The notes under the pieces: generated by a model
Databases searched by the model: none
The model's input: only the letters and a program-made list of their open reading frames with translations
What the model was told of the DNA's origin: nothing
In this document: positions 1 through 64,000 of the stretch, one piece after another
Layout of the letters: every line of letters begins with the position of its first letter
Position numbering within the stretch: the first letter of the stretch is position 1
Program-made: the position numbers and the translations under genes
Source: a virus
Virus record (IMG/VR): IMGVR_UViG_3300045988_154892
DNA: 64,000 bases
Direction: 5' to 3' (one strand)

Positions 1-401
1 CATCTGCCTTCGCCGTGCTTTCCCTCTTTGAAAAACTTATCAAAAGCATCTGCAGCAGGTAACGAACTTCCACCAAAAAAACTTGGATAATCGCTCATTC
101 CTCCTTCATTTGTTATAGCATACAAACCAGAACCTTCGGATGATACCGACGTTTTAACCCCAGTTTTGAAATTATTTGTTCTTTTATAAACAGATCCTTC
201 ATCATGTTTATAATATTCTGCTAATGCCTCATCTTTTAATTCATTCATTTTTGGCTGTAAATCTATAGCAACTTGATTTGCAATTTCTGAAGAAATGTTA
301 TTTAATCTTTTTACTTTTTTTTCGTTTTTTTCAATTGCTTCTTCACATTCTTTCAATAAGTCATTGATCGAATTAAAAAGTCCATCCATAGATATAGACA
401 T
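1..401 (-). CDS. hypothetical phage protein, N-terminal part (ORF continues past window start)
   Basis: Uninterrupted minus-strand frame from ATG 401-399 (MSISMDGLFNSINDLLKECEE...), GGAG RBS upstream. Absent from ORF track because no stop lies inside the window. Confidence 0.6.
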   Translation of the reverse strand, partial: MSISMDGLFNSINDLLKECEEAIEKNEKKVKRLNNISSEIANQVAIDLQPKMNELKDEALAEYYKHDEGSVYKRTNNFKTGVKTSVSSEGSGLYAITNEGGMSDYPSFFGGSSLPAADAFDKFFKEGKHGEGR

Positions 402-472
402 GATATATATCTCCTTGTTATAGAAAAATCTTCTGACATTTGACTGCCAGAAGATTTAATTAATTCTTATTT

Positions 473-1081
473 TTATTTATTCTTTTCTGTCATTCTTTTC
501 TGTACATCCATTACGGTATCAACCATCACATCTCGAATTGCTTTTGCGTTAAGCATTTTACTTTCATTCATTTTTTTAAGAATATTCATAATCATTCCAA
601 TGCTTTCTGGATTTTCAAGAATAGGTTTTGCGGCAACCTGAACATTTCGTCCAATATTTGCTACAGCATTTGCCATTTCTGCAATTTCCGTATACATTTC
701 ATGTTTTTCATCCGTACAATGAATCATCTTTTGTAGTTTAAAATCTACAATCTTTTGTACACTTTCCATCACATGGTTTTTGGTATTAATGTATGTAAAA
801 TTAATATCATTTTTCTTATCTGATTTATCTACATTGTAAAAAAATTTATTTACATGTGCGTGAAGATTTTTATCTTGCATAACACAATCATAGATTACAT
901 CGTCTTTTTCAAATTCGACACCTTCAATAAAATATGAAGCAATTGCCACGATAAGTGCAGCTTCCTTATTCCACGGTGTATACTCACCGCCTTCAAACAT
1001 ATAATCTACAATGAAGTCAATTGCATTTTTCTCATCTGCAAGTGTAATAACCGGTTTGATTTTTACATATTTTGTAATCAT
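473..1081 (-). CDS. hypothetical phage protein
   Basis: 202-aa ORF. Its ATG overlaps the TGA of upstream ORF 1078-1281 (ATGA coupling). Confidence 0.65.
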   Translation of the reverse strand: MITKYVKIKPVITLADEKNAIDFIVDYMFEGGEYTPWNKEAALIVAIASYFIEGVEFEKDDVIYDCVMQDKNLHAHVNKFFYNVDKSDKKNDINFTYINTKNHVMESVQKIVDFKLQKMIHCTDEKHEMYTEIAEMANAVANIGRNVQVAAKPILENPESIGMIMNILKKMNESKMLNAKAIRDVMVDTVMDVQKRMTEKNK

Positions 1082-1281
1082 TTATTTTCTCCTTTTTGTT
1101 CCTGATAAACTCTAACTTCCCAATGATATCCGTCATCTGTATGAATACTATATTTATCAGAATAAGCATCATACTTCACCTGACAGATCTGGGAAGAGTT
1201 TTCTACTATTTTGAAATACAAGTGTGACGGCAAACAATAATTTCTCTTTTTTAAAATATCATCTATTTCACTGGAGTACAT
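1078..1281 (-). CDS. hypothetical phage protein
   Basis: 67-aa ORF overlapping both neighbours in a co-directional operon. Confidence 0.55.
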   Translation of the reverse strand: MYSSEIDDILKKRNYCLPSHLYFKIVENSSQICQVKYDAYSDKYSIHTDDGYHWEVRVYQEQKGENK

Positions 1282-1792
1282 TGTTTACCTCGCATGTATC
1301 TTTTATAAACTGCTTAACGTCATAAGAATAATTTACCTTTTTAATGTGTGACTGCACACGTACAGTATCGTATTTTGCTAAATCCTTTTGATTAAAAGAC
1401 TTTTTGCCTATTTCTGAAATCATCTTGTTAAATTCCTGAATACTCATAAAATATGTATCATTGTTTTCTGTTCGAAAATTGAATAAAAATCCTGCAATTA
1501 AATTATGTTCGCTTGCGTCCGTAAGCTCATCAATTTGATTCTTTCGAATCATGCTTAGTGGGATACTTGTACCCTTAGTTGATTTTTGCTCTAAACAATA
1601 GAGTGTTTTTGACTTGTCATCTAAAACCAAACAATCACACATGTTATGACTTGCAAATCTTGTATTTTCACCAGATGCAAAGCTGGCTGCATTATCTTTC
1701 AAGCGATAGTACCAAACGTCTGGTAATTTATTAACAGAGTTTTTCCAATCAGCTTCAAATTGTTTTCCTGCGTTAATGGCGATTAAAATCAC
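1268..1792 (-). CDS. PD-(D/E)XK nuclease, RecU-like Holliday junction resolvase
   Basis: GKQFEADWKNS N-terminus and MCDCLVLDD...LYCLEQKSTKG resemble the RecU D...E-x-K catalytic layout. Start is GTG with a poorly spaced RBS. Confidence 0.5.
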   Translation of the reverse strand: MILIAINAGKQFEADWKNSVNKLPDVWYYRLKDNAASFASGENTRFASHNMCDCLVLDDKSKTLYCLEQKSTKGTSIPLSMIRKNQIDELTDASEHNLIAGFLFNFRTENNDTYFMSIQEFNKMISEIGKKSFNQKDLAKYDTVRVQSHIKKVNYSYDVKQFIKDTCEVNNVLQ

Positions 1793-1802
1793 TTCCTTCT
1801 AT

Positions 1803-1846
1803 ATACAATAAAGCGGGAGAGTAGTGTTCAGTCATTTCTACTCTCC
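1803..1846 (-). terminator. terminator-like hairpin between structured RNA and RecU-like gene
   Basis: Minus strand GGAGAGUAG-13 nt-CUACUCUCC followed by CGCUUUAUUGUAUAU. The U-tract is weak. Confidence 0.4.
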
Positions 1847-1921
1847 ACAAAGAAAATGCCCTTACCAGGCGACTGAACTTTGGTCTAGTAAAAGCATTTT
1901 GGATGTGTTATAATAGTTAAA

Positions 1922-2176
1922 CGGTCACAAGTTCTTAGTCTGTAATTTCAGAAGAAAGTTCTTGGTGATATCTATGTTCTATGAAATGTATCCATTTCTC
2001 GTTCACGTATGTGCTTATTGGCGCTTCCGTCTTAATAGATGGGAATACGTTAGGGAGCACTGGCGTTCTTATCCTTCCCGATAGGATAGAACACCACGCT
2101 TTGTAATTTTCCAGTAGAACCAGGGTTGAGCTTTCTGATAAAAACTTAACACGTCTATTGTGGGAACCTGTGACCG
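1922..2176 (-). ncRNA. structured RNA element, copy A (paralog of 27023-27291)
   Basis: 13-bp closing helix 2176-2164/1934-1922 with one U-G pair legal only on the minus strand. Conserved blocks and covarying hairpins shared with copy B. The 88-aa ORF 1935-2201 inside it has no RBS. Confidence 0.6.
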
Positions 2177-2209
2177 CTTTTTTACTTTCAATGAAATTCA
2201 TCTTTCAAA

Positions 2210-2887
2210 TTATTTCTTTTCATTGAATTTTAATTTTACTTCAACTGGTAATACAGGGAGATGCTCCATACAATAGTTAAACTTTGCATCTCCCGTATGG
2301 TTTCCGCCTATGGCGTTGTACGTTGCGTGAATACTGATAAACTCCTCAACCTCATCTTCTGGAATTCCATTATTAGCCAAATAAAATTTATATTTTTGGT
2401 TAATGCGATCCGCCAAAGATTCTTTTTGAGCTTGAATTAAATTTTTGATTTGTTCTTGTTCTTTTTCATCTGATTTAACAATTTGAGATATATTATCTTT
2501 TAATTCTTGCTGGATTTGTAAACTTTGTTTTCTATCATGGATTCTATTCTCAGAATATGTATTCACAATATTTTGCGTATCCGTGATAGCTTTACGGATC
2601 TCTTCCAGATATTGATCTAGATTTTCTTGTATTTTCTTATCATGTTTTATTGATTGACTGACATCTTCTTCACGTTGTTTTGAAAGTTCTTTTACCTCTT
2701 TTGCTGTATTTATAAGCAATTCATGTTCTTCTTTTTTCTCGCGCATTGCTTTTGTTTCAATGCCCAAGAATTCAAATAAAAACCAATGTAATACTTGAAT
2801 AATTGCCTGAAATCCTAGCAACGCTACAAAGATTGTTATTCCGAACGCCTTCCAGTCTATGCCAAAAAAGTCACGTATAGGTTCCAC
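2210..2887 (-). CDS. membrane-anchored coiled-coil protein, function unknown
   Basis: 225-aa ORF with an N-terminal hydrophobic helix (GITIFVALLGFQAIIQVLHWFLF) followed by E/K/Q-rich sequence. Confidence 0.6.
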   Translation of the reverse strand: MEPIRDFFGIDWKAFGITIFVALLGFQAIIQVLHWFLFEFLGIETKAMREKKEEHELLINTAKEVKELSKQREEDVSQSIKHDKKIQENLDQYLEEIRKAITDTQNIVNTYSENRIHDRKQSLQIQQELKDNISQIVKSDEKEQEQIKNLIQAQKESLADRINQKYKFYLANNGIPEDEVEEFISIHATYNAIGGNHTGDAKFNYCMEHLPVLPVEVKLKFNEKK

Positions 2888-2903
2888 ATTGCACCTACAC
2901 TTT

Positions 2904-3164
2904 CTAAGCCTTTGGCTCTGTGTAAGTCATAGCATTCTCTGAATCGCCAGCACCAGCAGTAGTAGGATCAATAACAATACCTAAAATAGCGAGCACAACG
3001 AATGCCGCATTAACAACATTTACAAGGTTATTTCCAAGTTCACTCAGATCAATCGTAAATCCAAACACTGCAGCAACAGCCTGGATTAATACAATAACTG
3101 CTGGAATTAGAGAAATCCAGAACATTTTATTTTTTGCTCTTACGAGCCAGTTAATATTTTTCAT
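2904..3164 (-). CDS. phage holin (phi LC3 / holin_1-like)
   Basis: MKNINWLVRAKNKMFWISLIPAVIVLIQAVAAVFG...DPTTAGAGDSENAMTYTEPK matches the small two-TM holin pattern of Gram-positive phages. Confidence 0.8.
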   Translation of the reverse strand: MKNINWLVRAKNKMFWISLIPAVIVLIQAVAAVFGFTIDLSELGNNLVNVVNAAFVVLAILGIVIDPTTAGAGDSENAMTYTEPKA

Positions 3165-3169
3165 ATTCG

Positions 3170-3418
3170 TTACCCTCCATAGTTTTTGATCAGGTCGTAT
3201 GATATTCTCAATGGAACAACGAAAAAATAAGTATCATTGTCTTTCGTATCATGCCGGTAATATTGAATATATTTGTTTGCTAATTTTTGACTTGAAAACT
3301 TTGTGCATGATTCGATATCCGAGAAACAATATGATCCCATGTGGAGAGATTTAAGATATGTTCCATCAGCAGTCGCTAATACATATCTAAAAATTTCTTT
3401 TTCTTGTATATATTCCAT
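3170..3418 (-). CDS. hypothetical phage protein
   Basis: 82-aa ORF tightly packed in the operon. Confidence 0.55.
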   Translation of the reverse strand: MEYIQEKEIFRYVLATADGTYLKSLHMGSYCFSDIESCTKFSSQKLANKYIQYYRHDTKDNDTYFFVVPLRISYDLIKNYGG

Positions 3419-3421
3419 ATG

Positions 3422-3646
3422 TTATTCCAATTCATAATTACACCACTGCTGGTATACTTGTGCAGAATCCTTTCTTGAAAAAATCATCACAATAATATTT
3501 CGATCATTTTTTGGATCTACGCTCGTATAAATATCAATTGGAAATACTCCGTTTTTGATATACAAAAGATATTGCTTCGGATTTACAATCCTGCAGACAT
3601 CTTTTTCAGAATAATCATACGGCTTTAAGTGTGTTTCAATTTTCAT
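3422..3646 (-). CDS. hypothetical phage protein
   Basis: 74-aa ORF tightly packed in the operon. Confidence 0.55.
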   Translation of the reverse strand: MKIETHLKPYDYSEKDVCRIVNPKQYLLYIKNGVFPIDIYTSVDPKNDRNIIVMIFSRKDSAQVYQQWCNYELE

Positions 3647-3746
3647 CCTTTTTCTCCTGTTTAAATAGCGTAAAAAATAGGGATATACAAATTGAATAGT
3701 GGTAAATTTATTTGTATATCCCTAAAAATTAAATCACTATTCAAAA

Positions 3747-4064
3747 TCATTTTTTATCTCCTTCTGCAGGAGTCTTATTGACAGTTTTCTTTGCTATTTC
3801 TTTCTTTGTTAACTCTGTCAATACCGTTGTAATGTCATCAGAATATTTATCTATTTCCAATTTACAATTAGAAATCATATCTTTTGCATATTCCTTATTG
3901 TAGACGCCATCTTTGTATCCTGTAACGGCATCAAAAATATCATGGCAGTCCTTTGAGTCAAAGATTAACATCCAAGACGGTTTTGCTGCATCGTCCTCAC
4001 AAACAGGACAATATGTATATTCTTTTCCACAGACAATACAATTTCTTTTAATCTTTTTTGCCAT
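3747..4064 (-). CDS. hypothetical zinc-ribbon protein
   Basis: 105-aa ORF with CxxC...CxxC (CIVCGKEYTYCPVC) near the N-terminus. Confidence 0.6.
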   Translation of the reverse strand: MAKKIKRNCIVCGKEYTYCPVCEDDAAKPSWMLIFDSKDCHDIFDAVTGYKDGVYNKEYAKDMISNCKLEIDKYSDDITTVLTELTKKEIAKKTVNKTPAEGDKK

Positions 4065-4115
4065 TAATTCTCCTTAATAAAACGGCTGGCATATTTCAGC
4101 CAGCCATATCATTTA

Positions 4116-4907
4116 TCACTCGTCCTCTTCAATATCATCTTCTGCCATATAGAATTCATACAGAGATTTATCAGTAGAGCAGTAGTCTACCTGGAGATCT
4201 CCTTTGTATTCTAGCTGTGCATCAGTGGTAAGCTGCAGAGAAATCTCTGGGGATACCTGGAAAGATGGAAGCACAATATAGCAAGCACGAAGAGTGTCAA
4301 CAGAACATGGATCTACGCACAGAGCCTTAAGAGTAAGGCGTACGGTAGATGGGAATTTGTCTGCTTTGTTCTTAATCGCAAAACCGCTAGTAACATCACG
4401 ATCATATTTAACAATAAATAGTGTAGTGCTATCATCGGTCGGTAGATCAAGTTTCTTAGATGCGGTAGTATAACCAAATTCAGTAGCAGACGCCGCAGTA
4501 CTTTGTTTATAAGCTTTGCCCATAGAGCCATTTGCGCCCCATGCATTTACTTTAATTGTACCTTCTTTTGCATCTGTAAGAGTAAGAGCTGTACCAGCTT
4601 TTACAGTCATGATTTTTGGCATAGTAATCTTTGCAGAAGCAGAAGCTTCTTGTACACCAGTACCTGCAGCAGCACCAACAATATTAGTGTTGATCATCGC
4701 ATTATTTGCAGTATATGTACCAGTTTTTCCTTGCCAGAATTTCTTAATCAGAGTACCTCTTTGGTCAGTGGCATCTTTAGATTCAGCAGAAATATCAATG
4801 GTAGAATCGGCTAACTGGGACAGAGCATACAGAGGGTTGCCGTCTAAGGACTCTGCATAACCAGTTAGAATTCTATCAATGATAATATCACCTAACATAA
4901 AACTCAT
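4116..4907 (-). CDS. major tail protein-like structural protein
   Basis: Start moved to MSFMLGD (ATG 4907-4905) behind an AAGGAGG RBS. Ala/Thr/Gly-rich beta-type sequence with an acidic C-terminus, located downstream of the head genes. Confidence 0.55.
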   Translation of the reverse strand: MSFMLGDIIIDRILTGYAESLDGNPLYALSQLADSTIDISAESKDATDQRGTLIKKFWQGKTGTYTANNAMINTNIVGAAAGTGVQEASASAKITMPKIMTVKAGTALTLTDAKEGTIKVNAWGANGSMGKAYKQSTAASATEFGYTTASKKLDLPTDDSTTLFIVKYDRDVTSGFAIKNKADKFPSTVRLTLKALCVDPCSVDTLRACYIVLPSFQVSPEISLQLTTDAQLEYKGDLQVDYCSTDKSLYEFYMAEDDIEEDE

Positions 4908-4953
4908 AGTGTTTTCCTCCTTATTTTGTTTTTGTAAAATAAAAGACCAGGAA

Positions 4954-5829
4954 TTATTTCCTGATCTGTTTAATACGTTCATTTATTTTCGACCGATCAG
5001 AATTGACCTGTTCGGTTTTATTTTCATTTTGTTTTTGTGGTAGAACTTTTTTAGGCGTTGTCGAACGCATAAAATTAAATTGCTCCTTTGGGATTTTTTT
5101 CGTATCACAGAATCCGCTGTAAGATCCGCCTAGAAGTGCATGTGTAGCTTCATAGATTTGTAGTCGCTGAACACTATCCATGAATTCATAAATACCAACA
5201 TTTTTTAACTGTTCCGTCGTGTATTTAAATCCAGGGTGATTAACACAAAAAGAAATCATCGGTAGAAGAGTAGATTCATTTTGATTATTAGCAGCAGCCT
5301 TTTTCATTTGAATAGCTAGATTCTGTTCATCTTCATCAATGATGGCTTCTTTTGTAGCTCGTCCTTTTGCTTTTTCTACTTTTGGATGTCGATTAAACAT
5401 TGTCCGTAAATATTGAGCCATATATTGATATATAGCCTCATCCAAAACAACGTTTTGATCTTGATCACAAAGCACAATATTCTCTTCTTTATCAACATAT
5501 TGAATCAACTGAGAAAAATCATAACCATCAAAAACCAACTCTGTAATTTCTGGTTGTAAGCTACGATACGTCATCAAAAAGAGTTGATATTCAGAAAGTT
5601 TGTTCCAATCTATACCAGCTTTCCATAAATATAACCTATGAGTCGTTGGATTGGTAACAAACGGCGAGATAGAAGCATTCAGTTTATCTTCTCCAAAAGA
5701 TACAATATTCCCTATTGTTGGTTGCACAATTTTAATAATATTATTTACTACAAGATCTTCTGCAAAATATAATTTAAGCTGATCAAATTTAAAATCATAT
5801 TTTTTTGTGTCTTTGTTTGTTTCAGTCAT
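4954..5829 (-). CDS. hypothetical virion-module protein
   Basis: 291-aa ORF. Its start overlaps the stop of ORF 5829-6476. Confidence 0.6.
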   Translation of the reverse strand: MTETNKDTKKYDFKFDQLKLYFAEDLVVNNIIKIVQPTIGNIVSFGEDKLNASISPFVTNPTTHRLYLWKAGIDWNKLSEYQLFLMTYRSLQPEITELVFDGYDFSQLIQYVDKEENIVLCDQDQNVVLDEAIYQYMAQYLRTMFNRHPKVEKAKGRATKEAIIDEDEQNLAIQMKKAAANNQNESTLLPMISFCVNHPGFKYTTEQLKNVGIYEFMDSVQRLQIYEATHALLGGSYSGFCDTKKIPKEQFNFMRSTTPKKVLPQKQNENKTEQVNSDRSKINERIKQIRK

Positions 5830-6476
5830 TAGACACTCCGAAATTTATTAATCATCTGTGTCTTACCATTGATTGTTTTTGTAAGAGCGTTCGTATTTGT
5901 TGCTTCAAATACCACCTTACGAACAACATAGTTAGTGTCAGATGTATATTCAGAATTTAGACTCATGGAACATTGTGTTCCTAAAATATTCGACCAGTTG
6001 AATTTCTCTCTTAGAATGCTGGCTATAAGATCATGTCTTGGAATACCTGTAGGTTCATCGATCGTGTCTTTTGTATGAATAAAAATAAGCATTGTTAAAG
6101 ATGCATATTTTTCAACTGAATTATATTTTGGAGTATCCTTAAATCCCGTCTGATAGCATAGAAAATTTCTAGCATGATCCTGAACTTCAGGAAAGAACAG
6201 ATATGGTCTAATATTTCCATTTGCTCCAAAATAACGATCCCATTCACCTAAAGGTTCTCCATTCTCGTCAACATTGAGATTTCCATCATCATCAAATAAC
6301 TCATCTTCAAGATCTGTCTCGTGGAGAGCATATAACAACTCTGGACAGTGAAGAAGAGCGTTTTTTACTTTTTCTTTTACACGAATGTTTTCGTCATCCT
6401 GTGTTTCTGCATAAGATTGTAATTTATTTAGAAGACCTTTTCTGTCTTCAAAATCATAGATATATTTTTCCGACAT
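5829..6476 (-). CDS. hypothetical virion-module protein
   Basis: 215-aa ORF in the structural operon. Confidence 0.6.
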   Translation of the reverse strand: MSEKYIYDFEDRKGLLNKLQSYAETQDDENIRVKEKVKNALLHCPELLYALHETDLEDELFDDDGNLNVDENGEPLGEWDRYFGANGNIRPYLFFPEVQDHARNFLCYQTGFKDTPKYNSVEKYASLTMLIFIHTKDTIDEPTGIPRHDLIASILREKFNWSNILGTQCSMSLNSEYTSDTNYVVRKVVFEATNTNALTKTINGKTQMINKFRSV

Positions 6477-6484
6477 AAAACCTC

Positions 6485-7175
6485 CTAAATTGAAATTTCA
6501 TATTGCGTTGTAGTTTCAAAAGATTGTCCATCTTTTTCAACAGTGCATACAATATCAAGTATATGATCTAAATAAGTTCTATCATTTGGAAATTTAATTT
6601 TGATTTGATTGTTAGATTTAACTACAAACCATGTAACCTTTTCAGTTAAGTCTTCTTCATCGACCGAACATTTCCATGAAAAAGTTGCATTAGAATAGTT
6701 GTCCGTTATCTCATTATGATCATCGTCATAAATCTTTAACGTTAATAACTTATAAGTGCCTCCAACTTTAATTTTTGGAGTAGAAGATATGATTTCAGAA
6801 TTTAATTTATTTGTAATAGGATCTGGTTCGATTGGCTCAATATCAGAATCATAATAATCAGCCCACATTCCTATAATATTTCCATCAGAATCTTTTTCAA
6901 TATAATCTTTGTTTTGATCAAAATAATCCTGATAGATAACAAGCTTCTGAATACCAATTGGTTGCGCATTTTCCACTTTACTGATTTTCCATGCTACAGG
7001 ATGATCGGTATAGGCACTAACTAAAACACGCATATTTTTGTTTTGGTCTGTTGAATACCAGATTTTTTCTGTAATACGGTTAAGAGGAAGCCAGATTTTA
7101 TCCTGGTTCTCTTGTTTTGTCATATATGTATCAGTCCAAAGGCCGCTGTTGTCTTGTAATGTGTTACTTTGCAAA
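6485..7175 (-). CDS. virion-module protein, proposed exon 2 (C-terminal half) of an intron-split gene
   Basis: The frame is open from 7192 but has no ATG or RBS; the ORF track starts it at a TTG. It joins in frame to 7468-8024 if 7176-7467 is removed. Confidence 0.5.
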
Positions 7176-7467
7176 CACGCTACGTTTACAAAGAATTATT
7201 TATAAAATAATTTTTCTCTATGTCTCCATAGAGTTCAGAGCACATCAACACCATATCTAAAAAGACTTAGGTGGTTCCCATTAACCCGCTTGGGTACTTG
7301 CTCGTTGAACGTTCTTCCTACATAAATAAGAAGCTTCACTGCTGATTGTCTCTATTTATCAGATTGTCACACTTAACTGTACTGATAACCTAACAAGATT
7401 TCCCAGCATAAAGAGAACTTTCGACATACCGTTTCCGATATGAAGCGCACAACTATACGAACTTTGC
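7176..7467 (-). ncRNA. candidate group I self-splicing intron (ORF-less)
   Basis: Exon end GAGAAU pairs with internal GUUCUC (7418-7413) with a U-G at the junction. The last intron nucleotide is G (7176). Two GNRA-capped hairpins (7442-7425 GAAA, 7233-7216 GAGA). Excision keeps the reading frame. Confidence 0.5.
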
Positions 7468-8024
7468 ATTCTCAAGACTGCCCACATTTTCCTCTTAATT
7501 TTTCTATGACCATCTCGTTCAACCCATTCCAACTGATAATTGCATGGAAGGACAGAATATTTAATGAATTGATTCCCTATGTTTTTTGAAACAATCATCC
7601 ATTTTTCATAGACGCCCATATCATTGGGTAAATCCACGTAAAAACCGATCGGAAATTGCGTTTTGAATTTCCTGTGATAATCTGTTTCAAAATAATATAA
7701 GTCATCATTTTCTTCAAAGGTAAGTTTTTGTCTTGGACGAAATTGTAAATGATATTCGACTTGATCTTGTGATATTGATCCATACTGAGTTACAATAAAT
7801 TTTGCATCAATAGGTGTTTTAGTTGTATTTTCATAGGTCATATTCTGATTTTTATCTGGCTGGTCATCATGGTAAAAATCATAGATATAACACTTTTTGG
7901 ATTGGATATCGTTATCCCAGGTAAGATCCATAAGGTCATCAGATATGTTTTTCAGATTTTCGCCTACAGTACCAGATATCCCTACTGCTTGATACATTTT
8001 TTGCATTTCTTCAAATGAAGGCAT
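7468..8024 (-). CDS. virion-module protein, proposed exon 1 (N-terminal half)
   Basis: Start at MPSFEEMQKMYQ (ATG 8024-8022) behind a GAGGAGG RBS. If unspliced it reads through about 35 unrelated codons to a stop at 7359. Confidence 0.55.
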
Positions 8025-8028
8025 AGTA

Positions 8029-8358
8029 TTACACCTCCTCAATCTTAAGAACTGCCATTCCAGCATCCAATATTAGTTTTCTATATTTCCAGTATTTAAA
8101 CATTGGACTGTTGTAAAGATTTTGAGCTGCTTGCAACAAACTCATTGTGTCCGCAATAGCGAGAGGATATAGTAGAAGAGTGTTGTACCCATCTAATTTA
8201 TCCAACAAATTCTCAAAAGTTTTATTGACATCGACATTTGGATAGCTATCCGCTGTTTTTGGATCTACACACAATAATAAAAAGAAAATTGATCCACGAA
8301 TTGATTTTTGAATCTCTTCAACTTGATTATGAGGTATATTGCCATATAAATATTTCAT
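8029..8358 (-). CDS. hypothetical head-tail region protein
   Basis: 109-aa ORF overlapping the upstream ORF by 4 nt. Confidence 0.6.
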   Translation of the reverse strand: MKYLYGNIPHNQVEEIQKSIRGSIFFLLLCVDPKTADSYPNVDVNKTFENLLDKLDGYNTLLLYPLAIADTMSLLQAAQNLYNSPMFKYWKYRKLILDAGMAVLKIEEV

Positions 8359-8813
8359 GTTGTACCTCCGTCAAGATAAGAATTATATTCGTATCCATGA
8401 TCTCGAATGTATTTTCTGAGATTTCTTTTTAACTGTTCCAATCGATCAATATTATTCTTATAATTAGACTGCAATTTCTTTTCTTCTTTTCCACCGATCA
8501 TCATAGAAATATTTAAAATACTTTCTACTTGTGGTTGCATCCAAGAAATAACCATATATTGTGTTAAAATACTAAAAACAAATTCTTTATCTGATTCTTC
8601 GTCGATTGAATTATCTAACTCGAAAGTTATTTCTTCCATATCATCATCTAAACTAATTTGAGAAAATATTTTTCGAATATAAGGCTCTGCCACAGCATTA
8701 TGTAGCCAACCAGCCATTAGATTTGTCACATATGATTTTTGCAATCTGTAGAAATTTGGATCTGTTATAAGAGGATAAAATCGTTCAAATATATTTTCAT
8801 AATCGTAGGTCAT
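8355..8813 (-). CDS. hypothetical head-tail region protein
   Basis: 152-aa ORF downstream of the capsid genes. Confidence 0.6.
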   Translation of the reverse strand: MTYDYENIFERFYPLITDPNFYRLQKSYVTNLMAGWLHNAVAEPYIRKIFSQISLDDDMEEITFELDNSIDEESDKEFVFSILTQYMVISWMQPQVESILNISMMIGGKEEKKLQSNYKNNIDRLEQLKRNLRKYIRDHGYEYNSYLDGGTT

Positions 8814-8835
8814 AATTCACCTCCGATCTTACTAA

Positions 8836-9492
8836 TTACATTTTTAGATCAAAACGAGTACCACAAACTTTGTCAATGATTTTCGCTTTGTTCCAATGTT
8901 CAAATGTACCATTTTCCATCTGAGTAGCGTAAATACCAATAATTCTATTTTTGGCGGTAATTGGTAACTGAATAAAAGCTGTTTCAAAATCACTATTAGG
9001 AAGATTCATAACTTTCTGAATATCTTCCTCGTTAAACATGCTTTCATAAACATCTTTTACTTCAAACCAATGATCATCATTAATTAGGTTTTCATCTTCG
9101 ATAATAATGTCTGGGTTAAAAATAGAACCTTTATGCTGAATCATTGCAGCTTTTAGATCTTGATATTCTACATTTCTGCGATCACCAGGGCCATTAAATG
9201 GATACACCATATGCGTATGATCCCCACTAAACAAGAAAACGCCTGGAAAAAGAGATCTGCAAGGAATCATCTCATCTGGCTTATAATCAGCATCTTTTTT
9301 TGATGTTTTCATCTGCTCAACTGAATCCATTTTTTTATTTACAGGTTGAATATAATTTGCCTTGACCATTTCTACAACATCATCGTCAAGGTTAGCCATA
9401 TGACTTTTGATACTAATGTCATTTTCCTGTAAAAGCTTAACGATATCAGAACTTGGTACATTAATTTGTTTTGCAAGTTCATAAACTTTCAT
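8836..9492 (-). CDS. hypothetical protein with IF2_N/Rho_N-like N-terminal motif
   Basis: MKVYELAKQINVPSSDIVKLLQENDISIKSHMANLDDD resembles the small helical IF2 N-terminal motif. Rest unknown. Confidence 0.5.
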   Translation of the reverse strand: MKVYELAKQINVPSSDIVKLLQENDISIKSHMANLDDDVVEMVKANYIQPVNKKMDSVEQMKTSKKDADYKPDEMIPCRSLFPGVFLFSGDHTHMVYPFNGPGDRRNVEYQDLKAAMIQHKGSIFNPDIIIEDENLINDDHWFEVKDVYESMFNEEDIQKVMNLPNSDFETAFIQLPITAKNRIIGIYATQMENGTFEHWNKAKIIDKVCGTRFDLKM

Positions 9493-9511
9493 AGTTATTT
9501 ATCCTTTCATT

Positions 9512-9545
9512 CATAAAAATAGGAGTGCAGTCAATCCACACTCCT
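9512..9545 (-). terminator. intrinsic terminator after capsid gene
   Basis: Minus strand AGGAGUG-11 nt-CACUCCU followed by AUUUUUAUG, 20 nt after the stop of 9565-10668. Confidence 0.7.
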
Positions 9546-9564
9546 AAAATAATTATACTTAAGA

Positions 9565-10668
9565 TCAGGTTCCAATCTCCCAGGTACCAAAGCGTACATT
9601 GGTCATAGTTTCAAGACCCATGCATGTTCTAATCTTATAATCCTTGGTTTCGTCTCCTGTGTCGCCCATTTCGTTTCTTTCAAATGTAGCGTCTGATCCT
9701 TCGTATACAAATTTGATGAATTTATCAATGTTATTTGGCATAACGAGAAGTTTTGTATCATCCTCAAGATATTTAGTTACATCATTGTAGGCAAATGCCT
9801 GTGGAATCTCAACAAGATCGGTGCCTTCGAAAGTACCAAGACGGCCCATTCTATATAAATCGCTTTTTGCTTCGGTGGATGCCCATTGAACATTACCAAA
9901 GTTTACAAGCTCGCCCAGGGCTACTTCTGTACCCATAATTACGGCTTTGGAACCAGTAGCAAGTTGTACATCAGAAATAAGTCTCTTAAGTTTTGCTTTA
10001 TTTTCTGGTTTTGCCTCACCTTTAATATTCCATTTAGTTGGAACTGGGAGCTGTTTTGAAGCAGACATAACTGCATCATGAAGCATTGTATTTGTATAAC
10101 GATTGAAAGCTTCTGTAATTTTATTCAGAAGTTCATTCCAATCTTCAACACCCTGCATGAATCTTGTTAAGTCAACATATACGGACATACCATAGTATCC
10201 AGTGCTTACGGTTCTTGTCTGTCCACCAGCGAGTCTCTGACGTTCAATCGCATGATGACCATTTGCAATTTTTGCAACAGTTAGAATACAATCATCTTTG
10301 ACATAAAAACTGTTCTTCTCGCCAATAGCAACATTTTTGAAATCAACATATTTTCTGAAGAATGGATCAGCTGACCATCCAGTAACAAGAGTGTCATCAA
10401 GTGTATCTTCGATAATTTCAAATAAAGCTTCTCTAACGGATGTTCTGCCTAATGCTCGTTTGATTTGATGGTCTGTTGGATTCTCAGGTAGACCGGCAAT
10501 ATTTATAAATTTCTTTCTAATAACAACATTGGCATCGGCCTGAGATTGTCCTTGAAGTCTATCATTATATGTATCAATACAGATTTTTGTGAACGTTCTA
10601 ACGTCATTCATATCTGCAAACTTTTCCTGATTTAAATCAGTATATTCATTAAAAAATAGTTTTCTCAT
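9565..10668 (-). CDS. major capsid protein (by size and position)
   Basis: 367-aa ORF downstream of portal and scaffold-like genes, followed by a strong terminator. No motif verified by eye. Confidence 0.55.
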   Translation of the reverse strand: MRKLFFNEYTDLNQEKFADMNDVRTFTKICIDTYNDRLQGQSQADANVVIRKKFINIAGLPENPTDHQIKRALGRTSVREALFEIIEDTLDDTLVTGWSADPFFRKYVDFKNVAIGEKNSFYVKDDCILTVAKIANGHHAIERQRLAGGQTRTVSTGYYGMSVYVDLTRFMQGVEDWNELLNKITEAFNRYTNTMLHDAVMSASKQLPVPTKWNIKGEAKPENKAKLKRLISDVQLATGSKAVIMGTEVALGELVNFGNVQWASTEAKSDLYRMGRLGTFEGTDLVEIPQAFAYNDVTKYLEDDTKLLVMPNNIDKFIKFVYEGSDATFERNEMGDTGDETKDYKIRTCMGLETMTNVRFGTWEIGT

Positions 10669-10688
10669 AATTTAATCTACCTCCTTTC

Positions 10689-11237
10689 CTATGCTTCTAC
10701 TGCGCGATTACGTTTTACGAATACTGCGTACTCGCCATTTGGCCATTGTTTGTAAATATATCCAACAAAACCATTTGTTGGATTGGTTGCATTCGGATCT
10801 GCAGCAACGGTCGTAAGTTTGAATCCAGAACCATCTACAACAACATACTTGCCTACGGCAAGTTCTGCATTATCTTTAAATGCTTCCTTGGAAAGACTAA
10901 ATCTATCTGTCTCAAATACTTCAAAAGCACGAATAATTTCACCTTTTCCGTTGTAGAATTGAGACTCTTCCTGCATTCTCTTTGTGTATTCCTCATAAAT
11001 TTTTACTGGATTTGCAAGAATAACAATTTTATCAGTTACTGCTGGTGCTGTACCGACTTTAAATACATCGCTTTCTTTATAATTTTCAGGTTTAAGAACT
11101 GCTACAGAACCATTGTCCATATCAGCACCATCATTAACCATGTTATAAAATGCGTTTGGAATATCTGTTGCGTGCATTAAAGTGCTATGAAATACGCCAT
11201 GTTTTTTATAAGCATAAGTATCAAAATTTGATGCCAT
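10689..11237 (-). CDS. hypothetical head-module protein
   Basis: 182-aa ORF directly upstream of the putative capsid gene. Confidence 0.55.
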   Translation of the reverse strand: MASNFDTYAYKKHGVFHSTLMHATDIPNAFYNMVNDGADMDNGSVAVLKPENYKESDVFKVGTAPAVTDKIVILANPVKIYEEYTKRMQEESQFYNGKGEIIRAFEVFETDRFSLSKEAFKDNAELAVGKYVVVDGSGFKLTTVAADPNATNPTNGFVGYIYKQWPNGEYAVFVKRNRAVEA

Positions 11238-11312
11238 TTAAATTTTCCTCCTTTTGAAATTTTGAATAATAAAAAGAACCAATGCTCAATTGGTTCAGAA
11301 ATAACATTTCAA

Positions 11313-13124
11313 TTATTTTTTAAGAGATTTAAAATAATCTCCATATGGTGACTTTTCGTCATCTACAGTAGATCCTTCAGAATCTACTCCGAATCGCATT
11401 CCACCATTGAATTTCTTTTTTGTTTCTTTTTCTGGATTTTTTGCAGAGAAAGTTTCTGCATGAGATGTGATATAATCCGCAAAAATTACTTTTGCTTCTT
11501 TTTCGAGATCAACCAGATTGTATTTATCCATATTCTCAACTAGAGATTTGAACTCATCTGTATCTTTCAGAACAGCATATTTTTCTGCACTTAGAATTTC
11601 TTCTCTTTGAGAATGAAGTTTAGAAAATTCTGCGTTGCTTTTATACTCAACAAGTGCTGCATAATTATTTCTCATTTCATCGAGTTCGTTAAGCTCTTCT
11701 TGAGTAAGATATGTAGCAAACACTTCGACGCGATCACCGGTAAGAGAGAAGTTATCTCCATCTTGAGAATACGTTTGTTTGTACGCAATACCCGTCCAAT
11801 AATCAGACATAACCAGATATTTTTCATAAACTTTTACAGAATACCAACAATTATCTGATTCACCATACTGAGTATTTACCAGATTAGATAATGCAAAAAT
11901 TTTATCATCTAAAGCCACTTCAAAAGATTTTATATTGCCATCAATGTCAATTGAATATTTTTTCTTTTTCTTTTCACCTGTAGTTGATGTAACATCAGAT
12001 TCAGGGTCATCTTCGGATGATTTTTCACTATCAGACTCCTCTGGATTTTCATGACTGTTATCATTGTTTTTGCCGTCTGTCGTCGATTCAGCAGCATCTG
12101 AATTCTGTTCTGTATTCTGATTGCCTTCTTCTGCATTTGACTCTGGTGCCGAATTATCATCTTGATTTTCCAAAGTACTATCCGTATTACTATCGGTTGC
12201 GTCTGTACCCTCGAACTTTTCTTTAAATTTCGCTTCTAGTTCTCCATCAGATAATCCTTCGTAATCAAAATCAATATCTTCTTTTTTTACATTATATTTC
12301 TTTAACAATTCTTCGAATTTCAACAAATTTCCTCCTTTCGTAGAATTTTTATCATTGAAACAAACCTGCTCTAATCTGGATTCCAAATTAGAAATTCTGG
12401 TTTGCAAATCAATCAAAACTGAATTATGTTCTTCGCTAAAATCTACAATATCAGCTCTAGAACCTTCCATGCCTTCTCCTATTTCGGTTCCATCATTACG
12501 AGATCCCAAAAAAGTCGAGGCGTTTACATAGAAATTTTCCAGATCAAGTACTTTTTCTTTTGAATCATAAGATAATTCCTCAATAACAAGTTCGCAGCTA
12601 TTCTTTGTTCCATTTTTATTTTTTAAAATTGATACAGCCTTTGTATAATCTTCTGCAATGTAAGCATAAGCACACACAAAATCCTTATCTAACTTATCAT
12701 CATGTTCCCAAAAAGCTGGTTCAGAAGAAAACGAACCGATTTGGGATTCAATATATACATTTTCCTTTTCGCCTGTTTCTTCATTAACAACTGTTTTTAT
12801 CTCATGACCTTCAAAATCCCAAGAGCCATCGTCTAACTGATGAATTGCTCCAAGCACAGGCCTATCTGGAATTGTCTTCATTGCGCGTTCAGCAGATTCT
12901 TTTGAAACGCGCGATTTATTTCTGTTTTTCCCTGTATGGAAAATTTTAATTTTGACTTTTTGCATACCACGATGGTTTTCATCAACTGAATCCTCGGACT
13001 CAAATGTTGTCGGAACTTTCACTGCAAGTTTGTATCCAGTATCTTCTGAACTAAATTTTGCAAATTTTTGTTCCTCACAAAATTTAACTAAATCATCAAT
13101 GGTAAGCATTGTTTTATTACGCAT
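11313..13124 (-). CDS. scaffold / prohead-protease-like protein with acidic low-complexity linker
   Basis: 603-aa ORF between portal and capsid genes. Central D/E/S/N-rich tract and a K-run (GEKKKKKYS). Confidence 0.45.
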   Translation of the reverse strand: MRNKTMLTIDDLVKFCEEQKFAKFSSEDTGYKLAVKVPTTFESEDSVDENHRGMQKVKIKIFHTGKNRNKSRVSKESAERAMKTIPDRPVLGAIHQLDDGSWDFEGHEIKTVVNEETGEKENVYIESQIGSFSSEPAFWEHDDKLDKDFVCAYAYIAEDYTKAVSILKNKNGTKNSCELVIEELSYDSKEKVLDLENFYVNASTFLGSRNDGTEIGEGMEGSRADIVDFSEEHNSVLIDLQTRISNLESRLEQVCFNDKNSTKGGNLLKFEELLKKYNVKKEDIDFDYEGLSDGELEAKFKEKFEGTDATDSNTDSTLENQDDNSAPESNAEEGNQNTEQNSDAAESTTDGKNNDNSHENPEESDSEKSSEDDPESDVTSTTGEKKKKKYSIDIDGNIKSFEVALDDKIFALSNLVNTQYGESDNCWYSVKVYEKYLVMSDYWTGIAYKQTYSQDGDNFSLTGDRVEVFATYLTQEELNELDEMRNNYAALVEYKSNAEFSKLHSQREEILSAEKYAVLKDTDEFKSLVENMDKYNLVDLEKEAKVIFADYITSHAETFSAKNPEKETKKKFNGGMRFGVDSEGSTVDDEKSPYGDYFKSLKK

Positions 13125-13149
13125 CCTATTGTCTACCTCCTTTCTTCAG

Positions 13150-13181
13150 AATATAAAAAATCCCATCCTGAAAGATGAGAT
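13150..13181 (-). terminator. intrinsic terminator
   Basis: Minus strand AUCUCAUC-uuucag-GAUGGGAU (one U-G pair) followed by UUUUUUAUAUU. Confidence 0.55.
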
Positions 13182-13183
13182 AG

Positions 13184-13363
13184 TTAAACGTAAAGAATAT
13201 TACTATATTGAATTTTTGATAAATCTAAATCATCGGAAAAATATAGTTTATCATCATTTAAAAATGTATAGACGCCGTTTTGCGTATCAATAATTTGATA
13301 TCCCGATTTTACAAGCGTCTTCATTGTATCTATATCAGACACTTTAATAAAATTTTTCTTCAT
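13184..13363 (-). CDS. hypothetical small protein (59 aa, below ORF-track cutoff)
   Basis: ATG 13363-13361 behind a GGAG RBS. MKKNFIKVSDIDTMKTLVKSGYQIIDTQNG..., hand-translated 60 codons to TAA. Confidence 0.5.
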   Translation of the reverse strand: MKKNFIKVSDIDTMKTLVKSGYQIIDTQNGVYTFLNDDKLYFSDDLDLSKIQYSNILYV

Positions 13364-13380
13364 ATAAGTATCAGCTCCTA

Positions 13381-15048
13381 TTACATATTATTTTTATCTT
13401 GTTCACGAGTATCTGAGCCACTGTCTGTCAAATCTGTTGCATCAGATTCTGGCCTTCCTCCAGATATAGGATCTGTTCCAGAGCTTGTTTGAGTATAGCT
13501 TGTATTTAATGGAGTCATAAGATTTGATAATCCGAGTGCATTTTCAAGATACAACGCAGATAATTGTTCAAGCTGCGTATCGCCGTCGAGAATACCAATT
13601 TTCATTTTTGCAAATCCATTTTGAGCTGATTCAAGATACTCTTTCCTTTTGGATTTTCTTGTATACGGGCAGACACCTTCGAGGTATTTGATAGAAGCGT
13701 GATCTGTTCCAATAACATAATTAAAATACAGATTTAGATAACGATTAATTTGTGGAACCAGCGTACTATGCGCAATTTCCATGTCTGCGATAATTTGCGC
13801 TTCATAAATAGTAGATCCTGTTTTGTCATTATCAAGAATAACACCACCAATTCTCTTAAACAGATTTGATAAAGAACTAGAGATCATATCTGTATCATCG
13901 GTTGTATTAAGATCCTTAAATTCAATTGGCTCTATTGGAATAGGAGATAGACATGCGTTTACGCATTCAGGGAGTTTTTCAGCAAACTTATTATAATATT
14001 GAAGCGCAGTTACTGGATCAACTTCAAAATTATCTGGTTCATCAGATCCAGATATAGGCTTAAGTCTTGCAACAAGTAGTTTATATGCACTCAATTGATC
14101 TTTAGCCGTCTTTAAGGCTTGTAAATCAATGTTAGAAATTATGCTTTCAAATAACGAAGCAAACGGTGGATAATCCATAGTTGGATCATCAGAATTTATC
14201 TTGAAACAAATTTGCCTTTCTGGCTCCAGCTCTTGCCAACGAAAAGTAGAATCTTTTTGATAAGCTTCATATTTAGATTTAAATTCACTATCCCAATATT
14301 CGAGATAAGCTTCATGTGAACGAAAATACGAGAAATCAAACGCGAATCGAAATACACCGGCTTCGATCGAAGAAATTCTGCAATAATCTCCATCTAGGAT
14401 TTGGTAGAAACACGTACCACCTTCTTGGTCAGAATCATCATAGACATATGCATATACTGTATCTTCGCGCCATGCTACTAATAAAAGTTTTGTGATTTCA
14501 TCTTTGAAATCTAATCGCTGCCATCGAACTAGGGTTTCATAATACTTCTGTACAATTTCATTATTATTTATTGGTTGTGTTAAGTCGACAAGTGGAGTGA
14601 TATTAAAAGCGTCTCCACATATCATCCTGGCATAAAAATTACAAATACGACGATATTCATAACATAATCTATACAAATATCTACTTAAATTTCTAATTTG
14701 AGATTCATAGGATTTTGGGGATTTAAGATATGTACGAAGTGTTTCTCTAGAATAAGTCTGAAATGTTCTGTTTTCTGTTTTTGATAAGTCAACCAGCTGC
14801 AGTGCATCAAGCATCGCTTTAGTTGTTGCAAACATTTCATTTACGCGTTCTTGCTTAGTAAGCGTTGTACTGATTTCTTTAACGGTCTTTGCACCTTGCG
14901 GAGTACTCACTGTTGGTTTGATAGATTTTCTTGCATTCGCAAGTAATTTATCTACTTTATCCGTCTTTTTGCTTTGTGTTGTATTAGAAATGGGAGGTGT
15001 ATTATCTAACACCTTCGGTTTGTTTTTTGATCCTTTAGGTCTACCCAA
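13381..15048 (-). CDS. portal protein (by size and position)
   Basis: 555-aa ORF immediately downstream of the large terminase gene. Confidence 0.6.
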   Translation of the reverse strand: MGRPKGSKNKPKVLDNTPPISNTTQSKKTDKVDKLLANARKSIKPTVSTPQGAKTVKEISTTLTKQERVNEMFATTKAMLDALQLVDLSKTENRTFQTYSRETLRTYLKSPKSYESQIRNLSRYLYRLCYEYRRICNFYARMICGDAFNITPLVDLTQPINNNEIVQKYYETLVRWQRLDFKDEITKLLLVAWREDTVYAYVYDDSDQEGGTCFYQILDGDYCRISSIEAGVFRFAFDFSYFRSHEAYLEYWDSEFKSKYEAYQKDSTFRWQELEPERQICFKINSDDPTMDYPPFASLFESIISNIDLQALKTAKDQLSAYKLLVARLKPISGSDEPDNFEVDPVTALQYYNKFAEKLPECVNACLSPIPIEPIEFKDLNTTDDTDMISSSLSNLFKRIGGVILDNDKTGSTIYEAQIIADMEIAHSTLVPQINRYLNLYFNYVIGTDHASIKYLEGVCPYTRKSKRKEYLESAQNGFAKMKIGILDGDTQLEQLSALYLENALGLSNLMTPLNTSYTQTSSGTDPISGGRPESDATDLTDSGSDTREQDKNNM

Positions 15049-15115
15049 TGATACACCTTCCTTTCGTAAAATTTATATTTTTAATTGGAGAATAAGAGAG
15101 AAGTGTGGGATAAAT

Positions 15116-17140
15116 TTAGTCAAAATATGAAAATGTTTTTGCTGTTTGAATTGGTAGCATATCGACGAGATTAGAAGAAGAGATAGATTTCTTCTTTTTA
15201 TTTTTAATATGTTCAAGTCTTTTTTCCGATAGGAACCAGCCTAACATTGCTAAGACATATGCCCTATCGTCGTGCATAGTTGCTTCAGAATTCCCCGTAT
15301 CCGCATCTTTATGTGGAGGAAGTTTAAAACTATCTTTTCCACCTTCTCTTTTTGTTCTGCAAATATTCACAATTTCTTCCTTCATGGCATCGATTTGAAC
15401 TAACGCCACCTCTTCATCCAAAGATAATTTATATGTAGTGGTTTTCGCTGATTCTATTTCAGATAATCTTTCTTCTAATTGTTCTTCATATTCACTGATA
15501 TCCAAATTCATTTTATCTAATTCAGCGCGAATACTTTCTTCAGACTTATGCATTAGCTCATCATCGACTTCCAGTATATTTAAGTAACCTTTATTGTCAT
15601 ATTTTTCAGTGAAATGAATTTTATTTGCTTCAACCATTTTTATCAAAGCTTCAAACATCTCTGATTTATATTTTGATGGTTCAATCAATTTTAACTTATT
15701 AACTGCTTCTGGATATCTCTTTGAATAGATATCTCCGTTTGTATAGTCTTTGTCAATTAATCCATGATGATTTTTCCCTGTTTTGTCTTTCCATTCCTCA
15801 ATTAGACTATCTCTAACCCAAGAGTTTCCACCTCCACCAGATCCTGCATCTGCCAAAACCAATTCGATGTTATCATAATCTAACGCATCACCATTGTAAT
15901 CCAACAGAAGATTATGCAATTCACGTATCTGGTCTTGTGTCATCATAGGAGTTTTCCTTCGAAGGCCTAAATCAGAAAATGAAATAACATTTACAATATC
16001 CATTGTGTACCCATCTTCTTCGTTGTATAATAGTTCTCCGATACCTAAAATTGAATTATCAGTAGATCTTGCTGGGTCATATGCAAATACAAATTTTCTT
16101 TCATTTGTATCATTATATAAAACAGGAGGCCTGTTATAAGAATTTCGAACAATTAGCGCACGTTTAATAATTTGTCCAACTCCACCATCTTGCGTAAATT
16201 GGTTATAATATTCTCGCATAGCTTTTTCAGGATTGTTTCTGATTTCATTCTCGATTGTTTCTCTATTTAACAATGAAGCAGGATAAGGTTTTCCGTGAAA
16301 AGTAGTGTTTATTACTATATCACAATTCAGATCCGCAACAAAATATCTTGGATCACCTAAAAACATTTTCTTTGAAAAGTCACGATATTTCTGATAAAAT
16401 GCAGTATCTACAGAAGATGCAGAGGATGCATATAATAATTGATGAGGGAATTCTTTTGGAACTGTGGCGACATCAATATCTCCGCCAAGTTTAAAGTCTG
16501 CACTCTGAGTTGTAAACGCACCAATAACATTGAATTCTTCTTCAGAAAGCCATCCTCCCTCATCAAAATAGACGGCCTCTGCACGTTTACCTCTTTTCGC
16601 ATTAATATTACTATTTAAGGTCTTCACAAAACTGCCATTATAAAGTTTATACGTGAATCCCATTGGATTATGGACAAAACCGGATGAATTCGCCTGAGAT
16701 ATTTCCACTTCATTTCTAAATACATCCGTAAGACCAGTCATTGATTCAATATTTTTCATTGCAATATCTTCAATTTTTCTAAATGTTTCTTGTGACTGAT
16801 CTGCAGTTCCAGAACAAATATATATTCTATAATTATTATGTAAAAGTCCACGAAGCATTGCATACAACGCTAATTTTGTTGTCTTACCAGCATTTCGACT
16901 TTCTAGCCATAGGACATACGGTCTTGTCCAGCTCATCATGAATGTATATTCCTGTGAATCTAATAAATCTACGCCCACGAATTCTGATAAAAATTTCGTT
17001 GGATATCGTAATCCCCATTGTTTTATTTCAGCTAATTTTTGATAACTTTCTAATTTTCTCTGAGATATTTCACGTTCTGTTGGTTTTACATAGATTTGGT
17101 AATTATTCGGCAATAAGATTCCAGAGTCTGTCTCAAGCAT
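15116..17140 (-). CDS. terL: terminase large subunit
   Basis: 674 aa. Walker A-like SRNAGKTTKL, Walker B-like AVYFDEGGW, and a C-terminal nuclease-sized domain. Precedes the portal gene. Confidence 0.8.
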   Translation of the reverse strand: MLETDSGILLPNNYQIYVKPTEREISQRKLESYQKLAEIKQWGLRYPTKFLSEFVGVDLLDSQEYTFMMSWTRPYVLWLESRNAGKTTKLALYAMLRGLLHNNYRIYICSGTADQSQETFRKIEDIAMKNIESMTGLTDVFRNEVEISQANSSGFVHNPMGFTYKLYNGSFVKTLNSNINAKRGKRAEAVYFDEGGWLSEEEFNVIGAFTTQSADFKLGGDIDVATVPKEFPHQLLYASSASSVDTAFYQKYRDFSKKMFLGDPRYFVADLNCDIVINTTFHGKPYPASLLNRETIENEIRNNPEKAMREYYNQFTQDGGVGQIIKRALIVRNSYNRPPVLYNDTNERKFVFAYDPARSTDNSILGIGELLYNEEDGYTMDIVNVISFSDLGLRRKTPMMTQDQIRELHNLLLDYNGDALDYDNIELVLADAGSGGGGNSWVRDSLIEEWKDKTGKNHHGLIDKDYTNGDIYSKRYPEAVNKLKLIEPSKYKSEMFEALIKMVEANKIHFTEKYDNKGYLNILEVDDELMHKSEESIRAELDKMNLDISEYEEQLEERLSEIESAKTTTYKLSLDEEVALVQIDAMKEEIVNICRTKREGGKDSFKLPPHKDADTGNSEATMHDDRAYVLAMLGWFLSEKRLEHIKNKKKKSISSSNLVDMLPIQTAKTFSYFD

Positions 17141-18335
17141 TGTTTGTTTCCACCAAATCTATGTTATTATCTTTTAAAAGTGATTTTAAATCATAATTTT
17201 CTTTAAGAAGAATTCTTGATTTTTCTTCACTTTCATCGGATTTCTTTTTATATTTATTTATCAATTCTCTTTGCTGAATAATCATATCATTATAGTCGTT
17301 TTCATCTAATCGAATCTGTTTTAAAATAGCTGCATCACTAATTTCAGCTACTTGTTGTAAACCGGCAGAATATTCAATATTATATAAATTTGTTTCAGCT
17401 TCAGACAGATTCATTTCTTTCATTTTCCGAACTTTACCAGTCCATGTATTTTCACCTTTTGAAGCGTTGACAGAGTGTTTTAAGCTGATTCCGTTATCTT
17501 TTGCCAAATTTAATACAGAAGAAGTTATTTTGTTTTTTGTATCTTCTAGGTTCTTTATTGTAGATATGTTTTTCTCCATATTTTTTACATCAGACATTAA
17601 CGAAGTAATTACATCGTTTATCTTCTCAATGTGACTAAAACTTTTTACGATTTCAATAGAAGAAGATGTTTTAAGTCTATCTTCATTTGCATCTTCGCTA
17701 GAATCTAAATAACCAATAAGACTTGCATATAGATATGGTTGATCACCAGGTTGTTCTTTTTCAAAGGGATCATATCCTAATAAACGAATTACATCTTTTT
17801 TATTTTGTGTAAACGTATCTAACAAATCTTTATTAACAGAAAAAGAATTTGATGTATCATCTATATTGTCATTTTTTTCATCTTTTTTCGAATAATAAAA
17901 ATCACTATCTGAGAACGTTTTGCAATTATATTGCCCCATCGCAACGTTTTTAATATATGCATTCCAAGGGTTAGATTTAACTCTTCCAGAAGCTAGATTA
18001 TCTGCTTCTAATACACTAGCATCCCACAAATCATTTAAAAAAGGCTTGTCCAAATACTTAAGGGCTAATATAACAGAATCTTTGTCTGGTTCATGTTCTA
18101 CTTTATCTTTCCCAATTTTTAACGCTATTTTTTTTGCACAATCCTTGCAAATAGGTGTAAGCCCACTTTTATTTAAAGGATCTGTACTTACATAAAATTT
18201 GTCTCTTGATTTATGAGTATCACACATATAGCACCAGGCACCATTTTTTAATGAATCAACTTTATCCTCTAATCGAATAATTTTGTCTTTCATTTGAGCA
18301 GCCGTTAATTTCGGCGCAGTTGTTTTTGTAGCCAA
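17133..18335 (-). CDS. hypothetical protein, possible small terminase subunit by position
   Basis: 400-aa ORF overlapping the terL start by 8 nt. CxxC pairs near the N-terminus and a coiled-coil C-terminus. Confidence 0.4.
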   Translation of the reverse strand: MATKTTAPKLTAAQMKDKIIRLEDKVDSLKNGAWCYMCDTHKSRDKFYVSTDPLNKSGLTPICKDCAKKIALKIGKDKVEHEPDKDSVILALKYLDKPFLNDLWDASVLEADNLASGRVKSNPWNAYIKNVAMGQYNCKTFSDSDFYYSKKDEKNDNIDDTSNSFSVNKDLLDTFTQNKKDVIRLLGYDPFEKEQPGDQPYLYASLIGYLDSSEDANEDRLKTSSSIEIVKSFSHIEKINDVITSLMSDVKNMEKNISTIKNLEDTKNKITSSVLNLAKDNGISLKHSVNASKGENTWTGKVRKMKEMNLSEAETNLYNIEYSAGLQQVAEISDAAILKQIRLDENDYNDMIIQQRELINKYKKKSDESEEKSRILLKENYDLKSLLKDNNIDLVETNNA

Positions 18336-18366
18336 TTAACAGCCACCTCCTTTTTTGCATAATAAA

Positions 18367-19623
18367 TTAAGCACTTTCCGCAAGAACTGACAAAGTACTT
18401 TCTAAATATTCTACATATTCATAATTTATATTTACTTGCAAATTATTTTCCGTGAACCAAGTATCAAATTCTCCAGTATCGATTCTGTATAAAAAAGCCA
18501 AAAAGTCAAATGGAGAGAATTTTATATATCCATAATTGTCATGGAATAATTTATGTACCTCTTTGTTTATACATGCTCCATACCCATATAACATATGCAA
18601 ATCTTTTAATGTTAATCTTAATTCATCGAAATCTTCTTTGTTATAATCACATACTTGCTGTTTTACTTCTATTCCTGTTATTTTAAAAACTTCATCAACG
18701 ATATCTCTAAATGCTGTTGTATGATGTACATTATCAAATTCACTGCCAGTTATAACGCATTTATAATTACAAAATTCCATTGAATCATTGAACCAACTTT
18801 TTGTATCAGATCTTAACTCGACATAAGTAGAATTAATTCCACCTTTCCAACGACCATTTTCTTCGCCAACTAATGGATTTAAATGTCTTGGATTTTTATC
18901 TCCAGCCCATTTTCCCTTTTGCCTTTCGCTTATCATTTTGCATTGTTCTGGGCTACGTCTTTTACCTTTCCACCATCCATTATGAGTCTTAAAATATTCT
19001 CTTTTTGTTTCAGAAATTTTCTTTCTGGATTCTTCAGATAATGCTCGTCCTTTCAACTTTTCACTATTTTTTATACTTCTAGACAAATTAGCTCTAACTT
19101 GTGCATCGTAATTCTTGCCTTGCAGACCAAGAAGCGCTGCATGACATTCTATAGATCTAACGGTTCTATTTGGCAAAAATAAATTATGCAATTCTTCGCC
19201 AGTAAAATCTTTATATTTTTCTAACAATACATTATTTTCTTCATCCGTCCATTTTTCGGAAACTGTATAATCGGGGTCAAGAAAACCAGATTCCTTTTTG
19301 CTGCATTCTCTACATACATTTCTTAAACCATCAATACAAGATAGATCGATAGGAAAATATAATTTATTATTTGGTAAATCTCTATTGCATTTTTTACAAT
19401 GTCGTGTCCCTGAATAAAATAAATCTTTATTTTTGTTTTTCTCAATAATCTTCAGACGCTTTTCTTTATTAATTATTTTTTGACATTCTTTACATAAAGC
19501 ATTTAATCGTCCAAGTTTTTTATTTGCATAAGCAAAGAATTCATTTGTATTCGGGAATTCTTTTCCACATTTTGTACAAATTCTTGTTTTTGATTCAATA
19601 CTTGTTCCATGAGTATATCCCAT
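18367..19623 (-). CDS. free-standing HNH homing endonuclease with Zn-ribbon, SANT/Myb-like and NUMOD3-like repeats
   Basis: Start set at MGYTHG (ATG 19623-19621). Repeated CxxC...CxxC; WTDEENNVLLEKY; repeated S-E-x-x-K-K-I-S type motifs; C-terminal NVHHT...HKLFHDNYG. Confidence 0.8.
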   Translation of the reverse strand: MGYTHGTSIESKTRICTKCGKEFPNTNEFFAYANKKLGRLNALCKECQKIINKEKRLKIIEKNKNKDLFYSGTRHCKKCNRDLPNNKLYFPIDLSCIDGLRNVCRECSKKESGFLDPDYTVSEKWTDEENNVLLEKYKDFTGEELHNLFLPNRTVRSIECHAALLGLQGKNYDAQVRANLSRSIKNSEKLKGRALSEESRKKISETKREYFKTHNGWWKGKRRSPEQCKMISERQKGKWAGDKNPRHLNPLVGEENGRWKGGINSTYVELRSDTKSWFNDSMEFCNYKCVITGSEFDNVHHTTAFRDIVDEVFKITGIEVKQQVCDYNKEDFDELRLTLKDLHMLYGYGACINKEVHKLFHDNYGYIKFSPFDFLAFLYRIDTGEFDTWFTENNLQVNINYEYVEYLESTLSVLAESA

Positions 19624-19662
19624 TTTTATCGTCTCGCTTTCCACTCGCATAACAATTAAAAA

Positions 19663-19727
19663 GAGTAGGAAAGTAGTGCGAGTATCTACTATGCCAAAGC
19701 TCATGACTTCTCTGGTTTCCTACTCCC
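19663..19727 (-). promoter_or_regulatory. conserved three-way-junction RNA leader upstream of HNH gene (copy 1)
   Basis: Minus strand GGAGUAGGAAA/UUUCCUACUC closes CCAGA-gaagucaugagc-UUUGG and GUAG...CUAC, then UUUUU. Same architecture and loop as 24769-24829. Confidence 0.55.
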
Positions 19728-19853
19728 AAAAAATTAATCACGCTCCACTGACAGATCAATAAACACCAAACTGCTTATGATTACTTATTCTCCAATGAAT
19801 TTAAAGAGAATAAAAATATAAAACATGAAACAAAATAAAGAAAGGTGATTTAA

Positions 19854-20345
19854 ATGTGTAAAACTATAACAACATCAGATGGTAAAGTATTAGAACCAAT
19901 AACTCCATCTGAAGATCTCCAAAAACTACAGGAATTTTCTGATAAATTAATATCTGACACGAGTTATCAACAAATGCTGAATAGCAATATTAACATAAAT
20001 ATGTTTAAGAACATGCCCAAATTTCCATCTCCAGAAGAACGTTTAAAATTCCTTACTGACAAAATGGACTCTATGCAATCTGAGCTTGAAAGTCAGACAG
20101 AAGCTATGAGAAAAATTCAGTACGAAAACATGAAATTGAATGCACAAACTGAGATACAGAATAAAACATTAGATTCTAATTTGAAAGAATTGAATGAACT
20201 AAGAAATGTAAATGCAGAATTGAAAGCAGTGAATAAAAATCTTGAAAATAGCAATAGACACTATTGGCGAAATACCGCAATTACCGCAATTGTTTCATTT
20301 GTAGTTGCTTTAATATTTTATTTATTAGGATTTATAACGCCTTAA
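19854..20345 (+). CDS. tail-anchored coiled-coil membrane protein, function unknown
   Basis: 163-aa ORF with RBS AAAGGTGA. C-terminal TM helix AITAIVSFVVALIFYLLGFI. The only plus-strand CDS in the left arm. Confidence 0.6.
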   Translation: MCKTITTSDGKVLEPITPSEDLQKLQEFSDKLISDTSYQQMLNSNININMFKNMPKFPSPEERLKFLTDKMDSMQSELESQTEAMRKIQYENMKLNAQTEIQNKTLDSNLKELNELRNVNAELKAVNKNLENSNRHYWRNTAITAIVSFVVALIFYLLGFITP

Positions 20346-20440
20346 AACAATAGAATCCGAAGTAGAATACCAGTGCATCCACCAAGAATTCCACCAAACA
20401 ACGCAGGATTAATTCTGTAAATTCCAGTCATACCTTTCAT
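20342..20440 (-). CDS. small hydrophobic peptide (32 aa)
   Basis: AAGGAGA RBS 7 nt before the ATG. MKGMTGIYRINPALFGGILGGCTGILLRILLF. Its 3' end overlaps the convergent gene 19854-20345 by 4 nt. Confidence 0.5.
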   Translation of the reverse strand: MKGMTGIYRINPALFGGILGGCTGILLRILLF

Positions 20441-20468
20441 ATGTATGTCTCCTTTTATAAAAAAATAA

Positions 20469-20551
20469 TACCGGCAGCGAGACTCGAACTCGCACTGCTC
20501 ATAACAATCTGGGCTTAAACCAGATGTGTCTACCAATTCCACCATACCGGC
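20469..20551 (-). tRNA. tRNA-Leu (anticodon UAA), class II
   Basis: Hand-folded cloverleaf: GCCGGUA acceptor, GUGG-AAUUGGUAGA-CAC D-arm, UCUGG-UUUAAGC-CCAGA anticodon arm, long variable arm, GCGAG-UUCGAGU-CUCGC T-arm. Confidence 0.8.
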
Positions 20552-20586
20552 ATACGGAGGCACTGCCTCCATTCGCTAATTATATA

Positions 20587-20676
20587 CGGAGCCTGTGGGA
20601 TTCGAACCCACGCGCCGTTGTTAGCGGCCTGTCAGTTTTCAGGACTGATCTCTTCATCCAACTTGAGTAAAGCTCC
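20587..20676 (-). tRNA. tRNA-Ser-like (anticodon UGA), class II, unusual C at position 33
   Basis: GGAGCUU acceptor, UCAGU-CCUGAAA-ACUGA anticodon arm, GCCG-cuaacaa-CGGC variable arm, GUGGG-UUCGAAU-CCCAC T-arm. Confidence 0.65.
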
Positions 20677-20686
20677 AAAACAAAAA

Positions 20687-20770
20687 TGAGCAGAGTAGGA
20701 GTCGAACCTACGGTGTTTCTAATGTGACGGATTTACAGTCCGTTGCTATCGCCACTAAGCACATCTGCCC
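20687..20770 (-). tRNA. tRNA-Tyr (anticodon GUA), class II
   Basis: GGGCAGA acceptor (one G-U pair), ACGGA-CUGUAAA-UCCGU anticodon arm, GUAGG-UUCGACU-CCUAC T-arm. One extra nucleotide before the D-stem. Confidence 0.75.
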
Positions 20771-20803
20771 ATAAAAATAGGAGAGTAGATTGCTCCACTC
20801 TCC
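20771..20803 (-). terminator. intrinsic terminator after DUF262 gene
   Basis: Minus strand GGAGAGUGGAGCAAUCUACUCUCC followed by UAUUUUUAU. Confidence 0.65.
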
Positions 20804-20838
20804 ATAATAAAAATCATATTAAATTATTTCACAAAAAA

Positions 20839-21816
20839 TTATAGATTATCTACGACTTTATTCCAATACTGTAGACGAGCTTTAACGCCAGCAGAAGCAG
20901 TAGTTCCAGACTGTACGAGCTGTTTATATGCTTCATTGGAATCATAATTCTCAGCAAACTCATTTACCGCAGCTTCGAATTTTCTAAAATCTTTTCCGTC
21001 TTTAATACATTTATAACCGCCATACAGGATCATTGGGATAGAAGTAGATTTTACCTTGATTACTTCATCGCCTGTATTGAAAGCATCTAATACATCTGTT
21101 AATATACTGATATCAGTAGCATTGATATTTTCATCATACCAAACAACAAAACTGTCAATATCTTTCGCTCTAAATGATGTAAAATCATTTTCTTCATTTG
21201 TATTAATCAGCATAAGGGTTTCGCGGATCAGATCACGCTGAACATCTTTCTTATATTGTGCATCAGTAAGGATTTTCTCAAAGAACTCATGATCTGCAAA
21301 ATTAAAGATAACGTCACTTACTTTTTCACTCTCGATTGCTGTACGTTTTTGAGTATTGTTTAATGGTTTACCATTATTCTGACGAGTAAACATTTCTCGA
21401 ATATCTTCCCCAGTACAATCAGTAAACACATAGATTGTCATCTCATAATCATTTAATTTATCTTGTACAGCCTCATCAAGCTGTGCATATTTTTTACCAG
21501 CAATTTCATATACATCGCCATCAACTGTAACTGGTTTTAAATTTTTAGCCAATCTAAAACCATCTTTTTTAAAAAAGTCTCTTACTGTGGTAGCTCGCTG
21601 AACACCATCAAAAATTCTTCTTACATCGTCAGATCCGACTTCGCATCTAATTGGATCAATTGGATACGGACGAAGCATAGAGTCAATCAGTAAACTTTTC
21701 TGACGATTGCCCCACTGATTTTCCTGGCGTTGAAACTTGTGTTTCATACTGTATTTTCCTTTTGTGATATCTTTCGCAAAGTTCTTTGCACTCTGTCTTT
21801 TTACTACATAGTCCAT
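20839..21816 (-). CDS. DUF262 (GmrSD N-terminal / ParB-like) domain protein without a DUF1524 nuclease half
   Basis: FQRQENQWGNRQKSLLIDSMLRPYPIDPI and FDGVQRATT match the DUF262 signature. The C-terminal ~150 aa are unassigned. Confidence 0.75.
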   Translation of the reverse strand: MDYVVKRQSAKNFAKDITKGKYSMKHKFQRQENQWGNRQKSLLIDSMLRPYPIDPIRCEVGSDDVRRIFDGVQRATTVRDFFKKDGFRLAKNLKPVTVDGDVYEIAGKKYAQLDEAVQDKLNDYEMTIYVFTDCTGEDIREMFTRQNNGKPLNNTQKRTAIESEKVSDVIFNFADHEFFEKILTDAQYKKDVQRDLIRETLMLINTNEENDFTSFRAKDIDSFVVWYDENINATDISILTDVLDAFNTGDEVIKVKSTSIPMILYGGYKCIKDGKDFRKFEAAVNEFAENYDSNEAYKQLVQSGTTASAGVKARLQYWNKVVDNL

Positions 21817-22025
21817 ACAAAATTACCTCCTGGATTTGATAATTTCACATTATCACAATAGGTAAATTTTGTAAAGGTACAGCACGTCCTTTTTATAAAT
21901 ATTTTTGCGATTTTTTGTATTTTTTGACGTCGCACATTTTCTCAGACATGTGCCATCACCGATTCCTAGACGTCAGTAGGAGATTGCAGTTTACGTGTTG
22001 CTGCACAACCGTCCATATTTTACTA

Positions 22026-22054
22026 TTGACAGATTTTTCCTCTTGCCATATAAT
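22026..22054 (+). promoter_or_regulatory. consensus sigma-A/sigma-70 promoter
   Basis: TTGACA (22026-22031), exactly 17 nt spacer, TATAAT (22049-22054). Confidence 0.8.
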
Positions 22055-22060
22055 CTATAT

Positions 22061-22420
22061 GTGAGAGTCCACCCAGGCGTTTCGTTTACGGCTGGATAAG
22101 ATGTTAAGGATTTTTCAGAGTCGCATCAGGATAGTGATATCCTGTTTAAATATACCCTTGCTAAGAAAGGAGGGTGATGCGATACGGATTTATTTCTTAA
22201 ATTTTTTAGAGATACATACATGGTCGTGAATGATAGTAACCTACTATCTACGATCGTTGCCGGGGTAGTTCTGTTGTTTTTACAGAATGTAATCCCAACG
22301 AAAAAAGACCGCTAGTTAAGCGATCCTTTTCGTAAGAAATTCAAATCAGCCGTCGTCCTTCGGCTCTGAGAAATCCACCTGGGTGAACATCTCAATTCTA
22401 TATATTCGATTTATTGGAAG
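22061..22420 (+). ncRNA. self-closing structured RNA of unknown class (moron-like cargo)
   Basis: 5'/3' pairing UGAGA 22062-66/UCUCA 22390-94 and CACCCAGG 22070-77/CCUGGGUG 22378-85. GUGA-capped 7-bp hairpin. Helix 22222-28/22249-55 has two G-U pairs legal only on plus. No credible ORF. Confidence 0.7.
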
Positions 22421-22449
22421 CCACTTGATGTTCAAGTGGTTATTTTTAT
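22421..22449 (+). terminator. intrinsic terminator of the plus-strand RNA
   Basis: CCACUUGA-ugu-UCAAGUGG followed by UUAUUUUUAUU. Confidence 0.8.
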
Positions 22450-22480
22450 TATTGTGATTGCTATGTAGTTCACTAAATCA

Positions 22481-22520
22481 CTCTACATTGCTCTACTTCA
22501 GTCTACTTTGCCTTACTTAC
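22481..22520. repeat. four tandem imperfect 10-mers (CTCTACATTG CTCTACTTCA GTCTACTTTG CCTTACTTAC)
   Basis: Read directly. Helical-repeat spacing, located just downstream of the int stop. Possible arm-type binding sites. Confidence 0.5.
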
Positions 22521-22547
22521 AAATGTAATATACCTTAATTTTTGAGG

Positions 22548-22572
22548 AATGTCAAGTCAAGTCTTGACAATT
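22548..22572. other. candidate attP core (inverted repeat around a 6-bp spacer)
   Basis: AAT-GTCAAG tcaagt CTTGAC-AATT, about 80 bp from the integrase stop codon. Confidence 0.35.
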
Positions 22573-22651
22573 GGTAAATTTGTAGTAAACTGGTACGGTT
22601 GTCACAAAATCAAAATACGATCTATATATGTATTATTCTCCGGATGGAAGA

Positions 22652-23668
22652 TTAAATTCCAAACATAGAATTGATTGTATCTTCCGAATGATCCTTTAAA
22701 TATCCCTGGGTAGTACTTGGATCTGAATGGTGTGCAAAAATTTGCACCTGTTCCAAAGGATATTTTCTAGGATTACCATTTTCATCAAGTAATCTTAAAT
22801 CTGTTCCTTGTGATAAACACTCAAGTCTACTATGTCGCATGGTATGAGTGAAAATATTACATGGTTCTCCACGAACCTCCGACAATATTTTTGAGATACT
22901 TACAATCCGATCATAAAGAACAGAAGAATCCGAAATTGATTGTTTATTTTCGCCGCTTCCTTTGATCCATAGAGAGTCAATATCATCATCTCCGCGCAAT
23001 TCAAGATATTTTCTAATTAATTCTCTTGTATCATCTAAGTATACTAAAGGAAACTTTTTGCCTCGTTTTCCGACAACTACATTAGTTTTGTTTCCATCTA
23101 ACAATCCGTACTTTTGGATTTGAAATAATTCATTTTTTCTGCCAGCAGAATCAAAACCAATACTCCATAAAACTGCAAGCTGCCATTTTTCTTGTTGTAC
23201 TAAAATATCTCTTACTTTAATAAATTCATCATATGTAAAGAAAAAGTCATCTTCATTATCTTTTACAGGTGATTTTGGTATTCCATGTACTTTTTTTGCA
23301 TAATTAATTTCATAATCATAATCATCATCGTCTTCGCAAAAAGTAAGAAGACTATTAATGGCACTTTTTAATCTATTTGTTCTTGCAGCAGACATTTCGC
23401 ATTCTTCAGTAAAATATAAACTAAGATTTCTAAAATCTTTTTTCTTCAAATCTAATACGCAACGATTGTCCAATTCTTTTAATATATAAATCATAATAAT
23501 ACGAAGATCATTGTGATAACCAGCAATGGTTCCTTTGCTCTTTTTTCTCTGTTTATATTCTTGAAGAAAATCATTCATTATACGTTTATTCTCTTTATTA
23601 ACTTGCGCCCATAATTCTTCTGTATAAAAATTATGATAAATTCGACCTCTACTAGCCATCCAACTCAC
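22652..23668 (-). CDS. int: tyrosine recombinase / phage integrase
   Basis: 338 aa. Catalytic pattern AGRKNE ... HTMRHS ... HHSDPSTTQGY (R, H-x-x-R, H, Y). Confidence 0.9.
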   Translation of the reverse strand: MSWMASRGRIYHNFYTEELWAQVNKENKRIMNDFLQEYKQRKKSKGTIAGYHNDLRIIMIYILKELDNRCVLDLKKKDFRNLSLYFTEECEMSAARTNRLKSAINSLLTFCEDDDDYDYEINYAKKVHGIPKSPVKDNEDDFFFTYDEFIKVRDILVQQEKWQLAVLWSIGFDSAGRKNELFQIQKYGLLDGNKTNVVVGKRGKKFPLVYLDDTRELIRKYLELRGDDDIDSLWIKGSGENKQSISDSSVLYDRIVSISKILSEVRGEPCNIFTHTMRHSRLECLSQGTDLRLLDENGNPRKYPLEQVQIFAHHSDPSTTQGYLKDHSEDTINSMFGI

Positions 23669-23687
23669 TTCCTTTCAATATAAATTA

Positions 23688-24728
23688 TTAACAATCTATA
23701 TTTTTAGTGTTTTTATAATTTTGTATAAATTCTTGTATCTGTTCTGGAGTATTATTTTTTTCTCCATATAAAGAATGAAAACTATTTGGGTATTTTATAA
23801 GGTGACATGCTTCACATAATGTAATACCATTGTTTATATCGTATCTTAAGTCTGGATAATCTGAAAAATTATATAAATGATGGGCGTTTAAATTACTACC
23901 ACGTTTCCCACAGCATTGACATGTATAATTATCCCTATCAAATACTTTTCTAACCCACTCTTTGTAGTATGTATTATTTCTTGCCATATGCTGTTCTGTT
24001 GTCGAAAATCCATCAAATTCATCTAATGGAATACCTCGTTGTCTACATGACGATTTAATACGACCTTGCAACGTAGATTGTGACTCACGTACTTTTCTAT
24101 AACCATCTTTTTCTTCATAATAAACAGAAAGTAGTTCACTTCTTGTTGGAATAGTGTAACCATATTCTTTTATTAAAGAAATTACGGTATTACCTGTTGT
24201 ATTATATTGTTTTGCAATCTCTTCAGATGTCATATGCTTAATAAAATACATCATATATAAGATTTCTTTTGGTAATATGTTTTTCAAATTTCCATATTTT
24301 GAAATATTGAATTTTGAAATCCATCCACGCAATGTTCGTGTATTTATATCGCATTCTTTTGCAATATCTTCAGCATTCTTATTTTTTACTATATATTCGT
24401 TATACAGCCATTCTTTATTTCTGTAAGGGATTTCTATAAAATATAATTTCCCATTTTCATCTCTATATTTCTTTTTATGGCTTAAACATTCTTGGCAACA
24501 ATAAAGATCTGATCGTAAATTCAAATAATCTTTATAAGGCATCTTTTTTATTTGATTACAGAAATCACATTGCACATCAACATTAAGCGTCGATCCAGAT
24601 GTTAAATCTTGAACATTTACAAAAAACTCATCTAAATGTTTTGTATAAATATAACCTTTATTTTCATAATGTTTTCTTGTATTTCCAGTCCATTTTATTT
24701 TAACTTGTTGTGGCAATACTAATCCCAT
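23688..24728 (-). CDS. free-standing HNH homing endonuclease with HTH repeats
   Basis: 346 aa. C-terminal CQCCGKRGSNLNAHHLYNF...NGITLCEACH. Two similar HTH segments (AEDIAKECDINTRTLRGW / SEEIAKQYNTTGNTVISL). Confidence 0.85.
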   Translation of the reverse strand: MGLVLPQQVKIKWTGNTRKHYENKGYIYTKHLDEFFVNVQDLTSGSTLNVDVQCDFCNQIKKMPYKDYLNLRSDLYCCQECLSHKKKYRDENGKLYFIEIPYRNKEWLYNEYIVKNKNAEDIAKECDINTRTLRGWISKFNISKYGNLKNILPKEILYMMYFIKHMTSEEIAKQYNTTGNTVISLIKEYGYTIPTRSELLSVYYEEKDGYRKVRESQSTLQGRIKSSCRQRGIPLDEFDGFSTTEQHMARNNTYYKEWVRKVFDRDNYTCQCCGKRGSNLNAHHLYNFSDYPDLRYDINNGITLCEACHLIKYPNSFHSLYGEKNNTPEQIQEFIQNYKNTKNIDC

Positions 24729-24768
24729 TTTTCCTACTTTCCCACCTACATAAAACTATATAAAAATA

Positions 24769-24829
24769 GAATGGGAGAGAGGTAGGTGACTCTACTCTAT
24801 TGGCTCATGACTTCCAATAGTCCCATTCC
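24769..24829 (-). promoter_or_regulatory. conserved three-way-junction RNA leader upstream of HNH gene (copy 2)
   Basis: Minus strand GGAAUGGGA/UCCCAUUC closes CUAUUGG-aagucaugag-CCAAUAG and GUAG...CUAC, then UAUUUUUAU. It may also terminate the upstream Rha-like gene. Confidence 0.55.
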
Positions 24830-24904
24830 ATTAATTCTCTCAATCAGCTATGACACCGATCGAGAGATCTATTTATCTTATTCTCTATTACAAATAGCAC
24901 ATTA

Positions 24905-25672
24905 TTATGTAGCAGAAATATTCTTTACCCACTGATCATAATTTTCGATAATCCATTTTCTACCTTTTTCAGTCCATTTCAGACATGGAGCAGCATTCTT
25001 TGCAGTATAACTCTGATAATCTGCATATCCTTCTATAATTAGCCATTCATATTCAGCATATGGACACCATGTTCCAGATTGATTCTTAAAAATAATATGA
25101 TTAAGATTCATAATCTCATTAAGTTTTTGAGCACTTCTATAACCAAGATCCTTTGCTACAACGGTAGTAGTAATTAATCCGTCTTTATTAAGAACTTCAT
25201 CATGATATTCAACTTTTGGTTTCTGTTCCTCAATTTCTGCAACAAGTGGAGCAGTTTCGATCTCAACAAGCCGTTTATGGGCATAAGCGACTTCACTTGG
25301 GTCTTTACTAAACAACTGTAATTTTAAACGTTCTTCTTCAGAAAGTGTTGTCCCAGATTTTAACGTTTCTTCCATGGCGTTGAATGCATTAATATATTTA
25401 AGTTTCCATTCAAGAGCCTTCTTACCAGTAAATCCCATTGCAAGTAATGAAAACCCATCACGATTAACAAGAAAACAACGATATTCTTTTCCACGAGAAT
25501 TTACATATGTAGATTCATTAAACATTTCACTCCACAAAATTGTGGAGTCAGATTTTAACATGTTATCGATATCTCTTAAAACTTGATCATGCCTTTTGCC
25601 AAATTTTTCTGCAATATCATTGCTACTTGCTACCACTTGCCCTTTTTCTTCTTTTAAAATAATTTCGTTCAT
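24905..25672 (-). CDS. Rha-family regulatory protein with KilAC-type antirepressor C-terminal domain
   Basis: 255 aa. The N-terminus VVASSNDIAEKFGKRHDQVLRDIDNM is typical of Rha. The C-terminal half resembles AntA/KilAC. Confidence 0.65.
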   Translation of the reverse strand: MNEIILKEEKGQVVASSNDIAEKFGKRHDQVLRDIDNMLKSDSTILWSEMFNESTYVNSRGKEYRCFLVNRDGFSLLAMGFTGKKALEWKLKYINAFNAMEETLKSGTTLSEEERLKLQLFSKDPSEVAYAHKRLVEIETAPLVAEIEEQKPKVEYHDEVLNKDGLITTTVVAKDLGYRSAQKLNEIMNLNHIIFKNQSGTWCPYAEYEWLIIEGYADYQSYTAKNAAPCLKWTEKGRKWIIENYDQWVKNISAT

Positions 25673-25709
25673 TATATTTTGGTTTCTCCTTTTGCTAAGA
25701 AATATATTT

Positions 25710-25754
25710 TTTAGAAAAGGAGAACTGGTTGGTAATTATCCAACAAAGTTCTCC
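25710..25754 (-). terminator. intrinsic terminator upstream of Rha-like gene
   Basis: Minus strand GGAGAACU...(inner UUGG/CCAA)...AGUUCUCC followed by UUUUCUAAAAAA. Confidence 0.6.
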
Positions 25755-25905
25755 ATTGCTGGTGCGATAGGAACATACCCTATACATTCGTTCCACCAAT
25801 AAAGATGAGATAGGAGAGTATTAACCATCCTATATTACTCATTATCAGGTTATCCACCCGTCTCTAATCATTTATTCTCTGCATTCGTTTGCAGAAAATT
25901 GTAAA

Positions 25906-25977
25906 CAGGAAGTCAGGGATTCGAACCCTGATTGACAGTTTTGGAGACTGTCGTGTTGCCAATTACACTAACGACCT
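25906..25977 (-). tRNA. tRNA-Trp (anticodon CCA) with two acceptor-stem mismatches
   Basis: GUGU-AAUUGGCA-ACAC D-arm, ACAGU-CUCCAAA-ACUGU anticodon arm, CAGGG-UUCGAAU-CCCUG T-arm. Acceptor AGGUCGU/ACUUCCU has U4-U69 and C5-U68. Confidence 0.6.
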
Positions 25978-26019
25978 GTATTTGAGTGCGTAAGCTGCAG
26001 TCTTACACACTCAACAAAA

Positions 26020-26622
26020 TTATAAATAAAAACTTTTCAAAATCTCAGATAGACGATTCTTATCAACCTGTTCAGATGACCAATATGAAATAGAACTATA
26101 TCCATTCTTATCATGCTTGCTACATGTAAATCCCTGTCCATCATCAGAGAAATCTACATCCATAGAATCGTCTTTGGATCGTGAATCACAGTCGTAGTCA
26201 TCACAATCATGGTTGTCGATCATATGATCAGGTTCATTACATTCTTCTTCATCTGTAAGCTGAAATTCATATTTCATATCCGATTCAAAATATTTAACGC
26301 ATTTAGAATTTGCATTTTCATCAAAAAATACAAATTTGGGAGATAACATACAATATCTTCCGTCCAATTTTAGCTTCTCGCAAAATATTTCATCACACAC
26401 AATACTGATAACATATTCGTCTTCATAGTTATCCCACTCAGGGTCTGCCAACTCAACAAATTTTAGATCATAATCGTAAAATACCAATTCTCTCAAAATT
26501 TCTTTTGCATGATCATACTTAGCAACAAAACTTACGTTTCGATCACAATCATGTAGTAGCTCATAAGTCTCGACAACTACTTCGACCAACTCTTCAATAC
26601 TTTTACATTTCAGTGTATGCAT
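26020..26622 (-). CDS. hypothetical acidic protein
   Basis: 200-aa ORF, D/E/C-rich in the C-terminal half. Confidence 0.6.
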   Translation of the reverse strand: MHTLKCKSIEELVEVVVETYELLHDCDRNVSFVAKYDHAKEILRELVFYDYDLKFVELADPEWDNYEDEYVISIVCDEIFCEKLKLDGRYCMLSPKFVFFDENANSKCVKYFESDMKYEFQLTDEEECNEPDHMIDNHDCDDYDCDSRSKDDSMDVDFSDDGQGFTCSKHDKNGYSSISYWSSEQVDKNRLSEILKSFYL

Positions 26623-26640
26623 AAAATCACCACCGATCTA

Positions 26641-26916
26641 TTAGAGAACAGCCTCTTTAAGAGCAGTAGCTGCCTTGAATTTCGGTGCTTTATGAGCGGC
26701 AACCATAATTGTTTCACCAGTCTGAGGATTACGTCTCTTAGATTCTGCCTTTTCTACAACCTCGAATTTTCCAAATCCTGCGATATTTACAGATTCTCCA
26801 TCAGCCATTGCATCTTTGATGGTAACGAAAACGGCATCTACATATTTTGCTGCATCTTTCTGAGTTACTTCTAGGTTTGCTGCTACGGTTTTAATAATAT
26901 CTTGTTTGTTCATCAT
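26641..26916 (-). CDS. hup: DNA-binding protein HU
   Basis: Start set at MMNKQDIIK behind an AAGGAGA RBS. GFGKFEVVEKAESKRRNPQTGETI arm motif. Confidence 0.9.
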   Translation of the reverse strand: MMNKQDIIKTVAANLEVTQKDAAKYVDAVFVTIKDAMADGESVNIAGFGKFEVVEKAESKRRNPQTGETIMVAAHKAPKFKAATALKEAVL

Positions 26917-27022
26917 TTTAATATTCTCCTTTTGTTCAAATAAATTTTGCACTTATGAAGTGCTTGTCTAATTTTTTATAATGTGTTATTCTCTATAAGT
27001 ACGGAGCATCTTCCGTATTCTT

Positions 27023-27291
27023 GGTCATCGGCTTTTTCCCGAGTTTTGTACATTTGTTGTATAACAACGGAAAGGCAGGTGAAGTAACATGGCTATGTCA
27101 TATTCGATATTAACGCCAGTTCACGTTAATGCTTATTGGCGTTTCCGTCTAAATAGATGGGAATTTGTCCGTGAGCATTGGCGTTCGCTACCTCGACCAC
27201 GATAAAAACCGAGGAGCGCACCACGCAACGTCCAGATGGATCAGGCTCTCTGATAAGAGTTCTTGTATTCAATTCTAGGTAGCCGATGACC
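27023..27291 (-). ncRNA. structured RNA element, copy B (paralog of 1922-2176)
   Basis: Perfect 11-bp closing helix 27291-27281/27033-27023. Conserved blocks and compensatory helices versus copy A. No ORF. Confidence 0.6.
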
Positions 27292-27323
27292 TTCTTTATA
27301 TGTAAGTACAGATGTATCTGTAC

Positions 27324-27512
27324 TTATTTTTCTACTTCAGCAGGATTTTGTAATTCAATAATTCCTACTTTGATCATGTATTCTGTTTCAAGATCCAGTA
27401 CATTAGCTACCGTATCATAATCTAAACCAGTTCGACCTTGAATGTATGAATTAAGTTCGTCATAATCCAATACTGGATTTTCGTCAATTTCTCCCATAAT
27501 TGTATTCTCCAT
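27324..27512 (-). CDS. hypothetical small acidic protein
   Basis: 62-aa ORF. Its start overlaps the stop of 27512-28612. Confidence 0.55.
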   Translation of the reverse strand: MENTIMGEIDENPVLDYDELNSYIQGRTGLDYDTVANVLDLETEYMIKVGIIELQNPAEVEK

Positions 27513-28612
27513 TAATTAAGCTTAATTGAATGTTGTGTTGTAAGCCCTTGTCCAAGCTCGAACTCAAATAAACTCGCGCCAGGGTTAGATGTCTTCCTTA
27601 GAGACATCCCATATGGATCGACGCCAATAATAGATCTGACAGTAAGACATTCTGCATCAATTCCAACTTCCACATTCGTTTTATGATGGCAATGAGCGCC
27701 AATCAAATAATCAAAATGTGTTTGATAAGCTCGCGCATATTCATCAATTGCAGTTTTAATGTTCGGGACTTCGCCATGAATACCTAATACTGCATATGTG
27801 CTTAGTACGGAATAATCCATTCCAGTTGGATTTTCAAGAATTACAATATTCTTATTGTATTTAAGCCGTTCTTTAATTAATACAAGCATTGATTTACTCA
27901 TATTTTCATCTACGAATGCATTTTTCGGCGCACCGCAAATTCTAAGCTGATTATGATTTGAATCAATCACCATTTGAAATTTAATTCGTACATATTTACT
28001 AAGTTCATTTAACCAATTTGCAAGGAAATTGGCATACAGAATAGAAGAGTCGATAATACCATATCTAAGCTTCATAAGTTGGGAATTTAAACGCAAGACA
28101 CCCTGCAGTCCATCGCCTAACTCCCAAACATTTAATTCTGTAATATGTTCTTTATTCACAATCTGAACAACTTTATTTAAAAGATTCCACATACGTGTTT
28201 CGAAGATCTCTGGACTATATTCATTGATAATATTTCCAAACAAATCTTTAATCTCAAATTCAATCCCATAATGAGCATCAGCTAAACACAGAAGATATGA
28301 TTTATGATCATGTATAGGCGGAATATATTCCGGAATATCCAATGTTTTTAATTCACGAACTGCATTGCAAATTTTTTCTGTAACCATTTCAGCTCTTGCA
28401 TCTTCGCGTAGCCATTTTGAATATTCTAGTTTTTCTGTTTGGATTTTCTTACGAGTTTTTTCTAACTCTCTTTGCGCGATCCGGATATCCCGCAACTGTT
28501 TATCAGAATCAACAAACATATCACGATTTGCATTCAGCATTCGATCAAATGTCGCTTTATCCTTCCGAAATTTTGATTCTCCATAATGAGTTCCAAGTAA
28601 CTCATTAAGCAC
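27512..28612 (-). CDS. calcineurin-like metallophosphoesterase (SbcD/Mre11-like fold)
   Basis: Motifs LADAHYG, ELGDGLQG, DSNHNQ, GIHGE, GAHCHHK. The track start is GTG, and the frame stays open ~100 nt upstream to 28720 with no ATG, so the N-terminus is uncertain. Confidence 0.65.
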   Translation of the reverse strand: MLNELLGTHYGESKFRKDKATFDRMLNANRDMFVDSDKQLRDIRIAQRELEKTRKKIQTEKLEYSKWLREDARAEMVTEKICNAVRELKTLDIPEYIPPIHDHKSYLLCLADAHYGIEFEIKDLFGNIINEYSPEIFETRMWNLLNKVVQIVNKEHITELNVWELGDGLQGVLRLNSQLMKLRYGIIDSSILYANFLANWLNELSKYVRIKFQMVIDSNHNQLRICGAPKNAFVDENMSKSMLVLIKERLKYNKNIVILENPTGMDYSVLSTYAVLGIHGEVPNIKTAIDEYARAYQTHFDYLIGAHCHHKTNVEVGIDAECLTVRSIIGVDPYGMSLRKTSNPGASLFEFELGQGLTTQHSIKLN

Positions 28613-28731
28613 GTCAGCTACATCGTTCCAGGAACCGATTAAATCTTTATCATTGGTAACTCTATAGATGAGTTGATCATCTGTTTCGCCAGGTAATCTT
28701 TTATAGGAAGTAATAGTAGGTCACTCCCTTC

Positions 28732-28935
28732 TTACTCAACATCAACTGGCTCATCCAGCTCTTCTTCGTCCTTGACCTTAATATTGATTTCTACTGGCAT
28801 GTTTGCGAAGTCACGTAGAAGAGTAGAAAGTTGCTTATCTTCTCCATCAACATTAATTACCATTGTCTGTGGATTTAAAATACCAGTAACTTTCATTGAA
28901 GTTGTCGATGTTTTCTTATAAGTAAATGCTGCCAT
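28732..28935 (-). CDS. hypothetical small acidic protein
   Basis: Start set at MAAFTYKK (ATG 28935-28933) behind an AAGGAGA RBS. 67 aa. Confidence 0.55.
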   Translation of the reverse strand: MAAFTYKKTSTTSMKVTGILNPQTMVINVDGEDKQLSTLLRDFANMPVEINIKVKDEEELDEPVDVE

Positions 28936-28969
28936 ATCGTATAATTCTCCTTTTAATCCTAAAAATTTG

Positions 28970-29000
28970 TATAAAAAATAGAAGAGTAGCAAACTCTTCC
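28970..29000 (-). terminator. intrinsic terminator after ClpP-like gene
   Basis: Minus strand GAAGAGU-uugcu-ACUCUUC followed by UAUUUUUUAU. Confidence 0.65.
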
Positions 29001-29660
29001 TTAAATAATTTCATCTAAACTTGTGATAATTTTATCAGCAACACCATATTTAATAGCTTCTTTCGCAGATAAATACCAGTCATTTTCAAAGTTTTCATTA
29101 AATACATCTTCTGGAATCTTTGTTCTAGATAAAACAAAGTCACCAAGTTCTTCGATTTGTCGTTGATAATTTAAAATTGCTGCAACTACATCATTGTATG
29201 TCCCAGCAAATTGACCAGCTCCCTTATGGATGAGGAATTCTGCCGTTGGAAATGTAAAACGCTCATGACATGCTAAATAAATAAAGCATCCACTTGATGC
29301 AGCAATACCAACATTAATTCCAATAACTTTTGTTTGGCTTAGTTGAATTGTATCAACCAAACAGTTATTTACCTCTAAATCGCCACCAGGACTAAAGAAG
29401 ATTACTTTAATTGGTTTACGTTCTTCTACTGGAATATTATTTTTCTTATCTTCCGAATTCCACTGCATAATCATCTTTGCATATTCCAAAGTCATGGTTG
29501 TAATTTCATCATCAATCCAAATAATTCTATCATCGTAATTTTTATAAAATTGTAATAGCGTAGGATCTGGCAACTGTAAATTTTCTACATTACTTGGGAT
29601 TGCAATGTCTAAATATGTTGCTTCTAATTTTTTCTTGAGTTCCTTTTTCTCCATTGGCAA
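29001..29660 (-). CDS. ClpP-family serine protease
   Basis: FFSPGGDL, GIAASSGCFIY and LIHKG align with ClpP INSPGG / AASMG / IHQP motifs. Confidence 0.8.
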   Translation of the reverse strand: MPMEKKELKKKLEATYLDIAIPSNVENLQLPDPTLLQFYKNYDDRIIWIDDEITTMTLEYAKMIMQWNSEDKKNNIPVEERKPIKVIFFSPGGDLEVNNCLVDTIQLSQTKVIGINVGIAASSGCFIYLACHERFTFPTAEFLIHKGAGQFAGTYNDVVAAILNYQRQIEELGDFVLSRTKIPEDVFNENFENDWYLSAKEAIKYGVADKIITSLDEII

Positions 29661-29696
29661 TATGCCTCGTGCTTTCGTAATATTTCCATAAAAGGA

Positions 29697-30935
29697 TTAA
29701 TCTAATAAATCTGCCATAGCTGCAGTTTCACTTCGTTCTGTTTTCTGAAGCTGTACATAACCAAATTTTGTATGTCCTGCAAGTTTTTGTACAGTGGATA
29801 GTAAACCATTATTCATTCTAAAAAGAGTAGAATCTGTTTGTTTAAAATCTCCGTTCATCCAAAGAGCAGATCCTTCACCAACTCGTCCAATAAGAAGCTG
29901 GACATGTTCTTTTGTTAGATTTTCTGCTTCACTAACGTAGATAATCGCATTTTTAATATCTCGTCCTCGAATATAACCGAGATGTTCAACTTCAATATTT
30001 CCTGCCATAATCTGCATTTCCAGACCATTTTCTCCACCAAGGTGATCTGCTAACGGCATTGCAAATGGCAAAATCTTCTCAAATTTAGTACCAGGTAAGA
30101 AACCAACCTCATTTGCATCTTTTACGCCAATTGCATTTCTGACATAAATTAATTTCTCAAATTTTCCTTCTTCGATTAATTTGATAGCATTTGCAATCAT
30201 GAGATAGTCTTTTCCACTACCAAATCTACCTGAGATAACTTTGATTGTCTCTTCTTTGTCCTGTAGCATATCAAATGCTAAAACCTGTTGTGGGTTTCTT
30301 GGTTTGATTTTGCCCATAAAATGACTATTGATTTGTTTATAAGAAATAGGATGATATTCTTGTCCATTCCATTTTCTGTAATCAACAACCTCACCATCAT
30401 TCTTTCGAATTATCAGATATTCATTCAGAAGTGAATCATATTGATTTTCATTTAAATGTAAATAAAAATAACTCATTTCCTCATCAGAAAGAGTTACATC
30501 TTTGTATCCTGTATATTCATCAATATTTTTAACAAGATTTATTTCATTTACACCTTTAGTTGGTAGTTTAAAAATATTTTTTGAAATAAATTTACAATTG
30601 AGATCGTCTGTACAAACAATGACAGGAGATACATTTCGATTATATAAAACTGCTGATGCAAGAATAATGTTATCAGGTGTTTCCTCTAAGTAATATCCTG
30701 CAAGAATATTTTTTACATCTGTGTTAGTTGCGACAACCTCATATTCTCCATAATGCTCATCCAGCATATGAGCCGTTTGTCTGGCTTTGTATTTAACTTC
30801 ATTATCTTTATGACCTGAAGTCTTAATACTTTCAATCTCTTCAAGCGTCTTCTGTGAGATAATAAAGGGTTCTTTAAAAGCTTCCCTTTGCAAATTCAGA
30901 AGAGCATTGGTATCTAGGAATAATTTAAATTCCAA
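29697..30935 (-). CDS. PIN-domain plus PhoH-like ATPase
   Basis: N-terminal LFLDTNALLN (PIN). SGRFGSGKDY (Walker A), YVSEAENLT (PhoH DEAQN-like), GDFKQTD (PhoH GDxxQxD-like). Confidence 0.8.
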   Translation of the reverse strand: MEFKLFLDTNALLNLQREAFKEPFIISQKTLEEIESIKTSGHKDNEVKYKARQTAHMLDEHYGEYEVVATNTDVKNILAGYYLEETPDNIILASAVLYNRNVSPVIVCTDDLNCKFISKNIFKLPTKGVNEINLVKNIDEYTGYKDVTLSDEEMSYFYLHLNENQYDSLLNEYLIIRKNDGEVVDYRKWNGQEYHPISYKQINSHFMGKIKPRNPQQVLAFDMLQDKEETIKVISGRFGSGKDYLMIANAIKLIEEGKFEKLIYVRNAIGVKDANEVGFLPGTKFEKILPFAMPLADHLGGENGLEMQIMAGNIEVEHLGYIRGRDIKNAIIYVSEAENLTKEHVQLLIGRVGEGSALWMNGDFKQTDSTLFRMNNGLLSTVQKLAGHTKFGYVQLQKTERSETAAMADLLD

Positions 30936-30968
30936 TAATTGATACCACCTTTCTCATTAAATTTCGCA

Positions 30969-31181
30969 TTAGCGATGATATAATTTTTTTCTATAATTTT
31001 CGAGTAGTCTCATATTATGAGGAGTCTCACACAAATAGAATTTTTTACGTTTATGACATGATTCCGAATGGGATACGCCGCCTTCCGCATAAGGAACTCC
31101 ATGCTTTACTAAATATTCTTTCTCTTGTTTAGTAATGAGTACTATATTAATGCACACCTTTCGTTTTAAATTTCTTTGCAT
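30969..31181 (-). CDS. hypothetical small basic protein (start uncertain)
   Basis: Only the part downstream of the tRNA is plausible (MQRNLKRK...ITKQEKEYLVKHGVPYAEGG...). The first 26 codons of the track ORF overlap tRNA-Ile. Confidence 0.4.
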   Translation of the reverse strand: MQRNLKRKVCINIVLITKQEKEYLVKHGVPYAEGGVSHSESCHKRKKFYLCETPHNMRLLENYRKKLYHR

Positions 31182-31200
31182 TTGCCACAAAGATAAATAG

Positions 31201-31274
31201 TTGGGGTGGTAGGACTCGAACCCACGACCGTTCGGATATAAGCCGAATGCTCTCACCAACTGAGCTACACCGCA
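31201..31274 (-). tRNA. tRNA-Ile (anticodon UAU)
   Basis: UGCGGUG acceptor (C3-C70 mismatch), GCUC-AGUUGGUGA-GAGC D-arm, UUCGG-CUUAUAU-CCGAA anticodon arm, GUGGG-UUCGAGU-CCUAC T-arm. Confidence 0.7.
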
Positions 31275-32147
31275 ATAATGCTACATAAGTAGCAAAATAA
31301 GTACGCTGAGATTAAACGTATCTTCGGAAACCTTTACCGACATTATTTTTTCTTCGGTTATCCACTATATGTTGCTTGCGCACACATATAGTATCTTCCA
31401 CAACCGCCTTTTAAGAAGAGGCTTATCTTCTTTGCTGTATGACTACTCAAGTTTCATCATTCCATTAACACTGCCGTGCTACAAATCTCTGCTAAGAGAA
31501 CTGTGCAGAATCCGCTTAACACATCCAGATATTGCGTATCTTTCAGTGTGTGTATTACCTCAAAAGAGATTACACATTTTGGCTGCTTACACCATACAGA
31601 GGTACAGACTTTCGCTTGTATAATTTGTTTACCTTTTGCATTAAACCAATTTTTATATTCTTCCTGAATATACTAATTAATAGAAACGAAATTGAATACA
31701 GAAGACGCGCTGCACCAGATGTTTCGTTATCTTTTGGATAACAAAATCCATCACGCCTTCGTAGCTTTCGGTTATAATCCCTACTCGCATCCTGCATAAG
31801 CTAATTTGGCATCTCTACCAATTCACTTACCCAAATGGACATCGCACTTGTCTAATAAGGACTCGCACTATATATCCTCCTAATTCCCCATCATATCTTC
31901 ATAGGTTCGCGTGAGCTATTCTGTTGCGCAGAAAAATGATTCTCAGCGGTTGCCCCTGAATCACCTTGTTGCTCCCTATTTCCTGACACTATTTCCACAC
32001 AGGATTTACTCGTTTTACCGGTATGAAACAGCACTTTTTGAGTGCCTGGGATGTTAGTTTTGCATAGATTGACCAATTTTCATGGCGACGAGTTGTAAAT
32101 TCGCCTTTAATACGCTCACACGCATCTATCTGTGCTATGCCACGAGT
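31275..32147 (-). ncRNA. large ORF-free structured region, candidate giant ncRNA (GOLLD/ROOL-like context)
   Basis: About 870 nt without a credible ORF, flanked by tRNA(-like) genes. Many minus-strand-specific helices including GNRA-capped 31391-31365 and an 11-bp helix at 31576-31549. Confidence 0.45.
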
Positions 32148-32218
32148 TGCGGGACTACGAGTCGAACGTAGCTTTAGAGAATATGAATCTCTCGTGGAAC
32201 CGATCCAGCATATCCCGC
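32148..32218 (-). tRNA. tRNA-like element with CAU anticodon loop (Met or Ile2 type), non-canonical D-arm
   Basis: GCGGGAU/GUCCCGC acceptor, AGAGA-UUCAUAU-UCUCU anticodon arm, (C)UACG-UUCGACU-CGUA(G) T-arm. 70 nt plus discriminator. D-stem pairs poorly. Confidence 0.45.
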
Positions 32219-32308
32219 GATAATACTGGCAAACTATTATATCTGCCAGTAAAAAAATAAAACATAAAAGAAAGAGGAGATAATTATGAAATTAACATAA
32301 AGAATTAA

Positions 32309-32340
32309 CCTTTTGAAAGGGCGGCAGAGAGTAACCGCCC
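32309..32340 (-). terminator. terminator-like GC hairpin
   Basis: Minus strand GGGCGG-uuacucucug-CCGCCC followed by UUUCAAAAGG. The U-tract is weak. Confidence 0.4.
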
Positions 32341-32456
32341 GTTGAATAGACTACAGGTTTTGTTTCTTCCGGTATAGTCAGAAATAAAAAATGATTATTT
32401 ATTCCCTTCAAAGAAAAATAATTTTTTTTGAAAAAGAGACAAAAATCCCAACAAAA

Positions 32457-33308
32457 TTAAGCATTTTTCATACTGTCAGCTTCGAACATTTTATGGTTTC
32501 TCAATTTCTTCATGCGATCTTTTGCTTTTTCTCGATCAATTTCTTCGGCACACTTACTACAATAAATCCTATTTGGTGCAGTCATTTTAACTCTTTTTCC
32601 ACATGATGGATTTGCACATTGTCTATATCCTTTTTTGAAGTTACCGATATATTGATTCCCTAAATTAGAAAATTCTTTTATCTTATATACCACATTATCA
32701 GATTTAGCTAAATTAACTCTAATATTCAGGTTATCTATTTGTTTGCCAAAATAAATATAACCATTTTTATATAACTCATGAAGCAGTTCGTTTTTTTTAT
32801 CCGACGTAAGAGTAATATTTGCCAATTTAAAAATTTCAGACATTCCTCTAAGATCCTTTTTATTAATCCATCCATCAGAATCCATATAACGAGCTACGGC
32901 ATATAAAGTAAACATCAATTTCTTTTGTCTGTCATTAGGAAGTGAGTTAATAAGATCAATTTCTTCTTGATAAATTGGAACATATTTTAATTCTCTGAGT
33001 TGTTTGTCCTTTTCATTAATTTCTTCCTTTTTCTTTGACTTTTTATCTTTCTCGTTATCATAAAAAATATCACATACTTTCTCAATTTTGCGAATCCATT
33101 TATATTCCTGATAGCCATAAATCATCATATCGGAAATCTTATTTGTAACGATTTCAACTAACTGTTTTTTTTCTATATTTTCATTGTTAATATAATAATA
33201 TTTTGCTGTTAAAACAATCAAATAGCCAATAGATAGATCTTCTGGTTTCTTCTTTGAAGCCAGAACAGATCTAATATAATCCTTCTCATTCAGTATATAC
33301 ATTTTCAT
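32457..33308 (-). CDS. hypothetical protein with C-terminal zinc ribbon
   Basis: Start set at MKMYILNEK, overlapping the end of the RNAP-like gene. C-terminal CANPSCGKRV...CSKCAEE. Confidence 0.6.
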   Translation of the reverse strand: MKMYILNEKDYIRSVLASKKKPEDLSIGYLIVLTAKYYYINNENIEKKQLVEIVTNKISDMMIYGYQEYKWIRKIEKVCDIFYDNEKDKKSKKKEEINEKDKQLRELKYVPIYQEEIDLINSLPNDRQKKLMFTLYAVARYMDSDGWINKKDLRGMSEIFKLANITLTSDKKNELLHELYKNGYIYFGKQIDNLNIRVNLAKSDNVVYKIKEFSNLGNQYIGNFKKGYRQCANPSCGKRVKMTAPNRIYCSKCAEEIDREKAKDRMKKLRNHKMFEADSMKNA

Positions 33309-35799
33309 TCTCCATTTCTTCCAAACGTTTAATAAGCAAGTCACCAATACAGTCCCAACAAAACTGTCGATTCCCCTTATACCCATAGGTAATATCAAGG
33401 ATAATATTCATGCGCTCTTCATCATTTGGACAAAGTTCAATAGCCGCTTGCCTAAATTTTTCGCATAAATATTTTCTGTTATTATTTGATTGTTCTTTGT
33501 CGGAAGACCTGTTTGCTTTATACTCCTTAATACATTCACGATACTCTTGTTCAAGATCATGTAAAGCTTTTCGATGTTCTTCTGTACATCGACGTTTAAC
33601 TTTTAAACAATTGTAATCAAAAGTAGAATCATGATGCAATTGTGATTTATATCCGTCTAATTGACTTTCAACATACCAGCAGATTTTATTCATTGCACAT
33701 GCTCCAATGCCAACCGGCATTTTATACTCATACCAAAATAAAAAATCCTTTTGTTCGTCAGTTAAATTATCCTTTTTACTATATAAATCTTGAATACTAC
33801 AATCATATAATGCAGCGCATTTTATCTCGCTTTCCTTGATATAGTTCTTATACTTACGTTTAATCTCATCATAAATATAGATCATAAAATACGGTTTTCG
33901 ATAAGCACAAATTGATTGCAAATAATGATTATCTTTGCAAGCACCAAGATTATACCAATATTTTGCCATTGGCTTTGCAATAATTCCTTTGATTTTATCC
34001 AATTCATCCTGTTGGTGAAGCTGTCCACATTCAATACGATATAATAAATCATTATATTCATTAGACCCCTCTTCAAATCGTGACAAAACTTCGATCATCG
34101 AAGTAACACGATTTGTAATCTGCCCAACCTGATTTCCCATGCCGTTTTTATTTGTTTTTTTGACTTCTTTTTCATTAATAATAATCTTATTGGCTTTTCT
34201 TTGAACACATTCAATTGCTAATAATTTTCTAAAACAACGAAGTAAGACTTTATTATTGGTTGAATATAAAAGATCGCCATCCCAATCACAACCGTTTTCC
34301 GCCACACAAAAAGAATCCCATGCATTGATAATCATAATAGTATCCATATACTGATACCAATACAAACACTCTTCATTTGAAATTACATTGCATTTTCGAA
34401 TATTATTGTGAGAAGTCATTGGACTTCGAAAGATAACTACAGAATCTACAGATTTGTCAATCCAGAATTTTGAGTAGCATTGATCAGCTTTTAATAAGCC
34501 AGTTATTTCTAGGCCACAAATTGATTGCATTAACGCAAACGGATCACCACTAGCAATTTGATAATTACCATTTACAATTAATTTACCAATTTTTGCATCA
34601 TTTATTTTCTTCTTAATATACCTATGAGTTGAATCGATAATATACGGATCACCAAGCATATATTGGCTTGTATATAATGCGCGTTGCCATGAATTCACGT
34701 CTGTATTTTCATTAATTCCAAGAAATTTAATAGTGGATTCGTAGTCTCCACACATCGCATCTTTTAAATGCTGAATGGTAGGATTGCACAATTCTTTAAT
34801 ATCATCATCAGTGAATTCATAAGACTGTAAATATTGATAATTTAATTCACGTTCTTCATCTAAAATACGAGGAGAAATTTTCGTAACTGCAAATTCATAT
34901 CCACACTCTCTATATGCGGCAATATATTCGTCAATACTTTCATATGCCGACCATAATTTCAATGAAGATTCCGTGAGAATCATTTCGCACTCTCGAATAT
35001 CCTGCACATTACCCCAAATATCCTCGATAAAATAATTCCCACCATTATATTTTTCGATAAACTCTATAATTGGGAAAGGATAGAGCATACCTTTTAACCA
35101 GGCATTTCGCAAACATACACCTGCAGGAGTATAATCTAATCCAAGAGATTCAGCGACTCTTTGCATGTATCCAATAGTGCATAAATTAAACCCATCAGAC
35201 ACTGTATTTTCCATTACTTTATGTTTTTTTTCACGAATTGGCTCACCGTCTCCAACCCCACTATCGAGAGAAATTACATCATCTTCGTATTGAGTAATGC
35301 AATCTTTTACAACTAAAATTCCATGTGGTTCGCAAATTGGCTGCGATGCAGAGCAAGTTAACGCTTTATATGCTTCATATTTTGCTGGAACTAATGGCAC
35401 TTCTTTGTTTCGCCTACACTCACATAATTCATTTAGTTTATCTATGTATTCCGAATTACAAAATAGAAGAGTATTATTCTTCAAACCACCTGTTGTTCCA
35501 ACAAAACGTCTATAATTTATACCATTTACAGTAACACCTTTTCTGTTTGTCGCTCTTGCAAAATCTGTTTTCTGGTCAATAACGACTTGCATAAAAAGTT
35601 TCGAAAAATCACATTTCCATTTTGCTTTCTTCATGATTTTCTTTGCCATAATTCGAAATTGCTGACCTTCAAATAATGAAACAGATTCTTGGTATTTAAA
35701 TGCTTCTTTTTTATCAATATTCAAATTCCATTTAGAATATTTTAATTTATCTGTTCCAATTTTAAAAATCTCATACTGAGGTACATTAATACCTGCCAT
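33286..35799 (-). CDS. YonO-like single-subunit two-barrel RNA polymerase (RdRP-fold)
   Basis: Start set at MAGINVPQ behind a GGAGGA RBS (837 aa). VVIFRSPMTSHNNIR and ENGCDWDGDLLYS match the R-x-P...hpgD and D-x-D-G-D catalytic loop of cellular RdRP/YonO-type polymerases. Confidence 0.65.
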   Translation of the reverse strand: MAGINVPQYEIFKIGTDKLKYSKWNLNIDKKEAFKYQESVSLFEGQQFRIMAKKIMKKAKWKCDFSKLFMQVVIDQKTDFARATNRKGVTVNGINYRRFVGTTGGLKNNTLLFCNSEYIDKLNELCECRRNKEVPLVPAKYEAYKALTCSASQPICEPHGILVVKDCITQYEDDVISLDSGVGDGEPIREKKHKVMENTVSDGFNLCTIGYMQRVAESLGLDYTPAGVCLRNAWLKGMLYPFPIIEFIEKYNGGNYFIEDIWGNVQDIRECEMILTESSLKLWSAYESIDEYIAAYRECGYEFAVTKISPRILDEERELNYQYLQSYEFTDDDIKELCNPTIQHLKDAMCGDYESTIKFLGINENTDVNSWQRALYTSQYMLGDPYIIDSTHRYIKKKINDAKIGKLIVNGNYQIASGDPFALMQSICGLEITGLLKADQCYSKFWIDKSVDSVVIFRSPMTSHNNIRKCNVISNEECLYWYQYMDTIMIINAWDSFCVAENGCDWDGDLLYSTNNKVLLRCFRKLLAIECVQRKANKIIINEKEVKKTNKNGMGNQVGQITNRVTSMIEVLSRFEEGSNEYNDLLYRIECGQLHQQDELDKIKGIIAKPMAKYWYNLGACKDNHYLQSICAYRKPYFMIYIYDEIKRKYKNYIKESEIKCAALYDCSIQDLYSKKDNLTDEQKDFLFWYEYKMPVGIGACAMNKICWYVESQLDGYKSQLHHDSTFDYNCLKVKRRCTEEHRKALHDLEQEYRECIKEYKANRSSDKEQSNNNRKYLCEKFRQAAIELCPNDEERMNIILDITYGYKGNRQFCWDCIGDLLIKRLEEMENENVYTE

Positions 35800-35806
35800 A
35801 TATTTT

Positions 35807-36211
35807 TTATTCCTCCAAAATCTTATATTCTCCATCGCCAACACAGACAATAATTCCATACTGATGTAGCTCTAAATCATTAAACATACCACCAACTTGA
35901 AGATAGTCTTCAGAAATGTTTTTCAATTTCATACAATAAATTTCACCATCATATTTAATCGCACCAAGCATTTCATTCTTTTCATTGATTGCAAAAACAA
36001 CACAATAATTGCAATCTTGAGTATCTACAAATTCATAACAAAAATCATAGATGTCATCATCATCTTCAAGTAAAACATTCATTTTCTCACCACATCCGCA
36101 TTCACAAACTGGCGCACATAACATGTTATATTCAGAATCTAATCCAAAATCCTTAAGTTTAAAATTTTTAAAATTCCATACAAAATCTATAATATTTGTA
36201 TTAATATTCAT
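35807..36211 (-). CDS. hypothetical Cys-rich protein
   Basis: Start set at MNINTNIIDF behind an AGGAGGA RBS. It overlaps the deaminase stop by 4 nt. Confidence 0.55.
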   Translation of the reverse strand: MNINTNIIDFVWNFKNFKLKDFGLDSEYNMLCAPVCECGCGEKMNVLLEDDDDIYDFCYEFVDTQDCNYCVVFAINEKNEMLGAIKYDGEIYCMKLKNISEDYLQVGGMFNDLELHQYGIIVCVGDGEYKILEE

Positions 36212-36648
36212 ACTAAATCCTCCTGTGCTACACATTCATAAGCAAAACCTTCATTTGTAGTATAGTAAATGTGTTTTATGCCTAAATCCTTGATGGCAGC
36301 CATACATGACGGACATGGCCTAGACATACCATAAGGTTTATCATTTCGTTTTCGATATATATATAATTTTACTTTGGAAAAATCTATATCCAGATGTCGG
36401 ATTGAATTGATACAGCTAATTTCTGCATGTATTTTAGGAAGAAGTGTTTCCTGATCAACGTCAGTATTTCTATATTTGTTATAATATTTCTGTACTGGAT
36501 GAGTTTTATTAGTATTACAACCAATACCAACAATATTTCCTTTGTATACTGCCACACAACCGATATGTACGTTTTTATAATCAGAAATATCTGCAGCCTG
36601 TCTCGCTTTAGATAAATATCTACGATCAGTTTTAGTAAACAAACTCAT
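36208..36648 (-). CDS. dCMP / cytidine-deoxycytidylate deaminase
   Basis: HAEISCI (H-A-E) and PCPSCMAAI (P-C-x-x-C) zinc-binding motifs. Confidence 0.9.
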   Translation of the reverse strand: MSLFTKTDRRYLSKARQAADISDYKNVHIGCVAVYKGNIVGIGCNTNKTHPVQKYYNKYRNTDVDQETLLPKIHAEISCINSIRHLDIDFSKVKLYIYRKRNDKPYGMSRPCPSCMAAIKDLGIKHIYYTTNEGFAYECVAQEDLV

Positions 36649-36877
36649 CCACTTCCTTTACTGTGGACTGCTTTGCTTTTAATTTTTGTGTTTGAATAAT
36701 ATTTCGATGACACTGTTCATCAAACTTTCTGTCTGCAATAATCTTTTCTGCGAAGTGCGATCCATGTGATAGGGTGGTAGAATTCGGATATGGAGAAAGT
36801 TCTGTAAACTGAATTACTCCTCCAAATCTTGTATTATCTCTTAAACTTCTTGTGCAAAATCTTGTGTTCTCTTTCAT
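36632..36877 (-). CDS. hypothetical protein
   Basis: 81-aa ORF overlapping the deaminase start. Confidence 0.5.
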   Translation of the reverse strand: MKENTRFCTRSLRDNTRFGGVIQFTELSPYPNSTTLSHGSHFAEKIIADRKFDEQCHRNIIQTQKLKAKQSTVKEVDEFVY

Positions 36878-36981
36878 AATTAGTATCTCCTTTGATTTTC
36901 ATAATTTTTAAATACATTTTTATCACTCCTTAGTTATAGGGATGATTAATAGTTCCTGATTTTATATTCTCTAAACATTCA

Positions 36982-38841
36982 TTAACACTTCATCTTTTTA
37001 ACGCTATCTCCAAATTCATCAATGAACGGGCTAGGATTCATAAGATTATCATTGTATGATGTAGTAGAAGAGAGATATAACTCATTCTCTGCTCTTGTAA
37101 TTCCAACATATAACAATCTGCGTTCATCATCGAGATTATCACTTTTTGCATGTGGGAGTAGTCCATCATTCAATCCAACAATGAACACGATTGGATATTC
37201 CAACCCTTTTGCTCTATGAATTGTTGAGAGATGTACTTTATCATTATTCTCCATTGCAACTTGTCTATTGATGTCATCTAAGTACAACATAAACTCGTTT
37301 AAATCAAAATACTTGTCTGCAATATTTTGAAAAGCATCCATATTTTCAATCTGTTCCGAAAATCCACCATCATCAGCCTGTTTACCCTTGCTAACAAAAT
37401 CATCGATTTTAAGATAGAATCTCAAATATTCAATCATCTTACCAACCGACTCGAATTTTCTGTTCTGTAGTGTATTAATAACTTCATATAATTGATCAAT
37501 TCCATTTTTGAAACGCCAATTTCTGCGATCAATCGTAAACATTGCATTGTACAAAGAAGTGTTTTTCCTCGTAGCATTTTCCTTGACTTCAGCGAAAAAT
37601 TTCTGGTCTAACCAACGATTTGGTTTATTATACACATAGGAAAATGCTGAATTATCTCCTTCATGCAATGCCAATTTAAGATAGGAGATCAGTAACTTAA
37701 TCTCTGGTAGTTCCGTAAACATGACCCCATTAACAACGTCATATGGAATCATATTTTTAGACATGACAGTTTGCAATATTGTCAACTGGGCATTAGTCCT
37801 TGCTAGAACAGCCATATCTCTATACTCATTGTTCTCTCTTTTCTCTGTGATCTTTTTACAAATCCAAGAGGCTTCATCATATTCACTTACAAATTTTCTG
37901 TATTCAGGGAGCTGATTTGTTCCTTTAGAAGCAATACTTTCTACGTAATTCTTATCCTTACTGTCAGGAATATGTTGTGCTAACATATTCGCCATGCGTA
38001 CAATATCTGTACTACATCTGTAATTCGTGTTTAAATGGACGATTTTCACATCAGAATAATCCTGATCAAACTGCATAATGTATTCACTTCGCCCACCACG
38101 AAAAGAATAGATTGCCTGTAAAGGATCACCTACAATCATAGTGTTTTTATTATTAATTCTTTTAAGAAGAAGGGACTGTGCCATAGACACATCCTGAAAC
38201 TCATCTGATAACACGTAAAGATATTTATTCTGATAAAATTTTAAAATATCTGGAAATTTGTCAAAACACTGATTTGCCATATTCAAAAAATCATCAAATT
38301 CAATATAAGACTTATCCTTTTTATAATCTTCGTACATTTTATAAATCTTTTTCATCCGATCATCAGGATAGGGATCGTCATCCGAATAAATCAATTCATC
38401 TATTGGCCCCAACATATTTGTTTTCTGATTTCCCAAGAATCTCAGTATTCCATTATAAGGAACATCATCTTTATTCCTACATAATCCAAGTAAATCACAG
38501 CAAATTTCTTTCAGTGCTTTTTCTTTTTCCCAAGATGCAGTCCATACCTTGTATTTTCCATATCCATATGTAGAAGTAATAATTTTAAGAGCGAGAGAGT
38601 GAAAAGTTTCTACATTTACACTAGCTACTCCAAGCTTTCCCAATCTTTGCTCAATGCTTTCTTTTGCCTTTTTACTGAATGTAACAGCCAAAATAGTAGT
38701 GGGATCAATTCCATAATTCTTGACCATGTTTAAAATTCTATATGTAAGTACAGATGTCTTTCCAGATCCAGCTGCAGCAATGACAACCATATTTCCGTCT
38801 ATGGTGTGAATGGCTTCCTTTTGGTTTGTATTAAACTCCAT
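36982..38841 (-). CDS. UvrD/PcrA/Rep-family SF1 DNA helicase
   Basis: Start set at MEFNTNQKEAI. AAAGSGKTS, LSDEFQDVS, VGDPLQAIYSFRG, TIHRAKGLEYP, YVGITRAENEL. Confidence 0.9.
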   Translation of the reverse strand: MEFNTNQKEAIHTIDGNMVVIAAAGSGKTSVLTYRILNMVKNYGIDPTTILAVTFSKKAKESIEQRLGKLGVASVNVETFHSLALKIITSTYGYGKYKVWTASWEKEKALKEICCDLLGLCRNKDDVPYNGILRFLGNQKTNMLGPIDELIYSDDDPYPDDRMKKIYKMYEDYKKDKSYIEFDDFLNMANQCFDKFPDILKFYQNKYLYVLSDEFQDVSMAQSLLLKRINNKNTMIVGDPLQAIYSFRGGRSEYIMQFDQDYSDVKIVHLNTNYRCSTDIVRMANMLAQHIPDSKDKNYVESIASKGTNQLPEYRKFVSEYDEASWICKKITEKRENNEYRDMAVLARTNAQLTILQTVMSKNMIPYDVVNGVMFTELPEIKLLISYLKLALHEGDNSAFSYVYNKPNRWLDQKFFAEVKENATRKNTSLYNAMFTIDRRNWRFKNGIDQLYEVINTLQNRKFESVGKMIEYLRFYLKIDDFVSKGKQADDGGFSEQIENMDAFQNIADKYFDLNEFMLYLDDINRQVAMENNDKVHLSTIHRAKGLEYPIVFIVGLNDGLLPHAKSDNLDDERRLLYVGITRAENELYLSSTTSYNDNLMNPSPFIDEFGDSVKKMKC

Positions 38842-38857
38842 TTTTATATCTCCTTTT

Positions 38858-39937
38858 CTAATTAATTTGAAGCGTGTATTCATCTTCAACTTTACGTTTA
38901 TTAATTCTCTTCCCAAGATATTCAGTTTCATTATTTATTGTCATTTCGCACAATCCCTTAAAACACAGGGAATAATCATCTTTGCTTTCATAGATCGTAT
39001 ATTTTCGAGGTGATTTATCAAAACGTTTTTGGGCATTGCCAATAATCATCTCTGTGAAAGTATCATTAAATTTTTTGATAATATTGGATTGATATGGGAA
39101 TTGATTTAGAACAAAACTACATTTGTCAAGATCGATGTAATAAGCTTCATATGACTTATAGACAAGTTTGATTTTGCGTTTATATAATTCATCTTTGAGG
39201 ACTTCATTAAATCGTTGTGATTTTTTGCTGTAATATCTTTCTGATGCATTTGTGATATTTGCTTTTTCATCAGCAACCTTAATACAAGCAGCATAAAAAT
39301 CCATATCTTCTTTAGACGCCTCTCTAGTTTCCAATTTAATATTTGCATGAACAACTCCATCTGAATCGATTTCAATCATCTCGTCTGATACTTCAGAAGT
39401 GATTTTGTACACATCACGCCAGATGATAAGACCTGCGGATTTAAGATAATCCAGAGCATTCATAATATAATACTCAATCATATCATCTGATTTATTATAA
39501 AATTCATTAATAGTATCCAATTCGTATTTAATAGCTCTGCTAGTTTCCTCTTTATTATATTTACAGAGATTATAATTTTGGTTGACCATATTGATTTCTC
39601 TGGCCCATTTACCAAGTGTGATATCAATCTTTCGATTTTTATCATGTCCATTAATGATTTTTTCTAGTAGCAGTGGAACAATATACTGATATAAAGATGT
39701 GTTCATTTTGCTAAAATTAGCTGGTAAAATATAAGGATATACTTCTTTGATCATATATTCCTTTTTTCCATGAGGTTCGATTTTACAATATCTACTTACT
39801 TTTTTTAAAAGAGTCTGTTTATTTTTTGTTTGCATATAACCCAATTTTTCATATGAATCCTTTTGGGATTGACTGCCATAACGAGTTACTAGATCTTGTT
39901 CAGAAATAAGTCCTACTTCAAAATTATTCTTGTCCAT
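38858..39937 (-). CDS. hypothetical protein
   Basis: 359-aa ORF immediately upstream of the helicase gene. Confidence 0.6.
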   Translation of the reverse strand: MDKNNFEVGLISEQDLVTRYGSQSQKDSYEKLGYMQTKNKQTLLKKVSRYCKIEPHGKKEYMIKEVYPYILPANFSKMNTSLYQYIVPLLLEKIINGHDKNRKIDITLGKWAREINMVNQNYNLCKYNKEETSRAIKYELDTINEFYNKSDDMIEYYIMNALDYLKSAGLIIWRDVYKITSEVSDEMIEIDSDGVVHANIKLETREASKEDMDFYAACIKVADEKANITNASERYYSKKSQRFNEVLKDELYKRKIKLVYKSYEAYYIDLDKCSFVLNQFPYQSNIIKKFNDTFTEMIIGNAQKRFDKSPRKYTIYESKDDYSLCFKGLCEMTINNETEYLGKRINKRKVEDEYTLQIN

Positions 39938-40003
39938 AAAAATGTCTCCTTTTCAAAATGGTAATTTTAGAGTCATTTTTACCTTATATATTCTGAAAAA
40001 ATT

Positions 40004-40060
40004 TTACTGTACCATTTCTTCCTAATATATATTATATATAGGGAACTTTTGGTACAGTAA
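40004..40060. repeat. 11-bp perfect inverted repeat flanking an AT palindrome
   Basis: TTACTGTACCA (40004-14) and TGGTACAGTAA (40050-60) around TATATATTATATATA, about 70 bp upstream of gene 38858-39937. Confidence 0.6.
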
Positions 40061-40305
40061 TTTCACCCATAATTTATAAGGGTAAAATTGCTCTATTTTA
40101 TACTTTGTTCATACTTTTAATAAATACTTTATAAATGATTCAGTACCTGGTGGCTGCTTTAGCAGACGCCAGAGCAAGGAGAGCTACTGCATCTCCGCGC
40201 TAGTAGCGTGGCACACTATTGTCAATCCAACCGTGTAACCAAAAACTACCGTAGCCACTTTTTGATAATTCATTCTCTAATAGAATAATGGTTTTATCAA
40301 ATTGT

Positions 40306-41130
40306 TCACTCATCCAGAATTGCATCAACCATCTCTTCAAATAAACTTCTATATTCTTTGTCATAAGCTAGTGCATCCATGGTCATACAATTCTTTAGAT
40401 TATTATTATGACAATAGTCATCTATCATCTGATTTAAATCCTTATCTGTATATTGTTCTCCAAACTCTTTAAATAATTTTCTATATAATGTTTTGTAATC
40501 ATCAATTCCATATTTCATCATAATCCGCTTGAATTTAGGCATCATAATACTTACCCAATATGGCATTTTCTTATTTGATATTGTTCCAAATGTATTCATA
40601 TTATTTTCTAATGAGGTCAATCGTTCATTTAGTTGAGTAATATCAGCATTATATCTGTCATATAAAGAGCTAACTGCCTGATTTATGTCATTTTGAGTTT
40701 GAATAAGCGTTTGGAGAGTTTTAATAATTGGCTGTAAATTTATAGATGTAAAAGTATTATTTCTATATTTTTCTACAATATCCCATACCCAATCCATAAA
40801 TTCGTCTGCTTTTGGTTGTCTTGACCATCTGCAAATTTCCATAATTCCTCTTTCGGTATAGTAGACACGTTCTGTCATAAGATTATTGTTTCGACATACA
40901 TCACTTTGATGGTGGTCGAAAGTTTCTGTTTTGATTTTTAATGATAAATGATCAAGACGATCTTTGTGTTTCATATGAATATTTTGGATTGATTTTATTG
41001 GATCTTTATATTCCAACGCTTGCCCAATTTGTTCTCTTGTCAATAAAATGTCATCATTCATATTTCTGTAAAAGCTGCAGTCCAGTTCTCCAAATTTCTC
41101 TGTTGTAATTAGTTTTAAATTATTATTCAT
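40306..41130 (-). CDS. BRO-N domain antirepressor-like protein
   Basis: The N-terminus KLITTEKFGELDCSFYRNMNDDILLTREQIGQALEY resembles the Bro-N DNA-binding domain. Confidence 0.6.
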   Translation of the reverse strand: MNNNLKLITTEKFGELDCSFYRNMNDDILLTREQIGQALEYKDPIKSIQNIHMKHKDRLDHLSLKIKTETFDHHQSDVCRNNNLMTERVYYTERGIMEICRWSRQPKADEFMDWVWDIVEKYRNNTFTSINLQPIIKTLQTLIQTQNDINQAVSSLYDRYNADITQLNERLTSLENNMNTFGTISNKKMPYWVSIMMPKFKRIMMKYGIDDYKTLYRKLFKEFGEQYTDKDLNQMIDDYCHNNNLKNCMTMDALAYDKEYRSLFEEMVDAILDE

Positions 41131-41235
41131 AGTAAATATCTCCTTTGTATTTATGTTTTCTTCTGATATTTATTTATTCTCCATACGATTTGAACTATTT
41201 TTAATTTTATGATTTTGTTAATCCTTAATTTTGAG

Positions 41236-41273
41236 CATAAAAAATAGCAGACAAGATTTCTCTCATCTGCTAT
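41236..41273 (-). terminator. intrinsic terminator after DUF3825-like gene
   Basis: Minus strand AUAGCAGA-14 nt-UCUGCUAU followed by UUUUUAUGC. Confidence 0.65.
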
Positions 41274-41296
41274 TAAAATTATTTTTGTATTTTGTT

Positions 41297-42283
41297 TTAT
41301 TCTATTTCTGTATCAGTTAACCATCCTGTATCAGAACTTGCAATCAATCTAGCATTATTATATGCCATATCTAATGTTAGACAAGTGAATCCTTGATAAC
41401 AATTACCTAATTTTGTAACAGCTAATGCTAGATTTGGGCTTCCTTCATCGGTATCTAGGCACAATGGTAATAGTAATTGGATTTTATCTTCATAACATTG
41501 CGGTATTGCTAATTTATAATTTGCTGAGACTCTGCGTTTCATTAACTCAACGGCACCTGTAAGAATACACATTTTATTTTCTTTTTCTAGGAACCCTTCG
41601 GGTAAACGTTCTTTATTTCTTTCATCTTCTAGAATATGCTTAAAATGAATATCTATAGGGTAGTGCCAATCGAAGAGCAGTAGTGATGGATCTTTGAAAT
41701 AGTTTGCTTTCTGAGGTCGTTCTGATATCCCATGCTGATTTAATTCATGTCCAGTAAGGAAAGAGATATTATATTCTGAATTTGAATAAGCATAGATTGG
41801 CTCATAATATTTCGTAAACAATCCTGTGTTGAATAATGCATAATTTGTTCTATAAATGATTTGTCCATCCGTTCTAAGCTTTTTATATGTATGAACCAGG
41901 TAGTTTGTTAGAATTCCATTATTAGGATATGTTTTGTTCGACCAATTTTCTTCTTTTGCTTTCCTGGCAAGTATATCTGTATAATCCTTCCAATTTACAT
42001 TGAAGTGTGCCATATATTCCATCCCCTTCGTATTTTTAAATGCTGTTCTAAGTATATCATATTTTCTGGATTCATGAAATGGATCTGCGGAGGTATATTC
42101 TGGTAAATACAATTCACATGGATAAGACTCATACGAATCTTGTTTTAGAGGAATATTTTGTCCTTGTAATTTAGTATAAGTATTTGTGTAAGCTTCTTTG
42201 GCTGATTCTGCATATATCATAAAGATATGATCGTATGGTTCATAACAATAAGTTGCAGTAGTTGGTACTAAATATGTATTCAT
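41297..42283 (-). CDS. DUF3825-like protein
   Basis: 328 aa. C-terminal NYKLAIPQCYEDKIQLLLPLCL...LALAVTK...CLTLDMAYNNARLI resembles the DUF3825 signature as I recall it. Confidence 0.45.
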   Translation of the reverse strand: MNTYLVPTTATYCYEPYDHIFMIYAESAKEAYTNTYTKLQGQNIPLKQDSYESYPCELYLPEYTSADPFHESRKYDILRTAFKNTKGMEYMAHFNVNWKDYTDILARKAKEENWSNKTYPNNGILTNYLVHTYKKLRTDGQIIYRTNYALFNTGLFTKYYEPIYAYSNSEYNISFLTGHELNQHGISERPQKANYFKDPSLLLFDWHYPIDIHFKHILEDERNKERLPEGFLEKENKMCILTGAVELMKRRVSANYKLAIPQCYEDKIQLLLPLCLDTDEGSPNLALAVTKLGNCYQGFTCLTLDMAYNNARLIASSDTGWLTDTEIE

Positions 42284-42586
42284 AGCTTAAAATCTCCTTT
42301 AAGATATAATTTTTTCTTTTGCAAAATATTATTCTCTCATTGGAAATTTTATTTTTTGATTTTTAATTGTAGTGTATTGAATGGCAAAGATGTTTTGCTG
42401 TTGTAGTTTTAAATACCCCTCCCTATAGTGCATTCGGTAAGCGAGTATACATATCATTTCTTAGGTGCAATCGTGGGAGAGTATGCGAGATTATTTTTCT
42501 AGGACGGATTTAGATGTGTTTGGTGGATAGTTGTTAAGGTACGGATATAAGATTGATTTAAAACTTGTAGAAGTATCTTTTTGTAT

Positions 42587-42628
42587 AGGGTAGGTGATTT
42601 TTATGGTCATCTACCCTTATTTTATTTG
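42587..42628 (+). terminator. plus-strand intrinsic terminator between two minus-strand genes
   Basis: AGGGUAG-17 nt-CUACCCU followed by UAUUUUAUUU. The minus-strand reading has no U-tract. Confidence 0.5.
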
Positions 42629-42641
42629 AGTTATTTCCTAT

Positions 42642-43160
42642 TTAAAATGTGATGCTGACACTAAGTTTGATTCTGTACATATAATTGTTTGCCAGTAAAG
42701 TTGATCCGAGACAACAGGGAATTGATATTTCGGTGCGTTTTTCTAATTTATTATATCCTACTACAGATATACGAATATCATCTTCTGCAGCAAGTCTTTG
42801 TAATTCTTTTAAATATTCATCATATGCAGATTGGTTTGTAATAACATAAGAGATTACGCATGATGTTTCTTGTACTTGTCCAGAAAATAATCCTCTTCTA
42901 TTCATGGTTGTTCTTGTTTCACAGACTCGTCTGACATATTCTGCAGCTTCTGGTTCGCCTGAATAGGAATCCGGATAATAGCAAGAGATATATTTATGAT
43001 TGCCTATAGTTGTGTACTCATTATGCTGTGCTTTAGAGCGTAAAAGATCTTTTACACCAGAATAATCAAGTCTGGCATTTGTTTGTGCTTCAGATGTTGC
43101 TTTGACCTGGATCTGCTTCTGTGTTGGGGTAGGGCTGGACAATTCATCACGAAATGACAT
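42642..43160 (-). CDS. hypothetical protein
   Basis: 172-aa ORF with an AGAGGAAAA RBS. First gene of the leftward arm. Confidence 0.55.
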   Translation of the reverse strand: MSFRDELSSPTPTQKQIQVKATSEAQTNARLDYSGVKDLLRSKAQHNEYTTIGNHKYISCYYPDSYSGEPEAAEYVRRVCETRTTMNRRGLFSGQVQETSCVISYVITNQSAYDEYLKELQRLAAEDDIRISVVGYNKLEKRTEISIPCCLGSTLLANNYMYRIKLSVSITF

Positions 43161-43916
43161 GATTTTCCTCTTTTCTTGTATTGGTGGACAGTTTATAGGG
43201 TGTATGTGTTTGAATGGATTCTAGGGTGATTATAATACTGTTTTGTCCTTGGAGCAAGGGTAAGGATGTATGGTTTAGATAGGTGAGTGTTGAAATAGTG
43301 AAGGAGAGAGGAAGAGTGCAATTTTTAATCCGTAAAATGTTTATCGTTTGAGGCCAGAATTTATATGTGGTATTTTTGATTGAGGGTGAAAAAGTGGAGA
43401 GTAAAATTTGAAGGGCAGAGTGATTTTAAGGCTTGATTACTGAGGTTTACGATAAGGGGTACGATATGGGGTTTTGGTGCGTGGAAGGGGAATTTTGGGC
43501 TTGGTTATTGGGGAAAGTGGAGATAAGTTTGGAGTGGAGATGGTGTGGTTTGGAGCGGATTAGGGGTGATGGATTTTTGAGTTGGTGGGTGGATGAACCA
43601 GCTACCGGCGGCGGCGGAATTTTCAGATAATTTGTTGGTTTTAACCACCCCCCTGTCTGAATGTTCTGAAAACTAGCAGCTTCTGCATACGTTTTACCTC
43701 GAAAAACAGGTATTTTATAGGGCATAACACAATTCTAATACAATTCAAAATATTCTGATAATAGATTAAATTTTTTCTATTGTTTGGTAAAATAAAAATT
43801 TTTGACCATGGTGTGCGCCGTTCCGGTGGCAAGGCGAAAAAGGGTGGTAAAGTGTGACGTAAGGTCATATATAAAAATTTTATATATCGAAAATAGTAAT
43901 GATTACTATTATCAAG

Positions 43917-43946
43917 TTATCCACATAAGTTTCCACATTATCCACA
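43917..43946 (+). promoter_or_regulatory. DnaA-box cluster
   Basis: TTATCCACA (43917-25), GTTTCCACA (43929-37), TTATCCACA (43938-46): two perfect 9-mers and one 7/9 match, all in the same orientation. Confidence 0.7.
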
Positions 43947-44035
43947 ATTTCCATATATACAAATACTAAACAAAAAGTTTACCAATACTAAACCGCACAT
44001 TTCCATAAAATCAATAATAGTAAACATTCCTAATT

Positions 44036-44097
44036 TTCTAAACTGACCATTAGTCGCAAAAATATGACTATTAGTCATTCTAAACTGACCAATAGTC
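44036..44097. repeat. iteron/operator-like repeats
   Basis: TTCTAAACTGACCATTAGTC (44036-55) and TTCTAAACTGACCAATAGTC (44078-97), with the related palindrome TGACTATTAGTCA (44065-77) between them. Centres are about 21-22 bp apart. Confidence 0.6.
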
Positions 44098-44124
44098 AAC
44101 ATTCTATTCCGGCACACTTTGCAG

Positions 44125-44340
44125 TCAATATCCCTTTTTATTCAGATCTGCTTTTATTAAATTTTTAATATATTCGGCTTTATTTACATTATTTTCTGAA
44201 ATATATCTTTCTAACCTTTCAAATTCTGATAATTCTTTTGGAGTGTAGCGTATTGCGACACTTTTACATTGTGAGTTATATTTTCTGACAGCTTTTAATT
44301 GTGACTCGTTAGTTTCTGACAATATGATACCTTCTTTCAA
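44125..44340 (-). CDS. small DNA-binding protein, RHH/CopG-like (tentative)
   Basis: 71-aa ORF. KSVAIRYTPKELSEFERLERYISENNVNKAEYIKNLIKADL has a strand-helix-helix-like pattern. Confidence 0.45.
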   Translation of the reverse strand: MKEGIILSETNESQLKAVRKYNSQCKSVAIRYTPKELSEFERLERYISENNVNKAEYIKNLIKADLNKKGY

Positions 44341-44376
44341 TTATTTTATTTTCAGCACTTTGCACAATAAACTATT

Positions 44377-44455
44377 GCATCTATTGTGTAATATTACTAT
44401 TTGCCAATATGCTGCATAATACTATTACTTATACCGCATCTATTGTGTATATTAC
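44377..44455. repeat. direct repeats GCATCTATTGTGTA (x2) in the divergent control region
   Basis: Copies at 44377-90 and 44436-49, each followed by (A/T)TATTAC. Candidate operators. Confidence 0.5.
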
Positions 44456-44541
44456 ACAACGACAATTAATTAACTAGCAATATGCACTAAAAATAGTTCT
44501 ATGCATGTTTATAATTTGTGTATAATTTCACTAAAAAACAC

Positions 44542-44570
44542 TTGCAATCTATGCATGCATATGAGATAAT
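44542..44570 (+). promoter_or_regulatory. candidate promoter
   Basis: TTGCAA, 17 nt spacer, GATAAT. Confidence 0.45.
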
Positions 44571-44691
44571 ACAATTACCGAAAGGGTGATAGCCTAAACG
44601 GTACGCGAACGGTCGTTTTGTTCGCGGTGTTGTCTCTTCTGTATGTCGGACACCGACCGACAAAAAAGTTTTAAAAAATCCTAAAAAGGGG

Positions 44692-44720
44692 TTGACAAAC
44701 CCCGATAAAAGGGTTATAAT
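44692..44720 (+). promoter_or_regulatory. consensus promoter of the rightward arm, embedded in a palindrome
   Basis: TTGACA (44692-97), 17 nt spacer, TATAAT (44715-20). GGGGTT (44688-93) and AACCCC (44698-703) form an inverted repeat across the -35. Confidence 0.8.
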
Positions 44721-44726
44721 AGCATT

Positions 44727-45304
44727 AAAGATAAGGGCAAGACCTTTTACAAGACCAAACCCATATCTTTACATAGCCCAACAAGGGCATGGGGGAATTG
44801 TGGTTTCCCCTTTGCACACATAGTGCAATCTAAGTTCTTTACCGTTCTTAGATTCTAGCACAGATCGTGCAAAAAGTCCACCACTTTTTCTAAAAACAGT
44901 CTGCACATAGACTAGGTACAGCCAGCTTTCCTAGAAAGTTGACTAAAGACTAAAAAGTGTGTAGGTTGCTAGAGGTTCCCTTTTTGGGTTTACTCTATAC
45001 AAACTCCCATAGCGGGAGAAAATAACCGCTTTACGGCGGCACGGTTGGCAATGCCGTGTGAAACATTGCAAGTCATCCCCTTTTTGAAGGTGAGAGCTGG
45101 GCATGTGTGAGCAAGTGGCACATGAATAGACCGGATTACATACCGAGGAAACAGGTACTTTTACCGTCCTATATTCTAGGTCGTGGGAGAGCAATAACGA
45201 TAAAAGTACAATGTCCGAACTTGAAAAAGTTCTTAATAAACAGTTTAGCTGACGAGCTATATAGGCAAGGTTCAATATTCAAACTTACTTGTTTATAAAA
45301 ACGT
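44727..45304 (+). ncRNA. long structured leader or independent ncRNA of the rightward operon
   Basis: About 580 nt after the consensus promoter without a credible ORF. Many 5-8 bp hairpins, e.g. AAAGAUAAGGG/CCCAUAUCUUU, AAUCUAAG/CUUAGAUU, CAUGUG/CACAUG. Confidence 0.45.
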
Positions 45305-45466
45305 TTTTCACCCATATAAAAAGATGTGAAATGTAGCAGAAAACAGGGTAACACCTGTTTTTCCATAGAGTAGGGTAATACCTGCCTAGTTTGACTGTTT
45401 CACATCTTTTTATATGGCTTTTATTGAATAGTATAAAGTGGCAGCGCTACCAGTCTGCCCTTTTAT
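45305..45466 (+). terminator. cluster of nested and tandem terminator-like structures
   Basis: AACAGG-6 nt-CCUGUU+UUU (45342-62). 20-bp arms 45312-31/45398-417 followed by CUUUUAUU. GGCAG-10 nt-CUGCC+CUUUUAU (45440-66). UUUCAC 45305-10 can pair alternatively with GUGAAA 45326-31. Confidence 0.55.
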
Positions 45467-45542
45467 AGTGTGCAATAACACACCTAAAACAAAAACTAAA
45501 AAATAATGCACCTGTGCGTAAAACAGGAGAAATGGAGTAATT

Positions 45543-46376
45543 ATGATGAACTTAAACATTAATTTTCTGAATGAATCCGCAACTGTAGAGCAGGTGAAAA
45601 ACCTGCACGTAGCTATCAACCATGAAGGTACAGAGATGAGCATTCAGCTTTGCAAAGATGACATCTCACGGACGGAGAAGCAGATTTCTAATCTAGAAAA
45701 AGCGGAAAATAAAACCGCTGATCAGAAAGAAAAAGAGCGTGAAGCTCTTAACTCAAAACTTGATGATCTGAAAGAACAGTTAGAGAAATTGAAAACAGAT
45801 GCAGCAGAAACACTTCCAGTCTATACTCAGGTAGTAACTGAAATGAGCGTTAAAAACGAAAATCATTTCGGCAACGACAAGGACGTAGTGCGCACTGTAT
45901 TGCGGATTTTGGCAACCTGGGATAACTCTAAGCTTGTCAAGTACGCAATCATTCCGGCTTTCCAGTCTCCAGAACTCTACAATGCACTGGAGGCAATCCA
46001 CGTAAGCTCTAAAGCAAGTGATGACGGCGCACTTGTTATGTCCAATGAAGTAAAGGAAGCTTATAAAAAGGCTTCTGCGGAACTCGAGACTATTATCAAG
46101 AAAACTTTCAGTCTGCCTTTTGAAACGCCATACACGACCAAAACCCGTGTAAAACTGACAGCGGACGACAAGAAATTACTGAATGACTGTTACGTGAAGG
46201 GATTCACTAACAAGTTTTCCGTTGACGAAAAAACAGGCAATGTGGATTTCAGCAAAAGACAGGTGAACACACTTGTTAAGGCAAAACGCAACAAGAAAAC
46301 AGGCAAGGTAGAATATGATTATTCCGGTCTTGCGGTCACAATCGCAAATATTGTGATTAAACATTATTTCAAATAA
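45543..46376 (+). CDS. hypothetical protein (coiled-coil N-terminus)
   Basis: 277-aa ORF with a GGAG RBS. First gene of the rightward arm. Confidence 0.65.
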   Translation: MMNLNINFLNESATVEQVKNLHVAINHEGTEMSIQLCKDDISRTEKQISNLEKAENKTADQKEKEREALNSKLDDLKEQLEKLKTDAAETLPVYTQVVTEMSVKNENHFGNDKDVVRTVLRILATWDNSKLVKYAIIPAFQSPELYNALEAIHVSSKASDDGALVMSNEVKEAYKKASAELETIIKKTFSLPFETPYTTKTRVKLTADDKKLLNDCYVKGFTNKFSVDEKTGNVDFSKRQVNTLVKAKRNKKTGKVEYDYSGLAVTIANIVIKHYFK

Positions 46377-46471
46377 TGACCATTATAGAAAAGGGCGGTG
46401 CAATTCCGCCCAATGGTTTTACAAAAAATAAAAAGGCAACCATGCCAAAAATGGTAGAAAGAAGGTAAATT

Positions 46472-46879
46472 ATGGCAAGAAAAGAAAGATATGAATACGC
46501 ATGTTCACGGTGTGGTAATAATTGCTGGGGATGTTTCTATGCAGAAGAATGTCCGGTATGGAATGATCAGCAGGACGCAGAGCCTATCCAGATTCCGGCA
46601 AGAGAAGTCTATATGTCACTCTGCGAGGGACGCCACGAGATTCTCCAGGCAATCGATGGATCTATTTTCGGAACGGAACTTGATCCACTTGAGCTTTCCG
46701 GAATGGAAAGAGAAGCAGCAGAACAGCTCCGCGGCGTTTTTACACTAAACCTGTACGTAACAGGTTTAACAGTTGCGCTCATTGCCGTTCTTAACGTGTG
46801 CAGAGAACAGAAAATCAAAGTTACTCTGTATCATTTCAACAGAGAAACGGGTAATTATTACCCGCAGGAGGTAAAATAG
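46472..46879 (+). CDS. hypothetical protein with N-terminal Cys cluster
   Basis: 135-aa ORF with RBS GAAGG. CSRCGNNCWGCFYAEEC. Confidence 0.6.
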   Translation: MARKERYEYACSRCGNNCWGCFYAEECPVWNDQQDAEPIQIPAREVYMSLCEGRHEILQAIDGSIFGTELDPLELSGMEREAAEQLRGVFTLNLYVTGLTVALIAVLNVCREQKIKVTLYHFNRETGNYYPQEVK

Positions 46880-46881
46880 AA

Positions 46882-47307
46882 ATGAAAATATATAAAATTT
46901 TTAGATCTGAGGAAATTCACAAGGTAGATTTTCCAATGAACACGATTATTCTTTCAGCTTCAAACGGAACTATGATCGTAGCTTTGCCGGATGCTTTCAA
47001 ACGGCACAATAAAGGCAGAATCAGAATAGAAGTGTGGGACGGTTCCCGTTGGATTGTCACGACCGCACAAAATAAATACACGGAAATGTTGTGGGATTTC
47101 CAGATCCGAGAATCACGGCAGCGGCGCAAGGCAGAAGGCAAAAAGTACAACGGGAACTATTCTGCCATGATGCGCCATGAACGTGCAAAGAAGAAGGGAA
47201 CTGGTGGCGAGTTCCTGGGCAAGTTCTGCGGAACCGTCACGGATTATGAATGCGCAAAAAGAACCTTGCATGATTTTCCACAGTCTTATACTGTATTGTA
47301 TAATTAA
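46882..47307 (+). CDS. hypothetical basic protein
   Basis: 141-aa ORF with RBS AGGAGG. Confidence 0.6.
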   Translation: MKIYKIFRSEEIHKVDFPMNTIILSASNGTMIVALPDAFKRHNKGRIRIEVWDGSRWIVTTAQNKYTEMLWDFQIRESRQRRKAEGKKYNGNYSAMMRHERAKKKGTGGEFLGKFCGTVTDYECAKRTLHDFPQSYTVLYN

Positions 47308-47346
47308 AAATTATATGATAGAATGGAGGTGAGGAGGAAAAAGAAA

Positions 47347-47625
47347 ATGAAATTAGATTATTCAAAACTTTTCGACAGAATGAAAAGCGAAAATATAAAA
47401 CATTTAGATTTAAAAAAAGAAGTTGGCGTTGGGGGAAGTACACTTGATCATCTGCGGAAAAATGAAAGTGTCACAATGGAAACAATAGGAAAATTATGTG
47501 AATATTTTCGTTGTACACCCAATGATATTGTTGACGTCATTTTTGATGACGCTGACAACGCAAAAGAAAAAGCAGAATTGCAATCTCAGATTGCAGCTTT
47601 GCAAGAGAAATTAGAAAAATTGTAA
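47347..47625 (+). CDS. XRE/Cro-type HTH transcriptional regulator
   Basis: Start set at MKLDYSKLF behind GAGGAGG. LKKEVGVGGSTLDHLRKNESVTMETIGKLCEYF is an HTH_XRE pattern. Confidence 0.75.
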   Translation: MKLDYSKLFDRMKSENIKHLDLKKEVGVGGSTLDHLRKNESVTMETIGKLCEYFRCTPNDIVDVIFDDADNAKEKAELQSQIAALQEKLEKL

Positions 47626-47637
47626 TAGGCATATCAG

Positions 47638-47672
47638 GCACTCTAACCATTTTTGGTTAGGGTGCTTTTTTT
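47638..47672 (+). terminator. intrinsic terminator
   Basis: GCACUCUAACC-6 nt-GGUUAGGGUGC (one U-G pair) followed by UUUUUUU. Confidence 0.8.
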
Positions 47673-47742
47673 ATGCCCTTTTTTAACTTTGATTTTCAAA
47701 CCAAAAATCCAAACGCAAACTAAAAAAAGGAGGAACAGAACT

Positions 47743-48120
47743 ATGTTCAAAAAATTAGTCATCACACTCTTAACAGCAACAACTATTTTTTCCGGAATCG
47801 CAGCGATCAATACAACCGTATCACGGCAGAATGCAACGGAAATCACAAGTGAAACGCAGAAGCTCGATTACAGCCAGGAACAGGACTACAGCTATGCAGA
47901 TTCGTTTATTTCTGACGTAGTAGACTGGAACACTGACGGCGAAGAACTGGCACTTATGACAAGTGACGGCTATGAATTTTACGCTTATAAGTCTGCAAAT
48001 GAATACGATTTCAACAAGGCATACGTTGCTTTGGACGACATCACCGACGTGGAAAAGGCAGAAGGCAAAATCCGTATCTATACCAAAGATGGAACAATCT
48101 ATCAGGTGTTCGGAGAATAA
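47743..48120 (+). CDS. secreted or membrane-anchored protein with signal peptide
   Basis: Start set at MFKKLVITLLTATTIFSGIAA behind an AAGGAGG RBS. 125 aa. Confidence 0.6.
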   Translation: MFKKLVITLLTATTIFSGIAAINTTVSRQNATEITSETQKLDYSQEQDYSYADSFISDVVDWNTDGEELALMTSDGYEFYAYKSANEYDFNKAYVALDDITDVEKAEGKIRIYTKDGTIYQVFGE

Positions 48121-48203
48121 AGGGAAAAAGAAACATAAAATTCTAACTTGTACAGTTATAACAAATATGTTATAATAAACTTAACGAAGGAGGAATATAA
48201 TAA

Positions 48204-48566
48204 ATGTATACAGTAGAATTTTATAAGGACGTCAACGATCATTGCGAAATTGGAGAATATTTCGCAGAGCTTGCGGAAAAGGCAAAGACAGATAAAAACG
48301 CAAGAATCAACATGAACAAGATTGCAGAATATATCTTGTTGCTTAAGCGAAACGGTACAAGAATCGGGTATCCTGTAGTCCGACCGATCGAAGGAGATGT
48401 TTGGGAACTGCGACCATTGAAGAATCGAATTTTCTTCTTCTATTGGAAAGAGAATAAGTTTGTGTTACTAAGCCACTACATGAAAAAGTCGCAGAAAGCG
48501 CCGAAAAGAGAAATCGAAAAGGCAAAGGCAAACATGAGAGACTGGTTAGAAAGAGAGGGAAAATAG
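48204..48566 (+). CDS. RelE/HigB-type toxin (phage Gp49-like)
   Basis: 120 aa. GDVWELRPLKNRIFFFYW...VLLSHYMKKSQKAP is typical of Gp49/HigB-like toxins. Precedes the antitoxin by 3 nt. Confidence 0.75.
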   Translation: MYTVEFYKDVNDHCEIGEYFAELAEKAKTDKNARINMNKIAEYILLLKRNGTRIGYPVVRPIEGDVWELRPLKNRIFFFYWKENKFVLLSHYMKKSQKAPKREIEKAKANMRDWLEREGK

Positions 48567-48568
48567 TT

Positions 48569-48850
48569 ATGAAGATGCATACAAATTTCGAAGATATGTT
48601 CAATGATCCGGAATATTTTTCCGAAGAAGACAAGGCAGAAATCAATTTTGAAGTCGCCTTGATTGAGAAAGTAAAGGAGATGAGAGAGTCTAGCGGATTC
48701 TCTCAGACCCAACTTGCAAAGGCAAGCGGGGTTAAGCAGTCAGCGATCGCCAGAATGGAAAGTATGAAAGCGGTGCCGCAGATTGATACACTTATTAAAT
48801 TGCTTGTACCAATGGGATATACTCTTGATATTGTCCCATTACGGAAATAG
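48569..48850 (+). CDS. HigA-type HTH (XRE) antitoxin
   Basis: 93 aa. FSQTQLAKASGVKQSAIARMES HTH. Immediately downstream of the toxin. Confidence 0.75.
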   Translation: MKMHTNFEDMFNDPEYFSEEDKAEINFEVALIEKVKEMRESSGFSQTQLAKASGVKQSAIARMESMKAVPQIDTLIKLLVPMGYTLDIVPLRK

Positions 48851-48884
48851 TCCTTATAAACTAAATACTGTATACACTTTGATA

Positions 48885-48918
48885 ACAGCCATCACGCAAA
48901 ACGGTGGCTGTTATTTTT
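48885..48918 (+). terminator. intrinsic terminator
   Basis: ACAGCCA-13 nt-UGGCUGU followed by UAUUUUUG. Confidence 0.7.
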
Positions 48919-48984
48919 GTACGCAAAATTCAAAAGGCAAAGAGAGAATAAAATAAAAAATTAAAACGCAAAGGAGAAATAAAA

Positions 48985-49158
48985 ATGAAAGACAAATTAT
49001 TAAAAGCAAGTTATATCCTGGCATGGGTTGGAACGCTCTGGTTCCTTCTGAGTCTGGAAAGCAGTATGTGGAATCTTATTCCGGCGGCGTTCTGTCTTGC
49101 TTACGCCTATGCATTCGGCGAAGCGAACAACGGGAATTGGATCATTGCACCACACTAA
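48985..49158 (+). CDS. small membrane protein (57 aa, below ORF-track cutoff)
   Basis: AAAGGAGA RBS. MKDKLLKASYILAWVGTLWFLLSLESSMWNLIPAAFCLAYAYAFG... Confidence 0.5.
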   Translation: MKDKLLKASYILAWVGTLWFLLSLESSMWNLIPAAFCLAYAYAFGEANNGNWIIAPH

Positions 49159-49244
49159 GGCAACTATGCAGTATTAATGCATAACTTATAATTATGCATA
49201 ATATATACATAATCAAATTAATCAAGAAAGGGAAATTAAAAATC

Positions 49245-49739
49245 ATGAAGAAAGTATTTGAAATCAAAGTAACAAGTAGTGCAAGCTTTTATTCTTATCT
49301 TGCATTGTCCGGAATCGACTTTGAAGCAAAAGAGAAACCGGAAGCCATCATCTTTACCTGTGATATGACAGACGCAGAGTTCGCGGCAGCAGTCCAGTAT
49401 TGTAACAAGCTGGCGGAAGAACGTAAATTCAACGAGTCTGTACGGAAATACAAGAAACTCCATGAGGAATATATTGCTATTCAGCAGGTAAAGGAAGCGT
49501 TAGACGAACTGTTTCATGACATCAGCCGTCAGGCATTTTACGAACAGAAAGAAGCAGAAAGGGAACTGGCGGAAATCTGTGTAAAAACTATTAAAAAGGC
49601 AACGCTTGAATTTATCCTTACTAAGAAAGAAATTATTGACATTGTAACAAAAATCGGATTCGATGCGATGATGAACAATGATCGGTTGACAGAATTTCTT
49701 CTTCCTGGTTGGGATGAAAGCTTTTATAAAATTCAGTAA
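49245..49739 (+). CDS. hypothetical protein
   Basis: Start set at MKKVFEIKV behind AAAGGGA. 164 aa. Confidence 0.55.
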   Translation: MKKVFEIKVTSSASFYSYLALSGIDFEAKEKPEAIIFTCDMTDAEFAAAVQYCNKLAEERKFNESVRKYKKLHEEYIAIQQVKEALDELFHDISRQAFYEQKEAERELAEICVKTIKKATLEFILTKKEIIDIVTKIGFDAMMNNDRLTEFLLPGWDESFYKIQ

Positions 49740-49829
49740 GGCAAAACCATAGAAAGGAGCTGATGCACAATCACGCAACGCAAAATAGAATTATGGTCAC
49801 TAAACCGCCGTATAGAATCTTTAAGGCAA

Positions 49830-50033
49830 ATGGATCGTAGATTAGCAGAATTAAACATTTCAAGTCGTGATACGATCTGGAAAGAATACGGTGGAGGACT
49901 AAGAGAAAATGAAAATGCAACGCTTGAAAATTGGAAGCGAATTGCCGAAGATGACATACTATATGATAATGCTATATATTGTTATATGGTATGTACGCTA
50001 GAACCATATACATTATGTGGTTTCGAAAACTGA
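49830..50033 (+). CDS. hypothetical protein
   Basis: 67-aa ORF with a weak RBS. Confidence 0.35.
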   Translation: MDRRLAELNISSRDTIWKEYGGGLRENENATLENWKRIAEDDILYDNAIYCYMVCTLEPYTLCGFEN

Positions 50034-50050
50034 ACACAGAGCATAGAAAA

Positions 50051-50078
50051 GCAGGTTGAAATATACCTGTTATTTTTA
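50051..50078 (+). terminator. intrinsic terminator
   Basis: GCAGGU-8 nt-ACCUGU followed by UAUUUUUAU. Confidence 0.55.
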
Positions 50079-50136
50079 TGCTCAAAATTAAAGGGAAATT
50101 CGAAATAATAAAACATAGAAAAAGGAGAATAAGATT

Positions 50137-51252
50137 ATGTGTAAAATCAATGGAGTAAAATTAACAGAGATGAGAGAGAAAGCTGGTATGTCACAGAATG
50201 CACTTGCAAAGAAACTTGGAGTTGCTGAAAGCACAATTTCCAATTATGAAACAGGTCGAAGTAATCCGTCGGAAGAGAAAGTAGACAAAATCTGCTTTAT
50301 TCTGAAGATCAATAAAGACGACATCGAAATTCATGATGTAGGATACAGCTTTTCAGATTCGATGGGAAAGACATATGAAAAATATAGAAGAGCAAAAGGA
50401 TTCCGGCATTATATGACATCAGTTGATTTCGAAAATTGGATTAATGAACAGAGGGATTTTGATGCAGAAACGGAAACGTCAGAAGTAAGCAATGCATTAC
50501 GGTATCCTTTGAGAGTAGGAAATAAAAAATATATAACAATCAACCCACTGTTTGTACATATTCCAGACTGGCAGAGAAGTACGGACATGGTAAAGGCAAA
50601 AGAGATTGAAGAAAATTTCAATGAATCGAAATTCGATCCGATCAAAGTGTTCCTTATTGATGGAAAATTATATGTAGCCGATGGCGCACATAGATTAGCT
50701 GCATTCATTATGAAAAACAATCTGTTAGGGAAAGCAGAAAAATTAAAAATTCTGGTTGAGATTATTGATTGTAAAACAATGTGTGAGGCAGTATTAGTTT
50801 TCTTAGGACAGCAGGCAGGAAGGAAACCTATGTCGGTTAGTGATATGTATAGAGCTGGTATTGAAGCGAACGAAGAAGATTATATTAATTTCAAAATGAT
50901 TTTCGATGCATACAACATCCAGATCTCGGCTGACCTGAATCGGAAAGAAAATCCTATTGGGAAAGTTACACCAACCATGAATCTGTTAAGAATGGCAAAG
51001 CGCAGACCTGAATCGCTTAAACATGCAATCGTTATGATTAAAGAATTGAAATGGTGTGGATCTGTTGAAAAGAATGCATTCACACAGCGAAACATCAATG
51101 TACTGTTGAAAATGGAAAGCATTCATGGAACGGAAACGTTAAATCTTCTTAAGAAGCATTGCAGTGGAGCAGCTTTCTATGAAAGCAAAGTATTCCCAGT
51201 CAAAAGCAATGCACAGCTGTTTGACATTCTGGAAAGCGAAATCAATAAATAA
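50137..51252 (+). CDS. HTH(XRE)-ParB-like nuclease domain fusion protein
   Basis: 371 aa. N-terminal MSQNALAKKLGVAESTISNYETG. Central DPIKVFLIDGKLYVADGAHRLAAF (ParB N-terminal DGxHR motif). Confidence 0.7.
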   Translation: MCKINGVKLTEMREKAGMSQNALAKKLGVAESTISNYETGRSNPSEEKVDKICFILKINKDDIEIHDVGYSFSDSMGKTYEKYRRAKGFRHYMTSVDFENWINEQRDFDAETETSEVSNALRYPLRVGNKKYITINPLFVHIPDWQRSTDMVKAKEIEENFNESKFDPIKVFLIDGKLYVADGAHRLAAFIMKNNLLGKAEKLKILVEIIDCKTMCEAVLVFLGQQAGRKPMSVSDMYRAGIEANEEDYINFKMIFDAYNIQISADLNRKENPIGKVTPTMNLLRMAKRRPESLKHAIVMIKELKWCGSVEKNAFTQRNINVLLKMESIHGTETLNLLKKHCSGAAFYESKVFPVKSNAQLFDILESEINK

Positions 51253-51356
51253 TACACATTTTACATAATACATAGCAAGCAATACATATACATATTTTAC
51301 ATAGGGAGTTCGGAATAAGAAAGCACCACCTTATCCCTCCACATATATATAGGAAG

Positions 51357-51395
51357 AAACACCGTCAGCCTAGCTAACTGATGGTGTTTTCTTTC
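51357..51395 (+). terminator. intrinsic terminator
   Basis: AAACACC-g-UCAG...CUGA-u-GGUGUUU followed by UCUUUC. Confidence 0.6.
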
Positions 51396-51431
51396 ACTCA
51401 AAAACACAAACGAGAAAGGAGAATAACGATT

Positions 51432-51521
51432 ATGTCAATGGATGATTTACGGAATCTGCTTTCGGATGACGAATATGCAGGACTTGAAGAGTATTTATCC
51501 GAAAGCGAAAGTGAAAATTAA
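51432..51521 (+). CDS. tiny acidic ORF (29 aa)
   Basis: AAAGGAGA RBS. MSMDDLRNLLSDDEYAGLEEYLSESESEN. Confidence 0.3.
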   Translation: MSMDDLRNLLSDDEYAGLEEYLSESESEN

Positions 51522-51609
51522 GTAGTTAGATAGTGCAGAGAAGGTAAGTTGCCTTGTCTGTGCTGATGTGATTATTTGATTCAATCACAAGAAAGAGAGG
51601 AAGAACAAA

Positions 51610-52263
51610 ATGAAAGAAACATTACGGTATAACCTGTTAAAACAGAAACGGTTTACAGATTTATCTGTAGAGCTGGAAACAAACGATGATCTTTGGAATG
51701 AAGCTTGTGCGATGTTTGAAGGGAAATTACAGGAAAGCGAAAATGAATTACGTGTGACATCTTTGGTGAATTACTGCAAAAACAAAGAAGATGGAGAAGT
51801 TTTTCTCGAATCGTTAGAGGAGAACTTAGGAATTAACTTAATTGAATTTGTACAAGACAGAAGGGAGACACGACACAATCCAGCTGGCTTTGATTATGAA
51901 ATCATTGCCCAAAAGAAAGAGTACGCACTCATCAAAATGGAAAGTACAGAAGAGTACAAGATCGTATCCGACATCTGTGCTGATGGAAGTTGGGCTTATA
52001 CTGTCTGCTCATGGATGTATGGAAAATATGGTAGAGAAGAATATCTGGTTATGCAGAATGCGATTGATTCATTTCGTTACAAAACGGAAAGTGATTATAT
52101 TCCACGTTCACGCCTGGAAGAACTTGCAACGCAATGGAAAGATACTCTTTTGGAAGAATGTAATATGGCAGATGAAGAACAGTACGAATATTTCATGAAT
52201 GAATGTGCTATGGATGATGCAGAATTAGAATTTTTCGGATTATTAAAAGGAGATGATGAGTAA
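51610..52263 (+). CDS. hypothetical acidic protein
   Basis: 217-aa ORF with RBS GAGAGGAAG. Strongly D/E-rich. Confidence 0.6.
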   Translation: MKETLRYNLLKQKRFTDLSVELETNDDLWNEACAMFEGKLQESENELRVTSLVNYCKNKEDGEVFLESLEENLGINLIEFVQDRRETRHNPAGFDYEIIAQKKEYALIKMESTEEYKIVSDICADGSWAYTVCSWMYGKYGREEYLVMQNAIDSFRYKTESDYIPRSRLEELATQWKDTLLEECNMADEEQYEYFMNECAMDDAELEFFGLLKGDDE

Positions 52264-52532
52264 TGTCAAGACGACGAAAGCCAAAGGAAGTTCTGGATTT
52301 TGAAAGGGAATATTTATTTCCTAATGGATTCAGAGAAACAAGAGTAAACGGAAGAGATGGTACTGGATCACACTTGCATTATTTAAACCGTGTAACTCAC
52401 AAGAGAATTGAAGTAAATACACGACTGAATAGAGAAGTAAAAGCAAGACTGATTAAAGAGAATAACCTTATGTCGAATAAAAAAGTGAAAGGAGCGAAAA
52501 GAATTGAGAACGCAACAATGTGCTGTATTTGA
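52263..52532 (+). CDS. hypothetical basic protein (weak HicA-like resemblance)
   Basis: 89-aa ORF with an ATG overlapping the upstream stop. ...GRDGTGSHLHYLN... loosely resembles the HicA G-S-H core. Confidence 0.45.
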   Translation: MSRRRKPKEVLDFEREYLFPNGFRETRVNGRDGTGSHLHYLNRVTHKRIEVNTRLNREVKARLIKENNLMSNKKVKGAKRIENATMCCI

Positions 52533-52806
52533 TCCAGATCATTACAACATAATTGACATAACCAATTATGAAAAATACCGTCAACACATCGAGCAACAGC
52601 GCGAAATGGAAATCCAGAAAGCGAAAGCCAAACGCAAAAGAGAAATAGAACGCCGTAAATACATAGCACAGAAAATCTTTTGCGTGATGCTTATGATTGT
52701 TGGGTATCTACTTATTAGATATGCAAGCGATACCTGGCCGTTAGGGGTAACGTTCATTTTATTTGGGCTGTTAGTAATCACAGAAAGGAAAGCGATTTTA
52801 TGGTGA
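52504..52806 (+). CDS. hypothetical membrane protein
   Basis: 100-aa ORF with two C-terminal hydrophobic helices. Confidence 0.5.
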   Translation: MRTQQCAVFDPDHYNIIDITNYEKYRQHIEQQREMEIQKAKAKRKREIERRKYIAQKIFCVMLMIVGYLLIRYASDTWPLGVTFILFGLLVITERKAILW

Positions 52807-52994
52807 TTTGGATAAAAATCTTTGATCGGTACGAACCCGTACTATATGTACAAAAAGACGCTTTGCGGCATATGACCGTCTTGTATGTAAGAACAAAAAA
52901 TACAATGGTTGATGTATATATGAGTCTTGACGGTCGATTATTTGCAACAAGAAAATCTGTAAGAGAAGGAGGCAAAGGAATGTGTACATTGTAG
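52800..52994 (+). CDS. hypothetical protein
   Basis: 64-aa ORF with RBS AAAGGAAAG. Confidence 0.5.
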   Translation: MVIWIKIFDRYEPVLYVQKDALRHMTVLYVRTKNTMVDVYMSLDGRLFATRKSVREGGKGMCTL

Positions 52995-53164
52995 CAAGTA
53001 ATGGTGTAGAAACACAATCAAAGAAATTAAAGCCAACTGTTTCTGTTCCGAAAGCGAAAATGCTAGTAGAAAATTTGAGAGATACGGATTATCTCGGTTT
53101 GGAATACTGGTTGGAAGATGATAATGGGAATAAAATTGAAACGGATGTAATAAAACATGGTTGA
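52982..53164 (+). CDS. hypothetical protein
   Basis: 60-aa ORF with RBS AAGGAGG. Confidence 0.5.
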   Translation: MYIVASNGVETQSKKLKPTVSVPKAKMLVENLRDTDYLGLEYWLEDDNGNKIETDVIKHG

Positions 53165-53257
53165 TGTACAAACAGTAACTATTCATAAACCAGAAAAAGT
53201 TTTTGGTTATTTCTATGGATTCATCGGATGAAAGAGAAATTTTAGAAAGGGAGAATA

Positions 53258-53485
53258 ATGGTTAAGTTTGATTTTTATGCAATATATGTTGAAACAAGCG
53301 AAAGAAGCGGTGAAGTTGTAGATATATTTTCTTCTTTTGAAGAATGCATGGAGCATCGGATGGAGCACGCTAATTGGTTCCGTCCGAAGGGTGATATTTG
53401 GATTTTACATATCAACAACGGAAAGAACTTTAGACCATCTGAAAAATGGTATGTAAACGCAGATGGCTCAGTTGAAAACTACTAA
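53258..53485 (+). CDS. hypothetical protein
   Basis: 75-aa ORF with RBS AAGGGAG. Confidence 0.55.
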   Translation: MVKFDFYAIYVETSERSGEVVDIFSSFEECMEHRMEHANWFRPKGDIWILHINNGKNFRPSEKWYVNADGSVENY

Positions 53486-53502
53486 GATTGGAGGACTAAA
53501 TC

Positions 53503-53727
53503 ATGGCAAAAGAATTTATTTACAGTAAGACAAGAGAAATTGGAACTATTGGTAAAAACACAGTGGAAATCGGACATTACACTGTTGATGGCAAAGAAAT
53601 GCCGGACAAGGTATATATGGTCACGAAATTTGCACGAAAAGATGGAACTGAAAGCACGAAGGCAACGGCGATCTGTAGTGTGGTAGACGCAAATGAACTT
53701 GGCAAGCTGCTGATGCAAGTAAAGTAA
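53503..53727 (+). CDS. hypothetical protein
   Basis: 74-aa ORF with RBS TGGAGGA. Confidence 0.55.
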   Translation: MAKEFIYSKTREIGTIGKNTVEIGHYTVDGKEMPDKVYMVTKFARKDGTESTKATAICSVVDANELGKLLMQVK

Positions 53728-53740
53728 GGAGGAATACATA

Positions 53741-53962
53741 ATGAAGGAATGGATTGAGAAAATGAACGAAATGTTCGAAGCGAACAGGTACACGAATGAC
53801 AAACGTGTAACCGTAGACTACTGTGAGAACGCAAAGTGCATTCTTATCAATGTGTGCGGTGACACGACGATCATCAAAGATCTTGATAGACTTAATGATT
53901 TCGGGTTGATGATGAAATGTATGACAACAGTTCGGAATCTTTATGAACCTTATAATGATTAA
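53741..53962 (+). CDS. hypothetical protein
   Basis: 73-aa ORF with RBS AAGGAGG. Confidence 0.55.
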   Translation: MKEWIEKMNEMFEANRYTNDKRVTVDYCENAKCILINVCGDTTIIKDLDRLNDFGLMMKCMTTVRNLYEPYND

Positions 53963-53970
53963 AATACAGC

Positions 53971-54010
53971 AAGGCAGGTAGAGAATAATAATCTATCTGC
54001 CTTATTTAAT
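53971..54010 (+). terminator. intrinsic terminator (AAGGCAG...CTGCCTT family)
   Basis: AAGGCAGGUAGA-9 nt-UCUAUCUGCCUU followed by AUUUAAUU. Confidence 0.7.
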
Positions 54011-54023
54011 TGGAGGAAAAAAG

Positions 54024-54263
54024 ATGACAAAACGACAGGAAGAAATTATTAAAGATAATTTACGGGCTTATAAGGCAAACTTCGATTTTATTAAAATTGA
54101 AGATGCTGATTATGGGGGTGGATTTTATGTTTTTACCAGTGAAGAAAGGGCAAAAAACGGAGATTGGACGCAGTATTGCTACAACATTGATTACTTGAAT
54201 GGTTGGTTATACGGATGTGTACAGGCAGCAAATGGAATTATGAAGAGAAAACAGGAGATCTAA
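54024..54263 (+). CDS. hypothetical protein
   Basis: 79-aa ORF with RBS TGGAGGA. Confidence 0.55.
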   Translation: MTKRQEEIIKDNLRAYKANFDFIKIEDADYGGGFYVFTSEERAKNGDWTQYCYNIDYLNGWLYGCVQAANGIMKRKQEI

Positions 54264-54266
54264 AAA

Positions 54267-54476
54267 ATGGAAAAGGTAAGAAGATTTAAAGGTGAAATGA
54301 AAGAAGCATGGGAAGCTGCTGGGTGGCGTGAAAGATTTGCCGTTGATAATGGAAATAAAAACATTGTTTATGTGAATGATCATAAATGTTTACGGTTTAC
54401 ATATTCCAGGTACAAAGAATATCAGGATGCAAACGGGGCCATTTATGACACAGTAAAAAAACAGTGGATCGGATAG
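54267..54476 (+). CDS. hypothetical protein
   Basis: 69-aa ORF with RBS CAGGAGA. Confidence 0.55.
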   Translation: MEKVRRFKGEMKEAWEAAGWRERFAVDNGNKNIVYVNDHKCLRFTYSRYKEYQDANGAIYDTVKKQWIG

Positions 54477-54494
54477 AAAGGCAGGGTGATTAGT

Positions 54495-54929
54495 ATGAAA
54501 GTAAAATATGTTGGGTTTGGTGGATACATGGAAGTTCCATGTTATGAGGATGAAAATGGGAAGTTGTATTTTGATGAGAACAATGGAAAAAACGGACTTA
54601 ATCTCTACACAGGTGCTTATAGAACCGAATGGGATGAAATCTGTGGTGAGCCATGTAACAGAGTAACAGAACCAGTTGAATGCGATGATCCTTTTATTCG
54701 GCATCCAAGAGAAATGGATTACATGTTATTAGACAGAATGAGAAGTGATTGTAACTATTTCCTCGGAAATGGAAACGGTTATGAAGGTCATCTGTGGGGT
54801 GGCAGTGTAGAAGCAATCTGTGACGAAATGGAACGGATTTGGAACTCACTGGAAGAGAAACCGGAATGGTTGACTTTGGAACAGATAAAAGAATACAGAA
54901 AAGAAATGATGAAAGTGAGGATGAAATAA
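54495..54929 (+). CDS. hypothetical protein
   Basis: ATG at 54495 (MKVKYVGFGG). The track starts it at GTG 54486. Confidence 0.55.
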   Translation: MKVKYVGFGGYMEVPCYEDENGKLYFDENNGKNGLNLYTGAYRTEWDEICGEPCNRVTEPVECDDPFIRHPREMDYMLLDRMRSDCNYFLGNGNGYEGHLWGGSVEAICDEMERIWNSLEEKPEWLTLEQIKEYRKEMMKVRMK

Positions 54930-55333
54930 TGAAATATATACCAAGAAACAAATACTATCAGATGATTAGAGAGACTGGAAGAATCTCAGATGAAAGCGAA
55001 TATGATATTGCTGATTTAGATTTATCAACATATCCATTAAATGAAGATACAAAACGGATTGCGAACGTAAACTTCATGGAAGAAACAGAAGATAGAAATG
55101 GAAACTATATGTTGAGTGGACATTGGATGTCTGATTTGAGCTATCAGTTCGCAAAGAAATGCAAATTCGATTTAGTGCAGGTAAATGGTTATAGCTCTTA
55201 CGCTTATTCAGATGAACAGATGGCGGTATTTACATATTGTGAGGGAGATATTTATCTCACATTATTTACTGATAAAGCGAAATATAAAGCTGAAAAGGAA
55301 AGAACAATTAAATTTTATGAAGAGGTATATTGA
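54929..55333 (+). CDS. hypothetical protein
   Basis: Start set at MKYIPRNKYYQ (ATG 54929) overlapping the upstream stop. 134 aa. Confidence 0.55.
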   Translation: MKYIPRNKYYQMIRETGRISDESEYDIADLDLSTYPLNEDTKRIANVNFMEETEDRNGNYMLSGHWMSDLSYQFAKKCKFDLVQVNGYSSYAYSDEQMAVFTYCEGDIYLTLFTDKAKYKAEKERTIKFYEEVY

Positions 55334-55515
55334 TTATGGCATATAAGAGAAAGACGAAAGATTGTTATGTAATTGAAGGAAATTGTGGTTATGGATGGTA
55401 TATTGAGTGTAATTGCGAAGACTACGCGGATGCAAAAGCACAATTGAAAAAATACAGAGAAAACGTAATTTACCCTGTGCGAATTAAGAGATGGAGAGAA
55501 AGGATTGATGATTGA
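55330..55515 (+). CDS. hypothetical protein
   Basis: 61-aa ORF overlapping the upstream stop. Confidence 0.5.
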   Translation: MIMAYKRKTKDCYVIEGNCGYGWYIECNCEDYADAKAQLKKYRENVIYPVRIKRWRERIDD

Positions 55516-55840
55516 TATGCAGATTATTGATAGAGTAGTAATGGCAGATGGAACAAAAATACAGCTTGAAGATTGGCATAGTGAAAATTCAGAAAAATAT
55601 CCAGATTTGCATGGATACACAATTAGTGCTTATCCGATAGCGAAAAATACAAGTAGATTTGGTTGGATAAGAAAAGGTGAAACGTTCAGACTTGCTATTG
55701 CCAGAAATGAATATGCAAATTACACAGATGATATGGTACTTGCAGATTATGAAGCGTTAAAGAATGGAACAAAAACTCTTACAGATTTAAAAGCACATTT
55801 TTGGAATCATCAGAGAGATTGTTTTGTACTTGGATTATAG
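55505..55840 (+). CDS. hypothetical protein
   Basis: 111-aa ORF. An alternative ATG lies at 55517. Confidence 0.5.
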   Translation: MMIDMQIIDRVVMADGTKIQLEDWHSENSEKYPDLHGYTISAYPIAKNTSRFGWIRKGETFRLAIARNEYANYTDDMVLADYEALKNGTKTLTDLKAHFWNHQRDCFVLGL

Positions 55841-55853
55841 GAGGTAGAAAACT

Positions 55854-56093
55854 ATGCAGAAAACATTAAAAGAAATGCTGATCGAAGCTGGTTATCCAGA
55901 AAGCGAAATGGATCACGAAATGGATCATCATTATTCTGATTTATATGTATATGTAACACCACTTACAACAAAGGTAATTAAAGAATGGTGTAAGGCACAT
56001 GATTACAGAATGGCTTGGCATTGTCCTATATTTAAAGACCAGATAACAGGCAGAATGATGTATGATTGTGCATTTCAGTGGTATGAGAAGTAG
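55854..56093 (+). CDS. hypothetical protein
   Basis: 79-aa ORF with RBS TAGGAGG. Confidence 0.55.
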   Translation: MQKTLKEMLIEAGYPESEMDHEMDHHYSDLYVYVTPLTTKVIKEWCKAHDYRMAWHCPIFKDQITGRMMYDCAFQWYEK

Positions 56094-56138
56094 TAAATAA
56101 AATATTAGTTTTATAAAGAAAAAAGAGAGGTAAAGATC

Positions 56139-56651
56139 ATGAGAATTAACGAAGTAAAAGAGACAAGAGAAGTATTAGTAAGAACAGAGTACGTTGCAGA
56201 AGATGGAATTGTATTTAGAAGCGAAGAAGAGTGTAAGAAATATGAGGAATCAGCACTGTTTGCAATTAGTAAAGAGTTAAAGAGACTGACAAAAGATAAT
56301 ACATCTCAAAGTGAAATTAATGATAATTTTTCATGTGATGATACTGTAGAAATTTTTGATGTACAGACAGAAAGAGATTTAGAAAATCTTAGAAGATATT
56401 TATATCTTAAAGCAAGAAATAATGGAGCATCCGAAAGTAGTGTGAATGATTGTTTTAAATCAACAAATGGAACAAGAAATAGTTATGTGTTCAGTAATGT
56501 AACATATGGACACGAAGTAATGGTCTTTTGGGATTATGAGGAACAGTGGTTCTGGGTATACGGAGATGGTAGCATTGAGGCATTTTGTAATTTCCATAAG
56601 GATAAAATCACAAAGCTTATTACTTCAAAGGAGAAAAATGCAAATGCTTGA
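56139..56651 (+). CDS. hypothetical protein
   Basis: 170-aa ORF with RBS AGAGAGG. Confidence 0.55.
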   Translation: MRINEVKETREVLVRTEYVAEDGIVFRSEEECKKYEESALFAISKELKRLTKDNTSQSEINDNFSCDDTVEIFDVQTERDLENLRRYLYLKARNNGASESSVNDCFKSTNGTRNSYVFSNVTYGHEVMVFWDYEEQWFWVYGDGSIEAFCNFHKDKITKLITSKEKNANA

Positions 56652-56799
56652 TATAACATTCAAATACAGAGATGAAATGAGTAACTGGAAATGGAGAACG
56701 CAAAGCTGCGTAGTATCATCTGTTGAAGAATGTAAAAGAATTTATGGTCTTGACAATGGCGATGTTGAATACGAGATTTTAGAAGTCAAAGAAGAATAA
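56638..56799 (+). CDS. hypothetical small protein
   Basis: Start set at MQMLDITFKY (ATG 56638) behind AAGGAGA. It overlaps the upstream gene end. Confidence 0.5.
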   Translation: MQMLDITFKYRDEMSNWKWRTQSCVVSSVEECKRIYGLDNGDVEYEILEVKEE

Positions 56800-56812
56800 T
56801 ACAGAGAATAAT

Positions 56813-56847
56813 AAGGCAGATGCAGAAATGTATCTGTCTTATTTATT
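56813..56847 (+). terminator. intrinsic terminator (AAGGCAG...CTGYCTT family)
   Basis: AAGGCAGAU-10 nt-AUCUGUCUU (one G-U pair) followed by AUUUAUU. Confidence 0.65.
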
Positions 56848-56864
56848 AGGAAGGAGAATGTAAA

Positions 56865-57608
56865 ATGAAACAGAATCAGGTTTGTTATTACATTGAGGAT
56901 AGTCAGCTTGGAATGCATGTATCATATGGAATATATGAGCATAAAACAACATGTACTTACAAGGTATCACGGTTAAGACCACCAGAAATAAGACTAATAA
57001 ATGGAGTTCCATTTGACGATTTTCAGTCAGAAACGGAATTTAAAAAAGTTCCTAAAGGATGGACATATAGCACTGATTTATATACCGTAACAGAGAACCT
57101 TGATAAAAAAGAAAAAATCAATGCAGCAATGAAAGGTAGATATGTTACATGTCCATCGGATCTTCAGTGGCTATTTGATAATGGTTATCTTGTTAAGGTT
57201 CCTGATGTAGAAGAGAAAATTGAAGTAGAGTTTGATCATGATAGATACCGGTTATTAAAGAAATGCCCTGCATGGACTTTATGTTATGGACAACATAACA
57301 CAGAATATCCAAATAAAGTTTTTGAAACATATGCAGAAGCAGAAATGTATATGGAAGAACTGAAATGTAATAGAGAAAAAGAATCTGCTTTATTATCATG
57401 GGTAGAGTTTTATGAGACTATGGAATGGGCGCTTGAAAAGTATGAAGCGGATCATGGCGGAAAGGAAATTGAAAAAATTAGACAGAAGTTGCTTGATAAA
57501 CCCAGGGCGTATGATGCAGTAATTCGATATTACAGAGGTGAAATTCTGATTTGCAGCAGAGAAGAACATAGAAAAAATACACATGCAGAGTGGACAAAGG
57601 TAGCATAA
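56865..57608 (+). CDS. hypothetical protein
   Basis: 247-aa ORF with RBS AAGGAGA. Confidence 0.6.
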   Translation: MKQNQVCYYIEDSQLGMHVSYGIYEHKTTCTYKVSRLRPPEIRLINGVPFDDFQSETEFKKVPKGWTYSTDLYTVTENLDKKEKINAAMKGRYVTCPSDLQWLFDNGYLVKVPDVEEKIEVEFDHDRYRLLKKCPAWTLCYGQHNTEYPNKVFETYAEAEMYMEELKCNREKESALLSWVEFYETMEWALEKYEADHGGKEIEKIRQKLLDKPRAYDAVIRYYRGEILICSREEHRKNTHAEWTKVA

Positions 57609-57628
57609 GAAAGGAAGGATAAAATAAT

Positions 57629-58807
57629 ATGATCAAATTTACGATGAACGCAAAAGAACTCAAAACCATGATGGATAAAGCAATGACGGTAGTAAATAAA
57701 AAAGCATCTGTTCCGAGTCTTAAAAGACTGTACTTCTCGATTGATGATAAGGGAATTTTAAAAATTCTTAGTACAGATATTGAGCATTATGTCGAAGCAA
57801 GAACAGAAAATACGTACCATACAGAACCTGGTATGTTCGGAATCGACATTGAAGATATTAAAATTATTTCAAAAATGTCAGGAGAAATTACCATAGAAGA
57901 TATCACATCAGATAAAGAAGAGAAAATCAATATCAAGTGTGGCAAGAAAAATGTTTTTATTCCACGATTTGAAAATACAGATGTTTCTCTTCCGGTATTA
58001 GATAACGGAGAAAACATTCTGGATGTAAAAGAAAACTGGTTATCTGAAACAATTTCTAATTTGTCAGTATTTGTGTCAAATAGAGAAGAAGTCAATCGGA
58101 TGATGAGCGTGTTCAATTTTAATACAAAAGAGAAACGTGTAGAGGCATTATGGAACTGTATGATCGGAATGCGACAGTTAGAAGATGATATGATTCTTAA
58201 AGAAATAGAAAATCCGTTTGAAACAGTGAAGCTGCATTGCAGATGCGTTCCAGTGTTTAAGAAATTATTGGACAAAAAATCAGAAAGGAAAGTCATTATT
58301 TCTCAGAATGATAATTATGTAAAAGTAGAAAGTGAAAACTTTACATATATTACAAAAAGAATTGATGGTGAATACTTCAAAGTAAATCAGATGTTGTCAG
58401 ATGAATGGGATTATAAATTTACTGCAAATGCAAAAGAGCTATTAGAGGCAATGAAGTACGACGCAGACCTTTTGAAAGAATCGAAATTGCCAGTTACATT
58501 TCATGCAGAAAATGGAAATTTATACTCATATGCAGGAACAATAAAATATGAAGCGTTTGATGAAATTGAAGTTAAAGAAAAACCTGAAAAAGATTTCTAT
58601 ATTGGCTTTAATCCAAATTTTCTTGTGGATGTAATGAGTATCGTAGATTCTGAATACCCGATTTTCTATGGAACAAAAGAAGTTTGCCCGTGGATTATTA
58701 AGGGAGATACATATAGTTTCTTGATTCTGCCAGTCAATATTAAAGATGTTAAAGTTAAAGCAGAAGAGAAGATCGCAAAATATATTACAATGAGTAAAAC
58801 AGCATGA
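57629..58807 (+). CDS. DNA polymerase III beta sliding clamp-like protein
   Basis: 392 aa. MIKFTMNAKELKTMMDKAMTVVNKKASVPSLKRLYFSIDDKGILKILSTDIEHYV follows the DnaN N-terminal pattern. Three-domain length. Confidence 0.75.
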   Translation: MIKFTMNAKELKTMMDKAMTVVNKKASVPSLKRLYFSIDDKGILKILSTDIEHYVEARTENTYHTEPGMFGIDIEDIKIISKMSGEITIEDITSDKEEKINIKCGKKNVFIPRFENTDVSLPVLDNGENILDVKENWLSETISNLSVFVSNREEVNRMMSVFNFNTKEKRVEALWNCMIGMRQLEDDMILKEIENPFETVKLHCRCVPVFKKLLDKKSERKVIISQNDNYVKVESENFTYITKRIDGEYFKVNQMLSDEWDYKFTANAKELLEAMKYDADLLKESKLPVTFHAENGNLYSYAGTIKYEAFDEIEVKEKPEKDFYIGFNPNFLVDVMSIVDSEYPIFYGTKEVCPWIIKGDTYSFLILPVNIKDVKVKAEEKIAKYITMSKTA

Positions 58808-58820
58808 TGGAGGAATAATT

Positions 58821-59048
58821 ATGATTTGTATGTTAATTAAACGAGTAGAAGAAGGATATGAAGTAGACGGAGAGTTTATGGGATATGGAAACAGGAACAT
58901 TATAGAAGCATTTGCGATGGAAGGAATTGACCTTAAAAAAGAAATGAATGATATGAAAATCGGAGAAGTGAAAGTTTGGAATATTGGCTGGTATCCAAAT
59001 GATCGGATTCATAGAAGATATTTACCGGGAGAATTAGTAACCTGTTAA
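58821..59048 (+). CDS. hypothetical protein
   Basis: 75-aa ORF with RBS TGGAGGA. Confidence 0.55.
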   Translation: MICMLIKRVEEGYEVDGEFMGYGNRNIIEAFAMEGIDLKKEMNDMKIGEVKVWNIGWYPNDRIHRRYLPGELVTC

Positions 59049-59085
59049 AAGAATTGCGTGTTTCATTAGAAAGGAAAGGTAAGAT

Positions 59086-59652
59086 ATGAGTAGAAAGTAT
59101 GATATTAGAATTTGTAAATGTGGACGGATTCATGCTATCCCAAATGAGAGGATTGAAAAGGCATTAGATGCTGATAAAAACTTCCTTCTTATTTGTGCAG
59201 CATGTGGAAATGCAACTCTGATTGGTGCAGATATTTCGCCTGATTGGGACGATCCATCAAAAGATTGTTATGAAATGTATTCGGCAGATTTTTCTTCATA
59301 CGAAGATAAAGTAATCAATACAGATACATTTAAGGAAAATGAGAAAGAAAAGGCAGTAGAAGAAATTTTTTACAGTCACGGGATCAAAGTTCCTATGAAA
59401 ACAGGTCAGTATGCAACAGACTACTTTAACGGCAGATTTTCTGATAGATGGTATCCTGATTTTTATAAAATTCAGAGAACGGATATTACAGTAAAGGAAA
59501 TCATGGACTTTATTGATGAATATACACACGACAGAACTACAGTAAATATGAATAGATTTATCAATGAAACACCCGACGATGTACTTGACGAGTTATCCAA
59601 TTATCTGATTGATGGGTTAGATTGGAAGGGAACTAAATTTGAAAAAGAGTGA
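59086..59652 (+). CDS. hypothetical protein with N-terminal CxC...CxxC
   Basis: 188-aa ORF with RBS GAAAGGAAAGG. Confidence 0.55.
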   Translation: MSRKYDIRICKCGRIHAIPNERIEKALDADKNFLLICAACGNATLIGADISPDWDDPSKDCYEMYSADFSSYEDKVINTDTFKENEKEKAVEEIFYSHGIKVPMKTGQYATDYFNGRFSDRWYPDFYKIQRTDITVKEIMDFIDEYTHDRTTVNMNRFINETPDDVLDELSNYLIDGLDWKGTKFEKE

Positions 59653-59698
59653 CACAAGTAAGAAATTCGCATTTCAAAAGTAGATTGGAGGAAATTTT

Positions 59699-60016
59699 AT
59701 GGTACAAACAATAAAAATATCAAGCGAGGAAATGAATTTAATTAATGATTTACTCAATCTTACAGGAGATGAAATTTATCAGAAATATGGATATAAGAGA
59801 GATGAAACAATTACGCACACCGCAAAATTTCCAAACGGAATTGAAGCAGATATTAAGTTAGTACTTTGTGAAGAAGAAGCTCCATATACAGAAGGTGTAT
59901 TATTCCATAATGGATTTGAACTGACATGCACAGAACCAGATTGTACATATGACGGTGAATGGAACTTTGAACATAATGGAATTGAATACACTGTTCTCGT
60001 GGAAGTAGAAAATTGA
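59699..60016 (+). CDS. hypothetical protein
   Basis: 105-aa ORF with RBS TGGAGGA. Confidence 0.55.
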   Translation: MVQTIKISSEEMNLINDLLNLTGDEIYQKYGYKRDETITHTAKFPNGIEADIKLVLCEEEAPYTEGVLFHNGFELTCTEPDCTYDGEWNFEHNGIEYTVLVEVEN

Positions 60017-60055
60017 AGAAACTAAGATTTCTTTATAAGATTAGAGGTAAATAAG

Positions 60056-60340
60056 ATGTTTAAAGTTGGCGATTTAGTATATGTATCTAATCCAGATACA
60101 GAATACGAAAAGGAATATGGAGAGAGAACACATAGAAGCTTCTTTGGTACAGTAACAGATGTTACAGAATATACAGATGAAATTTGTGTAGAAGTGAAAT
60201 TCCCTGCAACACCAAACGGATGTGCAATGGAATGGAGTTATGATGCAAATGAATTGTCACTTGCAAAGAAACTTAAAGATATGACTATTGAGGAGTTGAG
60301 CAATAAATTCAACCTTCAGATTTTTGCAGAGTATCTGTAA
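60056..60340 (+). CDS. hypothetical protein
   Basis: 94-aa ORF with RBS AGAGG. Confidence 0.55.
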   Translation: MFKVGDLVYVSNPDTEYEKEYGERTHRSFFGTVTDVTEYTDEICVEVKFPATPNGCAMEWSYDANELSLAKKLKDMTIEELSNKFNLQIFAEYL

Positions 60341-60374
60341 TGTTTAGCAACTAAACAAAATAATGCAACCGTAA

Positions 60375-60415
60375 AGGCAGTTAGGAGAATAAATACCTAG
60401 CTGCCTATTTTATTA
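60375..60415 (+). terminator. intrinsic terminator (AGGCAG...CTGCCT family)
   Basis: AGGCAGUUAGG-10 nt-CCUAGCUGCCU (one U-G pair) followed by AUUUUAUU. Confidence 0.7.
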
Positions 60416-60434
60416 CAGAGAAGGGAGAATAATT

Positions 60435-60620
60435 ATGAGAGACTTACGGCCAGGAGATAGAATTCATTGCCAAGGCATTGTATGTACAATTAAAGAGATT
60501 GCATGGCAGGAGCCGTGGAAATGGAGAGAGGCATATTACTTAGAATTTCGTGATACAAATGGAGTTTATAGGTCGTGGAAACAGAATTACGATGGCGGAT
60601 ATGCGGAGTTGGTAGATTAA
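60435..60620 (+). CDS. hypothetical protein
   Basis: 61-aa ORF with RBS AAGGGAG. Confidence 0.55.
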   Translation: MRDLRPGDRIHCQGIVCTIKEIAWQEPWKWREAYYLEFRDTNGVYRSWKQNYDGGYAELVD

Positions 60621-60648
60621 GACAATAGATAAAATGGAGATGTGAAGT

Positions 60649-61047
60649 ATGGATTATGAGACAAAGCACAGATTATGGGGATACTATGAGGCGATTCAAA
60701 TTTGTAAAGAACTGTGTGAACAGCAAGGATACGATGTAAATGAAATATGCGGAGATCAAATTCTCAAAAGGAAAAGAAAAATCCGTGATATCTATAAACA
60801 AGAAAACAAAAAACCAGAAAGACATATTGTGCATGATAATGGAATTGACGGGTATATTGAATTATTTCAACTTCCAGAAGAAATCACTACAAGGGAAACA
60901 GCGGATGAATGGTTTCAATATAATAAATATATGGAATGTATTCCTTCTGCATTTGATTGCACAGGACAGAGATTTACGAGTTGGTACAAGCTTGTTAAAA
61001 GAAACGGAAGATGGTGGGCTTACCATTGCATTTCTATGGATGTGTAA
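60649..61047 (+). CDS. hypothetical protein
   Basis: 132-aa ORF with RBS TGGAGA. Preferred over the overlapping alternate frame 60740-61060. Confidence 0.55.
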   Translation: MDYETKHRLWGYYEAIQICKELCEQQGYDVNEICGDQILKRKRKIRDIYKQENKKPERHIVHDNGIDGYIELFQLPEEITTRETADEWFQYNKYMECIPSAFDCTGQRFTSWYKLVKRNGRWWAYHCISMDV

Positions 61048-61095
61048 AAACAATACGTGAATTAATTCAAATAATAATGAAAAGGATAAAAAAGA

Positions 61096-61287
61096 ATGAA
61101 TGTTTTGAGAGTCGAATTAGTAAGAGAATTTGGTAGATTAAGAACATATAAAATTATATACAACGAGGACATTGAGTTTGAAACAACACTTGTAGAAAAA
61201 ACATTCAATTATGGCGAAGGAATAGTTGGTGTTATCCCTGAAGCTGTACTTGATTTTGTTGAGAAATGGATTCTTGAAGAGATTTGA
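61096..61287 (+). CDS. hypothetical protein
   Basis: 63-aa ORF with RBS AAAGGA. Confidence 0.5.
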   Translation: MNVLRVELVREFGRLRTYKIIYNEDIEFETTLVEKTFNYGEGIVGVIPEAVLDFVEKWILEEI

Positions 61288-61299
61288 AAAAGAGAGACG

Positions 61300-61509
61300 G
61301 TGAAAATTGTGGTAATAAAAATCTATAGAAATAAGAAAAATAAAAATAAATATATTGAAGTTCATAATGACGGATATTATCACAATGCCGTCAAACAGTA
61401 TATGTACTGGACAGAAGTCAATGTTAAAAATCTATTAGGAGATAGAAAACTACATAGATGGAGAAAAGGAAATTTAAAAGAATTACTTGAAGATTATGAG
61501 GAGGTTTAA
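61300..61509 (+). CDS. hypothetical basic protein
   Basis: 69-aa ORF with a GTG start. Confidence 0.45.
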   Translation: MKIVVIKIYRNKKNKNKYIEVHNDGYYHNAVKQYMYWTEVNVKNLLGDRKLHRWRKGNLKELLEDYEEV

Positions 61510-61512
61510 ATT

Positions 61513-61725
61513 ATGTATATGCATATTCACACTACTGAAGAAAATTATGAATACAGAATGAAAAACATTATAAAGGCACTCGTCAAAGATTATGGACTTA
61601 ATGAATTAAATCCGGAAGAATTACAATATAAGATATGGACAGACTATGCAAAGGAATTTGCTCATGCCGTTTTACAAGATATGGTTGATTTTTCCGGTGA
61701 CGAATTGTTTGAGATTGGAGAGTAA
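61513..61725 (+). CDS. hypothetical protein
   Basis: 70-aa ORF with RBS GAGGAGG. Confidence 0.55.
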   Translation: MYMHIHTTEENYEYRMKNIIKALVKDYGLNELNPEELQYKIWTDYAKEFAHAVLQDMVDFSGDELFEIGE

Positions 61726-61791
61726 AATATGGATTTTTACGGATAGAATAGCAATTCCAAAAGAGAGAATAACATAACGAGATAGATAAAA

Positions 61792-61818
61792 GCAGAGAAC
61801 GCCATCTCTGCTTTTTCT
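61792..61818 (+). terminator. intrinsic terminator
   Basis: GCAGAGA-6 nt-UCUCUGC followed by UUUUUCU. Confidence 0.65.
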
Positions 61819-61846
61819 ATAAATACATACAAGGAGGTGTGTAGCT

Positions 61847-61939
61847 ATGCCGTACATGAAATACGGAAACTGGTATATCCCAGGATGCAGCATTGCTTTT
61901 CCAACAGAACAAGAAGCCTGGGAATATATTGAAGGCTAA
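61847..61939 (+). CDS. tiny ORF (30 aa)
   Basis: AAGGAGG RBS. MPYMKYGNWYIPGCSIAFPTEQEAWEYIEG. Confidence 0.35.
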   Translation: MPYMKYGNWYIPGCSIAFPTEQEAWEYIEG

Positions 61940-62020
61940 CAACAATGGGGCAATGGAAATTCCATGTAAGTCCCCCAATTCCTTGAATAGTTATTATAAC
62001 AGAAAGTGAGAGAGATGTAA

Positions 62021-62260
62021 ATGAATAAAACAGAATGTGAAAATTGTAAAAGAGTTATGGAAGAAGGAATTCGAAATGCAAATCAGGCGATTAAAGAATT
62101 TACAGAAGCAAATGAAACCGATAACAGAGTGCATTTTGAAACTTTACGGATGAAAGCTGAAAATCACAGAGGATATGCAGAAGGTATTCTTCAGGCACTT
62201 GTATGTATTGGTTTTAAGCATGATCGGATGAGAGAGTTAGAAGATTTACTCGGAATTTAG
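62021..62260 (+). CDS. hypothetical protein
   Basis: 79-aa ORF with RBS GAGAGAG. Confidence 0.55.
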   Translation: MNKTECENCKRVMEEGIRNANQAIKEFTEANETDNRVHFETLRMKAENHRGYAEGILQALVCIGFKHDRMRELEDLLGI

Positions 62261-62271
62261 GAGGAACGGAA

Positions 62272-62424
62272 ATGGAACATTGGGAAAATGACTATGAAGA
62301 CAAAATCTTATCATATCAGGAAAGTGAAACAGATGAATGTGGCAGCTGTGAGTATAAGCAGAATTGTAGAAGTCAATGTATGGAAATTGTTGCAACATAC
62401 AATCCTAATTTAAAAGCGAGGTAA
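62272..62424 (+). CDS. small Cys-rich ORF (50 aa, below ORF-track cutoff)
   Basis: AGGAGGA RBS. MEHWENDYEDKILSYQESETDECGSCEYKQNCRSQCMEIV... Confidence 0.45.
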   Translation: MEHWENDYEDKILSYQESETDECGSCEYKQNCRSQCMEIVATYNPNLKAR

Positions 62425-62515
62425 CTGAACGTGGCAAGATTTGATATGGTAGAACCCATAAATTAATATTAGATGAAACAAGATTTTCATTTGAAGATTG
62501 GAGGGGAAAAATATT

Positions 62516-62833
62516 ATGAGGAAATATGAAGTTATTGAGGATAATGGCGGTGGATTAACTTTAGTTGTTTTTAATAAAAATGGTAAAGTCGATTATTTAC
62601 ATAGCGGATATGAATATGGGAAACATGGAAGGTTAATATGTGATTTAGAAGCATTAAAAAATGGAGATAATCCAGTTGCGGATTGGGATGGTAATGAAGA
62701 TAATCCACAAGCAGTATATGATAACATAGTATCTTTTGAATATGGATGGGAAATTGTGGCTGACAATGATGGCATGTACCCTGATAAAATGGGATGTGCT
62801 GCTTGTTTTGAATTTGGAATAAAAAAGGAATAG
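62516..62833 (+). CDS. hypothetical protein
   Basis: Start set at MRKYEVIEDNGGG behind GGAGGGG. 105 aa. Confidence 0.55.
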   Translation: MRKYEVIEDNGGGLTLVVFNKNGKVDYLHSGYEYGKHGRLICDLEALKNGDNPVADWDGNEDNPQAVYDNIVSFEYGWEIVADNDGMYPDKMGCAACFEFGIKKE

Positions 62834-62835
62834 AG

Positions 62836-63693
62836 GTGTTGTATGTGGAGAATAAAAAACAAGTAGCAATATATATACGTGTAAGCACACTCGATCAAGC
62901 CCGTGAAGGATATTCTTTAGATGCACAAGAAAAAACGCTTAGGAAATGGTGTGAGGAACGGAAATATAATGTTTATGATTTGTATGCAGATAAAGGAATT
63001 TCAGGGAAGGATATTGAACATAGACCAGATATAAATAGACTTCTAAATGATGCAAAAAATGGTAAATTCGATCTGGTTTTATTTTGGGCGCTTAGTAGAT
63101 TTACAAGAAGTGTATCAGATTTATATTTAACAATGGAAAAATTCCAGAAATGGAATGTATCTATGATATCATATACAGAATCATTTGATACTTCAACGCC
63201 AATGGGAAGAGCAATGATTGGGGTTGTTGGTGTATTCGCACAATTAGAAAGAGAACTGACAAGTGAAAGAGTCAGTGCTGCTATGCTAGAGAGAGCAGCA
63301 CAAGGAAAACGTACTTGTTCTGAAATATTAGGATATGATTTAGATGGAAAAGATTCGTTTAAAATCAATAAAAAAGAAGCAGAATATGTGCGTTTTTGTT
63401 TTTCTGAGTATTCGTTAAGAAAAAATTTATCAGAAGTTGCGAAAGAAGCAAGAGAAAGAGGATTTAAAGGTAAGAGAGGCAAAGTTCCAACAGCTTATAG
63501 TGTTCAAAAAATTCTTACACGAACACAATATTGTGGGTACAATATTTTTTGTGGAGAAACTTATAAAGGAAATTTTGAGCCAATTATAGATGTTGAAACA
63601 TATAATAAAACTTTATCGTTACTTAAACGACAAGGGAAAAATGTTGGTAGGAGAAGAATAAAACCATTAATAAAAATTGAGACAATGAAATGA
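62836..63693 (+). CDS. serine recombinase (resolvase domain plus recombinase domain, short form)
   Basis: VAIYIRVSTLDQ (catalytic Ser), ALSRFTRS, GVFAQLERELTSERV, then a recombinase-domain-like segment. 285 aa with a GTG start. No zinc-ribbon/coiled-coil tail. Confidence 0.85.
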   Translation: MLYVENKKQVAIYIRVSTLDQAREGYSLDAQEKTLRKWCEERKYNVYDLYADKGISGKDIEHRPDINRLLNDAKNGKFDLVLFWALSRFTRSVSDLYLTMEKFQKWNVSMISYTESFDTSTPMGRAMIGVVGVFAQLERELTSERVSAAMLERAAQGKRTCSEILGYDLDGKDSFKINKKEAEYVRFCFSEYSLRKNLSEVAKEARERGFKGKRGKVPTAYSVQKILTRTQYCGYNIFCGETYKGNFEPIIDVETYNKTLSLLKRQGKNVGRRRIKPLIKIETMK

Positions 63694-63721
63694 GGATTTA
63701 CTAGGAAAGAGAGGTTTTTAT

Positions 63722-64000
63722 ATGAGAGGAATACTAACAGATAGCATTCAAGAAAAAGCGGTGGCATTCTTGAATAGAACAATTTCACAAAAGGAACTTA
63801 GATTATATCCGTATATAGACTATTCAATAAAAAATGCATGTCAAGGATGGAGCTATTCAAAAATGGATGAAGAAGAAATTGAAATTCTAAACAGATTATA
63901 CGATGAAAGACATATTATTTATTCGCCTGAAAAAATAATTGTAACTAGAAATTTTTATAATTATATGCAAGATGTGTTAGCGATGGGATATGTTGAAGAA
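63722..64000 (+). CDS. hypothetical protein, N-terminal part (ORF runs off window end)
   Basis: ATG 63722 behind GGAAAGAGAGG. 93 open codons to the window edge (MRGILTDSIQEKAVAFLNRT...). Confidence 0.5.
   Translation, partial: MRGILTDSIQEKAVAFLNRTISQKELRLYPYIDYSIKNACQGWSYSKMDEEEIEILNRLYDERHIIYSPEKIIVTRNFYNYMQDVLAMGYVEE

Follow-up and report, generated by a model that had tools for sequence, protein, structure and literature searches.

A conserved virion-module gene of an uncultivated gut phage is very probably interrupted by an ORF-less group I intron, which lies on the minus strand at positions 7153-7456 and follows the first base of the Tyr190 codon. The gene was analysed in the window, a 64,000-nt stretch of viral DNA (IMG/VR record IMGVR_UViG_3300045988_154892). 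A previous sequence-only reading of this DNA had proposed a virion-module gene split here by a group I intron without an ORF, and this proposal is upheld by homologous proteins, by the Rfam group I model and by covariation within a family of related introns. The boundaries it gave (7176-7467) had to be shifted, the 5′ one by 11 nt and the 3′ one by 23 nt, as judged from intron-less DNA and 45 intron-bearing relatives. The gene model supported by these sequences is join(8024..7457, 7152..6485) on the minus strand, which would encode a 411-aa protein.

The split gene and its intron-less alleles

ORFs 7359-8066 and 6485-7174 lie ~180 nt apart on the minus strand, and gene callers report them as two proteins of 221 and 229 aa. 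The sequence-only reading took them for the two halves of one gene. A protein database search with the joined ORFs bears this out, returning more than 1500 homologues, the best of which are single, uninterrupted 411-aa proteins that are 87-94% identical at 100% query coverage and so span the whole joined query. Alignment of the joined protein to 14 homologues, a check suggested at the time, showed the original join to be 4 residues too long. The ends of the two ORFs had been described accurately. The ~35 odd codons said to close the upstream ORF correspond to 32 non-homologous codons after the last conserved residue (7456-7362, with the stop codon at 7361-7359), and the downstream ORF has neither an ATG nor a Shine-Dalgarno sequence, only a mechanical TTG start at 7174. 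The ATG at 8024-8022, which is preceded by GAGGAGG, is likely the true start of the upstream ORF. Together, exon 1 and exon 2 amount to 1236 nt, or 411 codons and a stop.

The host gene belongs to PHROG 5251, whose annotated function is unknown, and protein searches of Pfam, PDB sequences and GenBank phages found no match to its product. An AlphaFold2 model of the spliced protein has a mean pLDDT of 56 and is confident only in a C-terminal beta-sandwich (residues ~305-411). In intron-less relatives the gene is found 4 genes downstream of a YonB-family (capsid-like) gene and 3 upstream of a YomU_Tube gene. This neighbourhood assigns it to an SPbeta-type virion module, where, as judged from gene order, it sits between the predicted YonB-like capsid and YomU-like tail-tube genes. 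The MAGs in which relatives of the gene were found are assigned to Lachnospiraceae, Blautia, Kineothrix and other Clostridia. On the basis of these assignments, which carry the usual binning caveat, the phage probably infects gut Lachnospiraceae.

Three intron-less DNAs (L001-L003), which share 90% nucleotide identity with the window over the CDS, place the 304-nt insert between TAT and AAC. They read ..AGG TTG CAA AGC TCC TAT / AAT TCG GGA TTG TGG.., whereas the window reads ..AGA ATG CAA AGT TCG TAT (304 nt) AAC AGC GGC CTT TGG... Their empty sites read TTGCAAAGCTCCTATAAT and show continuous homology to exon 1 and exon 2. Only one in-frame cut lets exon 1 end in U and the intron end in G, namely U7457 / A7456-G7153 / A7152. 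The intron is thus inserted between the U and the AC of the Tyr190 codon, U7457 being the first base of that codon and the last base of exon 1.

Removal of 7153-7456 restores the conserved 411-aa frame for which intron-less alleles exist. The ligated mRNA would read ..AGU UCG U/AC AAC AGC.., giving a predicted spliced DNA junction of ..AGTTCGT/ACAACAGC.., or in longer form ..CAAAGTTCGT/ACAACAGCGGC.., and the predicted peptide spanning this junction is ..MQSSYNSGLWTDTYMTK... The resulting protein, ..LRMQSSYNSGLWTD.. (..LRMQSSY/NSGLW..), is colinear with all homologues and 94-95% identical in amino acids to the intron-less ones. All homologues read R-x-Q-[SN]-S-Y-N-[SA]-G around this point, with Q187, S189, Y190, N191 and G193 invariant.

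The group I core

The intron was absent from the results of Rfam scans of the whole window, both at the gathering threshold and at E <= 0.001. A local scan of 901 nt (6900-7800), in keeping with the earlier suggestion to run the Rfam group I model, did find the core: RF00028 matched 7216-7475 on the minus strand over the full length of the model (1-253) with 39.6 bits and an E-value of 1.8e-8, below the gathering threshold of 50 bits. Homologous introns at the same site pass this threshold (L021, 67.8 bits; L032, 61.1 bits; L047, 53.5 bits), and therefore the low score reflects the sensitivity of the model for the window copy and not a missing core. Taken by themselves, the whole-window scans would have refuted the intron falsely.

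The isolated 304-nt RNA has a minimum free energy of -82.3 kcal/mol, compared with -64.0 +/- 4.3 for shuffled sequences (z = -4.26), and none of 100 shuffles was as stable. This minimum free energy fold contains P2, P4-P6, P7, an extra hairpin after P7, P8, P9, P9.1 and P9.2. The RF00028 alignment itself identifies P2, P3, P4, P5, P6, P8 and P9, whilst P7 was found by inspection. All features are listed in Table 1.

Table 1. Exons, intron and RNA elements of the split gene, in window coordinates; a slash within a sequence marks a splice site or separates the two strands of a helix.
Feature	Position	Strand	Evidence or remarks
Group I intron, ORF-less, 304 nt, phase 1	7153..7456	-	RF00028, intron-less alleles, covariation
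Exon 1 of the split virion-module gene	7457..8024	-	Colinear with intron-less homologues up to ..MQSSY
Exon 2	6485..7152	-	Starts ACAACAGCGGC; completes Tyr190, continues NSGLWTD..., includes stop codon
P1 hairpin, loop AGUU (4 nt)	7446..7459	-	(U)CGU/A and UGCG invariant in 60 loci
P2, 7 bp, GAAA loop: CAUAUCG-GAAA-CGGUAUG	7425..7442	-	100% canonical, 3 double-sided pairs
P3 5′ strand GUUCUC	7413..7418	-	Pairs with 7279-7274; UA/CG/AU covariation, 100% canonical
P3 3′ strand GGGAAC	7274..7279	-	Rfam alignment, family covariation
P4 (within the P4-P5-P5a domain, 7340..7408)	7408-7403/7345-7340	-	Rfam, covariation, fold
P5	7398-7395/7352-7349	-	Rfam, covariation, fold
P5a, 7 bp: UUAUCAG/CUGAUAA	7388-7382/7362-7356	-	Specific to short members
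P6a hairpin	7314..7333	-	97% canonical, 3 compensatory pairs
P7 5′ strand GAGCA	7299..7303	-	Relatives: GGUCA/UGACC and GAGUA/UACUC
P7 3′ strand UGCUC	7238..7242	-	Preceded by J8/7 joining segment GUUGAUG
Extra hairpin between P7 and P3′, P7.1-like: ACCC-AAGC-GGGU	7284..7295	-	99% canonical, 3 compensatory pairs
P8	7249..7273	-	Rfam, fold, covariation
P9, 7 bp, GAGA loop: CUCUAUG-GAGA-CAUAGAG	7216..7233	-	Rfam, fold
P9.1 hairpin, loop only UAU	7194..7212	-	Holds LAGLIDADG gene in long relatives
P9.2 hairpin CUUUGUAAAC / GUUUGCAAAG, 10 bp (7193-7184/7176-7167)	7167..7193	-	100% canonical, 5 compensatory pairs
Terminal G (omega G)	7153..7153	-	After conserved UAACA and A-rich linker; ..G/AYA in 45 resolved relatives
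P10 exon-2 strand ACAAC	7148..7152	-	Pairs with GUUGU (7453-7449), directly 5′ of guide G7448

Several helices had been recognised beforehand, not always in their proper role. The two hairpins with GNRA loops exist and are P2 (7442-7425) and P9 (7233-7216). A 7-bp helix described as P2-like is also present, but its position is that of P5a. The segment GUUCUC (7418-7413), previously taken for the internal guide, is the 5′ strand of P3 and pairs with GGGAAC with compensatory changes. Lastly, a proposed AGAGAC/GUCUUU pairing is 71% canonical in the family, above controls with slid partners, but its strands are already used by the better-supported P5 and P8.

A family of introns at the same site

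Viral contigs were scanned with the protein as guide, and three loci (L019, L020 and L021) proved to carry an interruption at the corresponding point of this gene. A wider scan of viral contigs, with the conserved segment from the 3′ strand of P1 through P2 as query, returned 60 loci. Every one lies in this gene, with ..TCGT as the last bases of exon 1 and A as the next base. For 45 of the 60 the 3′ end was resolved, giving 32 distinct introns. The related introns range from 304 to 1362 nt, the window copy being the shortest. In every resolved single-intron relative (45/45) the 3′ junction defined by the protein reads ..G/A(U/C)A. Moreover, the resolved introns share a 3′ hairpin, CUUUnnnnn...nnnnnAAAG, downstream of which come UAAC(A), a short linker rich in A, and the terminal G. 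Relatives also carry larger P5 extensions, P5a being limited to short family members, and tandem introns separated by a 24-nt mini-exon were observed as well.

Members of 1243-1362 nt encode a LAGLIDADG_3 ORF of 281-291 aa in the P9.1 loop. The window copy, at 304 nt, has no ORF and a P9.1 loop of 3 nt, which would fit a derivative that has lost its endonuclease gene.

For covariation analysis, 31 distinct family sequences were aligned with MAFFT after trimming of the endonuclease ORFs, and the helices of the window copy were mapped onto the alignment. Of all cells in the 65 pairs, 94% are canonical, and double-sided changes occur in 39 of the pairs, compared with 38-46% canonical and 3-13 double-sided pairs in controls where the 3′ partner was slid by 1-3 columns. 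Compensatory changes are found in P2, P3, P4, P5, P6a, P7, the P7.1-like hairpin, P8, P9, P9.1 and P9.2. In the P3-P8 core, 20 of 33 pairs have double-sided changes; canonical pairing over the 31 sequences is 100% for P3, 91% for P4, 88% for P5, 97% for P6a, 99% for P7 and 98% for P8. All of these core helices, including the P3/P7 pseudoknot, can form in the window copy.

State and distribution of the window copy

The nearest intron relatives of the window copy are L035 and L032, each 79% identical to it. Compared with L021, the intron is 83% identical and the flanking exons 68%, and the nearest relatives of the gene itself (90% nucleotide identity) are without the intron. An intron that is patchily distributed and better conserved than the gene around it is to be expected if it is, or recently was, mobile, although such a pattern is no proof of homing. 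At least 24 contigs in 54 blocks of the assembly collection carry the identical intron-bearing allele, and one of them, L084 from run ERR12815803, does not differ from the window along 3.7 kb. Phages with the intron-bearing arrangement are therefore circulating, and this speaks against a dead gene.

These data bear on whether the window copy could be a decayed relic that no longer splices, leaving the gene broken, either as a pseudogene or as two separate polypeptides. Such decay would agree with the sub-threshold Rfam score, the absence of a homing endonuclease gene and the two proteins reported by gene callers, as well as with changes at 7 columns, J3/4 and the P9.2 loop among them, that are invariant in the other 30 family sequences. 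However, the window copy matches 105 of these 112 invariant columns and every helix is still able to form. Moreover, both exons are open, the protein is 95% identical to intact homologues and exon 2 lacks the ATG or Shine-Dalgarno sequence that a separate polypeptide would use. An unchanged allele on many contigs and in many samples would also be unlikely for a conserved virion gene that was dead. We consequently regard decay as quite unlikely.

Splice-site recognition

P1 of the window intron is a short hairpin in which C7459 pairs with G7446, G7458 with C7447, A7456 with U7449 and U7455 with G7450 (a wobble), and in which the wobble U7457.G7448 marks the splice site. It comprises 3 exon pairs and 1-2 intron pairs, with UGUGCG (7451-7446) as the internal guide. 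Relatives differ at exon positions -4 and -5 (UU, AU, GU, CU, CA), whilst the guide is unchanged. Since the bases of P1 are invariant in the family, the helix rests on conservation and geometry rather than on covariation. P10, which brings exon 2 directly beside the guide G, does covary: exon-2 position +2 and its partner are UA in 21, CG in 4 and CA in 6 family members, and position +4 and its partner are CG in 21, AU in 6 and CU in 4. With G7153 as the last intron base, ACAAC pairs beside the guide G, and this predicted P10 lends independent support to the short P1 register.

Two other registers were considered. The RF00028 alignment places the wobble at U7468.G7446; the exon bases concerned vary freely in relatives, and 7468-7457 is coding. 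An 8-bp P1 (A7464-U7443 to U7457.G7450) fits the window and L021, but most relatives have an A at G7450, and P10 lies directly beside the guide G in the short register only.

The sequence-only reading had exon 1 ending in GAGAAU and paired with GUUCUC, and the intron ending at G7176. An intron that is real but spliced after U7468 and after G7176 would give the junction ..GAGAAT/TTTGCAAAG.. and a 415-aa product, ..RILQSNTLQDNSG.. (..WAVLR-I-LQSNTLQD-NSG..). This join is indeed in frame, the Rfam alignment of P1 puts its wobble at the same U7468, and G7176 is the sole in-frame G between an upstream stop (7198-7196) and the TTG at 7174. However, the product has 4 residues more than every close homologue and loses the invariant S189-Y190, displacing the conserved Q-S-S-Y, where the supported protein reads ..RMQSSYNSG... 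Positions 7468-7457 are colinear with coding sequence of the intron-less alleles, and the exon bases of that P1 vary freely in relatives and cannot form it there. G7176 is paired, as the first base of the 3′ strand of the covarying P9.2, and all 45 resolved relatives have their junction downstream of that hairpin. We therefore consider splicing at these sites highly improbable. With P1 at 7459-7446, the unusually long P1 loop that had been given as a caveat disappears, the loop being 4 nt, and the proposed P10 between exon-2 UUU and an AAA 5′ of the guide gives way to ACAAC with GUUGU (7453-7449). A 3′ splice site at G7167 (..RINTLQ..) was also tried, and it is contradicted by the U/G rules and by the homologue alignment.

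The same reading had offered a small insertion of MITE or IS-like type, flanked by an 8-bp target-site duplication, as an alternative, and the exact copies of TGCAAAGT on which it was based are indeed present at 7461-7468 and 7166-7173. We give this next to no probability: the copies do not flank the insert, whose boundaries are set by intron-less alleles at 7456 and 7153; the 5′ copy is exon (codons Met-Gln-Ser, TTG CAA AGC in intron-less alleles) and the 3′ copy consists of the last bases of the P9.2 stem and the U of UAACA; relatives with other exon sequences keep the P9.2 hairpin without the repeat; at 5 occurrences in the window, where 3.3 +/- 1.95 are expected, the 8-mer is not rare; and the interior is a covarying group I core. 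Removal of the 295-nt unit bounded by the 8-mer (..RMQSNTLQ..) is in frame, but it breaks the U/G rules and the homologue alignment.

Proposed splicing pathway

Group I introns splice in two steps, of which the first uses an exogenous guanosine and the second the terminal G of the intron. From its anatomy we infer that the window intron would be catalytic and would follow this pathway in vivo, although our confidence that it actually splices is somewhat below that in its identity and boundaries. The late transcript would fold into P1-P10, with CGU at the end of exon 1 pairing with GCG of the guide (7448-7446) and the U7457.G7448 wobble marking the 5′ splice site. A free guanosine bound in P7 would then attack the bond after U7457. 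In the second step, the terminal G7153 would take over the guanosine site, with exon-2 ACAAC docked on GUUGU through P10, and the 3′-OH of U7457 would attack after G7153, ligating the exons and restoring ..MQSSYNSGLW... Unspliced RNA could yield only a truncated product of 221 aa, composed of 189 genuine and 32 intron-encoded residues.

The P9.2 loop may offer a further point of contact. Its conserved sequence in the family is UAACGA, and the window has UAGCGU (7183-7177). The ACGA of the family loop is complementary to the invariant end of exon 1, UCGU, and the GCG of the window loop could pair with exon-1 CGU as the guide does. It is conceivable, though in our view unlikely, that the loop is a second element recognising exon 1 in this family. 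If this were true, a P9.2 loop that acts as a rival or a helper of P1 would be more than peripheral decoration: the intron would contain its own switch for use of the 5′ splice site and thereby for the timing of a late virion protein. However, the complementarity of the loop to the invariant J2/3 segment GUCGAAAG is just as good, and pairing there would be an ordinary tertiary contact.

Relation to known introns

The hairpin between P7 and P3′, the P9.1/P9.2 extensions and the endonuclease gene in L9.1 resemble the plan of IA2-type phage introns such as T4 td, nrdB and sunY and Twort orf142. IA2 introns have P7.1 plus P7.2 between P7 and P3′, and P9.1/P9.2 extensions. The apparent likeness covers the order of elements (P1-P2-P3-P4-P5-P6-P7-extra hairpin-P3′-P8-P7′-P9-P9.1-P9.2), a short P1 and the P9.1 loop as the site of the endonuclease. 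The window intron differs in that a single covarying hairpin (7295-7284) was found between P7 and P3′, with no second one there, and in that its host gene encodes a virion protein rather than a function in nucleotide metabolism.

The only match to GenBank phage DNA was to Clostridioides phage ES-S-0107-01 (CP067347), covering 75 nt of the P3-P5 region at 78% identity. The matching intron (L004, 1434-1701; RF00028, 96 bits) is also found in a late structural-type gene, a tape-measure-like ORF. However, the host gene and insertion site are different, and BLAST aligns the core only in part.

That group I introns are spliced out of phage structural genes is established, with examples in the capsid genes of LittleE and Tuc2009 and in the tail gene of BAKA/Optimus (PMC3706429). 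In Cluster J mycobacteriophages, the intron of the BAKA/Optimus minor tail gene is 265 bp, ORF-less and has U/G boundaries verified by RT-PCR, whilst the 819-bp intron of the LittleE capsid gene carries an HNH gene and was also shown by RT-PCR to be spliced (PMC3706429). As in the window, these are small group I introns in late structural genes whose close relatives are intron-less, exon 1 ends in U and the intron in G, and both ORF-less and endonuclease-bearing versions exist. They differ in phage lineage and host phylum, and in having HNH where the family of the window intron has LAGLIDADG. Moreover, splicing is verified by RT-PCR for the Cluster J introns and predicted for the window intron.

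In human-gut jumbo phages, thousands of group I introns have been predicted, and about half of those tested have metatranscriptome read support (PMC12880540). The introns of these Jug phages were likewise found with covariance models in essential genes of uncultivated gut phages. However, their predicted hosts are Bacteroides/Phocaeicola, and the introns average ~206 nt and occur mainly in terL, nrdD and DNA polymerase genes (PMC12880540).

Implications

In summary, the window intron is an additional example of a well-known type of element, and the general picture of how group I introns work is unchanged. The main value of the analysis lies in a corrected gene model and in a documented family of introns at a single homing site. 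For annotation, the consequence is that a conserved virion gene is split into two false proteins (221 and 229 aa), and that the intron responsible goes undetected when Rfam is run in the standard way, at its gathering threshold. Moreover, the family adds a case in which a group I intron appears to pass through a cycle of LAGLIDADG gain and loss at a single homing site, within a late structural gene of a large uncultivated clade.

Gene calls and pairings at the split gene

Public gene calls for the window allele (6485-8066), found on L084, a contig identical to the window over 3.7 kb, present the virion-module gene as two separate proteins of 221 aa and 229 aa, the latter call beginning at a TTG inside the P9.2 stem of the intron. 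The two calls are annotation artefacts, the gene having been split because the intron was unrecognised.

The loop of P9.2 (window 7177-7183) reads UAGCGU in the window, compared with a conserved UAACGA across the family (L020-L083). The ACGA of the family loop is complementary to UCGU, the invariant end of exon 1, and also to the UCG within GUCGAAAG, an invariant segment of J2/3. The sequence-only reading had further proposed an AGAGAC/GUCUUU pairing (7349-7354/7261-7266). In its favour, it is 71% canonical over the family, against approximately 40% in controls with the 3′ partner slid by 1-3 alignment columns; against it, both strands are already engaged in the better-supported helices P5 and P8. 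The pairing is probably a by-product of strands with similar sequence.

Other structured RNAs of the window

The Rfam scan of the window returned a GOLLD RNA and several tRNA genes, listed below.

GOLLD RNA and tRNA genes identified in the window by the Rfam scan
Feature	Position	Strand	Evidence
GOLLD RNA, full-length	31303-31761	-	RF02032, 195.9 bits (gathering score 150)
tRNA gene, directly adjoining GOLLD RNA	31201-31274	-	Rfam scan
Three tRNA genes, cluster inside 300 nt	20469-20770	-	Rfam scan
Single additional tRNA gene	25906-25977	-	Rfam scan

Related introns in other genomes

Some relatives carry more than one intron in the same gene. On the viral contig locus L019, two group I introns lie in tandem (2059-2340 and 2418-2754), separated by a mini-exon of 24 nt and scoring 29 and 45.7 bits in Rfam, each below the gathering score. 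The same arrangement is found in L025, L034, L037, L038 and others. In these relatives the second site lies 8 codons 3′ of the first; in the window the first site is occupied and the second is empty.

Moreover, the unannotated Clostridioides phage ES-S-0107-01 (CP067347.1, locus 104467-107540) contains a strong group I intron (locus positions 1434-1701; Rfam, 96.1 bits) that is 78% identical to the window intron over 75 nt of the P3-P5 region. The long ORF that it splits looks like that of a tape-measure protein.

Lastly, a homologue of the virion-module gene in a MAG of an uncultured Clostridia bacterium (L090, match 1001-2592) gave no match in the Rfam scan at the gathering threshold. This homologue is approximately 360 nt longer than its coding length, and the excess suggests a further intron-bearing copy, in a bacterial bin.

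What the first reader, a model, noticed from the sequence alone, without database searches (positions are those of the whole stretch)
22026..22449. Plus-strand self-closing ~390-nt RNA with perfect promoter and terminator, set like a moron between int/attP and a DUF262 gene
A perfect TTGACA-17-TATAAT promoter fires antisense to every neighbouring gene. The predicted transcript closes on itself: UGAGA 22062-66 pairs with UCUCA 22390-94, and CACCCAGG 22070-77 with CCUGGGUG 22378-85. It encloses a junction UCGCAU(C) 22121-27 / GAUGCGA 22176-82 that holds a 7-bp GUGA-capped hairpin (CAGGAUA-GUGA-UAUCCUG) and an ACCCU/AGGGU hairpin. A further helix GGUCGUG 22222-28 / UACGAUC 22249-55 has two G-U pairs that are legal only on the plus strand. 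The RNA ends in a textbook terminator. The only AGGAGG lies inside a helix, 3 nt from an ATG followed by 7 codons. I see no RNase P (GGAAAGUCC), tmRNA (T-arm) or SRP signatures. An RNA expressed from the prophage end, divergent from a DUF262 (GmrSD-like) gene, could be a lysogeny-expressed regulatory, antitoxin or defence-associated RNA.
Basis: partly seen in the sequence, partly recalled or inferred. Interest (0 to 1): 0.8.

Follow-up and report, generated by a model that had tools for sequence, protein, structure and literature searches.

The report
Phage toxin mRNA with antisense antidote
The "self-closing RNA" is real, but it is most likely the tightly folded messenger for a tiny membrane toxin, paired with an antisense antidote RNA on the other strand: a type I toxin-antitoxin module from a family of gut phages that no curated database lists.

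Summary
The plus strand folds far better than chance (z = -7.0). In 16 relatives, 14 base pairs change on both sides yet stay paired, against 3.7 in shuffles. No Rfam family matches.

It is not a free-standing noncoding RNA. It is homologous along its length (nhmmer E = 1e-14 and 5e-10) to about 350-nt transcripts in other uncultured gut phages. Those share its plan: a near-consensus promoter, a 5' end paired to the 3' end, and a three-way junction that buries the ribosome-binding site and start codon. They encode 38-42 aa hydrophobic peptides with basic tails. GenBank names two of these "toxin".

On the minus strand, a conserved promoter (22555->22527) and a terminator hairpin over the peptide's stop codon define an antisense RNA of about 225 nt. 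That hairpin is valid only on the minus strand.

The best reading is a type I toxin-antitoxin module (confidence about 0.68), usually next to a tyrosine recombinase gene.

One oddity remains. The window's subfamily has lost the canonical start codon, yet the hydrophobic frame (22178-22315) still evolves like coding sequence.

This is a new member of a known kind. Interest is moderate.

The parts
22026..22054 (+). Promoter of the structured mRNA (TTGACA-17-TATAAT). The transcript is predicted to start near 22061.
   Evidence: The match is 12/12. The promoter is conserved in all homologues. Canonical relatives have 10-12/12 promoters at the same place.
22061..22449 (+). Predicted transcript of about 390 nt: the putative type I toxin mRNA.
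   Evidence: It folds with z = -7.0. Covariation supports the structure. It is homologous to the SD+ORF transcripts of L136 (E = 1e-14) and L132 (E = 5e-10).
22062..22077 (+). 5' strand of closing helix P1. It pairs with 22378-22394.
   Evidence: Three pairs covary. The 5'-end/3'-UTR duplex is -26.9 kcal/mol against -16.2 +/- 2.9 for shuffles. Nine relatives keep the same closure with different sequences.
22378..22394 (+). 3' strand of closing helix P1.
22108..22120 (+). 5' strand of the second long-range helix P2 (GGAUUUUUCAGAG). It pairs with 22364-22376.
   Evidence: Twelve pairs are invariant in 16 sequences. An analogous second long-range helix appears in L131.
22364..22376 (+). 3' strand of P2 (CUCUGAGAAAUCC). 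It lies inside the stretch covered by the antisense RNA.
22121..22183 (+). Three-way junction: P3 (22121-27 / 22176-83), a GNRA-capped hairpin P3a (22127-44), and P3b (22154-59 / 22169-75). P3b pairs with the Shine-Dalgarno sequence.
   Evidence: Compensatory changes occur in all three helices between the window subfamily and canonical relatives. The GGAGG is invariant, and the loop stays GNRA (GUGA or GCGA).
22166..22173 (+). Shine-Dalgarno sequence AAAGGAGG, sequestered in P3b.
   Evidence: In canonical relatives, GUG follows 7-12 nt later.
22177..22200 (+). Short leader ORF (ATG + 6 codons + TAA), with its start codon in the 3' strand of P3. It is 10 or 18 codons long in relatives and is not conserved as a peptide.
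   Evidence: Read from the alignments. Both other plus frames, one of which is the leader ORF's, show no coding signal.
22178..22315 (+). Hydrophobic reading frame, stop-free from 22178. The annotated ORF is 22220-22315: MVVNDSNLLSTIVAGVVLLFLQNVIPTKKDR, the putative toxin.
   Evidence: This frame has 10 synonymous-only codon columns against 19 with amino-acid change, and a mean BLOSUM of +0.64. The other plus frames give 4/26 and 2/25 with negative BLOSUM; Fisher p is about 0.017. A 17-aa window has Kyte-Doolittle 2.16, followed by the basic tail PTKKDR. The peptide aligns with canonical peptides at ..TIVAG.. and K(K/N)DR.
22299..22332 (-). Hairpin over the stop codon. It is the intrinsic terminator of the antisense RNA, followed by UUUUUU on the minus strand.
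   Evidence: Folding gives -21.2 kcal/mol on the minus strand against -12.0 on the plus strand, because minus-strand G-U pairs become A/C mismatches on the plus strand. The same asymmetry holds in all 17 family members tested. The sequence is nearly invariant in A1. A below-threshold STnc390 match (22 bits against a gathering score of 50) simply reflects a hairpin plus a U run.
22348..22365 (+). Hairpin P8 (AGCC...GGCU). Canonical relatives have a hairpin with the same AGCC/GGCU stem at this position.
22419..22451 (+). Intrinsic terminator of the plus-strand RNA.
   Evidence: The stem is invariant and the loop varies.
22527..22555 (-). Promoter of the antisense (putative antitoxin) RNA: TTGACA-17-TATATT.
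   Evidence: The match is 11/12. The -35 is invariant. The -10 is TATATT or TATTTT in 11 relatives, including those with a different gene upstream. Equivalent antisense promoters lie 100-120 nt past the stop codon in L132, L136, L147 and L152.
22297..22520 (-). Predicted antisense RNA of about 225 nt. It overlaps the last ~150 nt of the mRNA: the stop codon, P8, the 3' strands of P2 and P1, and the terminator.
   Evidence: Its ends are set by the promoter and terminator above. It folds into a terminal hairpin plus three smaller hairpins, z = -3.7. No expression data exist.

Best explanation
The locus is a type I toxin-antitoxin-like module carried by a large uncultured gut phage whose host is probably a member of the Clostridia.

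**Toxin mRNA.** The plus strand makes a messenger of about 390 nt for a very small membrane peptide, with one hydrophobic helix and a short basic tail. The messenger is built to be translationally silent. Its extreme 5' end pairs with its 3' untranslated region through two long-range helices. A three-way junction also buries the ribosome-binding site and the start-codon region.

**Antitoxin RNA.** The minus strand makes a convergent antisense RNA of about 225 nt from its own conserved promoter. This RNA ends at a terminator hairpin lying over the toxin's stop codon. It is perfectly complementary to the last ~150 nt of the messenger. By analogy with bsrG/SR4 and txpA/RatA in Bacillus prophages, the duplex would trigger RNase III-dependent decay or keep translation off.

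**Likely role.** If the element or the antisense RNA is lost, the more stable messenger would be processed or unfolded and translated, and the peptide would damage the membrane. Because the module recurs next to tyrosine recombinase genes, the likely role is stabilising the prophage or episome, or abortive infection or exclusion.

**Shown:** the structure, its conservation, homology to SD+ORF transcripts, the signals for the antisense gene, and a coding-type substitution pattern.

**Inferred:** expression, toxicity, neutralisation by the antisense RNA, and the biological role.
For: 1. **The structure is real and on the plus strand.** It folds with z = -7.0. In 16 relatives, 14 pairs change on both sides against 3.7 in shuffles, 0 of 500.
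2. **It is homologous to mRNAs.** A scan for the junction+SD motif found 27 further viral loci (17 distinct) and 6 genome loci. Each has a 10-12/12 promoter, the same 5' hairpin and junction, and an SD followed by GUG inside the 3' strand of P3. Each also encodes a 38-42 aa ORF such as MTFIELLIFTIVTGIVSGVVATYLVRFFDRHKNDRHSPKHGH. L136 and L132 align to window 22061-22358 (E = 1e-14) and 22078-22410 (E = 5e-10).
3. **The junction covaries between subfamilies while GGAGG stays fixed**.
4. **5'-end to 3'-UTR closure is conserved with different sequences** in 10 of 10 representatives. Energies run from -17 to -27 kcal/mol, and at most 2 of 300 shuffles do as well.
5. **The peptides have the type I toxin profile.** Each has a 17-aa hydrophobic window (Kyte-Doolittle 1.8-2.2) and a basic tail. 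GenBank names two homologues 'MAG TPA: toxin', DAO02569.1 and DAH30140.1. PMC6563280 gives the class profile: under 60 aa, a transmembrane domain, a charged C-terminus, convergent antisense, a prophage location and prophage stabilisation.
6. **The window's hydrophobic frame shows coding-type variation.** It has 10 synonymous-only codon columns against 19 with change, and BLOSUM +0.64. The other plus frames give 4/26 and 2/25; p is about 0.017.
7. **The antisense gene has conserved signals.** The promoter is conserved even where the upstream gene differs. The hairpin over the stop codon is always more stable on the minus strand and has a U tract only there.
8. **mRNA folding locks and 3'-overlapping antitoxins are documented in type I systems.** Examples are aapA1/IsoA1 (PMC5416894) and bsrG/SR4 (PMC3834814).
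Against: - No expression, toxicity or neutralisation data exist.
- The peptides match no curated toxin family in Pfam, NCBIfam or PHROGs, and no PDB sequence. hhalign to Fst and PepA1 gives only 12% and 28% probability.
- In the window's subfamily, the SD-proximal ATG (22177) opens only a 7-18-codon ORF in another frame.
- No canonical start codon of the hydrophobic frame is conserved. ATG 22220 occurs only in the window. The GTG two codons later is GTA or ATC in 4 of 25 sequences. How the peptide is made is therefore unexplained.
- Variable sites show no third-position excess: 12, 9 and 12 for the three codon positions.
- The antisense frame that shares wobble positions is also stop-free, with 8 synonymous-only columns.
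- The conserved K-K/N-D-R tail could reflect the nucleotide needs of the antisense terminator (A run plus GACCGC) rather than protein function.
- No gene caller predicted the window's ORF in 5.8 billion clusters.
Confidence: 0.68

Rival explanations
1. It is a noncoding structured RNA that descends from a toxin mRNA but no longer encodes a toxin. The fold itself would be the function, for example a decoy or sponge for antisense RNAs of related modules, or a stable RNA with an unknown partner.
For: The window subfamily has lost the canonical GUG start. GAU aligns with that GUG by eye (no tool alignment was made), and the SD is followed by a 7-18-codon ORF in the wrong frame. The fold is very strong and covaries, with a conserved GNRA loop and two invariant long-range helices. 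No gene caller predicted the ORF. Variable sites show no third-position excess.
Against: All 25 distinct window-type sequences share the loss of the start. Even so, the hydrophobic frame stays stop-free for 45 codons, and its changes are synonymous or conservative (I/V, K/R, L/M, D/N) far more often than in the other plus frames. The SD remains invariant. The antisense gene with its own promoter and terminator is retained, which is costly if there is nothing to silence.
Confidence: 0.15
2. It is an antisense-regulated gene for a small membrane protein that is not a toxin. The protein could be a superinfection-exclusion factor, a holin or antiholin-like lysis regulator, or a membrane modulator expressed from the prophage.
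For: The features match those of the main reading: a small single-pass peptide and its own promoter and terminator. PHROGs gives only weak similarity to a holin family, E = 0.056-0.098. The module is set like a moron, beside an integrase-like gene.
Against: Three layers of silencing are the hallmark of genes whose product is harmful: 5'-3' closure, burial of the SD and start codon, and a dedicated convergent antisense RNA ending over the stop codon. The holin similarity is not significant. Two homologues carry the GenBank name 'toxin', although that name comes from an annotation pipeline, not from a test.
Confidence: 0.12
3. It is a cis-regulatory sensor. The three-way junction would act as a riboswitch or RNA thermometer that opens the SD in response to a ligand or temperature, and the antisense transcript would be incidental.
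For: The junction strand GUUUAUAUAGAUA and the GNRA loop are conserved across subfamilies, and the SD is sequestered in a short helix.
Against: No Rfam riboswitch or thermometer matches. The only hit, OppA_thermometer, scores 15 bits against a gathering score of 290 and lies outside the element. The conserved 5'-3' closure and the conserved antisense promoter and terminator are not explained by this reading.
Confidence: 0.04

Closest known systems
bsrG/SR4 and txpA/RatA: type I toxin-antitoxin systems of Bacillus subtilis prophage-like elements (PMC3834814; PMC6562991 appeared only in the search list and was not read)
   Same: Both have a small hydrophobic toxin and a structured toxin mRNA of about 300 nt with a partly sequestered SD. 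Both have a convergent cis-antisense RNA (100-220 nt) overlapping the 3' end of the toxin mRNA, and both sit on prophage-type elements. SR4's terminator loop makes the first contact with bsrG mRNA (abstract). Here the antisense terminator hairpin lies exactly opposite the mRNA hairpin that holds the stop codon.
   Different: There is no sequence similarity to the TxpA/BsrG toxins (no Pfam or NCBIfam hit). This mRNA also closes its 5' end onto its 3' UTR through two long-range helices. The window subfamily lacks a canonical start codon. Nothing here has been tested experimentally.
hok/sok (plasmid R1) and aapA1/IsoA1 (Helicobacter pylori) (PMC5416894)
   Same: Both use an mRNA folding lock. In aapA1, the full-length transcript folds so that translation is impeded, and 3'-end processing makes it translatable (abstract). 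From textbook knowledge, hok mRNA is closed by 5'-3' fold-back pairing. This family conserves 5'-end/3'-UTR pairing in 10 of 10 representatives.
   Different: In hok/sok and aapA/IsoA the antisense RNA overlaps the 5' translation-initiation region. Here it overlaps the 3' end, including the 3' strands of the closing helices. The hosts are Gram-negative, and the peptides are unrelated.
Clostridioides difficile prophage type I TA modules such as CD0956.2/RCd10 and CD2907.1/RCd9 (PMC6563280, PMC7699646)
   Same: Both have a Clostridia host range and a prophage location. The toxins are 30-59 aa with a hydrophobic N-terminal region and a charged, lysine-rich C-terminus. Toxin and antitoxin genes are convergent and overlapping, and the proposed role is prophage stabilisation.
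   Different: The review itself says these toxins show no homology to other families. Association with CRISPR arrays or a c-di-GMP riboswitch is not seen here. The recurrent neighbour here is a tyrosine recombinase.
Fst/RNA II (par locus of pAD1) and the PepA1/SprA1 family
   Same: Both have a toxin of about 30 aa with a single helix and a convergent antisense RNA that shares the terminator region with the toxin mRNA (textbook knowledge).
   Different: There is no Pfam or NCBIfam Fst hit. The 5' extension of the antisense RNA shows no extra trans-pairing with the mRNA's 5' region, unlike the par direct repeats.
   Same: It is a phage-borne, highly structured RNA several hundred nucleotides long, near tRNA genes. 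A genuine GOLLD RNA lies 9 kb away in the same window.
   Different: No Rfam model matches. It carries a conserved SD and a coding-type frame, and it has a dedicated antisense partner.

Membership tests
Type I toxin-antitoxin system (class) | A small (under 60 aa) hydrophobic peptide with one predicted transmembrane stretch and a charged C-terminus. | tested here: met
   Window ORF: a 17-aa window with Kyte-Doolittle 2.16 and the tail PTKKDR. Canonical relatives: Kyte-Doolittle 1.9-2.1 and tails with 4-7 K+R. Criterion taken from PMC6563280.
Type I toxin-antitoxin system (class) | A cis-encoded antisense RNA gene that overlaps the toxin mRNA. | tested here: met
   Met at the level of sequence signals only. 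The minus-strand promoter (11/12) is conserved across relatives. A terminator specific to the minus strand lies over the stop codon in all 17 members tested. The predicted overlap is about 150 nt. Transcription was not observed.
Type I toxin-antitoxin system (class) | The peptide is toxic when expressed. | not testable with these tools
   This needs an induction experiment. The only hint is the GenBank name 'toxin' on two homologues.
Type I toxin-antitoxin system (class) | The antisense RNA prevents toxin synthesis, by blocking translation and/or promoting mRNA decay. | not testable with these tools
   Inferred from complementarity alone.
Type I toxin-antitoxin system (class) | The toxin ORF has a functional translation start. 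| tested here: inconclusive
   Canonical relatives have an SD followed 7-12 nt later by GUG. In the window subfamily, the SD is followed by ATG in another frame (7-18 codons). No canonical in-frame start is conserved, and ACG or AUA sits 10 nt after GGAGG in the hydrophobic frame.
Fst/Ldr, TxpA/BsrG, Hok/Gef and other curated type I toxin families (Pfam, NCBIfam) | A significant match to the family profile. | tested here: not met
   No such family matched seven peptides at E <= 10. hhalign to Fst gives 12% and to PepA1 28%. A PDB sequence profile search found only chance transmembrane matches.
Rfam RNA families (RNase P, tmRNA, SRP, 6S, GOLLD, ROOL, riboswitches, known antitoxin sRNAs) | A covariance-model score at or above the gathering threshold. 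| tested here: not met
   Nothing reaches the gathering score in 22026-22449. At E < 10 there are only sub-threshold chance hits. Four canonical loci also give only tRNAs and one sub-threshold tmRNA match, 17.5 bits against 47.
C. difficile prophage type I toxins (CD0956.2 group) | Sequence similarity to those toxins. | not tested
tblastn of the canonical peptide against 50,697 GenBank phage records, which should include C. difficile phages, found nothing at E <= 1.

The most novel reading that the evidence does not exclude
The window's subfamily is a type I toxin whose synthesis depends on an unconventional translation event. The canonical GUG start is gone, yet the hydrophobic frame stays open and evolves like coding sequence right back to the buried ribosome-binding site.

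The peptide may therefore be made in one of three ways:
- initiation at a near-cognate codon (ACG in the window, AUA in 24 relatives, 10 nt after GGAGG);
- a +1 shift just after the conserved AUG-CGA;
- termination-reinitiation after the 7-18-codon leader ORF.

Any of these would add a fourth, recoding-based safety catch to a toxin gene. Alternatively, the RNA has become a noncoding derivative of a toxin mRNA.
Probability: 0.2. Interest if true: 0.6.

Novelty: new member of a known kind. Interest (0 to 1): 0.4.

Why it matters
[quoted passage not shown] Few are known from gut Clostridia, and none from their large uncultured phages. This family of at least 40 distinct sequences is absent from Rfam, Pfam, NCBIfam and PHROGs.
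- **A ready search model.** The conserved architecture is a promoter, 5'-3' closure, an SD-burying three-way junction, and an antisense terminator over the stop codon. A covariance model built on it could annotate these modules.
- **A possible stability cassette.** The module repeatedly sits convergent with tyrosine recombinase genes of very different sequence. This suggests a recombinase-plus-addiction cassette for prophages or phage-plasmids.
- **A cautionary example.** A strongly folded, covarying RNA with a perfect promoter and terminator can still be an mRNA.
- **A testable puzzle.** The loss of the start codon in the window subfamily raises a question about non-canonical translation of toxins that experiments can answer.

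Tried and rejected
- **Known RNA family.** Rfam was searched at gathering score on the whole window, at E < 10 on the region, and on four canonical loci. Nothing relevant turned up. The STnc390 hit (22 bits against 50) is only a hairpin plus a U run.
- **tmRNA or tRNA-like element.** ARAGORN finds only five tRNAs elsewhere.
- **Cultured relatives.** blastn of the RNA and of 9 kb of structural genes against 50,697 GenBank phage records found no match. The canonical peptide has no tblastn match in phages or plasmids. Only one unannotated faecal phage, MT835469.1, carries a canonical-type module.
- **Functional link to DUF262/GmrSD.** Rejected. The co-occurrence is limited to one syntenic clade.
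- **The 42-aa plus-strand ORF 22101-22229 and the minus-strand ORFs.** Single-base indels among relatives fall inside 22101-22229 (alignment). Over 22178-22312, its frame and four others contain stop codons in some relatives. The one other stop-free frame, on the minus strand, has negative BLOSUM. It lies beyond the antisense terminator and does not encode a hydrophobic peptide.
- **Homologues of the window peptide in the protein database.** A 31-aa query is too short for the tool. A 45-aa open-frame query found nothing.
- **Trans-pairing of the antisense RNA's 70-nt 5' extension with the mRNA's 5' half (as in par).** It is no better than shuffles: -26.6 against -28.7 +/- 3.3 kcal/mol.
- **Chance pattern hits discarded.** L109 and L163, L167, L168, L180 and L182 are GC-rich and unrelated.
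- **MAFFT alignment A4 of the junction.** It misplaced the SD of the long-loop members, so helices were counted from regex-anchored strands instead.
- **A full-length covariance model.** Not attempted. The 400 columns would exceed the calibration time limit.
- **attP.** Repeats in 22440-22660 gave nothing decisive.
Full report

Yes.

- The consensus scan finds TTGACA-17-TATAAT at 22026-22054 (12/12). It also finds a 10-bp terminator stem at 22419-22441 followed by a T run.
- The 392-nt plus-strand RNA folds at -128.6 kcal/mol, against -91.4 +/- 5.3 for dinucleotide shuffles (z = -7.0).
- The minus strand also folds well (z = -6.5), so folding energy alone cannot pick the strand.
- Rfam 15 has no match at gathering score anywhere in the region, and only sub-threshold chance hits at E < 10.
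- ARAGORN finds no tmRNA.

**2. Context**

The window is part of a large uncultured phage.

- It has a portal gene and a terminase-like gene at 13381-17140, five tRNA genes, and a genuine GOLLD RNA at 31303-31761 on the minus strand.
- The element lies between a GmrSD_N/DUF262 gene (20839-21816, minus; Pfam 1.4e-10) and a tyrosine-integrase-like gene (22652-23668, minus; phrog_1, 4.4e-23). An HNH endonuclease gene and a Rha/ANT antirepressor gene lie beyond.
- GenBank phages have nothing similar.

**3. Close homologues and covariation**

I fetched IMG/VR loci through the two flanking proteins. This gave 32 loci with the RNA, 15 distinct sequences in all. They are only 81-83% identical to the window, although the DUF262 protein is 96-98% identical in most of these loci and at least 90% in all.

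On the 16-sequence alignment A1, RNAalifold predicts 111 pairs. Counting on that structure gives:

- 98% of cells paired;
- 14 pairs changed on both sides, against 3.7 +/- 1.5 in column shuffles (0 of 500) and 0-3 when partners are slid;
- three covarying pairs in the 5'-3' closing helix.

The many G-U pairs place most helices on the plus strand. The fold is therefore real and conserved.

**4. The turning point: the same RNA with a clear gene inside it**

A profile of A1 weakly hit locus L002, whose integrase is 93% identical, at the same position (E = 3e-5). There, the same 5' hairpin and three-way junction are followed by AAAGGAGG, then 7 nt, then GUG and a 40-codon hydrophobic ORF.

A pattern built on the junction plus the SD then found 27 more viral loci (17 distinct) and six contigs in MAGs. 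The MAGs are labelled Lachnospiraceae, Eubacterium, Clostridiaceae and, for two short contigs, Bacteroides.

All of these have:

- a 10-12/12 promoter;
- the junction;
- an SD followed 7-12 nt later by GUG, sitting inside the 3' strand of junction helix P3;
- a 38-42 aa ORF, for example MTFIELLIFTIVTGIVSGVVATYLVRFFDRHKNDRHSPKHGH.

Two of these transcripts align with the window over nearly its whole length: L136 to 22061-22358 (E = 1e-14) and L132 to 22078-22410 (E = 5e-10).

Between the subfamilies the junction helices covary while GGAGG stays fixed:

| Helix | Window subfamily | Canonical relatives |
|---|---|---|
| P3 | GUCGCAU / AUGCGAY | GUCACGU / ACGUGAC |
| P3a | five variable pairs, compensated in all but two members (one mismatch in L089, two in L147) | same |
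| P3b | ACCCUU / GGAGGGU | AUCCUC / GGAGGAU |

The window RNA is therefore a divergent member of a family of small-ORF mRNAs.

**5. Shared architecture**

- A canonical transcript (L131:603-985) folds with z = -7.2 and the same plan. Its extreme 5' end pairs with the 3' UTR, followed by a 5' hairpin, a second long-range helix and the junction.
- In 10 of 10 representatives, the first ~20 nt of the predicted transcript pair with a segment 54-80 nt past the stop codon. Energies run from -17 to -27 kcal/mol, and at most 2 of 300 shuffles do as well.
- The paired sequences differ completely between members: GAGAGUCCACCCAGG in the window, UGUAGACACC in L132, ACCAAGUGAAAUUCC in L136.

It matches the folding locks described for type I toxin mRNAs. 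The aapA1 full-length transcript is untranslatable until its 3' end is processed (PMC5416894). From textbook knowledge, hok mRNA behaves likewise.

**6. The partner on the other strand**

- A minus-strand promoter, TTGACA-17-TATATT (22555->22527, 11/12), is conserved in all relatives examined. This holds even where the gene upstream of it differs.
- The hairpin at 22299-22332 contains the ORF's stop codon. It folds at -21.2 kcal/mol on the minus strand but only -12.0 on the plus strand, because two minus-strand G-U pairs become A/C mismatches. It is followed by UUUUUU only on the minus strand.
- The same asymmetry and the same UUUUUGUG tail occur in all 17 family members tested.
- Strong antisense promoters lie 100-120 nt past the stop codon in L132, L136, L147 and L152, and 205 nt past it in the window.

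Together these define a convergent antisense RNA of about 225 nt in the window (22520->22297). It is complementary to the last ~150 nt of the mRNA, including the 3' strands of both closing helices. This is the layout of bsrG/SR4 and txpA/RatA (PMC3834814).

**7. Does the window's copy code?**

The ORF 22220-22315 encodes MVVNDSNLLSTIVAGVVLLFLQNVIPTKKDR.

- It has a 17-aa hydrophobic window (Kyte-Doolittle 2.16) and a basic tail.
- It aligns with the canonical peptides at ..TIVAG.. and K(K/N)DR.
- Metagenome contigs raised the window-type set to 25 distinct sequences.
- In that set, this frame has 10 synonymous-only codon columns against 19 with an amino-acid change, and a mean BLOSUM of +0.64 (I/V, K/R, L/M, D/N).
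- The other two plus frames give 4/26 and 2/25, with negative BLOSUM and stop codons. Fisher p is about 0.017.
- The signal extends upstream of ATG 22220. The frame is open from 22178, that is, from the 3' strand of P3.

However, no canonical start is conserved.

- ATG 22220 is unique to the window.
- The GTG two codons later is GTA or ATC in 4 of 25 sequences.
- The SD-proximal ATG 22177 opens a 7-, 10- or 18-codon ORF in another frame.
- Ten nucleotides after GGAGG, in the hydrophobic frame, lies ACG (window) or AUA (the 24 others).

How the peptide is made is unresolved. Near-cognate initiation, a +1 shift after AUG-CGA, and reinitiation after the leader ORF all remain possible.

Two caveats apply. 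Variable sites show no third-position excess. The conserved KKDR tail overlaps the antisense terminator, so nucleotide constraints contribute to it.

**8. Comparison with known families**

- The peptides match no Pfam, NCBIfam or PHROG family and no PDB sequence.
- The protein database holds seven homologues of the canonical peptide. GenBank names two of them "MAG TPA: toxin [Caudoviricetes sp.]", DAO02569.1 and DAH30140.1.
- No cultured phage or plasmid carries the peptide. One unannotated faecal phage, MT835469.1, has the module.
- The class criteria in PMC6563280 are met at sequence level: a small transmembrane peptide with a charged C-terminus, a convergent overlapping antisense RNA, and a prophage location. 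Toxicity and neutralisation cannot be tested here.

**9. Neighbourhood**

The DUF262 association is clade-specific synteny.

The recurrent neighbour is a tyrosine recombinase gene convergent with the toxin mRNA. Four of the wider-family loci have one detectable by tblastn at 23-93% identity. The L131-type loci and a MAG contig have ones detectable only by Pfam.

This suggests, by inference only, a recombinase-plus-addiction stability cassette for a prophage or phage-plasmid.

**10. Verdict**

The interpretation as a noncoding RNA is replaced by a type I toxin-antitoxin-like module: a toxin mRNA on the plus strand and an antitoxin RNA on the minus strand. My confidence is about 0.68.

It belongs to a family absent from curated databases, so it is a new member of a known kind. 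The missing start codon in the window's subfamily is the one truly odd feature.

Noticed in passing
window 31303-31761 (-), with tRNA-Ile 31200-31274 (-): A full-length GOLLD RNA (Rfam RF02032, 195.9 bits against a gathering score of 150, E = 1e-53) lies immediately next to a tRNA-Ile(TAT) gene. This phage therefore carries a known giant ornate RNA 9 kb from the finding.
   Followed up: no
window 20468-20771 (-), 25905-25978 (-): A phage tRNA cluster (Leu-TAA, Ser-TGA, Tyr-GTA) lies just beyond the DUF262 gene, and a tRNA-Trp lies further on. Canonical relatives of the module also have tRNA genes close to the toxin promoter: L131 at 51-122 and L136 at 13256-13432.
   Followed up: partly
window 22450-22520 and alignment A2: Between the antisense -10 and the plus-strand terminator, relatives carry one of two unrelated cassettes. 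The longer one has three copies of (A/T)GTAGA(C/G) spaced about 10 nt apart. The other is 22 nt shorter. The gene beyond the antisense promoter also differs between relatives: an integrase-like gene in some, other genes in L089- and L095-type loci. The spot looks like a recombination junction, or possibly attP arm sites. I could not tell which.
   Followed up: partly
window 22549-22570: The antisense -35 sits inside the palindrome TGTCAAG-N-CTTGAC, extended to CTTGACTTGACA. A second TTGACA faces the other way (22564-22569, plus strand; -10 TAAACT here, TAGAAT in relatives). These could be back-to-back promoters or an operator. The plus-strand one would read antisense into the integrase-like gene.
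   Followed up: no
L189 (metagenome contig OODJ01015261.1), aligned to A1 columns ~222-277: One natural variant has a clean deletion. It removes the last ~13 codons of the hydrophobic ORF together with the antisense terminator hairpin. This would inactivate toxin and antitoxin together.
   Followed up: partly
window 22056-22452 compared with 20839-21816: The RNA is only 81-83% identical to its closest relatives, although the adjacent DUF262 protein is 96-98% identical in most of them and at least 90% in all. L173 looks like a mosaic of window-type and main-type segments. The module appears to be exchanged or to evolve faster than its flanks.
   Followed up: partly
window 22300-22315 and canonical loci: Dual coding: the lysine codons AAA AAA and GAC CGC that end the peptide (K-K-D-R, or H-K-N-D-R in relatives) are, on the other strand, the U tract and stem of the antisense terminator.
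   Followed up: partly
window 23688-24728 (-), 24905-25672 (-): A free-standing HNH endonuclease gene with an HTH domain and a Rha/KilAC (ANT) antirepressor-type gene lie just beyond the integrase-like gene. These are temperate-phage-like features in a contig family of 90-216 kb.
   Followed up: no
L157, L158 (genome contigs): Two short contigs (3-5 kb) that carry the module are binned into MAGs labelled 'uncultured Bacteroides sp.'. The other four hits are in Clostridia MAGs, so these two are probably binning errors.
   Followed up: no

Follow-up and report, generated by a model that had tools for sequence, protein, structure and literature searches.

Positions 31275-32147 of the window, by which we mean the whole 64,000-nucleotide stretch of viral DNA analysed here (IMG/VR record IMGVR_UViG_3300045988_154892), almost certainly harbour the GOLLD RNA gene of a phage. 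An Rfam scan of the whole window, in which all 4227 families were applied at their gathering thresholds, matched GOLLD (RF02032) at 31303-31761 on the minus strand with 195.9 bits (E 1e-53, model positions 1-416 of 416, not truncated), the curated gathering score of this family being 150 bits, and GOLLD was the sole non-tRNA family among the 4227 to be matched in the window. As cmsearch with the Rfam models matched RF02032 over the full model, the membership of the RNA in this family, which reportedly goes back to Weinberg et al. 2009, can be regarded as decided. The RNA proper occupies approximately 31303-32147 on the minus strand (~845 nt) between two tRNA-type elements, and its GOLLD relatives are 819-893 nt in length. 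An earlier note on this DNA, made from the letters alone, had proposed a giant RNA of the GOLLD or ROOL type; GOLLD was borne out by the score of 195.9 bits against the cut-off of 150, ROOL was not, since it gave no match at E<=1, and an undescribed large phage RNA, the other possibility named there, is not supported. Taken as a whole, a GOLLD RNA gene (RF02032) of an uncultured large tailed phage, which lies in a tRNA-linked cassette and by analogy would form a cage, is very probably the best explanation of the data. The region 31275-32147 is thereby explained, and its annotation should read GOLLD.

The region is non-coding, without three-nucleotide periodicity and without conserved ORFs. No credible gene had been seen in it before, and indeed only ORFs of 42-84 aa overlap it, all broken in relatives, while a check of the homologues for the protein-like codon-position conservation of a degraded gene showed this to be absent. 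The idea of a decayed protein gene, or of real small ORFs of 61-84 aa, can draw on the presence of ORFs of this size and on stop-free stretches of up to 106 codons in the window region, but the longest such stretch in the relatives is only 55-65 codons, and in relatives at 65-71% identity none of the window ORFs stays open, each being broken by 1-7 internal stops or frameshifts. In comparisons of the window with three relatives, substitutions were distributed over the codon phases as 89/79/71, 98/91/90 and 93/89/98, thus without codon-position bias in the 239-281 substitutions per comparison, and the variation inside helices was compensatory. On these even phases, broken ORFs and compensatory changes a protein-coding remnant was rejected, and we consider it extremely unlikely. 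ROOL, like the RNA of the window, is a large and ornate phage or prophage RNA found near tRNA islands; it also forms an RNA-only nanocage, and is unrelated to GOLLD in sequence and fold. The size of the region and its phage and tRNA setting suit ROOL as well (PMC5737381), but a search of 30900-32500 on both strands, with permissive filters and at E<=1, returned no Rfam family beyond GOLLD and tRNA, in agreement with the whole-window search. ROOL (RF03087) and the group I and group II intron models were without a match both at gathering-score level across the window and in 30900-32500 at E<=1, and were rejected for this lack of an Rfam match; that the region represents another known large RNA, be it ROOL, a group I or group II intron or part of an rRNA or tmRNA, is thus just as improbable as a coding origin.

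Phage context and relatives of the RNA

The window is a phage genome, with genes for a terminase large subunit, portal protein, head maturation protease, exonuclease and helicase (PHROGs, Pfam), and the terminase, portal and protease genes confirm the phage context that had been proposed from the sequence. The portal protein is <=30% identical to those of large siphoviruses of Bacillus, Brevibacillus, Alicyclobacillus and Lactococcus, which weakly suggests a Bacillota host. A megablast comparison of 24 kb around the locus with 50,697 phage records gave no match, and the phage itself is therefore without a close sequenced relative. Identification of the host via prophages did not succeed: a scan of genome contigs (596 Gb) for the GOLLD 3′ motif returned 120 loci, none of which resembled either half of the RNA in nhmmer, and these loci are attributed to chance because 16 specified bases should turn up ~280 times at random in a sequence set of this size.

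Homologues of the RNA were sought by blastn in phage records and by nhmmer in IMG/VR loci, and were found at full length. The blastn search of phage records yielded one homologue, located on a 176-kb phage contig from human faeces (MT835469.1) and covering window positions 31305-32143 with 67.5% identity, in which GOLLD was also called by Rfam (172.6 bits). The IMG/VR scan for the conserved GOLLD 3′ motif returned 120 loci, of which 43 were confirmed as GOLLD by nhmmer, with about two thirds being chance matches. By identity to the window the homologues form groups of five at 92-99%, a dozen at ~70%, two at 67% and one at 65%, followed by a more distant group. The bit scores of the window's clade (173-196) are well under the 306-340 bits of lake-type GOLLDs from the IMG/VR motif scan, with 196 bits for the window itself against >300, yet above 150, and hence define a divergent subclade. 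The RNA is an additional GOLLD in this divergent subclade of uncultured and gut phages, and not a new RNA class. At four of the lake-type loci, a phage tmRNA (Rfam, 65-94 bits) was located ~130-700 nt from GOLLD on the opposite strand (L047 4989-5396, L074 4386-4803, L015 5916-6334 and L054 358-765), a recurrent GOLLD-tmRNA neighbourhood of which we found no mention in the GOLLD literature consulted.

The genes around the RNA form a module consisting of an 857-aa protein, a 313-aa protein, a tRNA or tRNA-like element, GOLLD, one or more tRNAs and then PhoH, a protease or an exonuclease, and this order is common, partly or wholly, to the relatives. The first large gene downstream of the cassette (29697-30935, minus strand) encodes a fusion of a PIN domain with a PhoH-like ATPase, the architecture of PhoH2-type RNase/helicases, and the corresponding position in L021, L078 and L017 is held by a copy that is near-identical in the first two and 77% identical in L017; a functional link between this gene and the RNA cassette is speculative. 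Further along the minus strand, the window encodes a GmrSD_N-domain protein (20839-21816), an HNH endonuclease with HTH domains (23688-24728) and a Rha/KilAC antirepressor-type protein (24905-25672). Additional tRNAs on the same strand as GOLLD were detected as a tight cluster of Leu(UAA), Ser(UGA) and Tyr(GUA) at 20468-20771 and as Trp(CCA) at 25905-25978. On the other side of the cassette, an ORF with a TTG start (32457-33398) shares 113 nt (33286-33398) with the ORF 33286-35859, and the 313-aa ORF probably starts further downstream than the mechanically assigned TTG. Opposite the cassette, on the plus strand at 32274-32300, a strong Shine-Dalgarno-like GAGGAG is followed after 6 nt by an ATG and a four-codon mini-ORF (MKLT*); this segment is unchanged in the near-identical L078, L021 and L063, which may be a coincidence.

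Structure of the two RNA domains

The region stands out by its composition, with a G+C content of 0.36-0.45 across 31150-32350 against 0.25-0.33 in the flanking genes, as the earlier note had remarked. Its view that the minus strand is the structured one was also upheld, with folding energies of -223.5 kcal/mol (z -2.6) for the minus strand versus -176.4 kcal/mol (z -1.25) for the plus strand, and G-U pairs are numerous among the conserved pairs of the minus-strand structure. Two helices had been quoted as working on this strand only, and both are present as described: the reverse complement of plus 31365-31391 reads CUAUAUGU-G-UGC-GCAA-GCA-ACAUAUAG, and that of plus 31549-31576 reads UGUGUAAUCUC-UUUU-GAGGU-AA-UACACA. 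They fall inside the 3′ domain (31303-31761) and coincide with helices of the Rfam GOLLD consensus, and the helix at 31549-31576 covaries in relatives (alignment columns 231-240 with 249-260).

The conserved 3′ domain, which comprises the 459 nt of the RF02032 match (31303-31761, minus strand), contains a hypervariable internal linker of 82 nt at ~31618-31699 (minus strand). The linker is visible in the 3′-half alignment of relatives, where it separates the first hairpin from the conserved J motif AAGCGAAAGUCUG (31605-31617, minus strand), and in the window it has no tRNA inside. The RNA shares with the GOLLD family the J motif AAGCRAAAGUCU, the CGCAA loop, GAGUAG, GUGGAUAA...AUAAU and the 3′-terminal UAAUCUCAGC. 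It differs from RF02032 and from env-38, a GOLLD of solved structure, by a 25-nt insertion in the linker and by a 10-nt extension, which lengthens one hairpin and gives it a GNRA loop. The hairpin at 31365-31391 thus carries a GNRA (GCAA) loop on a stem that is 10 nt longer, and this GCAA loop is not conserved across all relatives. The CGCAA loop is kept, together with its G-C dinucleotide, as ACGCAAU. In the Rfam alignment of the window, several model pairs are non-canonical and one region has a low posterior probability.

The Rfam GOLLD model spans only the conserved 3′ half of the RNA. The 5′ domain, the variable 'cap' half at 31762-32147 on the minus strand (~385 nt), lies outside the model and was characterised through nhmmer homologues, RNAalifold and covariation. 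Searching with window positions 31762-32146, nhmmer gave full-length matches in ~30 of the 120 loci from the motif scan. From an alignment of 19 sequences, of which 17 are distinct, RNAalifold obtained 105 pairs in 18 helices, and a long-range pairing is predicted between GCAUAG near the 5′ end and CUAUGC ~85 nt downstream. Compensatory changes were present in 40 of the pairs in the 5′ half and in 41 of the 66 predicted pairs in the 3′ half, which are counts of pairs and not of events, with the sequences representing only ~4-5 independent lineages. In the 5′-half structure, 98.8% of the cells were paired, compared to 37-43% in slid controls with the 3′ partners shifted by 1-3 columns; the same controls had 1-6 compensatory pairs versus the observed 40, and none of 500 column shuffles reached the observed covariation. 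Covariation among homologues, on which the earlier note had let its proposal depend, is therefore strong in both halves of the RNA.

As the 5′ half is outside the Rfam model, the RNA might be a chimera or a new large RNA class, in which the resemblance to GOLLD is confined to the 3′ half, while the 385 nt of the 5′ half form an unrelated and undescribed structured domain with a function of its own. An HMM of the window's 5′ domain matched the env-38 5′ half at E 0.031 and 1 bit only, which is not significant, and no sequence similarity between the two 5′ domains was detectable with this imperfect, machine-read env-38 copy (816/835 nt). Similarly, a covariance model of the first 109 nt of the 5′ domain gave only marginal matches in lake-type GOLLD loci (E about 0.13). 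However, these marginal matches, at three loci representing two distinct sequences, were all on the correct strand and ~145 nt upstream of the 3′ domain, a consistent placement that is unlike chance. GOLLD is defined by a conserved 3′ domain combined with a variable 5′ domain (PMC12286853, PMC12990946), and divergence of the 5′ half is thus expected, while the sizes of the two halves (~385 nt and 459 nt for 5′ and 3′, respectively) are similar to the 420 and 413 nt of env-38. Furthermore, the order hairpin-GAUAG-hairpin-UAAAG-hairpin-hairpin-GCAA can be read by eye in env-38 too, in the same imperfect copy. A chimeric origin is very unlikely, and homology between the window's 5′ domain and the canonical GOLLD 5′ domain, with its P1-P13 architecture, is plausible.

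Flanking tRNA-type elements and proposed transcript processing

As had been claimed, tRNA-type structures are present on both sides of the RNA, with a tRNA-Ile(UAU) at 31200-31274 and a CAU cloverleaf at 32148-32218, both on the minus strand. The tRNA-Ile was called by ARAGORN and by the Rfam tRNA model (65 bits), its CCA is not encoded, and it is separated from the GOLLD 3′ end by a 28-nt spacer (31275-31302, minus strand) containing the hairpin GCUAC-UUAU-GUAGC and no U-tract. The CAU element adjoins the first GOLLD helix with a gap of <=1 nt. In the MFE fold it forms a cloverleaf, in which the acceptor, anticodon and T arms (T loop UUCGACU) are intact and the D stem has 3 bp instead of the canonical 4, and here too the CCA is not encoded. 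It was not called by ARAGORN at default settings, and as tRNA-Met(cat) at 95% thresholds only, and a 171-nt search with Rfam RF00005 gave no match at E<=10; the element is best described as tRNA-like, or as a degenerate tRNA-Met. An initiator-type C1:A72 acceptor was considered for this element and rejected, as the ARAGORN register gives a normal G1-C72 pair.

Same-strand tRNAs were located <=53 nt upstream and/or <=29 nt downstream of GOLLD in 28 of the 29 close and intermediate relatives. Both sides were occupied by called tRNAs in 20/29, and a downstream tRNA only was called in 7/29, among them the five closest relatives, which have the window's tRNA-like element upstream, and L095. Only upstream tRNAs were found in L051 and none were called at default thresholds in L012, with the tRNA counts of L095 and L051 being limited by their sequences ending upstream and downstream of GOLLD, respectively. 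Upstream tRNAs, where called, are mostly tRNA-Met(CAT), with Gln in the distant group, and have their ends 8-53 nt from the start of GOLLD, and the downstream tRNA starts 13-29 nt after GOLLD. Every one of the flanking tRNAs has the orientation of GOLLD. The position upstream of GOLLD is taken by a canonical tRNA-Met(CAT) in L003 and L001, which have a spacer of 52-53 nt with a hairpin between tRNA-Met and GOLLD; in L017 the tRNA has acceptor mismatches, and in L012 it takes thresholds of 80% to recognise the tRNA-Met element. The gap from the 3′ end of the tRNA or tRNA-like element to GOLLD is <=1 nt in the window, L017 and L012. The upstream tRNA-Met(CAU) elements can be arranged as a decay series, from canonical (L003/L001) via marginal (L017, ~1623-1694) and sub-threshold (window, 32148-32218) to nearly unrecognisable (L012, ~940-1020), and no member of the series has lost the T arm or the 3′ acceptor strand ...GCAAC. 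The lake-type GOLLD loci have no immediately adjacent tRNAs, and a position between tRNAs is thus neither a universal feature of the GOLLD family nor one that it could depend on.

In three relatives (L041, L044 and L084) a tRNA is located inside the GOLLD linker, which agrees with published descriptions (PMC12990946, PMC12286853). The linker tRNA of L084 (4389-4464) was assigned a four-base anticodon 'ggtt' by ARAGORN, which beside other GOLLD loci also reported a further tRNA of undetermined type as well as a 'tRNA-Stop(tta)' and a 'tRNA-Tyr(ata)'. These odd GOLLD-associated tRNAs could be phage tRNAs that act in suppression or frameshifting, or else copies in decay.

The layout suggests how the RNA may be produced. 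The tRNA-Met-like(CAU) element, GOLLD and tRNA-Ile(UAU) would be transcribed as one minus-strand precursor, which is the most economical reading because there is no room for a promoter between the tRNA-like element and GOLLD and no terminator in the 28-nt spacer. In Bacillus, tRNA precursors without CCA are established substrates of RNase Z. Cleavage by this enzyme behind the discriminator base of the upstream element, which likewise has no CCA, would generate the GOLLD 5′ end at ~32147, whereas the GOLLD 3′ end would result from RNase P cutting at the 5′ end of tRNA-Ile, leaving a tail of <=28 nt. We favour such co-transcription and processing of GOLLD by tRNA enzymes with modest confidence, and GOLLD RNAs have been described as lying near tRNAs and possibly being co-transcribed with them (PMC5737381). 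Alternatively, GOLLD could be an independent transcription unit whose ends are set by its own promoter and terminator and not by RNase P and RNase Z, the flanking tRNAs being mere neighbours in a tRNA island. The 52-53 nt hairpin spacers of L001 and L003, where a separate promoter is possible, the lake-type GOLLDs without abutting tRNAs and the poor quality of the upstream tRNA in the window and L012 all speak for this arrangement. Against it, the gap of <=1 nt in the window, L017 and L012 leaves no room for a promoter, the downstream spacers of 13-29 nt have no terminator, and the flanking tRNAs are all on the same strand. We regard a separate unit as rather doubtful. Consensus scans for promoters and terminators were at chance level, with 5 promoter-like sites found versus 5.3 expected. 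By eye, a TATAAT -10-like hexamer can be read at 32236-32241 on the minus strand, ~18 nt upstream of the tRNA-like element, and is a candidate promoter of the cassette. A G+C-rich hairpin (GGGCGG-N10-CCGCCC) followed by UUUC, likewise read by eye at 32319-32340 on the minus strand and missed by the scan due to its loop of >8 nt, could act as a weak terminator for the 313-aa gene that lies upstream, and would then separate this gene from the RNA cassette.

A further-reaching interpretation of the processing model is that the gut-phage subclade represents a distinct architectural variant of GOLLD, with its own covariation-supported cap and a fixed position between two tRNA-type elements, in which the tRNA-Met has decayed to a non-decoding 'processing handle' that is kept for RNase Z. 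We put this forward as a tentative and, on present balance, unlikely proposal.

Comparison with solved GOLLD RNAs and implications

The env-38 GOLLD (PDB 9MEE, Kretsch et al. 2025, PMC12286853) is 833 nt in length, lies downstream of a Met-tRNA and forms a D7 14-mer cage, in which the 5′ half (residues 1-420) makes up the cap and the 3′ half (residues 421-833) the ring (PMC12286853). The RNA of the window has in common with env-38 and the GOLLD family the full-length covariance-model match, a length of ~840 nt, the combination of a 5′ half with a conserved 3′ half, and the hypervariable linker. It further shares with env-38 its phage origin and its location directly downstream of a Met-type (CAU) tRNA, although this upstream tRNA is degenerate in the window. 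The GOLLD of Streptococcus agalactiae was solved as a 12-mer (PDB 9L0R), and its 3′ domain alone as a 10-mer (9LMF) (PMC12990946). It resembles the RNA described here in its Bacillota association, which for the window is only a probable one. Its half-shells are joined by a tetraloop/receptor contact of loop L24, and the equivalent hairpin of the window ends in a GNRA loop. The S. agalactiae RNA is ~700 nt in length and lacks several 5′-domain helices, compared to ~845 nt for the window RNA. Finally, tRNA arrays of Mycobacterium/Mycolicibacterium contain a GOLLD in which a tRNA is embedded (Morgado et al. 2020, cited after PMC12990946). The RNA of the window shares with them the setting in a same-strand tRNA array, and the relatives L041, L044 and L084 also the tRNA inside the linker. 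The 82-nt linker of the window itself is free of tRNA, and host and mobile element differ.

By analogy with the solved GOLLDs, the RNA would fold into a 5′ 'cap' and a 3′ 'ring' domain, and roughly 12-14 copies would then self-assemble, with no protein involved, into a closed homo-oligomeric nanocage that has the hypervariable linker on its inner side. The solved members differ in cage stoichiometry, which is not predictable from sequence. On the strength of this analogy, we consider it likely that the GOLLD of the window forms a cage. In contact B8 of env-38, the G-C dinucleotide of the CGCAA loop self-kisses between the half-shells (PMC12286853 Suppl. Table 2), and an A-rich loop makes an inter-half-shell A-minor/tetraloop contact in solved GOLLDs (PMC12990946). 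The CGCAA loop retained in the window fits what would be expected of a cage, as does the GNRA loop of 31365-31391, which by comparison appears to sit at the position of an inter-half-shell contact loop; the env-38 sequence was taken from a machine-read PDF (816/835 nt) with its numbering reconciled only locally, and the mapping is thus confined to B8 and does not extend to B7 and B9. Expression of GOLLD rises during phage lytic growth (PMC12286853). The most plausible direction for the role of the cage would be the sequestering or presenting of translation components (tRNAs or ribosomes) in lytic growth, a translation-related role being favoured because the tRNA linkage is constant.

GOLLD is among the largest and most elaborate bacterial and phage RNAs and forms protein-free nanocages, and the present instance leaves this general picture unchanged. 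It does add a well-documented divergent subclade from uncultured phages, comprising ~30 loci and including one human-faecal homologue, as well as a covariation-supported structure for the 5′ domain that is outside the Rfam model. It also adds a very tight tRNA-GOLLD-tRNA layout, with tRNA or tRNA-like elements <=53 nt upstream and <=29 nt downstream. This tight layout makes the idea of co-transcription and processing testable, since the ends of GOLLD are then expected at RNase Z and RNase P sites. If the upstream element indeed serves as a processing handle, there would be a mechanistic link from the tRNA-processing machinery of the host to the maturation of GOLLD and perhaps also to its function, and the divergent cap could yield a cage of different stoichiometry.
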